DNA of 37,644 nucleotides, taken from a virus (taxonomy: Duplodnaviria > Caudoviricetes). Positions 1 through 37,644 of this stretch are shown one piece after another. The notes under the pieces are model-generated. The model made no database searches. It saw nothing but the letters and a program-made list of their open reading frames with translations, and was not told the DNA's origin. The position numbers were made by a program, and so were the translations under genes. How positions within the stretch are numbered: position 1 is the stretch's first letter; every line of letters begins with the position of its first letter. The stretch is taken from the IMG/VR virus record IMGVR_UViG_3300030372_000318, positions 1-37,644 of that record. One strand, written 5' to 3'.

Positions 1-66
1 CCAATTGAGCTTATAACGTCAAAACCAGACGTTGTTAAAGTTGATTCTACTAAACCAAAAACATGA
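1..66 (+). CDS. 3' end of a truncated upstream gene (…PIELITSKPDVVKVDSTKPKT*)
   Basis: Frame open from base 1 to TGA at 64-66; ATGA overlap with the next start at 63 suggests translational coupling. Confidence 0.6.
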   Translation, partial: PIELITSKPDVVKVDSTKPKT

Positions 67-593
67 AAAAACTATTAACACTACTGCTGCTGTTTAGCCC
101 TTCAGTTGCACTAGCAGACATAAATCACTCAATCCAAAATGTTGTTTCCGTTTCTACATTAGGGGCAAGTTCAACAGCTAGTCGTATTGGTACTACGTTT
201 TCTGCATCAGGTACAAATGTCACCCCAACTGCAAACGAAACTGCAAATGCCATTGGCACTTTAGATTTGACAGATGCACAAATCACAAATGGTGTTCCTA
301 CTATTGACTCTACAACTACTTACGCAGTTACGACTACAGGGGATGCATGGTCTGTGCAAGAAAGCTATATTCAAGGCGATTCCATACCAACAGATTTTAA
401 AGCAACTACAGTTACCAATGGTGCTGTACCTGCATTACCAATATTTGGAAGCACGACAACTTTTGCAGGTGGTAATATAGGCACTACAGCTATGACTATG
501 GATAGTGGTGGAGCAATGACAGTCAATTTATCTGCTACTGGAGCAGGTGTTACGGCACAAATGTCTAACACAATCAAATTAGAAATTGATTAA
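63..593 (+). CDS. Exported Thr/Ser/Gly-rich, probably beta-rich protein of unknown function (cyanophage-type)
   Basis: 176 aa; Sec signal MKKLLTLLLLFSPSVALA|D; coupled to neighbours (ATGA, TAATG). Confidence 0.85.
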   Translation: MKKLLTLLLLFSPSVALADINHSIQNVVSVSTLGASSTASRIGTTFSASGTNVTPTANETANAIGTLDLTDAQITNGVPTIDSTTTYAVTTTGDAWSVQESYIQGDSIPTDFKATTVTNGAVPALPIFGSTTTFAGGNIGTTAMTMDSGGAMTVNLSATGAGVTAQMSNTIKLEID

Positions 594-1021
594 TGAAATG
601 GTTAATAGTTTTTTTATTTGCAACACCTAGTGTATATGCAGGGGGAATTACTCCATCGTTCTCTACAGGCCAAATGGAGACTTCGAGTTCGAGTAAAACT
701 ATTGTGGTGGAGACAATTGTTACTGAAAATTATCGTACTGGTTATAGCTATTCGCTTCAAGGCCACAACATACAAGTTAAGGATGGCACAGTTATATCAC
801 CAGACGCTACCTATACAAACACGCAAACAGTTAATGGGGTTTCGTTTCAATGGGTAACTCCAAATTTAACTACCAAACCCCAATGGGAAATACAAAATCC
901 ACAAGAATCATTCAGCATAACGGAAAATTTTCTTGCACCGGGTTTGGACGCAACAAGTACTATACAACGCACCATAACAACAGAAAGTCAAAGTACAAGT
1001 TTGTCAATTTTTTCAAATTAA
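593..1021 (+). CDS. Exported Thr-rich protein of unknown function
   Basis: 142 aa; signal MKWLIVFLFATPSVYA|G; TAATG overlap with the previous gene. Confidence 0.85.
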   Translation: MKWLIVFLFATPSVYAGGITPSFSTGQMETSSSSKTIVVETIVTENYRTGYSYSLQGHNIQVKDGTVISPDATYTNTQTVNGVSFQWVTPNLTTKPQWEIQNPQESFSITENFLAPGLDATSTIQRTITTESQSTSLSIFSN

Positions 1022-1623
1022 GTTTACTTTTATTATTTGTTTCACCAGTAAAGGCCAATGTTGTTAGCTCCCCATCCGCTTCAAGTAGTGGAACGGTGAT
1101 CAATAATGGCTATCAAACTATAAATGGCGGTTTTCCAACGATGATTTATGGCGGTCAGGTGCAATGCCAACAACCAACACTAGCCTTTACACCGTTTGTA
1201 ACCAAAGGAGAAAATTATAGTACACCTAGAATTAATACAACAAAAACTAACATATATGATTTGTCAGAAGATGCATCAGGTAACTTGGTAAATCCGGGAA
1301 ATATCTTGTACCAAAGTGAACAACCAAGGATAGAACAATCAACTCATAATTTTAATTATGGGTTTACTTTATCTTTTCAAGTGCCACTAGGCCGTGGTAC
1401 TGATCTATGTTTAAAGGCAGCAGAAAACCAAATAAAAGGACAAGAGTTTGTTTTAGCTCGCCAGAAATTAGAAGCAAATTTGGCAAGGATGAAGATATGT
1501 GCCGAGCAATTTAAACTTGGAGTAAAGCTAATTGGTGAGGATGCAGTTGCTTGCAAGAATGTTGTTATTACAACGATTCCCAATCAAGTTGTGCCACATA
1601 CACACGAATTAAAAACTAAGTAG
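850..1623 (+). CDS. Exported or outer-membrane candidate with 4 Cys, amphipathic beta-strand and long helix; start uncertain
   Basis: Signal-like KLSLLLLFVSPVKA|N at ~1015-1056; NFNYGFTLSFQVPLG followed by a helix; nearest ATGs (850, 883) lie far inside the upstream gene. Confidence 0.75.
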   Translation: MGNSKFNYQTPMGNTKSTRIIQHNGKFSCTGFGRNKYYTTHHNNRKSKYKFVNFFKLSLLLLFVSPVKANVVSSPSASSSGTVINNGYQTINGGFPTMIYGGQVQCQQPTLAFTPFVTKGENYSTPRINTTKTNIYDLSEDASGNLVNPGNILYQSEQPRIEQSTHNFNYGFTLSFQVPLGRGTDLCLKAAENQIKGQEFVLARQKLEANLARMKICAEQFKLGVKLIGEDAVACKNVVITTIPNQVVPHTHELKTK

Positions 1624-2233
1624 ATTTATTTTTAGATTTTTTTAGACGTTTAAAAAGCTGCTTTGTAAGGGGTTTGACAGCATTTAAAAGGAGAGGAGTA
1701 GCCGAAGCGATACTAGCAACAAAAAAAGTAGACACAGCCACGCTAGGCGAAGGTATGTACTGGTCGATGAATTTAACTCTTTCATAAACAGTAGTGCAAT
1801 CACCGTTGCTTTCTCTAATATAATCTTTAATTCGTTCCAATCTTTTATCGTTAACAAATGATCCTATTCTTAAAGCTCCTTCTGGAGGGCAGGGTTCGTA
1901 TTCTATTTTCTTTTTTTCCTTTGGTTTAGGATTTACTACGTTTGTGTTCTGTGTGGGCGTAGGAGCGGTGTTAACTGGTACTGGTTCTGTATTTATTACT
2001 TGTGCAGGGTCGTACCTCATAGGGGTATATGAAGGCATTTCACCGTTAGGACAAACAGTATATGTTCCACGCTTGTCAGCAATAAGCAAAGATGGGTTGC
2101 GTGTAGTTTGTAAATCTCTGTGATATAAATAACAACCCGGTAATTTTCCTTCTAGTTTTGGCTTTGTGAAATATGGTGTATCTGGTATATCAATAATTGG
2201 AAGAGTTATCTCAGGCAGTTTAATCTCAGGCAC
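1616..2233 (-). CDS. Pro-rich protein with Cys pairs and C-terminal membrane anchor
   Basis: 205 aa, GTG start; hydrophobic AVSTFFVASIASATPLLLNAV then basic tail; convergent 8-nt overlap with the previous gene. Confidence 0.8.
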   Translation of the reverse strand: MPEIKLPEITLPIIDIPDTPYFTKPKLEGKLPGCYLYHRDLQTTRNPSLLIADKRGTYTVCPNGEMPSYTPMRYDPAQVINTEPVPVNTAPTPTQNTNVVNPKPKEKKKIEYEPCPPEGALRIGSFVNDKRLERIKDYIRESNGDCTTVYERVKFIDQYIPSPSVAVSTFFVASIASATPLLLNAVKPLTKQLFKRLKKSKNKST

Positions 2234-2241
2234 TTATGGAA

Positions 2242-2466
2242 TTAGTTTAATTTAGATGGTATAGGTAAAGATGGGCCTGTTACGTCAGGTAATGAATTAC
2301 CGAGTACATCAGGCATAAGTCCTTGCACTTCACCTAATACTTTATCCATAATTTTTTTTTGAAACTGGGGTGACTGTACATACTTGTATGTAAAAAAACC
2401 ACCGCCTAAAATGCCTAACATAAGGATTCCAGTTACGATGGTAATAATGTCTAAAGCTTTTCGCAT
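2242..2466 (-). CDS. Small membrane protein (N-terminal TM, Pro-rich C-terminus)
   Basis: 74 aa; TM IITIVTGILMLGILGGGFFTY. Confidence 0.75.
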   Translation of the reverse strand: MRKALDIITIVTGILMLGILGGGFFTYKYVQSPQFQKKIMDKVLGEVQGLMPDVLGNSLPDVTGPSLPIPSKLN

Positions 2467-2596
2467 GATTAAAGAACAGATAGCACGAGCTACAGCACTT
2501 ATGTCAGTAGTCGTATTGCTACTTATCGTAGCAATCAGCCCTCTCTATGTCACCATGTCAATAATGACACGACAGCTACAAGAAAAAATTAAGTAG
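2465..2596 (+). CDS. Small single-TM protein (43 aa)
   Basis: MIKEQIARATALMSVVVLLLIVAISPLYVTMSIMTRQLQEKIK; ATG 2465 preferred over the track start 2384; fills an otherwise empty gap. Confidence 0.6.
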   Translation: MIKEQIARATALMSVVVLLLIVAISPLYVTMSIMTRQLQEKIK

Positions 2597-2741
2597 TTAA
2601 AGGTTCGGCTGTGTTAGTTTTTGCCCATTCAAGATACTCTGTATATTCAAGAGTTCCTTCTGTGCAACCTGTTTGTGTGCCATCATCATTAAATCTGATA
2701 ACATATTCTTTGCCATTGTAAGTTTTAATTTTGTAATTCAT
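2589..2741 (-). CDS. Probable tail-fibre assembly chaperone (50 aa)
   Basis: ATG 2741 overlaps the fibre stop (ATGA); EYTEYLEWAKTNTAEP resembles short fibre-chaperone C-termini; lies directly after a fibre gene. Confidence 0.6.
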   Translation of the reverse strand: MNYKIKTYNGKEYVIRFNDDGTQTGCTEGTLEYTEYLEWAKTNTAEPLTT

Positions 2742-4141
2742 AATTCTGCTGAAAATTCTATTGAGTAACCTTCCCAAGAAGGTATAAATTTATGGGTGTC
2801 ACTCCAGTTAGAGCTTAGTACTAAAAGACCTTGACCTGTATCTGTGTTCCATTCATTGATAGAAGGTGCACTTTGAGTAGTATTAAAATTAGATTGAAAA
2901 TCTGTAAATATTCCACTAGCAAGCAAGGTAGGAGATGGAGCAGTTCTCATGGGCACAGGGCATTGAAGTTCCCAATGACAGTTACTATCACCTCTTTTGT
3001 ACCCACTTATTCTTCTATAGTTATTTTGAGATATTTTCCAATAGTATCTTTGGCATTTGCGTAAAGTTTCTGCATAGGATTCAAAAGCAAAATTACTAGC
3101 GGAATCACCAACTTCTAATTGAACTCCTGTAATTTCAAATGTTGAATTATTTGTTGTATACCATGTTGGTGTCATGTCTGGAGATTTATTTGCATTATCC
3201 TTAACTGCCCATGTATCCAAAGTTTTATTATTAGTGAAATCAGTTCCAAAAAAACATTGCCAAATATGAAAAAATCCTTGTGCGTTTGTATTTGGTATTG
3301 AAGAAAAATTAGAATTACCGGGAACAGTTTCTGTAACTTTTGTCCAAGTGTTAGCACTTAAAGCAAAACTATATGTATATTCATATTGAGTAGAAGCAAA
3401 TGCTCTAAATCTTCCATAAAAAGTTTGAGCAACACTTGATTTAACCCAATAAGAAATTGTTAGTTTACTGTTAGGATCTGTAGCATTCCAACCACTATTA
3501 ACTATATTCTGACCTTCTATATCTTGTTGTGCTTTGATAAAGTCATTAGCACCAGCACCACTTGTTTGATTTCCATTTGTAATTTTAAGTGCTTTTCTAA
3601 ATCCTTCTTCGTATGGACCAGTATCACTACTTGTTAAGTCTACTTGTGCATGAGTAGGTGATTCATCTGTATTATCAAAAAGAATTTTAAATCTATCTAC
3701 ACTTCCATAACCAGATGTTGTAGATGACGTTCCCCTTTGGGCTATAGTCATCCCTCCGTTAATTACAAGATTGGTTGCTTTGCCACTAGCAGGTAATGTT
3801 TCGTAAGAAGGGTCTGCTCCGTTGTTTGCTCGTAAGAATTTACCATCGTTAGATGATGTGCCATGTTCTAATTTAGCTAGAGTTACTGCGGTATTGGCTA
3901 TTTTAGCTGTTACAACTGAACCTTCTGCTATTTTATCTGCAACTATTGCATTAACTGCAATTGCACTAGAAGTGACTGCATTGTTTTGTATTTTACCGTC
4001 AGTAACTGCGTTAGCTGCTATTGCTGCTGAATCGACTGCGTTGTCTGCCAACTCACTAGAACCTACAGCATTTGCAGGTATCTTTCCTGACGTGATGGCA
4101 TCATCTTTAACGCCATCAGTAGAAATTTTAGTTAGTGCCAT
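2738..4141 (-). CDS. Secondary tail fibre / receptor-binding protein
   Basis: Start MALTKISTDG at 4141 with GGAGG upstream; 10-aa (A/I)VTxxKIA repeats; C-terminal domain NLVINGGM.IAQRG…ITGVQLEVG..AS.F…CQRYY typical of phage fibre heads. Confidence 0.85.
   Translation of the reverse strand: MALTKISTDGVKDDAITSGKIPANAVGSSELADNAVDSAAIAANAVTDGKIQNNAVTSSAIAVNAIVADKIAEGSVVTAKIANTAVTLAKLEHGTSSNDGKFLRANNGADPSYETLPASGKATNLVINGGMTIAQRGTSSTTSGYGSVDRFKILFDNTDESPTHAQVDLTSSDTGPYEEGFRKALKITNGNQTSGAGANDFIKAQQDIEGQNIVNSGWNATDPNSKLTISYWVKSSVAQTFYGRFRAFASTQYEYTYSFALSANTWTKVTETVPGNSNFSSIPNTNAQGFFHIWQCFFGTDFTNNKTLDTWAVKDNANKSPDMTPTWYTTNNSTFEITGVQLEVGDSASNFAFESYAETLRKCQRYYWKISQNNYRRISGYKRGDSNCHWELQCPVPMRTAPSPTLLASGIFTDFQSNFNTTQSAPSINEWNTDTGQGLLVLSSNWSDTHKFIPSWEGYSIEFSAEL
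3797..3874 (-). repeat. Copy 1 of a 26-codon segment shared by both fibres (KLEHGTSSNDGKFLRANNGADPSYET)
   Basis: Same peptide encoded at 6078-6155; DNA differs at synonymous positions. Confidence 0.9.
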
Positions 4142-4143
4142 AA

Positions 4144-4491
4144 TTAAGTAATCTCCTCCCAAGATTTACTTGTTTCATTCCATTCATAATTTTTACCATC
4201 ACTTGGATAAGCAACTGGTGCTTCCCAAAGACAAGTATCTTCGTCTAATGTCCAACTGTTAAAAGGTTGGGGAGGAATAAAAGCATCTCTTGTTTGGTCG
4301 TAAGTATAACCAATACCAGCATAGTTTTTTCTTATATTGTTATTATAAGATGTTTGTTTCCAGACATCTCTTGTTTTATATAAATCATTTAAAAAATTTA
4401 CTCCAGCTTGTTCAGTTGTTGCAACATCATTCGATACTACATGAACTGCTGTAACTATGTTTCCTGTTCCTAGTTTTGCAAAATGTGCCAT
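4144..4491 (-). CDS. Conserved small protein following Gly-rich fibres (probable fibre chaperone/accessory)
   Basis: 115 aa; MAHFAKL…WKQTSYN..IRKNYAGIGYTYD..RDAFIPPQPF.SW.L; TAATG coupling to the fibre. Confidence 0.75.
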   Translation of the reverse strand: MAHFAKLGTGNIVTAVHVVSNDVATTEQAGVNFLNDLYKTRDVWKQTSYNNNIRKNYAGIGYTYDQTRDAFIPPQPFNSWTLDEDTCLWEAPVAYPSDGKNYEWNETSKSWEEIT

Positions 4492-7400
4492 TATGCGGTG
4501 TAACTCCCATCTCCATTATATGTTAATACCGTATCAGATCCTGATGTTGTTACCGTTGGGGAACCACTTGTTGTGCCTGAGTAGTTAGCAGTTGGCATAC
4601 GAAGAATAACAATACCAGAACCACCAGAACCACCACTAGTGCTTCCACTGGCTCCGCCACCGCCACCGCCACCAGTATTAGAACTTCCAGACGAGCCATT
4701 ACCACTATAATTTCCACCATTACCACCACCACCAGAACCACCAGAGCCGTTAGAGTTTCCACCACCGCCTCCACCACCTGCTCGTGTAACAGATGAACCT
4801 GTAATTGAAGATGCACCACCAGCACCACCAGCACCACCTGAACTTTGATTATTTGTAGAAGCACCTACAGCAGAAGCACCACCACCTCCAGCACTACCGT
4901 CTCTTTGCCCTGAAACACCACTTCGACATTTTGTGCTTCCTCCAGCAAAACCTTGATTAGCTGTTCCAGAACCACCAGACCTAGTCGATGTATCACCACC
5001 ACCGCCTCCACCAGAACCTCCAGCAACACCATTCTGTGAACGTGCACCACCACCACCGCCACCATTTGAAGTGATAGTAGTAATATCTGAGCCTGATACA
5101 GAACTGTTAGTACCAGTTGCTCCATTATTAGATGACGATGTTCCAGACGAGCCACCGCCTCCGCCACCACCTACTGAAACTGTGTAAACTACACCGGGTG
5201 TGAAAGTTAAACCTGATTCGGAACTTGCTCCACCACCAGAAGTTTCGGAGCTATAAGAATTTCTATATCCGCCAGCACCACCACCACCAGCAGAAAAACC
5301 GGGGGCACCTGAGTGTCCACCACCACCGCCTCCACCAGCGATTACTAAAAAATCAACTGTATAATTATTTTGAATAGTAATACTGTCAGCAGCCGAGGCT
5401 AAAGATTCAGCAAATGTATTTGTTGTATCTTGAGCTTTAGCTGTTACTGAATAGGTACCTTCTGCTGTAAATTGAATAGTAACAGCAGGATTATTTGTAG
5501 TGAATCCAGTTACCTCAACTGTGTTTCCTACTTTACTTCCAGTACCATGAGATACGCTTTGATAAGTAAAGTTAGGAGATCCAATATCTAATATAAGTTT
5601 GTTATCATTAGCATGGGTTGAAGTAATAGTATAGACAATATTTGTTGCTGTACTATTATCAGCAGGTGAGCTTAATGTAGGTGCTGATAATTTTGTTTTT
5701 ATGTTTTTAGTTAATGTATTTGAGTCGGCTAAACCAAGGCTATCAGTCTCTGCTTTAACTGTATAAGAAGGATGATCTCCTGTTTCAGTTATAACAAATT
5801 GACCAGATGTATTAACTGTACCTATTGTGCAGTTAGTTGGGGTAAAAGTATAAGTAACATCATCCGACCAGTTAGTAATTGTATGTGTAACAGTTCCACC
5901 ATCAGCTACTTCTAAGTCTCCAGTTATAACAGGTGTATCTAATGTTGGAGTTGCAATAACTTGCCAGCTACCATCACCTCTTAGAAAGTTTGTATTATTT
6001 GCTGTTCCACTTCCAAGTCTTGCTGTTGGTACTGTTCCAGATGTTAAATTACCTGCATTTAAATTAGTTAAATCTATTGTCTCGTAGCTTGGGTCAGCAC
6101 CATTATTAGCTCTTAAAAATTTACCGTCATTGCTAGATGTACCATGTTCTAATTTTGTAAGCGATATAGAATCATCTGCTAGTTTAGAACCTGCTATAGC
6201 TGCACTAGCATTTACATCTGCGTTTACAATATCTAAAGCAGCAAGTTTAGATTTGGCTATAGCTGCACTTGCATTAATATCAGCATTGACAATAGCTCCA
6301 TCTACTATTTTTGCACTTGTTACGGTGTTGTCGCTTGGTGCTCCAATACTAACTGTTGCTCCGATAGTAACAATAAAGAAATCAGCACCACTAGGAGGAG
6401 CAGAACTAAATACAATGTTTGCACCATCCAAAGCAAACCCTTCACTAGGTTGTCCTGTACCAGAATTAGGTTTTTGTATTACACCTGCAATACTTACAAG
6501 CATCTGTTGAGCAAAAGCACCTGCATTGCTTAAAGTAAATTTATAAGCAGAACCATTAAACGTGGCACTATTACCACCAGTACCAGAAAATTGGCTTATT
6601 GTATTTATAAAGAAATTACCAATAGTTTGTGTTTCTTCCCACGCACTAGTATTTGCGTTATATACAAGTAATTTTCCTAAATTTGTATTATAAAATAAAT
6701 CACCATTATCTAAATCAGTTGTTGGATTTGTTGTTCCAACTCTATATCTTTCTGCAAAAGCATTAACACCTGCTAAACCTGTAGCTACTGTATTAACATT
6801 TGCAATATTACTACCAACGTTATTAACGTTTGCAATTGCACCGCCAACTGCGTTTACATTAGCTTGGTTATTAGCTACCGCAGATACCTCTGTCGATATA
6901 CCTGCAACTGTATTTACGTTTGCAATATTATTTCCAACATTATCAACATTACCAATTGCGTTTGCAACAGTATCAATTTCAGATGTTGTTTCTTGTAAAT
7001 CTGCTGCTGCTGTTTCAATTTCTGAAACAGTTTCATTTAAATCATTAGCTACGGTAACTACTTTAGCTATATCTGCTGCAACAGTATTAACATTTGATAT
7101 GTTGCTTGCTACCGTGTTGACGTTTGATATAGATCCACCGACAGCATTTACATTACTAATTGAACCTGCAACTGTATTTGTATTAGTTAAATTAGTTCCA
7201 GATATATTTAAATCTAACCAAGTAGTATTACCAAGGTCATAAACCCTCATAATATTAGAGGTTGTATTGAAATATAATGCTCCGTCTATTAACGCATTAC
7301 CGTCATTATCAAGTGTAGGGTTATTAGCTTTAGCACCTAAGTATCTATCGTCAAAAGAATCTAATGCAGCTTCTGCTGCTGTCTTTGCTGTCTCCGCAGC

Positions 7401-8291
7401 AGTTTTAGCTGTCTCTGCTGCCGTCTTCGCAGTATCTGCTTGAGTGGCTTTAGTAGTTGCAGTTGATGCAGATGTTGACGCATTGCTTTCACTAGTTGCT
7501 GCTGCTGTTGCACTATTAGCTGCTGCTGTTGCAGAAGTAGCTGCTGCGGTAGCTGATGACGCTGCGTTAGTCGCTGACGTAGTTGCTGATGCTGCGTCTA
7601 CAATAAGATCCCAGTTTGCAGAGTTAGTGTTAGTTGTTAATGGTTGTGACCCAGAAGATGTATGTGCTGTATTGCAAAAGAAAATATTTCCTGTGCTTGT
7701 ATCTTTTACAAGATCTCTCACAGCATAACTAGTACTAGCAGCCCAGTTACCACGGTATGTTCCCAATTCTTTTAATACTTCAAACTCACCTGTATTATCA
7801 AAACCTAAAACCTTGTTAGATCTTGCTGCTGCATTTTCTGTTATTTCTAAACTACCAATGGTATTGGTTAATGAAAATTTAATTGATCTATTTAATTCGT
7901 CTTGTTGCTGTTGATGCAATACAATTGCTTTGTCTAATGCGTCATTAATAACTTCTGGGAAAAATCCACCTTGGTTTGTAAGGTCTGTTCCTTGTAATGG
8001 TTCTACAGCAGATGTAATAACTAATTGAAAACCACTTGCTAAATTTTGATTGTTACCACCAGATTTTAAAGTTATACTTCCACCGGGATTTCCGTTTTGG
8101 TCTTCGTTTAAAGTAACTATATAATCATTGTTTGCACCAAGAGTTAGTGTAGTTTCTATACTTGTACTTACTTCTAATTTTTTTACAACAACATCTGCGT
8201 CTGTAAAAACTTTAAACGCAAAAGGATATGTAGCAGTATTACCATTACCAACTAAGTTACTCGTCTTTCGTGTAGTCGAATTTATTGTCAT
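4491..8291 (-). CDS. Main tail fibre with N-terminal tail-attachment domain and Gly-rich C-terminal domain
   Basis: 1266 aa; N-terminal GNG.TATYPF.FKVF…DALDK (T7 gp17-N-like); Ala/Thr coiled coil; NVNTVA repeats; C-terminal FLVIAGGGGGG…GGSGIVILR domain. Confidence 0.9.
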   Translation of the reverse strand: MTINSTTRKTSNLVGNGNTATYPFAFKVFTDADVVVKKLEVSTSIETTLTLGANNDYIVTLNEDQNGNPGGSITLKSGGNNQNLASGFQLVITSAVEPLQGTDLTNQGGFFPEVINDALDKAIVLHQQQQDELNRSIKFSLTNTIGSLEITENAAARSNKVLGFDNTGEFEVLKELGTYRGNWAASTSYAVRDLVKDTSTGNIFFCNTAHTSSGSQPLTTNTNSANWDLIVDAASATTSATNAASSATAAATSATAAANSATAAATSESNASTSASTATTKATQADTAKTAAETAKTAAETAKTAAEAALDSFDDRYLGAKANNPTLDNDGNALIDGALYFNTTSNIMRVYDLGNTTWLDLNISGTNLTNTNTVAGSISNVNAVGGSISNVNTVASNISNVNTVAADIAKVVTVANDLNETVSEIETAAADLQETTSEIDTVANAIGNVDNVGNNIANVNTVAGISTEVSAVANNQANVNAVGGAIANVNNVGSNIANVNTVATGLAGVNAFAERYRVGTTNPTTDLDNGDLFYNTNLGKLLVYNANTSAWEETQTIGNFFINTISQFSGTGGNSATFNGSAYKFTLSNAGAFAQQMLVSIAGVIQKPNSGTGQPSEGFALDGANIVFSSAPPSGADFFIVTIGATVSIGAPSDNTVTSAKIVDGAIVNADINASAAIAKSKLAALDIVNADVNASAAIAGSKLADDSISLTKLEHGTSSNDGKFLRANNGADPSYETIDLTNLNAGNLTSGTVPTARLGSGTANNTNFLRGDGSWQVIATPTLDTPVITGDLEVADGGTVTHTITNWSDDVTYTFTPTNCTIGTVNTSGQFVITETGDHPSYTVKAETDSLGLADSNTLTKNIKTKLSAPTLSSPADNSTATNIVYTITSTHANDNKLILDIGSPNFTYQSVSHGTGSKVGNTVEVTGFTTNNPAVTIQFTAEGTYSVTAKAQDTTNTFAESLASAADSITIQNNYTVDFLVIAGGGGGGGHSGAPGFSAGGGGAGGYRNSYSSETSGGGASSESGLTFTPGVVYTVSVGGGGGGGSSGTSSSNNGATGTNSSVSGSDITTITSNGGGGGGARSQNGVAGGSGGGGGGDTSTRSGGSGTANQGFAGGSTKCRSGVSGQRDGSAGGGGASAVGASTNNQSSGGAGGAGGASSITGSSVTRAGGGGGGGNSNGSGGSGGGGNGGNYSGNGSSGSSNTGGGGGGGASGSTSGGSGGSGIVILRMPTANYSGTTSGSPTVTTSGSDTVLTYNGDGSYTA
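6078..6155 (-). repeat. Copy 2 of the shared 26-codon fibre segment
   Basis: Same peptide as 3797-3874. Confidence 0.9.
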
Positions 8292-8318
8292 TAACTAGAC
8301 ATTTTCACTATCTTATTC

Positions 8319-8352
8319 AGCTTACCAATTACTTTTTGCTTTACGGTCACAC
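8319..8352 (-). promoter_or_regulatory. Putative late promoter for the fibre genes: GTGTGACCGTAA-N16-TAAGCT
   Basis: Exact 12-mer at 8341-8352, one of four copies with identical spacing to a TANNNT hexamer. Confidence 0.8.
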
Positions 8353-8354
8353 CT

Positions 8355-11300
8355 TTATTTTCCTGTACCTTTCTTACCTGTTATCAAACCTCTTAAGAAA
8401 TCAATTGGTCCTTTAGGAGTAACATCACCACGTTGTATATCTTTTAAATATCCTAATGTTCTGCCTATTGGAGTAAGTGGAATACCAGACGACAAAGTTG
8501 CCATAGTAAATAAATCTCTAATTTGTTTACCTTTTATTCCTTCTGGACCTTCTTGCCATAATGTACTTGGCACATTAAATATTGAACGAAGTGAATCTTG
8601 CAAAGTTTCAATACTTGGGCTGTTTACTATATCATCATCCCAAGGTTTATTGTTATATTGATTAATTGGTATTAAAGCAAGTTGACCTGCAACCGGAATT
8701 AAACCTACTGTGTAATCAGCAACATCTCCAAAAGCAGCTTTTACCATATCGTCAAATATATATCCATCATCATTTTCGTCTTCTATTCTGCCACCTAAAC
8801 CTCTCATAATAATACCTGCTACAATTGCCGGCAAAATTACAGTATATAAATACATATAAAATATTTGCTCAGTACCTTTGCCTTTATTTTTAAAACCTAA
8901 ATCATCTTTTGCTAATTTCTGATATTGAGTAAAACCTAAATTTGCAATCATATTAAAATAACCAGTAAATTGTGTCAATGCTTGTACTAATGGATTCATG
9001 TTTTGGAATGCTGCTCTGTCTTCTGGCAATAAACTATCTTGCGTCATACGCACATTTGCATCTGCTTGTTTTATTGCTTCTTTCATAACTTCTGCATCAC
9101 TCATGTTTGAAGGCATATCTTCATGTACTTGGTTATAAGTTCCTATCCAAACAATAGAATCTACCACTCCTTGAGTTGCTTGTTGTATAAAATATCCATG
9201 ATGTTTGCCCCAAGCTTGTGCTTTTTGAAATTTATTAGGATTAATAATTAATTCATTTAATCTATCTTGTATATCAAATATCAAATTTTGTTGTCTATCT
9301 GCCATAAAAGGTGATGCTGCTGCAATCATTTGATTTGTTCCTTCTCTATCTCTCATATATTTAAATAAACCAGTTTTTAAATGTCTTGGTTTTACTTTTA
9401 TTAATGCAGGGAACAAACCTGTAAGCTGTTGAAGTGCGTTGCTTATATTGGCAAACATAATGCCGATACCTGTTCTTCGTATAATAGTTTTTACGACACG
9501 GTCAAATCTTGCACCAAATCCAGAAGGTGCATATGTTTTTTGACTTGCTGCTGATTGTAACCAAGGAATTATCATTTCATCTTTGATATGCGGATCAATA
9601 ATTTCTAATTTTTTTGTAAAGTCTTTATCATTTATAATTTTTAAAAGATCGTTCAATACTGGTTGCACATAAGAATAACGTAATGTGTCATCAATATGTT
9701 TTGTCATAAAACCTAAATGCAATGATAAAGGTTGATAAAAAGTTTCAACACGTTGTTTAGTCATGCCGTCTTTAACTTTTGGTAATGAATTTTTAAATTC
9801 CATTTTCATAGCAGTTATTTCTTCTTTTAAATCAACTTTCGTCATATTAGGATCACCTTTAGCAGGTACATATCCACCTCTATATTCACCAAATCTGTTT
9901 AATATAGGTCTTGCTTTTTGTACTTTAAAATAATATCCTTCAGTTTCTTTATGTGCTTTTTGTAGAAGAGGTAACATTTTTTCATTTAGATCCCATACTG
10001 CCTGTATAAAATCATAATCATTTTTAGTTAAGATTCCTTCGTTTTTCATTCGTGTTTCAAACGCATCCCATTGTGTTCTATCTAACGATCCGTCTTCGTT
10101 TAATTTTCCCCATCCTCTACCTAATAACAATTTTGTTAAATTACTATCATTTCCAGTATGTAACATAGCTCCTAGCAATTCGACTTTACCTCTGCCATTA
10201 CTTTGTGATCCAAATGTATATGGTCTAGAACTTTCTTGTACCATTGCAAATTCATTTGCAACTATAGTTTCCTTACCAAAATCAACAGAGTTAACTAAAT
10301 CAGAATATTCTTTTGTAAATATAGTTTGTGCTTGCCTGTATTGATCCAATGTCGATTTCATTGGATACCACAAAAGATTATAAAAATCACCTAACTTTCC
10401 ACCTTCTAATTCTAATACTGCTGATCCAATACCTTTCTTTAAATTACTTGCACCATCCATCATGTCAGCCCAAGGTTCAAAACGTCTTAATTTTGCACCT
10501 GATTCTAAAAAGAATTTATTTAATTGATATAAAAATGTGTCAGGAACTGCTTCTGTTGTACCTTCTGGCGTGTCTCTTCTTTCTCTTAATTTCTTACTCC
10601 TTTCAATTATTACATCTTGTCGATTATTTAATTTATCAATAGCTATTTGTTTATCTATTAATTGACCTTCAACTCTTATTTGGTTGACACGAAGTGATTG
10701 ATACCATAGTGATTCAATTAAACTATCAAAACTTTGAAATTCTTCGTATGTTAAATCTTTAAAATCTTGTTTAGACTTTGTTGCTCGTGCATTTAAAATC
10801 ATTGGTTCTAATTCTGTATATAACTCTGGGTCGTATTTTCTTAAGTTTTCTATGTATACTTCTGCATTTTCAACTGTAGGGCCAAATCCATAGGACGATA
10901 AAATTACACGTCCTGCATCTATGAAATCTGGTTCTCTTTGATACTTGCCTTTTTTAGTTAATTGTTTATCTGTTTTTTTAAAGAAATTCTTTTTATAATT
11001 TTTAATTGCTTTATCAAATTCTTTATGTATTTCTATAGATTCTTTTGCTAATTGATTGTTTATTAATTGAGAGCGTTTTGCTTTTATTGCAGCTTTTGTA
11101 TCTCCTTTTTTCATGGCTGCTTCAGCTTCTTTTAATGCTCTAGCTTCAGCACGAGTAAATTCTGATGGTCTTATTTCTTTTAATTTTTTATCTGCTAATA
11201 CATCTTTTGCAACTTGTCTTGCTGCTTCAACTTGAAAACGTACTGGACGCATTGCTTTAGCTAAAGTGTTTAGCTCTACAGCTACAAATCTTGCTCTTGC

Positions 11301-14300
11301 TTCATTATGTATGGCATCTATAATTTGCAATTCTTGTTGTTGTGGATTTACTAAATCACTATGTAGCTCTAACATACGTTGTTGCGTACGTTCCGTTATA
11401 GCTTCTTTAATTGGTTGTAATGTAAGTAATGTATCTATCATTGATAACGCATCTGAAAATTCAAACAGTTCCGCAACAAGATTTACATCTAAACCTTCTT
11501 TATCAAGATACCCACGTTTACCTGTACCTAATTCTTTAATTTCTGCCTTTTGTAAAACTTCATCATAAAAAGGAATTAATTTTTTATAACTATCTATTGA
11601 TATTTTATGATTGCCTTCGACTTTAACAGTTTCACCTTTATCATTAACAGTTTCACCACGTTGTAAAAACATATGTAATTTGTATCTTTTATTTTGTAAA
11701 ACTTCTTTAGTAGCTATAGCTTCTTCTTGTTTATATAATTTATTTATTTTTCTATCTATTTCTTTTTGTATTTTTGGCATTTTCTTTCTTATCCAACGCA
11801 CCTGTTTCATACTGTCTAATGTCATTATTTCTAATGTTTCCTCTTCTGCTTCGTCTAACGCTGCTGTATATTCTGCCCATTCCGCATCATTCATACCGCT
11901 TTGTTCTTGTGTTTGGAACATAGCTTTTAACTCATATATTTGTTCTGCTTGTACTATTTGTTCATTAGTAGCCAACATCCGATCCATAACGCTTCTAACT
12001 TCATTAGTTAGAATTGGTAAATCTTTACCAGTTTCACGTTTATATAATTCGTTTAATCTTGTACTAACATCTTGATAAACTTCTTTTATAAAGTTTGCAA
12101 ATTTTCTAAATACATTTTGTAATTCTTTACTTGGTGCTTTCTTTTTTGCATCAAATAAATATAGTTCAAAATTATAAGCAAAGGCTTCGTGATATTCTCT
12201 TTTTTGATTTATATCAAAATTTTGCCATGTTTCTAAATCTTTTACACCCCAGAATTTTAAAAGGGTATTAAAATCAGCAATTAAATCTGGTGGAGCATTA
12301 TCAGTTGCAACTATATTTTCTAGAACAGTTAGCATATAGTGCGCTGTCTCATGTGCAAACGTAGAAAAATCTGCTTCTTGAGTTAATAAGGTTGTTAAAG
12401 TAGTTGGCTCAAACCTTCCTCGTGGACCTTTAGACGTTTGCTGCTCAAAAGATTCTTCTGTTTTTACTTGAACAGAGCCTCCAGCAGTTCCAACTGAGAG
12501 TCTGTAATCTCTTCGTCCGTTAGGGAATTCATCATCGAGACTAAGTCTAGAAGGGTCGATCCTGATGGCAACTGCTGTATTGCCATAGCCAGTATCTGCG
12601 ATAGCTCTGGTGGTAACGTAGACATCAGGTTCTCCAGCACTTCTGAGTTCACCTGTAGCTCTGATTCGTTCTGCTGATTTTCTGTCGGTGTGGTGGTAGA
12701 CGGTAACTGTTCCGTCTGGGTTGAGGGGAAGTCCTGTGGTTTCGTCAATGTTTTCTTGTTGTTGGAAAGTATCAATCTCTCGTACCTGTCCAGATCCTCC
12801 AACATCTCGTTGTGTGTCTCCTGATTGCTCCTCGGATTGTACTGATAACTCATTGTCTACCTCCTGTATTGTGGCTTGTATGTCGCTTTCTGGTATCCCC
12901 ATTGTAGCAACTAAATTTGCAGCAGCATTTGCGTAATCAGGTGCTGCGTTATCTTCGTAACCTGTTTCTACTACTGTTTCCTTAAGTTTTGCAGTATCAT
13001 ATAATTTTTTTTCTGGATACCACATTAATGCCTGTAAATCTGCCATTGTTAAATCTGGATTCTGTTGTTGCAGTACTGGCAATACTTGTCCAAAAATCTT
13101 TTCTATAAATCTTCTTTCTGGTGGTCCTTTAGGCTGTTCTTTTTGACCATCTAAATACCCTGCTAATGAATTACCTGCCCTACGAATTTCATCTCCAATA
13201 CTTACTCTAAGTTCACCTTTTATAGGTTTGCCTTTAATGTTTGTTATTACTTCATCAATATTGTTATCAGGTTGTATTAATGCTATTTCTGCCATTAAAT
13301 CACGATTTGCAGGTATGGTTGTTCTAGTTTCGATTCTTTTTGCAACCGCATCTAAATCACCTAAAGTCAGTTTTCTTCCAAGAATTGTTTCAAATGCTTT
13401 TTTTTGTTCTTTAGTTAAAGCTTTTATATATTGTTTTAATTGCTCACGTTTATTTTTAGCTTGTTTTGTATAGTCAGTAACTAGCGTACCTGTCATTCGA
13501 CCCCATGTACGCATAGCCCATCTATCTAAAGTTAATTGTTCATAGTTGCCATATAGATTTGCAAAAAAACCATTACCAATTTTTGGCCCTATAACAGCAG
13601 CACCATATACTATTTCTGTTTTCCCAAAATCTTTTATTTCTACTCCGGTATATGTTTCAACTTCTTTTACTGTATGTGTTGTACTCATAAATTTCTCAAC
13701 GTCTTCTACACCATTTTTTTCAATTAATTTATTTATAAGTTTAAAACTTTTTGTCATTGCACGACCTGCTTTGCCTTGTCCATAAGGTGTTGGAAAAACA
13801 CCGTTTTGTTTCCAATAACTGTAGATATCTTCTGCTAGTTCAAAGTTTTTATTTACATTTATACCGTTAGATGAAGTTGCTAATGCCCAAGTAAAAGCAA
13901 AATTTGACGCTGCATCGGTAGTTAATTCTGGATGTATTTTTGCTAATAACCTTTTAGCTTTTGTAACTTTTTCGTTGTACCAACCTATTGCGTTTGGATT
14001 TTCTTGTAAAGCGTATTGAGCATCTGCTAATAATGTTTTTACAAGATATTTTTCTGTCTCAACACTACTATCTGACAAATCAACTCTTGCTCTTTTAGCA
14101 GCAGCTAGTATACGTTTTTGGATTTCAACTTTAAAATCTTTAATAGTTCCAAAAGGTTTGCTACTTGCAAAATCAAAATTTTCTACAATTCTTGCTAATT
14201 GGTATACCTCTTCTGATACTGGTTTACCTTTTTTTTGTGTCGCTTTTTGTTCAAAAAATTCTAATGCTTGTTGCTCATATATATTATTTATTTCATTAGA

Positions 14301-16910
14301 CCAATTACCATTATTGTCTACTGACTTAACACCATTAACGTCAAAAATGACTACTTCTACAACTTCACCTGCATCGCTTTTAACTATTACGCCATCATGG
14401 CCTTCTGCTATTAATTTATCTCTATAATTATCTGCTGCTGTTCTACCGCCTTGTTTTATATCACGTTTTATTTTTCTTAAATCTTCTATCTTTGGATTTT
14501 CTAAACGTGCATATAACTTCAGTACTTTTTTCTCTCCTTTTACTCTAATACTTTTCTTTTCTGCATAATGTTTTGCCAACCCTAAATCAGGAGTCAAATA
14601 AACACCAGTACCTGCAAAACCTGTGTCATACCTATTAGGATGATCAAGGTCAAAATAGTCAAAACTATTAATAGTTCCGTGGTACATAACTTGAGGTGTA
14701 CCATCGGGATTAATTAATTTAGATTTTCTAAACCAATTTTTAAATAATTGTGTATCAGTTTTAATTGTGCCGTCTTGATTAAAAAATTGTTTTGTGAAAG
14801 TTTTTCTATCTCTTGTATCTTTTTGAATGTTGTATTGGAATTGATTTATAAATTCTAATGGTGTAATACCTAAACGCTTAGCAAAAGTTGCTGCAAATGC
14901 TTGTGGCAATGCTGCCATGTCTCGTGCATCTGCCGGCTTATACCCTGCATCTCGCAATTGTTTTGCAATTTGTCTTTTAACTGCTTTAGATTCACTTTGA
15001 AATTCAAGCAAATTAATTTTTGCTTTATTTGTTTCTTCTCTCACAGCAGCTAAAAGTTCTGGTTGTTGTTTAAAAAACTCCATCATTTCTGTTTGGCTAT
15101 ATTCTTTCTCACCAATTTTCAAATGTGGAAATAATGAATTACCTAAATTTGTACCAGAAATTTCTGCTATATATTTACCGGCAGGTATTTTTATAAGTTT
15201 ACCCACTGTTCCTTCTTTAGCTGCATCTTCTAATTGTTTAACAACATCTGGAGAAAACATTTCTAATTGTCCTTCAGTTATTTGATTGTTATCTAACTCT
15301 TGTTTAAATGTATTTACGTCAAAATAAAAATCCGTTATACCTGACTTATCTGCTAATGCCTGTGCGTAATTTCCATATTTATCTGGGCTTCTTTGTTTTG
15401 TTTTGTCATTTTTAGATATTTGCGTTAATTTTTCTAATACAGAAGTTGTATTTCTAGCTTTAACTGCTTTATTGAAATTAGTTCTATAAGTCATTCCCGG
15501 TCCTATTAATCCAAATATGACCATACCTTTCATGGTTTCTGTTAATGTGTTCCATAATCTCAATAATCCTTCCTTAGTACCTATTGTTTCTATTTCTTCT
15601 TGACTCATATCAGCAAACAAGTTTACACCTGTTATTGCTATTAATTCTTGTGCAAATTCTTGACCAGTTTCTGTACCTAAAACAACTACATAATCTTTAA
15701 TAAATTCTCTATTAATAAAATTCCATGTAAGTTTTTTTCCATTTTTACTAAGTGCATTTTTAGAAATTTCTCTAGAAAATTTATTTTTAAAAATTTTTGC
15801 TAACCCAGAACGAGCAAACATATCTTTTACTCCCGGTACTGCCTTTAAATATCTAGGTCCAATAAGACTTAAACCATATCTTTCTATAAAAGCATTAGCT
15901 GTACCTACAGCATTTGCTTTCAAAAAAGCTTCATTCATTGTATAACCTCTTTCTCTTAGCTCTAACCATGAATGACCAGACTCAACTAATTGTGTATCAA
16001 GAGCTAATTTATTAGAAAAAGCATTCCAACCAGTAAACAAACCTACAAAATTACCAATTGTACCTCCTATAAATGCTCCTACTGCTTCACCACCAATCAT
16101 TATTGGTCCATCAGGAATAAAAAAACCTGCACCTGTGCCAATTTTTGTGCCAAACCAAGTGCTTGCTTTCCATGTTCCTAGTCCTGTTAACGCAGCTTCT
16201 GGTATTGCAGAACCCCATTGACCTGCAAAGTAACCAAAACCTTCAACAAAACCAACGCCATCTGCGTCATATTTTTGTATTGTTTCACTTATTTCTTTAA
16301 GTCTTGCAAAATCTTCTTTGTCTTGGTCAGTTGGCACATAATCAGGATTAAAACCTGTTTCAAAATCTACTATTTCTACACCTCTATGCATTAATTCGTT
16401 GGCTAACAAACCCATTTCTCTGCTTAAATGACCTTTATGTAAGCCTTGCCATCCATCTCTTGGTATATCAATTATAGTTTCCCATAGGTTTTCATTTTGG
16501 ACTAAGTTTGGAATATTGTCATGTGCTATGGCTGCAAAATTAGGATCATTTAATTGCCTTGCTAAAACAGGGTTTAACATAGACAATTGTCTAGCTTTTA
16601 TATTTTGTTGTCTAACTTTATTTTTTAAATATTCTAATGATTGGGAACTATCTAATATCATTCCTTCAGGAAGACCTAATTTATTAGATAAAGTTAGTGC
16701 TTCTCCAACTAAATTTGGATCTTTTTGTGCTGCGGATTCTAATAAAATTTTTAATTTATTATCATTTTGTTTTGCGTCTGCCTGATAATACCTATCAAAA
16801 ACATTTGAGTTTTCTCCCAGATTTTGTCGTGAACGATAAGCGTTGTTGCCAATGTCAGACATTTCATTGTTAGCATTATAAAATGAATCAAATGGATTAG
16901 AATTTGTCAT
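8355..16910 (-). CDS. Giant internal virion / DNA-ejection protein (Bbp10-like position) with polyvalent cargo domains: two ART-like, HhH glycosylase-like, HExxH peptidase
   Basis: 2851 aa; third gene after tail tube B; motifs MYHGT…GVYLT…GHDGVI, GPKIG…TLDRW…DLQALMW, TVYHHT…VYVTT, FAHETAH; hydrophobic Gly-rich segments near both ends. Confidence 0.85.
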   Translation of the reverse strand: MTNSNPFDSFYNANNEMSDIGNNAYRSRQNLGENSNVFDRYYQADAKQNDNKLKILLESAAQKDPNLVGEALTLSNKLGLPEGMILDSSQSLEYLKNKVRQQNIKARQLSMLNPVLARQLNDPNFAAIAHDNIPNLVQNENLWETIIDIPRDGWQGLHKGHLSREMGLLANELMHRGVEIVDFETGFNPDYVPTDQDKEDFARLKEISETIQKYDADGVGFVEGFGYFAGQWGSAIPEAALTGLGTWKASTWFGTKIGTGAGFFIPDGPIMIGGEAVGAFIGGTIGNFVGLFTGWNAFSNKLALDTQLVESGHSWLELRERGYTMNEAFLKANAVGTANAFIERYGLSLIGPRYLKAVPGVKDMFARSGLAKIFKNKFSREISKNALSKNGKKLTWNFINREFIKDYVVVLGTETGQEFAQELIAITGVNLFADMSQEEIETIGTKEGLLRLWNTLTETMKGMVIFGLIGPGMTYRTNFNKAVKARNTTSVLEKLTQISKNDKTKQRSPDKYGNYAQALADKSGITDFYFDVNTFKQELDNNQITEGQLEMFSPDVVKQLEDAAKEGTVGKLIKIPAGKYIAEISGTNLGNSLFPHLKIGEKEYSQTEMMEFFKQQPELLAAVREETNKAKINLLEFQSESKAVKRQIAKQLRDAGYKPADARDMAALPQAFAATFAKRLGITPLEFINQFQYNIQKDTRDRKTFTKQFFNQDGTIKTDTQLFKNWFRKSKLINPDGTPQVMYHGTINSFDYFDLDHPNRYDTGFAGTGVYLTPDLGLAKHYAEKKSIRVKGEKKVLKLYARLENPKIEDLRKIKRDIKQGGRTAADNYRDKLIAEGHDGVIVKSDAGEVVEVVIFDVNGVKSVDNNGNWSNEINNIYEQQALEFFEQKATQKKGKPVSEEVYQLARIVENFDFASSKPFGTIKDFKVEIQKRILAAAKRARVDLSDSSVETEKYLVKTLLADAQYALQENPNAIGWYNEKVTKAKRLLAKIHPELTTDAASNFAFTWALATSSNGINVNKNFELAEDIYSYWKQNGVFPTPYGQGKAGRAMTKSFKLINKLIEKNGVEDVEKFMSTTHTVKEVETYTGVEIKDFGKTEIVYGAAVIGPKIGNGFFANLYGNYEQLTLDRWAMRTWGRMTGTLVTDYTKQAKNKREQLKQYIKALTKEQKKAFETILGRKLTLGDLDAVAKRIETRTTIPANRDLMAEIALIQPDNNIDEVITNIKGKPIKGELRVSIGDEIRRAGNSLAGYLDGQKEQPKGPPERRFIEKIFGQVLPVLQQQNPDLTMADLQALMWYPEKKLYDTAKLKETVVETGYEDNAAPDYANAAANLVATMGIPESDIQATIQEVDNELSVQSEEQSGDTQRDVGGSGQVREIDTFQQQENIDETTGLPLNPDGTVTVYHHTDRKSAERIRATGELRSAGEPDVYVTTRAIADTGYGNTAVAIRIDPSRLSLDDEFPNGRRDYRLSVGTAGGSVQVKTEESFEQQTSKGPRGRFEPTTLTTLLTQEADFSTFAHETAHYMLTVLENIVATDNAPPDLIADFNTLLKFWGVKDLETWQNFDINQKREYHEAFAYNFELYLFDAKKKAPSKELQNVFRKFANFIKEVYQDVSTRLNELYKRETGKDLPILTNEVRSVMDRMLATNEQIVQAEQIYELKAMFQTQEQSGMNDAEWAEYTAALDEAEEETLEIMTLDSMKQVRWIRKKMPKIQKEIDRKINKLYKQEEAIATKEVLQNKRYKLHMFLQRGETVNDKGETVKVEGNHKISIDSYKKLIPFYDEVLQKAEIKELGTGKRGYLDKEGLDVNLVAELFEFSDALSMIDTLLTLQPIKEAITERTQQRMLELHSDLVNPQQQELQIIDAIHNEARARFVAVELNTLAKAMRPVRFQVEAARQVAKDVLADKKLKEIRPSEFTRAEARALKEAEAAMKKGDTKAAIKAKRSQLINNQLAKESIEIHKEFDKAIKNYKKNFFKKTDKQLTKKGKYQREPDFIDAGRVILSSYGFGPTVENAEVYIENLRKYDPELYTELEPMILNARATKSKQDFKDLTYEEFQSFDSLIESLWYQSLRVNQIRVEGQLIDKQIAIDKLNNRQDVIIERSKKLRERRDTPEGTTEAVPDTFLYQLNKFFLESGAKLRRFEPWADMMDGASNLKKGIGSAVLELEGGKLGDFYNLLWYPMKSTLDQYRQAQTIFTKEYSDLVNSVDFGKETIVANEFAMVQESSRPYTFGSQSNGRGKVELLGAMLHTGNDSNLTKLLLGRGWGKLNEDGSLDRTQWDAFETRMKNEGILTKNDYDFIQAVWDLNEKMLPLLQKAHKETEGYYFKVQKARPILNRFGEYRGGYVPAKGDPNMTKVDLKEEITAMKMEFKNSLPKVKDGMTKQRVETFYQPLSLHLGFMTKHIDDTLRYSYVQPVLNDLLKIINDKDFTKKLEIIDPHIKDEMIIPWLQSAASQKTYAPSGFGARFDRVVKTIIRRTGIGIMFANISNALQQLTGLFPALIKVKPRHLKTGLFKYMRDREGTNQMIAAASPFMADRQQNLIFDIQDRLNELIINPNKFQKAQAWGKHHGYFIQQATQGVVDSIVWIGTYNQVHEDMPSNMSDAEVMKEAIKQADANVRMTQDSLLPEDRAAFQNMNPLVQALTQFTGYFNMIANLGFTQYQKLAKDDLGFKNKGKGTEQIFYMYLYTVILPAIVAGIIMRGLGGRIEDENDDGYIFDDMVKAAFGDVADYTVGLIPVAGQLALIPINQYNNKPWDDDIVNSPSIETLQDSLRSIFNVPSTLWQEGPEGIKGKQIRDLFTMATLSSGIPLTPIGRTLGYLKDIQRGDVTPKGPIDFLRGLITGKKGTGK
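12464..12853 (-). CDS. Nested +1-frame gene, acidic helical protein; candidate immunity/antitoxin for the overlapping ART-like domain
   Basis: 129 codons; AGGAGG 6 nt upstream of ATG (CAGGAGGTAGACAATG); host-frame codons shift to C/T endings that avoid +1 stops; stop falls at the end of the ART domain. Confidence 0.7.
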   Translation of the reverse strand: MSYQYNPRSNQETHNEMLEDLDRYERLILSNNKKTLTKPQDFPSTQTEQLPSTTTPTENQQNESELQVNSEVLENLMSTLPPELSQILAMAIQQLPSGSTLLDLVSMMNSLTDEEITDSQLELLEALFK

Positions 16911-16911
16911 A

Positions 16912-19305
16912 TTAATTAGTGGGGTACATTATTTCGTAAAGTTCTGGATACTTATCTTTTATAAAGTTTTTAACATCATCTAATTTTTCTGGTCTTCCAA
17001 ACTTTACCCATTCTTCTGCTATGTTTTGTTGATTCATAGCTTCTCCACGCCTAAACAAAGAATGACTAATTTCAGTAATTATTTCATCAGGAATATTTGC
17101 TATTACTATTTGTTCTGTTTCTATTTTTCCATTTTCTTGTTTAACCTTTACATTTACATAAACATCTCCTTCCCTGCCTATTATTGTACTTTGTAAAATA
17201 TTTCTTTTAGTACTTTTTCCATCAAACCAATTGCTTTTTAAATTAACTTTATCAGCAAGTACGTTTATTAATATTTCTTCTTTTTCTTGTCTAATTAATT
17301 TTCTCTCTCTATTTATTTGTTGAAAATCTATTCTATCTAACCATTCCTTGTGAATTTGACTAAATAGTTGAGCGTTTGCTTCCTTGTTGAATTTTTTAGA
17401 ATCGTATATCCAATCATAATCACCAGTTCTAAACATTATTTCTTTCATTAAATCTTTATTACCTTTAGCTTCAATATAAGTGTCTTCACTTTTATAAGTT
17501 TCTGAAAGTCGTTTTAATTTTAAAAAATCTGTGTTAGATAATTGAAATCTGTACTCATCTACATTGTCTCTTACCTCTTCTGGGTTATCAATTAGTTTTG
17601 CTAATGTAGTTTCATTTGATTCTTCTGGTTGTCCATCTTTTAATATTTTTTGATCTTTAATTGTAAATTGAGTTATGTCAATGTTATTTGCTGCTAAATC
17701 TTTCCAACCACCTTCTTTAGCAAACGCTATTTCTTGTGCAGCAATAAGATTTTCTTTATAAACTCCTTCCTTTTGTTCTACAATTTCATTGTATTTTATT
17801 TCTAAATTTTTCAATGCAGATTCTAATTGTTTTGGATTTGTAATTGTAGTTTTTAAATGTTCCTGATAAACCTCTATTGGTTGTAAACCTGTTATTTTAT
17901 TAACTATGTCAGATGTTTTTATATCTACATAACTTACATTATTTTTTAATAACTCTAAATCTGTTTGAACTTGATCTGCGTATGTACCATCAAATAAAAA
18001 ATATTTCCTACGAACATTAGCTACAATAAATTCATTGTATTTGTCTAATATTTTTCCATCTATTTTTTGTTTATAATCAAAATTAGTTTTGTATTTTTGC
18101 GGATCAAAATCTACTGCATTAAATGCTTTTGTATATAATTTATCAGCTTGTTTAACACCTAATCTTTGTATGGCAAATAAATGTGTTGTTTGATGTTGTG
18201 TTATTAAAACTCCTTTAGGTACAGCTTGATAAAATTTTGACTTATTTCGTTCTGCCTCTAATAAAACAAATCTTTCTGTTTGACTAAATTGTTCAACATT
18301 TATTTCGTCTGTATTAAAACCAGATATTACAAGACCACCATTATTATTATCACTATTATTGGTACTACTCAAACCTTCTAATATAATTGCTGAATTTGTA
18401 AAACCATAATTAGTTGGATTGTTATTATTTAAAATTGCGTTTACAATTATTTCACCATTATGATCATCAGTAACTTCCTTAATACCTTCTTTTATTTCTT
18501 CTAGCGTTATTTTGTTGTCACCATTGGGATCAATTGCTTTCATATATAACTTTAATTCTCCAAATAATTTTTTTTCTTTAAACCTCTCAATTACTTCTGT
18601 ATGTATTCCCATATAATATTCGCTTAATCTTTCTAAATATATTGGACTTAAAGGTTCACCATCAGGACCGACTTCAACTCTTAAACCTTCTCGTATTGCT
18701 TGTTCTTTTATTAATTCAGCACCTGATTCCATTTCAGTTTTAAATATGCCATCATCAACATTCCAAGAATCAAGATTTTCTATAGCACCACCTTGATGAT
18801 TTTTTATAGAAATTTGTGTTTCTAAATCCAACATTAATCGTTGTTGTTTTAACGAATGTTGAGTCATTAAAGTTTGTTGGTTTGTTACAGCAACTTGAGC
18901 CATATTTTCAAACATAAATTTAACAACTCCATTACTTGCTTCGCCTTGGTATCTTCCAAGTAAATCTTTTATTTGTGTGTTAGCTTGATCAAATACTCTA
19001 GTAGTAGTACCATCTTCTGGGTTAACAACTTGTAAAGCTTCATAGCCCTCTTTATTTCTATAATCTATTGAAATTTTATTTAAATCCGCAGTAAAATTGT
19101 TATAAAGTCTTCTAGATTCAGCGTCATTTAATTCGTCATCTAACTTTTGTATTATTTCACCTGTTTGTTGTAATGCTTTTGCGTTTCTTGTTATGTCATC
19201 AGACACAACATCTTTCATTGGTTCAATCGAACCCGGACTAAGTTGGACTTCAGAACCTATTGAAAGTTCTTGATTTAATCCTGTTTGTAAAGGTACTCTT
19301 GCCAT
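16912..19305 (-). CDS. Internal virion (ejection) protein, Bbp11/T7 gp15-like position
   Basis: 797 aa, helical, MARVP N-terminus; synteny between the small and giant internal proteins. Confidence 0.7.
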   Translation of the reverse strand: MARVPLQTGLNQELSIGSEVQLSPGSIEPMKDVVSDDITRNAKALQQTGEIIQKLDDELNDAESRRLYNNFTADLNKISIDYRNKEGYEALQVVNPEDGTTTRVFDQANTQIKDLLGRYQGEASNGVVKFMFENMAQVAVTNQQTLMTQHSLKQQRLMLDLETQISIKNHQGGAIENLDSWNVDDGIFKTEMESGAELIKEQAIREGLRVEVGPDGEPLSPIYLERLSEYYMGIHTEVIERFKEKKLFGELKLYMKAIDPNGDNKITLEEIKEGIKEVTDDHNGEIIVNAILNNNNPTNYGFTNSAIILEGLSSTNNSDNNNGGLVISGFNTDEINVEQFSQTERFVLLEAERNKSKFYQAVPKGVLITQHQTTHLFAIQRLGVKQADKLYTKAFNAVDFDPQKYKTNFDYKQKIDGKILDKYNEFIVANVRRKYFLFDGTYADQVQTDLELLKNNVSYVDIKTSDIVNKITGLQPIEVYQEHLKTTITNPKQLESALKNLEIKYNEIVEQKEGVYKENLIAAQEIAFAKEGGWKDLAANNIDITQFTIKDQKILKDGQPEESNETTLAKLIDNPEEVRDNVDEYRFQLSNTDFLKLKRLSETYKSEDTYIEAKGNKDLMKEIMFRTGDYDWIYDSKKFNKEANAQLFSQIHKEWLDRIDFQQINRERKLIRQEKEEILINVLADKVNLKSNWFDGKSTKRNILQSTIIGREGDVYVNVKVKQENGKIETEQIVIANIPDEIITEISHSLFRRGEAMNQQNIAEEWVKFGRPEKLDDVKNFIKDKYPELYEIMYPTN

Positions 19306-19307
19306 AG

Positions 19308-19934
19308 TTATTTTTCAGTTTTCTTGGTTGTTTCAGTAGTAGTTTCTGTTGTTTTTCTCAACATACCGGGTGGAAGACTACTTATAAAGCTTGCACCACC
19401 TGTTAACAAACTACTACTCATATTCATAAATGGACTAATAGAAGATGCTGTCGCAAACATATTGCTTGCACCAACTCCATACATACTTCCTTTTATACCT
19501 AAACCTACAGCTTCTAATCTTTTATTCTGTGCTGCTCTAACTTTATTTGAATTCATAGTCAGTTTGTCTATTTTTGCCAAGATTTCAGAACTAACAAATG
19601 CATCTTTAGTACTACCTACACCCATTTGTATTCCTCTAGATGCAAAAGATGCTCTAGCACTAGATCTTGCTGCACCTTGTTTAAGAGTAGCTATTTGTAT
19701 TTGTTTATTAAATGCTCTCATTATGTGTTGTGCTTGGCTTTCTTTCATGCGTTGATTAAACAACGCCATATCTCTTTTATGTTCTAAACTTAATGCTAAA
19801 CTTTTTGTTTTATATTTTTCTGCACTTGATGCATAAAAAGAACCAACAACACCACCAAGAGCACCAAAACCTTGAGATATAACACCAAACTTACCTAACT
19901 TACTAAGATCTTTCCATCCGTAACTATCAGTCAT
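19308..19934 (-). CDS. Small internal virion protein (T7 gp14-like position)
   Basis: 208 aa; Gly/Ala/Ser-rich hydrophobic ends; ARASFASRGI.MG.GS motif; follows tail tube B. Confidence 0.75.
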   Translation of the reverse strand: MTDSYGWKDLSKLGKFGVISQGFGALGGVVGSFYASSAEKYKTKSLALSLEHKRDMALFNQRMKESQAQHIMRAFNKQIQIATLKQGAARSSARASFASRGIQMGVGSTKDAFVSSEILAKIDKLTMNSNKVRAAQNKRLEAVGLGIKGSMYGVGASNMFATASSISPFMNMSSSLLTGGASFISSLPPGMLRKTTETTTETTKKTEK

Positions 19935-19968
19935 TGTTGTGCTTACCTCAACGCTTCCTTATTTTTTT

Positions 19969-20002
19969 AGTATATCTATATAATATCTGTTTACGGTCAC
20001 AC
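19969..20002 (-). promoter_or_regulatory. Putative late promoter for the internal virion genes: GTGTGACCGTAA-N16-TATACT
   Basis: 12-mer at 19991-20002; near-consensus -10 at 19969-19974. Confidence 0.85.
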
Positions 20003-22470
20003 TATCCACCCATGGCTACCTCTAATGTTAAACCTACAATTGTTAATGGTAATGGGTCTGTTTGGCGTACAAATAATTGTCCGTTATCTTGCCATTGAGG
20101 TGTAAGCATTATTTTAATATCTTGTGTTTTTAAATCTGGTGGCGATCCATAAGGTTCTGTTGTACGTTGTTTTGCTTCTACTAATTTATCTGCACTAGGA
20201 CCTGCAAAAATACCAGATGATTCTAATACTCGTAGCCATACATGATTTAAATTTTTAACTCTACCCTGACCAAATGCTTCTACCTGTAATGCCATAGGTA
20301 ATGTATTTAAATCGCTTTCATAAGGCAATCCAAGATGTACAACACTAGCTGCACGATCTAACGTAATAGAACCACTAGATACTACTTTTTGTGGATGTAC
20401 TGCACCATCTGCCAAGATATTTACTGTTTTACCTTCTAACCAAGAAATACCTGATATAACATTTCGAGCAACTTCGTAAGTTGTTATGGCTGTATTACGC
20501 AAAGATGCAGGTAAATCTTTATCTAATTTTGCAGTTGCAACTGTTTGACTTGACGTACCAAGAATGGTTAGACGATAAAGAATACTGCCATCAACTAAAA
20601 CTATTGCATCATTTACATCAGCAACACTAGGTGGTGCGTTAAATAAATTGTAGTTAGCTGTAATCGTAACAGTTTCGCCTTTTGTGTAATTTGTACCGCC
20701 AGATATAGTTACGTTTTGACCTGTGTTTGTATTTGTACCGTTGTAAGTAGCACCTGCATCAACAAAGAAATTATCACGTTGTGTCGCAAATAATCTTGTA
20801 CCCATACGTTCTACATAGCGTTTGCTTGCACCATTAATAGTTCTTTTTACAACGCAATATGTAACGTCATCATTACCTTCAGAGACACAAGCTACGCTTT
20901 CAAAAGTTCCATCTGTATCATGTTGATGCCATGCACCTATCTGTTGTTCTGGAACATATGTAAGACCTAATAATTTCCCACTACTACTTACCTGCCATAC
21001 AATAGGTATTGGTGACTTAGATAAAGCCATATCTACAATTGTAAAATTATCAAATAAATGCGGAGCACGAAGAGATAAATCACCTGTAATAAATCCATTA
21101 GCTTGCCAGTTATAACCCAACTCTCTTACATGACCGCCACGAGCAGCACCATATACCAAGCTATTATTAACAATTACTGGTTGTGCATTGTTTGCACCAA
21201 CATATGATTGAGGTTTTACCGATATAGATGTAGGTGTTATTGCATCACTATTAACAGAAGTAACTCTCCATTCTGCTGATCCAGTAAGCATAAGTAAATT
21301 TGTTAATGGAACTATATGTCTAATAGTATTTGCTTCACGAGCAGCAACTCTAAACTCAATACGGTCATCATCTCGTATCGGTAATCCAAAAGACATATTA
21401 CTTTCAGTACCTGATTTAGTCATCCATATATTTTGCGGTGCATTATTTGTACCTGCAAACACTCTGCGTTGTTCAAAGTAAGATACAGCACCGGGATAAT
21501 TACCAGTTCCTACGAAATCATTTTCATGTATTGGTGGAGTTCTAGAAAAATCTGGTGAAATATTATCGTCTACAAGAGTTGTTGTTGTTGTCTCTCCAAG
21601 AAATCCATATATACCTCCTTGTTGTTTATAAACTCTATACCGAGTCGCACCAGAAACTGAATTCCATGTAATGGTATTTTTAGCTCCAGTAACAAATATA
21701 TTGTTGTTTACAGATGCAGCAGATGATTGATTGCTTTCATCTACTAAATTAGCTTTTACAGCAGTAACAACATATTCATGTGCCACATAAGTATCTGTAT
21801 TTGTCGTGGTAGACGCAGGTATATACATAGCAGCGTTGACACCACCGGGTGCTGCTAAAGGACTACCAAAATCAATTACACGCAATTCCCATTGTGTTGC
21901 CCCAAGTCTTCTTAATTCTCTAGGTGCATGGTTAGGATGCACTAATGTTATAACGTCAGCAGATTGCACATAATTTACATCAAACAATTCTGCTTCTAAA
22001 TATGGATGTGGAATTTCATATACATTAGGATTTGTTGGCATAGCATACCAATTAGTTGCGTTTGGTGGCTGGCTATTAGAATGAACTGTTTTTGAATAAT
22101 AATTTACACCGCCTTGTTTTGCTATTGACCCAACTACATAATTAGTACCACCACTCCATGCTGCACCATCGCTATAAAATAAAGTTTGCCCTAAAGTATG
22201 AAACCTAAAATATTGATCACCAAACTCTAAAACCATAGTTTGAGTTGTATTAAATGTAAAAGATAATAATCTTGTAACTTTAGTGCTACTTTTTACTTCT
22301 CTTACAAAAGCAAATCCCGGTCTATTTTGTGCGGGTCCTTGTGGTTTAGCAATAAAATTACGCATTGTTGCTGCACCTTGTTGGAATTTATTATCAGCAA
22401 TACGACCAAACATTTCTGGTGATATTTCACCTCCAGAAAATGCTTGTTTAAAATTACGAGTTACTGGCAT
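20002..22470 (-). CDS. Tail tubular protein B / nozzle (Bbp13-like)
   Basis: 822 aa; FSGGEISP.MFGR…N…PQGPA.NRPG, YVQSADV, YPGAVSYFEQRR.FAG, AWHQH motifs. Confidence 0.9.
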   Translation of the reverse strand: MPVTRNFKQAFSGGEISPEMFGRIADNKFQQGAATMRNFIAKPQGPAQNRPGFAFVREVKSSTKVTRLLSFTFNTTQTMVLEFGDQYFRFHTLGQTLFYSDGAAWSGGTNYVVGSIAKQGGVNYYSKTVHSNSQPPNATNWYAMPTNPNVYEIPHPYLEAELFDVNYVQSADVITLVHPNHAPRELRRLGATQWELRVIDFGSPLAAPGGVNAAMYIPASTTTNTDTYVAHEYVVTAVKANLVDESNQSSAASVNNNIFVTGAKNTITWNSVSGATRYRVYKQQGGIYGFLGETTTTTLVDDNISPDFSRTPPIHENDFVGTGNYPGAVSYFEQRRVFAGTNNAPQNIWMTKSGTESNMSFGLPIRDDDRIEFRVAAREANTIRHIVPLTNLLMLTGSAEWRVTSVNSDAITPTSISVKPQSYVGANNAQPVIVNNSLVYGAARGGHVRELGYNWQANGFITGDLSLRAPHLFDNFTIVDMALSKSPIPIVWQVSSSGKLLGLTYVPEQQIGAWHQHDTDGTFESVACVSEGNDDVTYCVVKRTINGASKRYVERMGTRLFATQRDNFFVDAGATYNGTNTNTGQNVTISGGTNYTKGETVTITANYNLFNAPPSVADVNDAIVLVDGSILYRLTILGTSSQTVATAKLDKDLPASLRNTAITTYEVARNVISGISWLEGKTVNILADGAVHPQKVVSSGSITLDRAASVVHLGLPYESDLNTLPMALQVEAFGQGRVKNLNHVWLRVLESSGIFAGPSADKLVEAKQRTTEPYGSPPDLKTQDIKIMLTPQWQDNGQLFVRQTDPLPLTIVGLTLEVAMGG

Positions 22471-22473
22471 AAA

Positions 22474-23142
22474 TTACCTCCCAGATGTCCAAGGAACTAT
22501 ATGTTCAACAGTTATATCTCTATGTAAATTATCTGATTGTTTTGCACTATTTAAATAATTAATCATCATTTGTGAACTACGTTTTGCTTCTGCTGCTCCC
22601 TGATCACCTTTTATTATTGGACCTGCCAACATAGATGCCAAGTGCCAAGACAACGTAACTACAAATAAAGGAGAAAACAACGATGGGTCAGTTATAAACG
22701 CTTGATATCGCAACATTGCATTTTCTTGGTTTGTATAAATTAAATCGCCTTCTATCGCAAATTGTTGTGGTGTATATTGACCTGCCACTATAGTTGGTGC
22801 ATAGTTAGATGTAATCCCACCGGGGGTATCACCGGCAGACATCCTTGTAGCATAATCGTTTTGAGCGGTTGGAGATATAATTGCAACAGGTGACATCATA
22901 TCCGCAGGTGCTACATATGCATAATCCCATTGGTCAAGACTATTAGTAGTTAATGCTAAATTTCCACGTTTTGCTGCAAAGTTCCATGTATGCATTTCTA
23001 GCAAACTATTTCTTGCTATTGGATAAAAACGTGCAGCTTTTTCTGCTTGAGCCGATCCCTCTGGAGGGGATAGCGTAGCTATTGTTGCATCATCACCCAA
23101 ATGAGCTAGGGCAAGGTTGCAAATATCTACTTCAGTTGCCAT
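22474..23142 (-). CDS. Tail tubular protein A / head-tail adaptor
   Basis: 222 aa; EVDICNLALAHLG…H.WNFA.KR..L…WDYAY..PAD pattern; AGGAG site upstream. Confidence 0.9.
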   Translation of the reverse strand: MATEVDICNLALAHLGDDATIATLSPPEGSAQAEKAARFYPIARNSLLEMHTWNFAAKRGNLALTTNSLDQWDYAYVAPADMMSPVAIISPTAQNDYATRMSAGDTPGGITSNYAPTIVAGQYTPQQFAIEGDLIYTNQENAMLRYQAFITDPSLFSPLFVVTLSWHLASMLAGPIIKGDQGAAEAKRSSQMMINYLNSAKQSDNLHRDITVEHIVPWTSGR

Positions 23143-23152
23143 AACATCTCCT

Positions 23153-23190
23153 AAAAAAAGAGGAGGTTAGCAGTATTACTACTAGCCCCC
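23153..23190 (-). terminator. Intrinsic terminator after the capsid genes
   Basis: Minus strand GGGGGCTAGTAGT-AAT-ACTGCTAACCTCC followed by TCTTTTTTT. Confidence 0.8.
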
Positions 23191-23215
23191 AGTAAGAAAA
23201 ATAAAAGAATAATGC

Positions 23216-23461
23216 CTATTTACTTGCTGCTTCAAGTTGACTAATAAGAATATCTTTTGTTTGCCTTCTATCTAGTTCAATACCAATAGAACGACCATAC
23301 ACTTCGAGCTCTGCTTTTGTCATTGCTTCAAAATCAATAACATCAGACCCACCAACTATTTCTATATTGGTATTTGGCTCTCCGTTGTATTCAAACTCTT
23401 CATCAGCTTCTCGCATGGATTGACCAACGAAACATTTAACTTTAGCTCTGTAAATAGGCAT
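23216..23461 (-). CDS. Small protein with C-terminal Rho-N/HeH-like helical motif
   Basis: 81 aa; MTKAELEVYGRSIGIELDRRQTKDILISQL; AGGAG site upstream. Confidence 0.7.
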   Translation of the reverse strand: MPIYRAKVKCFVGQSMREADEEFEYNGEPNTNIEIVGGSDVIDFEAMTKAELEVYGRSIGIELDRRQTKDILISQLEAASK

Positions 23462-23473
23462 AAATTCTCCTTA

Positions 23474-23905
23474 TTAAGCTACGGTAAAGCCAGAAGCATA
23501 GTACTTTTGACCATCACCAATTGTTTCTACTACGTCAGCAGTAACTTTACCTGCGTTCATAGTACCAGTAACAACGTATCTTGCACCTAAGTACCTTTTA
23601 CCTTTACCTGCAATATCAGGATTAATGCGTACAACAATGTTCTTACCTAATGTAAGTGCTGCTGTAGCAATAGTTGCACTACTACCGATAACATCGTGAC
23701 TAGACAAGTTAGCGTTAGCACTAGTAACTACTTCAAAAGTAATGTTTGTACCGTTAGCAAATGCTTCTGTTAAAGCAAAGTTCATGTACAAAGCTGTACC
23801 TTCACCGACATCTCTAGCAACACTTAAATCAATAGTGTTAGTTGAGTATGCTGTTGAAGTAACTGCTTGATCTTCGCTCACTCTGAGCAGACTATCTGTA
23901 ATCAT
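23474..23905 (-). CDS. Capsid cement protein (Bbp16-like)
   Basis: 143 aa; MITD.LL..SEDQAVT.TA.STN.IDL…RYLG.RY.V.GT..AGKVTA; follows the major capsid gene. Confidence 0.85.
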   Translation of the reverse strand: MITDSLLRVSEDQAVTSTAYSTNTIDLSVARDVGEGTALYMNFALTEAFANGTNITFEVVTSANANLSSHDVIGSSATIATAALTLGKNIVVRINPDIAGKGKRYLGARYVVTGTMNAGKVTADVVETIGDGQKYYASGFTVA

Positions 23906-23931
23906 TTTAGATCTCCTTTAGTAATAAAAAA

Positions 23932-24951
23932 TTAAACTACACGAGCTTCGCTGTTAATCAACGCATCTACTCTTCTTAGAGGTACTCCAAGGAATGATAA
24001 GTAGCTTTGTGCTGATCCAAACTGTGATAAACCTTCTTGTATTGATAATACGTTTTGTGATTTATCAAGTGCTGCAATACTCATGCCTGAGTGAACTGTT
24101 CTATTCATATAGAAAGCTGCTCTTCCCATTGCCATGTTTGGTATTCTATACAACGCTCTAGCCATCAATTTAACTAAGTTAGTTGAAGCTGCTGCTGTTT
24201 GTGTATTAGCACTACCAAGAAGGTCAGAAATATCAATGTTGCAAATACGAACAACGTATCTCCAATCTTTAACAACCAAACCATTTTTCCATTGGTAACG
24301 AGTAGCAAAAGCCTGTAGCCTTGTACCGTCACTATTGTAAACAGTTTGCTCACCAAGATCTTCGTGAGTTAAACCTGCTTTAGATCCTTTAGGAAAAGGA
24401 CAATAAACAGTATTGTCACCCCAAACAACTAGATATACAGAAGCATTATCAGAGCCTGATCCACCTGCGTCAAGAATGTTTACAGCGTTATCTGCGGATA
24501 GATCACCATATCTAGGTGCTAAACCTAAAAACTTTTTAGGATCAGTACCGGGATTGCCGTAAAACATTGTTTCAGCTTGAGTCTGGTTCATTGCTTCCAA
24601 AAACGCAGTATCTTCAGATAAACGGAACTGTGCAGTGTTACCATTTAACATTGCTAAGTCTTTGTCTACTTCAGAACGAGCTTCTAGAATTCCACAAGCT
24701 TCATCAATCTGTGCTGTTGTTGACTTGCTTGAAGGAATACCTTGGTTAAGTGCTCTCCAGTAAACACCGGGTAAACCAGTTCTAATAACTACACGTTCTC
24801 CAGTAGGTAAATTACCTTCCTTAAACACGCAATCATCTAGTATTTCGTTGCTTTGTGATAGTAATTCTGCAACGATTGGAACTCTACCGTCTGGGTCAGA
24901 TCTTTTTGCCCAATCCGCTAGTGTTAAATTTGAGGTTGAAAGTGTAGCCAT
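23932..24951 (-). CDS. Major capsid protein (BPP-1 Bbp17-like)
   Basis: 339 aa; TLADWAKR…ELLSQSNEILDD..FKEGNLPTG…RTGLP…FLEAMNQ…DWRYVVRICNID; AAGGAG site upstream. Confidence 0.95.
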   Translation of the reverse strand: MATLSTSNLTLADWAKRSDPDGRVPIVAELLSQSNEILDDCVFKEGNLPTGERVVIRTGLPGVYWRALNQGIPSSKSTTAQIDEACGILEARSEVDKDLAMLNGNTAQFRLSEDTAFLEAMNQTQAETMFYGNPGTDPKKFLGLAPRYGDLSADNAVNILDAGGSGSDNASVYLVVWGDNTVYCPFPKGSKAGLTHEDLGEQTVYNSDGTRLQAFATRYQWKNGLVVKDWRYVVRICNIDISDLLGSANTQTAAASTNLVKLMARALYRIPNMAMGRAAFYMNRTVHSGMSIAALDKSQNVLSIQEGLSQFGSAQSYLSFLGVPLRRVDALINSEARVV

Positions 24952-24962
24952 TTAATAACTCC

Positions 24963-25658
24963 TTACTTGTTTTGCTGATTTGAATATAGTGCGTTTGCTA
25001 TGCCGTTAAAATCTTTAGGAACATTACCGCCTTGGGCATTAGCTCCCTGTGAATTACCAACATAACTATCTTCACTAATTGCCTTACCTGCTCGGTACAT
25101 AAACCGAATTACTTCGGGATGATTTCCCAAGCCTGATTCTGACAGCAACTGTTTTAAAGGATCAGTACCAAAAGCATCAAGGGCTGATTTAGCAACTTCT
25201 AAATTGGCATTAAGATTTTCACCACCAAATTCTGCATCTGATTGTGAACTTTCAGCCCATTCTATCCTTGCCTGTTCAACCTGTGCTGCTTGTCTTGCCT
25301 GTATAACAGGTGCGACTTTGTCTAATACTTTTTGTGCAGCTTCCTGTGGCAGGTCAAGTTCTTTAGCGACTTCACCGAATGCAGTTAATACATCGGGGTC
25401 GAGTACCTCTGGTGCGTCAGCCACCTTGTCGTTGAACTCGTATTTTTCAGGAGCACCTTCTTTAGTTTCCTGTTCGCTAGTTTCACTTTCAACAGAGGAT
25501 TCATCCGAATCTTGTTGATCCTGTACAGTTTCAGCTTGTTGCTGTGTTTCTTCAGTATTAGTCGCTTCAGCCGATTGCTCAGTTTGTGCTTCTTCTACTG
25601 GTTGCTGTGTGCTGCCTTCATTGGTTTGGTCGGCTTCCGTCATCAGCGTTTCTGACAT
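24963..25658 (-). CDS. Capsid scaffolding protein (Bbp18-like)
   Basis: 231 aa; acidic disordered N-terminus, APEKYEF, GLGNHPEVIRFMYRAGKAISED; directly upstream of the capsid gene. Confidence 0.85.
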   Translation of the reverse strand: MSETLMTEADQTNEGSTQQPVEEAQTEQSAEATNTEETQQQAETVQDQQDSDESSVESETSEQETKEGAPEKYEFNDKVADAPEVLDPDVLTAFGEVAKELDLPQEAAQKVLDKVAPVIQARQAAQVEQARIEWAESSQSDAEFGGENLNANLEVAKSALDAFGTDPLKQLLSESGLGNHPEVIRFMYRAGKAISEDSYVGNSQGANAQGGNVPKDFNGIANALYSNQQNK

Positions 25659-25962
25659 TTTTTTGCTCCTTAATCATTGTCGGGTATAACTCTGGGCAGA
25701 GAGTGTGAATCAAGTTTAGTATTTGCAAACCATAGTTTCTGTTACCTTCGCTAAATGACATTGCCATTGCGTTAGTGTTAAACGATGATCGGAAAACACC
25801 TGCTTGCTCCAGAAGTCTCCAGATTAATCTGCGACCCCTCTTGCTGCTCATCAGCCATTTGATGTCCGACTCTTCATTTTGGCGGTCAATTCTTTCTTCA
25901 GACTTTTTATTGTCTTTAGATTTTTGTTGACTCTTGAGGTCGAGAGGATTGTATTCACTCAT
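25618..25962 (-). CDS. Bbp19-like protein
   Basis: 114 aa; DIKWLMSSKRGRRLIWRLL..AGVF.SSF…F.EG.RN.GL. Confidence 0.85.
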   Translation of the reverse strand: MSEYNPLDLKSQQKSKDNKKSEERIDRQNEESDIKWLMSSKRGRRLIWRLLEQAGVFRSSFNTNAMAMSFSEGNRNYGLQILNLIHTLCPELYPTMIKEQKNVRNADDGSRPNQ

Positions 25963-25967
25963 GACTT

Positions 25968-26001
25968 AATATACCTAGCAATAACTGGGTTACGGTCACA
26001 C
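25968..26001 (-). promoter_or_regulatory. Putative late promoter for the capsid genes: GTGTGACCGTAA-N16-TATATT
   Basis: 12-mer at 25990-26001; -10 ends 5 nt before ATG 25962. Confidence 0.85.
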
Positions 26002-26002
26002 C

Positions 26003-26146
26003 TTATGCCTTTTTACTTTTGCTATCTCTTAATGCTTTAGCTGTTGGTGCTCCTTTAGAACCCGGCTTACGCATTTTTTCACCAGAACCTTCTTTAATTC
26101 TTTTACGTTTTGCGTGAATGTTTGCCCATAGTCCTTGATTTTTCAT
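26003..26146 (-). CDS. Small basic protein (47 aa)
   Basis: MKNQGLWANIHAKRKRIKEGSGEKMRKPGSKGAPTAKALRDSKSKKA; below the ORF-track cutoff; resembles a recurrent small phage protein (GLYANIHAKR type). Confidence 0.8.
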   Translation of the reverse strand: MKNQGLWANIHAKRKRIKEGSGEKMRKPGSKGAPTAKALRDSKSKKA

Positions 26147-26148
26147 AA

Positions 26149-26292
26149 TTAAAACATTGATGGGTAAAGTTTTTTTAGTTTTTCCATTTCTTTTCTAGCT
26201 CTATCGTCTAACATACCTGCTTCATCCATTGCTTTATATGTTTGTATTTTTCTACGTTGAATATTAGAAATAACACCTTTTTTTTCAGCCAT
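26149..26292 (-). CDS. Small protein (47 aa) ending LKKLYPSMF
   Basis: MAEKKGVISNIQRRKIQTYKAMDEAGMLDDRARKEMEKLKKLYPSMF; GGAGG upstream; TAATG coupling. Confidence 0.75.
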   Translation of the reverse strand: MAEKKGVISNIQRRKIQTYKAMDEAGMLDDRARKEMEKLKKLYPSMF

Positions 26293-26444
26293 TACTTGTT
26301 ACCTCCATACAATGTATCTGCAAATTTTTCTAATTTAGATTTGTTTTTTTTCTTTTCTTTTTCTTGTCTATTGTGTTCTTCTATCATTTTTCTATACCTT
26401 TTTTTAAAATCAGGTGACATTTTTGTAAAATTTGGATCTTCCAT
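26292..26444 (-). CDS. Small basic protein (50 aa) ending FADTLYGGNK
   Basis: MEDPNFTKMSPDFKKRYRKMIEEHNRQEKEKKKNKSKLEKFADTLYGGNK; AGGAG at 26451-26455. Confidence 0.75.
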   Translation of the reverse strand: MEDPNFTKMSPDFKKRYRKMIEEHNRQEKEKKKNKSKLEKFADTLYGGNK

Positions 26445-26453
26445 AATAAACTC

Positions 26454-26816
26454 CTATGCTAAATAAGTTGAACTTTTAGCAACAGGTGTTGCTTTTGGTG
26501 CAGGTTTAGGTTGTGTTTCGTATAAACCTTTAGCTTGATCTTTTGTTTTATCAATAGGTTCAATACCCATTGCACATATTTGTAACTCTACGTTTTGTTC
26601 TACGCCATCTTTCTCTTTGCTTTCTCTAACAGTTTTTACATATGCCTGTGCCTTAATCATCATTTCGCTACCAGCTTCTGGTAATTTTTCTATGCCTAGC
26701 TTTTCTAGTTCTTCTCTACCAAGCGATATACACAAACCGTAGCTATACATCGGTTCGTCATACATTTCATTGTTGTCAATAGGCTGTGGGTCTTTTTTTA
26801 AATCAATTAAATTCAT
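26454..26816 (-). CDS. Head-associated protein (capsid staple-like)
   Basis: 120 aa; YSYGLCISL..EELEKLGI..LP..G…VELQI..M; directly after the portal. Confidence 0.65.
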   Translation of the reverse strand: MNLIDLKKDPQPIDNNEMYDEPMYSYGLCISLGREELEKLGIEKLPEAGSEMMIKAQAYVKTVRESKEKDGVEQNVELQICAMGIEPIDKTKDQAKGLYETQPKPAPKATPVAKSSTYLA

Positions 26817-28496
26817 TTATACCTCCAATGGTGATGGTGAATTGTAGCCACTAAACTGGTTCATCATATCCAGCATAGATGGTTCACCGGTTTTACTGTT
26901 ATTTAATTTAGTTGCATTCTCTACTGCTTGTTGTTGTGCTTCTTGTTGTGCCATTGCCTGTTGTTGTGCTGCTCTTTCTTGACGTATCCTTGCAACACGT
27001 TCACCTCCAACTATTAATTTAGGATCTACGCCTAACATATCTGCGTATCCATCAGCCCATGCGTCAGAATCAAACTTATCAAGTACATCAGGTTTCATCT
27101 GGGCAACCATACCCATGTTATTTACATATCTATCAATACTATTTGTACCAATAGCACGTTGTGCTTGTGCCAACATAGATATAAATTCTACGCTTAATTC
27201 CATTCCTTGCAACTCTTCTGGTGCAGGTGGTACTAAATCTGACTCAATCATTCTGTTAAACGTATTATCTATTAACGGATCAAGCAATTCGTTATGTAAT
27301 CTCTCCAATACTGGACCTAACATAAGCAGCTTTTCTTCGTGTCGTTCCGCTACTTCTGTTGCAGTCATCCTTGTATCCGTAGCATTTGCCAACATTAAGA
27401 ACAAATCAGCATAAAAACTACCATTTATTCTTTGCCTTACGTCCTGTATATCTGCTAATAAATGATTTAAATTAAGGTTTACGTTAAATGCTGTCTCGAT
27501 CTTGCCCTGTTGACCATCAATAAACGTAACTCCACCCGGTAAACTATCTACATCTCTGTTTTTCATATAGCTAGGCACTTGCAATGGTGGCTTTGTTTGG
27601 TAATCAATGCCTTGTGCCTTACGCAATTGCTCATGTTGTAGCTGTTTTATGTCACCTAATGCTTCCATTCCGGGTGAATTACCATAAATATCGCCACCTG
27701 CTACTCCCCATCTAGGTATAACAGCAGGGAAATCTCTATATCCACTCTCTCTAAGCACATCTTCACCATCTCCACCTTGTTCAAAGTAACAAGACTTGTA
27801 TGCCATATTCATATTATCTTTCTTTTTAAAGTCTCGCTCTCTATCATCTCTTGGTTCTATCGCATGAATAATTGTTACCCATTGATCTAATGAACCTCTG
27901 TCAAACAAATTCTTAACGGACGTTGAACATTTCTTATATCCAAACTCTCTTACCACTTCTCCTACAGTTTTTTGAAATTCTCTATACAAAGTATTAACTC
28001 TGCCCTGATAATCTGTAGCAATTGCATATTCTCCAATAGTTACAGGGTAATGATGTATAGCTGTTTTAGAATCAGGGAGGATAATAGAACCTGCTGTACC
28101 AAATGCTCCCAATTCTTCATATATTCCATGTAATGTTCGGTATGTATTGGACTTTTGAAACACCAATTGCATACGTTCTGTAACGTCATTTAGCCATAAT
28201 TTAACAGGTGCATATCTATTTAACTCTGGATCAGCCGTTCCAAGTCTAAACCAAGGTCTTGCAGGGGATGTCGCACCTGCCATCATACCTGCACCTAGTG
28301 TTCTTAACGCTCTTGTTCCTGTATTGTCGTATATCGAGTTATGTCTTCTATGACCTTTGTTTCTATCTTGCTCAAAATAACGTCCATTCCTTGGTAACAA
28401 GTAAGTTGTTACCTCTTGCCAATGTGACCACCATGTAGCCCTTTCAGATCTAAGATGACCCCACCTTGTTAACAGGTCTGCACGTTTTGTTTTCAT
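26817..28496 (-). CDS. Portal (head-tail connector, Bbp21-like)
   Basis: 559 aa; TSPARPWFRL, YG.SPGMEALGDIKQLQ, MTATEV.ER.EEKL.MLGPVLERL.NELL.PLI. Confidence 0.95.
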   Translation of the reverse strand: MKTKRADLLTRWGHLRSERATWWSHWQEVTTYLLPRNGRYFEQDRNKGHRRHNSIYDNTGTRALRTLGAGMMAGATSPARPWFRLGTADPELNRYAPVKLWLNDVTERMQLVFQKSNTYRTLHGIYEELGAFGTAGSIILPDSKTAIHHYPVTIGEYAIATDYQGRVNTLYREFQKTVGEVVREFGYKKCSTSVKNLFDRGSLDQWVTIIHAIEPRDDRERDFKKKDNMNMAYKSCYFEQGGDGEDVLRESGYRDFPAVIPRWGVAGGDIYGNSPGMEALGDIKQLQHEQLRKAQGIDYQTKPPLQVPSYMKNRDVDSLPGGVTFIDGQQGKIETAFNVNLNLNHLLADIQDVRQRINGSFYADLFLMLANATDTRMTATEVAERHEEKLLMLGPVLERLHNELLDPLIDNTFNRMIESDLVPPAPEELQGMELSVEFISMLAQAQRAIGTNSIDRYVNNMGMVAQMKPDVLDKFDSDAWADGYADMLGVDPKLIVGGERVARIRQERAAQQQAMAQQEAQQQAVENATKLNNSKTGEPSMLDMMNQFSGYNSPSPLEV

Positions 28497-28499
28497 TGA

Positions 28500-28826
28500 T
28501 TATCCACCAAGTAATGTGTTACCACCAAGATTTAACTGGCTAGAATCTACACCTTGCACACCAGTTAGTAATGTTCCGGCAGGGCCTGTTAAGGCTGCTT
28601 GTTCTTCTTTCTTTGTAATAGCACTAACGTCCGCTCTTTTTCTATTAGCTTTGTTAAATTCAACATCAGCACGGTCAGATGCTTCTTTTGCTCTTGTTTT
28701 CGCATCCTCATTTGCTTGTCGTTGCAATGTTAACTGTTTTTTTTGTTGTTTTCTTTGCTGTTCACCAGAATATATTTGATATCCAACGCTAACTGCTCCT
28801 AGTGCTACGGCTGCTGATACTACCAT
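28500..28826 (-). CDS. Small virion protein upstream of the portal
   Basis: 108 aa; C-terminal GTLLTG.QGV….LG..TLLGG typical of this position in podoviruses. Confidence 0.75.
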   Translation of the reverse strand: MVVSAAVALGAVSVGYQIYSGEQQRKQQKKQLTLQRQANEDAKTRAKEASDRADVEFNKANRKRADVSAITKKEEQAALTGPAGTLLTGVQGVDSSQLNLGGNTLLGG

Positions 28827-28829
28827 CGT

Positions 28830-29339
28830 TTAAATCTCCTTAGAATACATGATTTCTTGTACACCATATTTTAATTTTGGTAGCAGTTTAGCTAAAGCGG
28901 TGTGTTCTTTGCCGTGCCATAACATCAATTTGCAGCCCTCAGATCTGGCATGATCCTCTGTGACCTTTATCAATTTCAAACCTAATCGTCCACCTCTAAA
29001 ATCTTTTTTGATAAACAAAACGTCATTTTGGCAAACTCTTAAGTCCGCATAATGCAAATGATGCATCATCAAATTCATAGAATATCCAATACAGACATCG
29101 CCTTGCATTGCTAGGTAAATAAACAACCAACCTGTTGCATTCATTGTGTCATACAAAGGCCAGTTAGGTTTTAGCTTCATTACCTGTTTGTTGCGAGCAA
29201 TCTCTTCGTAATGCTCTTCAAATAATGGTTCTGCTAATACCTTAAATTCATCTAACGTGCAGAGTCTAATTTCTGTTTTAGGTACTCTACTTTCGTTTAC
29301 ACTAGCTGTACTATCAGCAGTTACGGTCACACTAGTCAT
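28830..29339 (-). CDS. GNAT-family acetyltransferase
   Basis: NDVLFIKKDFRGGRLGLKLIK..ED.AR..GC acetyl-CoA-binding motif A; start uncertain because a promoter motif lies within the first codons. Confidence 0.85.
   Translation of the reverse strand: MTSVTVTADSTASVNESRVPKTEIRLCTLDEFKVLAEPLFEEHYEEIARNKQVMKLKPNWPLYDTMNATGWLFIYLAMQGDVCIGYSMNLMMHHLHYADLRVCQNDVLFIKKDFRGGRLGLKLIKVTEDHARSEGCKLMLWHGKEHTALAKLLPKLKYGVQEIMYSKEI
29299..29332 (-). promoter_or_regulatory. Fourth copy of the late motif: GTGTGACCGTAA-N16-TAGTGT
   Basis: Exact 12-mer at 29321-29332, at the GNAT/terL divergence. Confidence 0.7.
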
Positions 29340-29384
29340 AAGGGATATAATGTATATATCTATTATTGGAACTATTTTTAATTA

Positions 29385-30710
29385 ATGCAAGTAAGTCTGG
29401 ACTATACCGCTCGTGAATGGCAAAGACAATGTCATATAAACAAAAAAAGGTTTAGTGTTTACGCATTACATAGACGTTCTGGTAAAACTGAACTTGCCAT
29501 CATGGAACTAATAGACAAAGCCATGAAAACAGACAAAGAATTATCTATGTTTGTCTACGTTGCTCCTTTCCTACGTCAGGCAAAAGCCATTGCATGGGCT
29601 AGGTTAAAACAAAAAATTGAACCATTAAGACAAAGATCAGCTATAGAAATAAATGAGGGTGAATTATCTATAAAATTTAAACATAATGGGGCAATTATTA
29701 GGCTATTTGGTGGTGACAATCCTGATGCTATGCGTGGTTTACGTTTAGATGGCATAGTCATGGATGAAGTTGCACAGCTAAAAAACGAGCTATGGACAGA
29801 TATCGTACAGCCTGCACTTTCTGACCGTTTGGGGTGGTCGATATTCATTGGTACTCCTAGTGGTATTAACTTGTTCTCTGAGTTGTATTACAAAGCAATG
29901 GATGAAAAAGATTGGACTGCTGCCAGATATACCGTATTTGATACAGATTCCCTACATCCTAATGAGGTGACTCGTCTTAAACGAGACATGAGTGAGACTT
30001 CCTTTGCTCGTGAGTATCTATGCGACTTTTCAGCCCAAGGTGATGATCAGTTAATAGCTTTAGCAGATACCGAAGATGCAGCTAAAAGGACATATCAATC
30101 TGACCATGTAAAGCTGTCACCAATAGTCCTTGGTATCGACCCTGCTCGCTTTGGGGATGACCGTTCAGTTATATTCCGCCGTCAAGGAAGACAAGCTTTT
30201 AAGCCTGTGGTCTATCGTGGTATTGACAATATGGAACTAGCTACAAGGGTTGCCAACCTTATTGAAGAGCATGATCCTGATGCTGTGTTCTGTGACGCAG
30301 GGGCAGGGAGTGGAGTTATTGACAGACTAAGACAGTTATCATATGACGTTATCGAGATTCCATTTGGTGGTAAGGCCACTAAACCTGATCAATACATAAA
30401 CCGTAGATCCGAGATGTGGTGGTTAATGAAACAATGGATAGAAGAAGGAGGTGCAATACCCAACGACATAGCCCTTAAACAGGAACTAGCTACTCCCATT
30501 TATTGGTACGACAACGTGGGTAGACGAGTCCTTGAGTCTAAAGATCAGATTAAGAAGAGATTGCAGGGTGCAGGCTCACCTGATTTAGCTGATGCACTAG
30601 CCCTTACATTTGCCCTCCCAGTAGCTAAGAAACAACCAGAAGATATATACATCAAAAGACGTAAACAAGCCACACAAAAGACCGACTATGACCCTTACAA
30701 AGTCCTCTAA
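29385..30710 (+). CDS. terL: Terminase large subunit
   Basis: 441 aa; HRRSGKT (Walker A), LRLDGIVMDE (Walker B), IGTPSG (motif III), nuclease LGIDPARFGDD…SPDLADALAL. Confidence 0.95.
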   Translation: MQVSLDYTAREWQRQCHINKKRFSVYALHRRSGKTELAIMELIDKAMKTDKELSMFVYVAPFLRQAKAIAWARLKQKIEPLRQRSAIEINEGELSIKFKHNGAIIRLFGGDNPDAMRGLRLDGIVMDEVAQLKNELWTDIVQPALSDRLGWSIFIGTPSGINLFSELYYKAMDEKDWTAARYTVFDTDSLHPNEVTRLKRDMSETSFAREYLCDFSAQGDDQLIALADTEDAAKRTYQSDHVKLSPIVLGIDPARFGDDRSVIFRRQGRQAFKPVVYRGIDNMELATRVANLIEEHDPDAVFCDAGAGSGVIDRLRQLSYDVIEIPFGGKATKPDQYINRRSEMWWLMKQWIEEGGAIPNDIALKQELATPIYWYDNVGRRVLESKDQIKKRLQGAGSPDLADALALTFALPVAKKQPEDIYIKRRKQATQKTDYDPYKVL

Positions 30711-31257
30711 CTTTAGACGCATAGCCGAGGGGTTAGACGTTGAACCATTGCTCCAATTGTTAAATGCCAAGCCTGAGTTATGGAAGGAGATTGAAACAAG
30801 ACAAAAGTTCACTAATTCACCACATAAAGATACCGAGAGTATTTATGTTCGAGGTCCTCTTAAAATGTCGCAATACTACGTTCTTTGGGATACTGGCAGT
30901 TATGACTATCCATGCATGGAATATCTCAAACCTGCCCTAATTCCATTGATGCGACCAATACTGGAGCAGCTACAAGTCAAGGAAATGGGAAGGGTACTTA
31001 TAGTTAACTTGAAGCCTAGCGGTCACGTTACAAAACACAATGACCAAGGAACATATGCGGACTATTATTCAAGGTTTCATATTGTCCTTAAATCAAACCA
31101 ATTTTGCAGCCAAACGTGCGGTGATCAGGAACAAAAGTTTAATGTTGGCGATGTCTGGTGGTTTAACCACAAAGAACTCCATACAGCCGATAACATAGGC
31201 GATACAGACAGGATTCACATTATCTTTGACTGCGTTCTTACTGAGGAACTCCAGTAA
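30688..31257 (+). CDS. 2OG-Fe(II) oxygenase, aspartyl/asparaginyl beta-hydroxylase-like
   Basis: 189 aa; HND (HxD), RFHIVL, WWFNHKELH, DRIHIIFD. Confidence 0.85.
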   Translation: MTLTKSSNFRRIAEGLDVEPLLQLLNAKPELWKEIETRQKFTNSPHKDTESIYVRGPLKMSQYYVLWDTGSYDYPCMEYLKPALIPLMRPILEQLQVKEMGRVLIVNLKPSGHVTKHNDQGTYADYYSRFHIVLKSNQFCSQTCGDQEQKFNVGDVWWFNHKELHTADNIGDTDRIHIIFDCVLTEELQ

Positions 31258-31705
31258 CTACATTTACATTAATATCACCTTTAGTTTCAATTCCTATTAA
31301 CTTCTCTGAATATTCCTGTGGATACCATTTAGCCAATAAACGAAGTCTTAAATCTGCCCTTGATCTCATCCAGTTAACATGAGCATTATCCATTCTTGCA
31401 TTCTCTCCCTCACCGATCATAGGAGGAGGAGTATCAACAAGTGCTAAAGCTTCCTCCGCAATTGCTCTAGCTCCAAGAAACCTGCTTACATGCGTAAAGC
31501 GTGACATAAACTCTTCATCCTTATCCAACCACCGATACAAAGTTCTATAAGAAGGCATTCCTTTCTGCCTACAAAATGATCGCAAAGTACCACCGTTAGC
31601 AACATATTCTAAAACCTGCTCAACAATTACAGGATCAGGCTTTTTAATTGGTCTACCTAACTTTGATTGTTTTGAATCTGTCAGGATAATCTGCTCTGCG
31701 TTCAT
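31238..31705 (-). CDS. terS: Terminase small subunit (Sf6-like HTH)
   Basis: GRP…ANGGTLRSFCRQKGMPSYRTLYRWL..DEEF…R..LLAKWYP..Y and beta C-tail INVNVVTG. Confidence 0.85.
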   Translation of the reverse strand: MNAEQIILTDSKQSKLGRPIKKPDPVIVEQVLEYVANGGTLRSFCRQKGMPSYRTLYRWLDKDEEFMSRFTHVSRFLGARAIAEEALALVDTPPPMIGEGENARMDNAHVNWMRSRADLRLRLLAKWYPQEYSEKLIGIETKGDINVNVVTGVPQ

Positions 31706-31916
31706 AACGACATATCTTGGCTATGGTATGTTTATTCAAATTAAAAATTTTAGATAAAGTAGAATATCCTATACCGTCCTCCTCGTGTAAATCACGCAAG
31801 GCATCAACAATAACATCACTAATTCTAGGATTGTGATTGTGATGGTAAGAATTAATTCTATAACCTTTATCATTAACCCCAATTACTAAGGTTTTAACTG
31901 GAGTTGAAACAGTCAT
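31653..31916 (-). CDS. Small HTH DNA-binding protein
   Basis: 87 aa; LRDLHEEDGIGYSTLSKIFNLNKHTIAKICRYERR. Confidence 0.75.
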   Translation of the reverse strand: MTVSTPVKTLVIGVNDKGYRINSYHHNHNPRISDVIVDALRDLHEEDGIGYSTLSKIFNLNKHTIAKICRYERRADYPDRFKTIKVR

Positions 31917-31940
31917 AAAAAAATGAATAAAATTAAATAA

Positions 31941-31969
31941 AATATAAGAAATTTTTAAGTAAATTGCAA
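31941..31969 (-). promoter_or_regulatory. Sigma70-type leftward promoter TTGCAA-N17-TATATT
   Basis: In the AT-rich divergent intergenic region upstream of the HTH/terS genes. Confidence 0.55.
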
Positions 31970-31986
31970 TATTTAAAATATATTAC

Positions 31987-32015
31987 TTGACATATGTTTG
32001 ATTTACTGCAACACT
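31987..32015 (+). promoter_or_regulatory. Early promoter TTGACA-N17-AACACT with TGn extension and operator-like spacer
   Basis: Consensus -35; spacer TGTTTGA-N5-TGCAACA resembles the sites at 33803 and 34357. Confidence 0.65.
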
Positions 32016-32073
32016 AATAGATATCGGATGTCCACCGATGCTTCACTTACTAATTTTAATTAACAACAAGCAC

Positions 32074-33051
32074 ATGACACAGTTCAACTTTCCAACACAA
32101 CTTGCAGACCACTTAGAGCAAGAGATTTACACCAAGCTTATTGCAGAAGTGCAATCTAATGTAGATAGACTCAACACAAAGTGGTCTAAGCGTGAACAAG
32201 CAGGTAAAACTTTTGACACTATACAAACATGGCACGGTGAAGAAAAAGTTTACTACTACAAGTTTTCACAATTCTTAGACATTACATTTCATCAGGAAGA
32301 AACTTCTTACTTTGATCCAAGCGTGACAATGCGTAACGACTATTACAGACCATTAAGTTGCGAAATTAATTATGCAGCTTGCAAAGACAATGCTCATGCT
32401 CAGAGAGTACACACAGTTGCTTTATGTACTGAGAGAGTTAATGGTCATTTAGCAGTTACTGATACTGTTTATGACATTGATTTAAAACTAGGTAAGAAAA
32501 ATCTTATCGAAGGCAATGTTACTGGCCATACAGCTAACAACGATGACTTCCAGATACACCTTCAGATGATGTGGAACTACCGCTACGGTGAGAACTCAGC
32601 TAATGGTTACCTTACTCAGTACGTCCAATACAGAAGCGACAGACGAGGTGCTAGGCAAGAAGGAAAGTCAGTACAGCAAGCCAAGACAGATGCTGAGAAA
32701 CAGGCTAGACGAGATGAGAAACTTGCTATCCAGAATGAAAAGCAAATGGCCAAGTGGGAGAAATTCCAAAAGCTACCAGTTGTAATGGAGAAATGGGTAG
32801 ACAAAGAAATCAAAACATTAGCTGCTGTAATCAGCGATGAAGGTTTAGCTGACAGCCAAAGAAAAGCAGACAGACTTGGCTACAAGTTTGATGCTGAATG
32901 GCAAATCAAATGTATTACCAAAGACATTGACACACACAATACTTTGAGAAATGACCTTAGACATTGGCAGAATGACGAGACAGGACTTAAGGCACTATTC
33001 GATAGAGGTATCGACACCAGAAACAAGCTTAAGGAGATGTACGGAGTTTAA
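32074..33051 (+). CDS. Early protein of unknown function (~325 aa)
   Basis: Long ORF; ATG 32074 preferred after the hairpin/AU-rich leader; followed by a terminator. Confidence 0.8.
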   Translation: MTQFNFPTQLADHLEQEIYTKLIAEVQSNVDRLNTKWSKREQAGKTFDTIQTWHGEEKVYYYKFSQFLDITFHQEETSYFDPSVTMRNDYYRPLSCEINYAACKDNAHAQRVHTVALCTERVNGHLAVTDTVYDIDLKLGKKNLIEGNVTGHTANNDDFQIHLQMMWNYRYGENSANGYLTQYVQYRSDRRGARQEGKSVQQAKTDAEKQARRDEKLAIQNEKQMAKWEKFQKLPVVMEKWVDKEIKTLAAVISDEGLADSQRKADRLGYKFDAEWQIKCITKDIDTHNTLRNDLRHWQNDETGLKALFDRGIDTRNKLKEMYGV

Positions 33052-33069
33052 TTACTCCTACATCCTTTT
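33036..33069 (+). terminator. Intrinsic terminator-like hairpin
   Basis: GATGTA(C)GGAGT-TTAATT-ACTCCTACATC followed by CTTTT. Confidence 0.6.
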
Positions 33070-33168
33070 ACCTGATAATTTCTTAGAGGTTTAAATATCT
33101 CTATGAAGTTTTCAAACTTCACCGAACAAATTGTTCACTAACTAATTTTTAAATTAACTAAAACAATC

Positions 33169-33333
33169 ATGTACGAACAAACACGCCAGACTTCAGATTT
33201 GCGAGATGAATTAATCGACCAGTTAAGAGATCTTAATTACACCGATTATCAACTTATCGAATCATTTGTACGATTCCTTCCACAATCACAACTGGAAGAA
33301 TTGCAAGATTCAATCCAAAGGGAGGAATTCTAA
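33169..33333 (+). CDS. Small acidic protein (54 aa)
   Basis: MYEQTRQTSDLRDELIDQLRDLNYTDYQLIESFVRFLPQSQLEELQDSIQREEF; abuts the next ATG. Confidence 0.75.
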   Translation: MYEQTRQTSDLRDELIDQLRDLNYTDYQLIESFVRFLPQSQLEELQDSIQREEF

Positions 33334-33516
33334 ATGACCATACAAAATCCACAGCAGGCATACTACCAAGCATTAGTATTAGCTTTGACCACAAAAGATG
33401 AAGCACTACAAAAAGAATGCGAAAGCATGGCTGCTTCATTTGCTACACAAATTACTGAAGACCAACAGAAAGCGTGTAGAGACAAAATCGAATCTATCCT
33501 TGGAGGTACAAAGTAA
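33334..33516 (+). CDS. Hypothetical protein (60 aa)
   Basis: GGAGG site upstream; coupled to the next gene. Confidence 0.75.
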   Translation: MTIQNPQQAYYQALVLALTTKDEALQKECESMAASFATQITEDQQKACRDKIESILGGTK

Positions 33517-33776
33517 TGACTAAAAAACTAACAACAGATGAAGAAATCCAAGCACATTGGGATGCACATCACGCAAAATACCGAGATGAAGCAATGGAAC
33601 AAAAGGCAGGTTTATTTCTTAATCATGACGCACAATGGTTATTTATAAACAAAGTGTGTGAATTAATTGGAGGTGAGGATGCCCACAAAAGATTTACACC
33701 AAACGAGCTAATTGAGATGTGCGAAGAAATGAGCGAGTCACACAGACTAAAATTAGAAAAAGAAGAGAGGGTATAA
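33516..33776 (+). CDS. Hypothetical protein (86 aa)
   Basis: GGAGGT site upstream; TAATG overlap; terminator follows. Confidence 0.8.
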   Translation: MTKKLTTDEEIQAHWDAHHAKYRDEAMEQKAGLFLNHDAQWLFINKVCELIGGEDAHKRFTPNELIEMCEEMSESHRLKLEKEERV

Positions 33777-33792
33777 CAACCCTCTTTTTTTT
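33766..33792 (+). terminator. Intrinsic terminator
   Basis: AGAGGGT-ATAACA-ACCCTCT followed by a T run. Confidence 0.85.
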
Positions 33793-33802
33793 GCCTAATT
33801 AC

Positions 33803-33831
33803 TTGATTAAATGTTGCATTTATGCCAATAT
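33803..33831 (+). promoter_or_regulatory. Promoter TTGATT-N17-CAATAT with TGTTGCA half-site, upstream of the Cro-like gene
   Basis: Aligns with the promoters at 31987 and 34357, including TGC before the -10. Confidence 0.55.
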
Positions 33832-33837
33832 AGAGGT

Positions 33838-34053
33838 ATGGAAAAAACAAAACTAACGCCAGTTGAGCTATGTATTAAAGAGTTCGGAGGCATTCGTCCT
33901 ATGGCTAGGATTATTAATCGCAACTGCGGTTCTATTTGTAAGTGGCAAAAGTCAGGTCTAGTTCCTACCAGCATTCAACGGACAGTACTTGAGAAGGCAT
34001 GGGAGCTAGATTTAAATATCACTCCTTACGAATTGATCATGGGCAGGGAATAA
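33838..34053 (+). CDS. Cro/CI-like HTH regulator (71 aa)
   Basis: IKEFGGIRPMARIINRNCGSICKWQKSGLVP; ATG 33838 preferred. Confidence 0.8.
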   Translation: MEKTKLTPVELCIKEFGGIRPMARIINRNCGSICKWQKSGLVPTSIQRTVLEKAWELDLNITPYELIMGRE

Positions 34054-34190
34054 TGACTAAAGAAGGAACTATGCGTTGGAATAGTGCTAACGAAAAAATG
34101 TATGTATTAAAAGCTAGAAAAGGTTGTATTCCTGTTTGGGAAGAAATAGATCCTTATAAAGATTTAGAAGAAAGGAAAATAAAAAAATGA
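34053..34190 (+). CDS. Hypothetical protein (45 aa)
   Basis: MTKEGTMRWNS…; TAATG and ATGA coupling on both sides. Confidence 0.6.
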   Translation: MTKEGTMRWNSANEKMYVLKARKGCIPVWEEIDPYKDLEERKIKK

Positions 34191-34348
34191 ATTGTTATTG
34201 GTGCGACTCAGATTTGATAATTGGCGGTGATATCGACATAGAAGAGGGGATGAATGGTTTTCCTGAGTTTTCAGTAATGACTAATTTATCTTGCCCCAGA
34301 TGCGAGTCACAGGTAGAAGTTTTAAAAAAACGAGATGCCTTCGATTAA
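34187..34348 (+). CDS. Small zinc-ribbon protein (53 aa)
   Basis: MNCYWCDSDLIIGGD…TNLSCPRCESQVEV; two CxxC motifs; not in the ORF track. Confidence 0.8.
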   Translation: MNCYWCDSDLIIGGDIDIEEGMNGFPEFSVMTNLSCPRCESQVEVLKKRDAFD

Positions 34349-34356
34349 TTAATTAT

Positions 34357-34385
34357 TTGCCATGTGTTGCATTATGTGCTACAAT
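34357..34385 (+). promoter_or_regulatory. Early promoter TTGCCA-N17-TACAAT with palindrome TGTTGCA-N5-TGCTACA
   Basis: Near-consensus hexamers with TGn extension. Confidence 0.75.
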
Positions 34386-34444
34386 GGTTTACGAGCAGCA
34401 AATGCTCAATTTGATCCCTTACAAATTTTTATTTACAAAATCAA

Positions 34445-34885
34445 ATGGAACAAACTAAGTTCACAAATCTCGAAGTAGAGATTATTACAGACAGACCCGA
34501 AGAGTGTATTGTCGAATGCTCATGTGACTTCTACGAGGAAGACATGATCAAAAAATACGGTGATCGCAACACTACTAATGAGATCATCAAAGAATATTCA
34601 ACAGAAAAAGATGGTCGAACTGTTGAGCGATTGGTATACCCAGAACAAGCAGTAGAGGATAGTTGCCACAAACTCTACAGGCATTTAGAAAAGCACAAAA
34701 CATTACCTGAGTTAAACATAATTGACAAAATGGTTTTGGATGATTGTATTTCTGGTAGCACTATGGACAGAGCAGAAGATGTTAGTCCACAGTATGGCGG
34801 TAAGGTTGCAGCAGCAGCTAGACGGATAATTGAAAAGCTAGAAAAACTAGGCGTTGAGTTTAGTTGGGCTGAGAGGTGGTATTAA
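34445..34885 (+). CDS. Hypothetical acidic protein (146 aa)
   Basis: ORF directly after the promoter; coupled to the next gene. Confidence 0.8.
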   Translation: MEQTKFTNLEVEIITDRPEECIVECSCDFYEEDMIKKYGDRNTTNEIIKEYSTEKDGRTVERLVYPEQAVEDSCHKLYRHLEKHKTLPELNIIDKMVLDDCISGSTMDRAEDVSPQYGGKVAAAARRIIEKLEKLGVEFSWAERWY

Positions 34886-35031
34886 TGACAGATACCCAGA
34901 AACTGGAGAGGTTGGCCTTCTTGGCCGACCTTCCTTATCGTGACCACACTCCCGAAATGTGGGATGAAGAATTAGCCCTTGAATGCGAGCTACAAGACCA
35001 CCCTTTATACAAATCCTATTTAGACCAATGA
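34885..35031 (+). CDS. Small acidic protein (48 aa)
   Basis: MTDTQKLERLAFLADLPYRDHTPEMWDEELALECELQDHPLYKSYLDQ; GAGG site, TAATG and ATGA coupling. Confidence 0.7.
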   Translation: MTDTQKLERLAFLADLPYRDHTPEMWDEELALECELQDHPLYKSYLDQ

Positions 35032-35240
35032 CCAAATACGAAGTACGAGTTACACAAACTCACGTTGACTACTACCGCATTGATGCCAAAGATCAAGAAC
35101 AAGCAAAGGCTTTAATGCGTCAACACATTATTGAAGGCGATACTTTTATCGAAGCAGAAAAAGTTGATACTATTTTGCGTCCTTCAGAAATTGATTATGC
35201 CGTAAAAATTGATAACAAAGGTGAGGTCACTTACCAATGA
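35028..35240 (+). CDS. Small protein, DpnD/PcfM-like pattern (70 aa)
   Basis: MTKYEVRVTQTHVDYYRIDAKDQEQA; ATG 35028 preferred (ATGA overlap). Confidence 0.65.
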   Translation: MTKYEVRVTQTHVDYYRIDAKDQEQAKALMRQHIIEGDTFIEAEKVDTILRPSEIDYAVKIDNKGEVTYQ

Positions 35241-35500
35241 GAAAAATTAACATCACCGTCTACGTCAATGACGAGTATTCCCTTTACGACATTCTTAAAG
35301 AAGTTAGATCTGAAATAGACCGCAAGGTTTTTACAAGAGAAAACATTAGGCAACGCAAGTTTAGTGGTACATGGGAAGTTGAAAAAGATTACAAGTCACC
35401 TGCATGGCCGTATCACGGTAATTATGAAACCGTAGCTAAATGGGAATCTAACGTAGTTCCCAACAAAGAATTTATTCAATTTCAAAAGGAATCTAACTAA
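35237..35500 (+). CDS. Hypothetical protein (87 aa)
   Basis: GAGGT site upstream; ATGA and TAATG coupling. Confidence 0.75.
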   Translation: MRKINITVYVNDEYSLYDILKEVRSEIDRKVFTRENIRQRKFSGTWEVEKDYKSPAWPYHGNYETVAKWESNVVPNKEFIQFQKESN

Positions 35501-36450
35501 TGACCACAAAATCGTACCCAATTACAGACAAGCAATCATGGCTAGAAAACAGATTGCTTGATGTCACCTCTACTGAGGTATCAGCATTGTTTAATCTCAA
35601 CCCATACCAAACAGAGTTTGAACTGTACCACCAGAAAAAAGATAAGGTGGTAGTCAACATTGATGACAACGAACGCATGGCATGGGGTCGCAGACTTGAG
35701 GATTCTATTGCTTTAGAATTTGCAGATCGCAACAACTTTAAGGTTGAGCAATTTGATGTTTATATGCGTAATCCAAAAACAAGGATGGGCAGTTCTTTTG
35801 ATTACAAAATTGTAAGTGAAGAAGAGCCTATGATTCTTGAGATAAAAAATGTGGATGCATTGGCATATCGCAAGAACTGGATTGAACATGACGAAGACAA
35901 CATTGAACCACCTGAACATATTGCTTTGCAGCTACAACATCAGTTAGAAATTACTGGTTACAACGTGGGTTACATTGTTGCCTTGGTTGGTGGTAACACC
36001 ATGAAGGTAGTCAAAAGTAAAAGAGATCCGGAGATTGGCAAACTTTTAACAGAAAAAGTTAAAAATTTTTGGGAGAAAATACAATCTGGTATAGAACCAA
36101 ACCCTGACTACACTAAGGACGCACAATACATAATGAAAAATTTATGTAACCAAGCAGACGCAAGTTTAATTCTTAATGCTGATGAGGATATGGATAAGTT
36201 GATTGATGAATACAATTTAGTCAACAGAGAATATGCTTCACTTAGCAAAACAAGAGATGCAATCAAGGCACAAATTTTAGATATGAGCCAAAATGCATCA
36301 AAGATTATTTCCGTAAATGGAACAATCAGTTGCGGTATGTCTAAACCAAATAAAGGCAAACTGATAACACAAGACATGGTTGGCACATACCAGAATCCAC
36401 GCAAAGGATACAGAATGTTCCGTTTCAATTCACCTAAAGGAGTTAGCTAA
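35500..36450 (+). CDS. YqaJ-like viral recombination exonuclease
   Basis: WLE.R…TSTEVSALF.LNPYQT.FELY..K; WGRRLE..I; SFDY…LEIKN; QLQHQL; upstream of recT. Confidence 0.9.
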   Translation: MTTKSYPITDKQSWLENRLLDVTSTEVSALFNLNPYQTEFELYHQKKDKVVVNIDDNERMAWGRRLEDSIALEFADRNNFKVEQFDVYMRNPKTRMGSSFDYKIVSEEEPMILEIKNVDALAYRKNWIEHDEDNIEPPEHIALQLQHQLEITGYNVGYIVALVGGNTMKVVKSKRDPEIGKLLTEKVKNFWEKIQSGIEPNPDYTKDAQYIMKNLCNQADASLILNADEDMDKLIDEYNLVNREYASLSKTRDAIKAQILDMSQNASKIISVNGTISCGMSKPNKGKLITQDMVGTYQNPRKGYRMFRFNSPKGVS

Positions 36451-37247
36451 TGACACAATCCATCTCACCACTTGTAGCCATGCAAGGCACACTAGAAAAA
36501 ATGGCAGACAAATTTACTGAAGCTTTGCCAAGGCAAATGGATGTAAACAAATTTATTAGCGTTGCTAAGTTAACGCTAAATAAAAATCCAAAGCTATTAC
36601 AAGCAGACAAAACTAGTTTGATGCAGACTTTTATGAAAGCTGCACAAGATGGTTTGTATCTGGATGGCAAAGAAGCAGCAGCAGTTCAGTATGGGCAATC
36701 AGTTCAGTACATTCCTATGGTCGAAGGAATAATTAAAGTCTTGCACAATAGCGGATTAATAAAAACTTTATGTGCGGAAGTTGTTTATGAAAATGATTTG
36801 TTTGATTATGAATTAGGCACTAAACAACACATAACTCATAAGCCATTAATTACTGGTGATAGAGGTAAACCTGTATGTGTTTATGCAATTGCTGTAACAA
36901 GTAATGATGGTCAATACATAGAGATTATGAACATGGCAGAAATAGATAAATGCCGACAGGTATCTAAAGCTAGTTCATCACCACATTCGCCTTGGACTAA
37001 ATGGTTTGACCAGATGGCAAAGAAAACTGTTATTCATCGTATTGCAAAACGACTACCAAAAAATGATGCAATCAGTTCTGTTGTAAGAATTGAAGAAGAT
37101 AATATGGTAGACATCACACCAAATGAAACTCAATCAACAGAACCAAAAGATTCTTTGTCAAGGTTAAGAGAGTCAATTGGTATGGATGATGCAGGTGTAG
37201 AGCAAGCAAAACAAGAAGTTTTAAATAACTATCGCAAGGAGGAGTAA
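36450..37247 (+). CDS. recT: RecT-family single-strand annealing protein
   Basis: S+MQ.FMKAAQDGLYLDG.EA; AEVVYEND.F.YELG; PW..WFDQMAKKTVI.R.AK.LP. Confidence 0.92.
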   Translation: MTQSISPLVAMQGTLEKMADKFTEALPRQMDVNKFISVAKLTLNKNPKLLQADKTSLMQTFMKAAQDGLYLDGKEAAAVQYGQSVQYIPMVEGIIKVLHNSGLIKTLCAEVVYENDLFDYELGTKQHITHKPLITGDRGKPVCVYAIAVTSNDGQYIEIMNMAEIDKCRQVSKASSSPHSPWTKWFDQMAKKTVIHRIAKRLPKNDAISSVVRIEEDNMVDITPNETQSTEPKDSLSRLRESIGMDDAGVEQAKQEVLNNYRKEE

Positions 37248-37644
37248 TGCATTATTACTCCTACAACATTAGTGATTACATGAGTCATACTTTGCATTTA
37301 TGGGAGATGGAAGATCTGGCATATCGTAGGTGTTTAGATAATTATTATCTGCACGAGCGACCATTGCCAGAAGATCCAGAACAAGTGGCAAAGCTTATTA
37401 GAATGCGTGAACATTTGCCTGATGTAAAACAAGTATTAAAAGAATTTTTTGTTTTAGAAAAAGGTAAAGGATGGATTAATCCACGAGCAGATGAAGAAAT
37501 ACAAAAATATAAACAAAAGATATTAGCATCATCTAGAGGTGGCAAAGCATCTGCTTTAGCACGGTTGAAGGGTACTTCAAGTATACCGCAACCAACCAAT
37601 AAACAAGAACCAATAAACAATAAACATAAACCAATAAACAATAA
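37247..37644 (+). CDS. YdaU/DUF1376-family putative replication initiator (3'-truncated)
   Basis: MHYYSYNISDYMSHTLHL…EDLAYRRCLDNYY.HERPLP…VLKEFF…W.NPRADEEI; GGAGGAG site upstream; open to the window end; not in the ORF track. Confidence 0.85.
   Translation, partial: MHYYSYNISDYMSHTLHLWEMEDLAYRRCLDNYYLHERPLPEDPEQVAKLIRMREHLPDVKQVLKEFFVLEKGKGWINPRADEEIQKYKQKILASSRGGKASALARLKGTSSIPQPTNKQEPINNKHKPINN
37565..37644. repeat. Palindrome plus direct repeats inside the initiator gene (candidate origin)
   Basis: TTGAAG-GGTA-CTTCAA at 37565-37580; AACCAATAAACA at 37594, 37608 and 37629. Confidence 0.6.

Follow-up and report, generated by a model that had tools for sequence, protein, structure and literature searches.

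Does the second open frame inside the gene of a giant phage protein encode a working protein, and, if so, which domain of the giant protein does it serve? The question is raised by the window analysed here, a 37,644-nt stretch of tailed-phage DNA (Caudoviricetes, IMG/VR record IMGVR_UViG_3300030372_000318), in which a 2851-aa gene carries a 129-codon open reading frame in its +1 frame, over an ADP-ribosyltransferase (ART)-like domain. An earlier note on this DNA had read the nested frame as the immunity gene of an ART toxin, the two forming one mobile cassette.

The nested frame and its host gene

The genome is podophage-like, and the host gene belongs to its virion morphogenesis operon, together with genes for the head-tail connector, capsid, tail tube, internal virion protein and tail fibre. 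Its product is a polyvalent protein, in which several disparate enzyme domains are combined with LPDs and encoded in a virion operon (Table 1). The gene context, taken together with the polyvalent proteins of phages described in the main text of Iyer et al. 2017 (PMC5512222), suggests that it is an internal virion (ejection) protein. The capsid protein is 84-86% identical to those of two Manatee Spring phages, phage zth2-2 and Limnohabitans phage DC33. Another genome, PQ492659.1 (L236), is placed in the Inoviridae by its taxonomy line, yet is 39 kb long and has a tailed-phage capsid gene, and the label is likely a misassignment. The window also encodes a YqaJ/RecE-like exonuclease paired with RecT.

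Table 1. Position of the nested gene, the host domains and other features in the window.
Feature	Position (nt)	Strand	Description
Host gene	8355..16910	-	2851-aa polyvalent protein; LPD22, ART-PolyVal (above the Pfam cut-off), phrog_9880
First ART domain, ART-PolyVal	14307..14705	-	host residues 736-868; no nested ORF
HhH-GPD DNA-glycosylase-like domain	12843..14240	-	host residues 891-1356; invariant Lys (host 1110) and Asp (host 1129)
Shine-Dalgarno (SD) sequence AGGAGG	12860..12865	-	6 nt 5' of the nested ATG; host frame reads CAG GAG
Nested +1-frame gene	12464..12853	-	129 aa, pI 4.1
Nested protein regions			ancestral N-terminal motif, about aa 1-35; S/T/P/Q-rich middle, aa 36-66; C-terminal half, aa 67-129
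Host linker	12750..12842	-	host protein sequence drifts, nested frame conserved
ART-like domain	12465..12749	-	host residues 1388-1482; His1406, Tyr1431, Asp1468; mobile module of polyvalent proteins
HExxH motif	12339-12353	-	just 3' of the ART-like domain
Alternative-frame ORFs	4550-5323	-	cover the Gly-rich end of the tail-fibre gene
YqaJ/RecE-like exonuclease and RecT pair	35500-37247	+	

The 129-codon frame, its Shine-Dalgarno sequence and the host codons that spell it were all found as the earlier note had described them. The frame covers host residues 1353-1482, and an in-frame +1 stop stands two codons 5' of its ATG. The start itself, which had been placed in a low-complexity linker, falls in the final helix predicted for the upstream domain (residues 451-465 of the model, host 1341-1355), and the linker comes after it. 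The product is acidic, as had been said, and its C-terminal half looks helical; residues 67-129 are hydrophobic-patterned, new, and overprinted on the ART-like domain.

Counted as 130 codons, the nested ORF is the longest open stretch in the alternative frames of the host gene, the next being of 56 (+1) and 46 (+2) codons, and the gene as a whole has 290 +1 stops per 2852 codons. When the host residues were recoded with the gene's own codon usage, 9.6 +1 stops were expected over the nested region and none of 20000 trials was stop-free. Permuting synonymous codons within the region, which matches its GC, gave a probability of 0.042 for the absence of a stop, so the openness of the frame in this single genome is suggestive only. 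The shift in host codons over the overlap, also remarked on earlier, is clear from GC3 (0.32 over the nested region vs 0.15 elsewhere, a rise wholly through C), from CTC (4 inside, 0 outside) and from ATC (4/6 inside vs 6/178 outside). Among the internal alternative-frame starts of 20 scanned genes, the nested start has the top SD match (7). There was no excess of promoters (1 found, 2.5 expected), the start shows no stable RNA fold (z 0.65), and no usable family for the nested protein was found in Pfam, PHROGs or Atlas, a match to phrog_1371 (E 2e-4) leading to an unnamed family. Long alternative-frame ORFs also occur over the tail-fibre gene (Table 1), where they are probably a shadow of GGT/GGA repeats.

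Conservation of the nested frame

We collected 277 low-GC loci (99 unique) and reduced them to 67 representatives of less than 93% identity. Across the overlapped domain, the +1 frame has no stop in 78 of 80 viral loci, and the +2 frame has 3-13 stops in all of them. In the dereplicated set an internal stop is absent from 66/67 relatives, and an SD-like motif followed by a start codon is present in all 67, with ATG (52), TTG (12) and GTG (3) interchanging behind the same SD and ORF lengths of 119-139. Host residue 1350, within the SD region, is spelt GAG in 66/67 relatives, compared with 260 of 2180 Glu codons elsewhere, and a rare ACC ACC pair is retained in 66/67. The nested stop coincides with the end of the ART-like domain in 66/67, which agrees with what the earlier note had seen in the window; in L051 the last 11 nested codons are lost. 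Programmed +1 frameshifting into the ORF was considered and is disfavoured, since a +1 stop lies just before the start in 52/67 relatives and the start codons alternate.

At host fourfold sites that are irrelevant to +1 stops, the pairwise difference (counted across the 67 representatives and not tree-corrected) is 0.054 in the linker and 0.178 over the ART-like domain, the two flanks giving 0.38 and 0.47. Of the 23 fourfold columns over ART residues 1420-1481, 15 have a third base that is at least 95% fixed, compared with 5 of 82 in the flanks (p 9e-9). In the linker (residues 1354-1388) the omega of the nested frame is 0.26 (0.12-0.53) and that of the host frame 1.2; over the ART-like domain the nested omega, 0.47 (0.23-0.92), overlaps the flank baseline of 0.76 and 0.60, with a host omega of 0.25. 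The depletion at stop-irrelevant fourfold sites and the omega values, clear in the linker, thus argue for purifying selection on the nested protein. Five nested residues, at host positions 1363, 1367, 1425, 1440 and 1479, are invariant in 67/67 relatives where the host residue varies. Module swapping could reduce diversity, but not in the frame-specific pattern observed. On the evidence of these sequences, the nested gene is real, selected and independently initiated, and two working proteins are likely encoded by the same stretch.

The two host domains touched by the nested gene

According to its AF2 model (pLDDT 88), the upstream domain has the two-lobed helical fold of the HhH-GPD family. 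The best VIA match of the model is the 8-oxoguanine glycosylase Tm1821 (Z 10.4, a value that helical models can reach; rmsd 4.2, 196 aligned), 21 of the top 23 rows are glycosylase-fold entries by title, and these 23 stand above unrelated rows at Z<=4.8; Foldseek gave no match for this model. A Lys and an Asp 19 residues apart are invariant in 49/49 homologues, a spacing that we take to be like that of the catalytic K120 and D138 of endonuclease III. The domain matches DUF7178 with 20.4 bits, under the 27-bit cut-off, and DUF7178 is found in 14-33% of the members of its Atlas neighbours. By fold and motif, the domain is a putative glycosylase.

The overlapped domain has, in its AF2 model (pLDDT 84), the ART-like fold that the earlier note had assigned to it. 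The VIA list is filled with ART-fold entries, the best being TreTu (Z 7.3, rmsd 2.6, 83 aligned, 11% identity), and Foldseek gave weak matches to Tpt1/KptA, RhsP2 and TreTu, none at E<=0.001. The His, Tyr and Asp listed in Table 1 are conserved in 67/67, 65/67 and 67/67 relatives, respectively, and lie in model strands 1, 2 and 5; their putative catalytic role is by analogy with the ART clade with H, Y and D in strands 1, 2 and 5 that is described in the main text of PMC5512222. The module is widespread, with 649 clusters at E<=0.001. No Pfam family matches the overlapped domain at E<=10 (PF18760, ART-PolyVal, hits only residues 736-868), no match to it was seen among GenBank phages, and PDB sequence searches with profiles of the ART-like and HhH-like domains returned nothing meaningful. 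The HExxH motif that follows the domain has no Pfam hit and is presumably like those of the metallopeptidases of polyvalent proteins; a putative peptidase bearing it could release domains of the giant protein.

Association of the nested gene with the upstream domain

Among 97 unique ART loci, +1 stops are absent in 71 of the 73 low-GC ones, while 23 of the 24 high-GC loci have 1-5 such stops, the 24th being cut by the contig end, and a stand-alone ART gene (L147) has 3. No conserved SD-led ORF was found to accompany the non-overlapped ART homologues of the high-GC loci and the stand-alone gene. An open +1 frame, an SD and suppressed synonymous variation, proposed earlier as marks to be sought in ART homologues, are seen in the set of 67 low-GC relatives. 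Of 150 ART representatives taken, 79 were scorable, and the HhH-like domain precedes the ART-like domain in 3 of them. In L146, where an HhH-like domain is followed by ART, a 51-aa nested ORF stops before ART. With the ORF also occurring where ART is absent, the claimed movement of gene and ART domain as a single cassette is not supported.

The stand-alone gene (L148:860-1198, L147:2986-3324), from a phage of low GC, encodes a 112-aa ART-like protein; it is flanked by ORFs of 73 and 61 aa, lies beside tail-fibre genes and has no nested frame. In L130 a different HhH-like domain is followed by ART, and the +1 frame is open for 152 codons, from 85 before to 66 after the ART His motif, with an ATG behind GGAG; this is possibly an independent overprinting of ART, or chance at a GC of 0.49.

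In ART-less phages with the upstream HhH-like domain, SD and start are the same and the N-terminal motif, P-x-S-x-Q-E-x-H-N, is related. We grouped 506 loci having the C-terminal anchor of this domain into 57 clusters at 75% identity, 8 ART-adjacent and 49 ART-less (membership by HMM), and applied the fixed rule that an SD and a start codon lie 24-34 codons after the anchor. In the +1 frame this arrangement was found in 8/8 ART-adjacent and 29/49 ART-less clusters (37/57), 20 of the latter lacking it, and in the +2 frame in 0/49; control windows within the domain body gave 0-6 of 49. The SD part of this rule is loose and also fires in 23/49 clusters at offsets -9 to +1, just around the anchor, where +1 stops are forbidden by the host composition; this compositional effect limits the fixed rule. 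The number of +1 stops per codon is 0.000-0.010 at offsets 30-74 vs 0.022-0.083 in the domain body.

With a profile built from ART-less nested ORFs only, the first 40 nested residues of the window score 10.4 bits, a value reached by 0/1000 shuffles; the best of 55 other alternative-frame stretches scores 2.0 bits and the relative L253 21.2 bits. Many distant members of the nested family end in a conserved helical motif, and a likeness of the C-terminus of the window's nested protein to it was rejected, as 244/1000 shuffles score as high as its C-terminal 62 nested residues do against the ancestral family. As there is no such match, the role of the nested C-terminus is not inherited, and the linkage is silent on its target. 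In a reverse search from one nested-family protein, the HhH domain was found in the host frame at 24/24 loci with upstream DNA (4 of 28 lacked it), these phages being near-identical and of little independence. The nested start stays fixed to the end of the HhH-like domain across 36-100% identity and 32-70% GC, and the downstream domains change. The nested gene co-occurs with the HhH-GPD-like domain and not with ART; such a linkage may reflect shared history and not function.

Members of the nested family differ among themselves, with open stretches of 26-92 codons and one subclade with another motif, and since net acidic products are found in only 28/49 ART-less clusters, DNA mimicry is not general. 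The nested ORF is present in the cultured Limnohabitans phage DC33, where it is unannotated, and annotation has also missed the gene family in MW202722 and MW202640. An HhH subclade (L205, L481, L483, L503, L509, L510, L512) has a +1 frame with a different acidic motif, W-D-L-L-D, and a seemingly earlier start. Further +1 ORFs are nested later in the same giant gene in L201 (about 300-385 codons after the anchor), L234 and L235; one of them, about 70 aa long in L201, lies close to where the next domain ends, and another in L201, SD-led and of 61 aa, resembles the middle of the L203 and L301 nested products. Four HhH-domain proteins of 538-564 aa (P0080, P0081, P0085, P0100) stop soon beyond the domain with a tail rich in Arg and Gly; such a tail would be expected were the stand-alone gene overlapped by a +1 partner. 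In a Polynucleobacter genome, on a 2.0 Mb contig, a 61-aa member of the nested family (P0339) has been annotated as a gene.

Origin of the ART-spanning form

A quick tree of the HhH-like domain was built with 49 rows from the 57 clusters (GenBank-only rows and clusters without the full domain were left out). The 8 ART-spanning rows form one clade (100 SH-aLRT) within ART-less lineages that carry nested ORFs of 58-85 aa, and the sister of this clade is ART-less. The ART-spanning form thus has a single origin. As outgroups exist for both frames (ART without the nested ORF, and the nested ORF without ART), the steps of overprinting can be placed on the tree.

From this tree, the ancestor would have carried a nested ORF of 58-85 aa, with a tail running into whichever domain came next. 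The ART module would have arrived downstream, and its few +1 stops (1-5 in non-overlapped copies) would have been lost. The new C-terminal region of 63 residues, predicted to be helical, would then have gained selection atop an ART domain that kept its putative catalytic residues. It would likely serve in the same partner role, in place of the helical C-terminal motif of the distant members. The locus is a datable instance of a protein born de novo, a second frame under selection being read over about 90 codons of an enzyme-like domain that is folded and conserved.

Proposed function and alternatives

Since the nested gene is linked to the HhH-like domain and ART is found without it, the inhibitor idea likely points first at the upstream domain and not at ART. 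We propose, with a probability of about 0.5, that the nested product is an old partner of the HhH-GPD-like domain, which it binds and restrains during late infection, and that it is left behind at ejection. The HhH-like domain would be an active DNA glycosylase/lyase and thereby, in the producing cell, a danger to the phage's DNA. The separately translated nested product would bind this domain while the polyprotein is made and packaged; the giant protein would then be ejected into the next host and the small protein would stay behind, so that the enzyme would arrive free. Such a partnership would suggest how internal effector domains of virion polyproteins retain partner genes, would explain the Arg/Gly-rich linkers of these polyproteins as shadows of a second frame, and would give the ejected proteins a named glycosylase-like domain together with a candidate inhibitor.

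A possible but less probable explanation is that the nested protein is real and is no inhibitor, acting instead as a chaperone in the assembly or ejection of the giant protein, or as an anti-defence protein, and being linked to the HhH-like domain by shared DNA. This would fit the variation in length, charge and C-termini across the 49 clusters, the lack of a family or Atlas match, and the description of polyvalent domains, in the main text of PMC5512222, as acting on the host without named immunity genes. A chaperone or anti-defence role accounts less well for a start that is held at the end of one domain while the downstream domains change, and for the absence of a nested start after the other ART domain of the same gene.

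It is unlikely, in our estimate, that the product is a dual inhibitor, with its old N-terminus binding the HhH-like domain and its new overprinted C-terminal half binding ART. The constancy of the stop at the end of ART, the fixed third bases over residues 1420-1481 and the retained H-Y-D set all agree with a dual role, as does the fact that the closest folds (TreTu, TreX, RhsP2) are toxins with immunity proteins; Pfam EntA_Immun weakly matches 4/66 family members (best E 1.6e-4), the window's not among them, and in L130 a different long +1 frame covers most of ART. Against it stand the 23/24 high-GC ART loci and the stand-alone ART gene, which have no overlapping ORF, the nested ORF of L146, which ends before ART, and L051, which does without the last 11 codons. 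We are just as doubtful of the wider scheme in which polyvalent effectors carry cognate inhibitors as +1 genes behind each domain, one of which would here have grown a helical domain over an active ADP-ribosyltransferase and would neutralise both ART and the preceding glycosylase.

That the nested gene is the immunity gene of the ART toxin, the pair moving together, is very improbable: the shared end of ORF and domain, the ART-like fold and the constraint across the overlap are in its favour, but the distribution is opposite in both directions (ART without the ORF, the ORF without ART) and contradicts it as an account of origin. Least probable is that no functional protein is made and that the frame is open as a result of donor codon usage, recent spread of the module or a constraint on the RNA, which would suit the permutation result in one genome, the nested omega over ART and the non-independent pairwise counts, but not the nested residues that are invariant where host residues vary, the kept ACC ACC, the alternating start codons behind one SD, the linker omegas or the lack of a stable RNA fold at the start.

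Comparison with known systems

Same-strand +1 genes that are embedded in another gene and have their own ribosome-binding site are known from lambda Rz1 in Rz and phiX174 E in D; these have lysis functions, and the products of Rz and Rz1 interact. They have no mobile-domain context. The locus described here adds a second coding frame that spans an entire folded domain, and both frames have outgroups. Our searches yielded no publication that deals with DUF7178 or with genes nested in polyvalent proteins, most subscription papers being outside the coverage of the search. The polyvalent proteins of PMC5512222 are the same kind of giant multi-enzyme virion protein with LPD22 and ART-PolyVal; its main text gives no hit for 'overlap', 'glycosylase', 'helix-hairpin' or 'linker' and does not describe nested partner genes, and the passages of PMC7824862 consulted do not mention genes nested in polyvalent proteins.

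TreTu/TriTu and related Rhs ART toxins (PMC9825190) are the best structural match of the overlapped domain, with a middling Z, but in most phages this ART family has no cognate ORF. In the MuF toxins a phage head-associated effector domain is also followed by a small ORF; according to passages of PMC5576092, such ORFs are the rule (89.4% of 191 toxin genes) and are proposed to confer immunity. There, however, the toxin is C-terminal and the ORF a separate gene, whereas the domain considered here is internal and the ORF is contained entirely within the host gene, in the +1 frame. In RpnL/RpnS (PMC10400984) translation also starts internally, and the small product inhibits the enzyme that the host gene encodes. 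RpnS is in frame and equals the C-terminus of RpnL, whereas here the start is in the +1 frame, the sequence is unrelated and inhibition is only proposed. By analogy, the nested gene would work like the MuF toxin and its ORF, or like RpnL/RpnS, if inhibition holds, and is built like Rz/Rz1, being a member of none of these systems.
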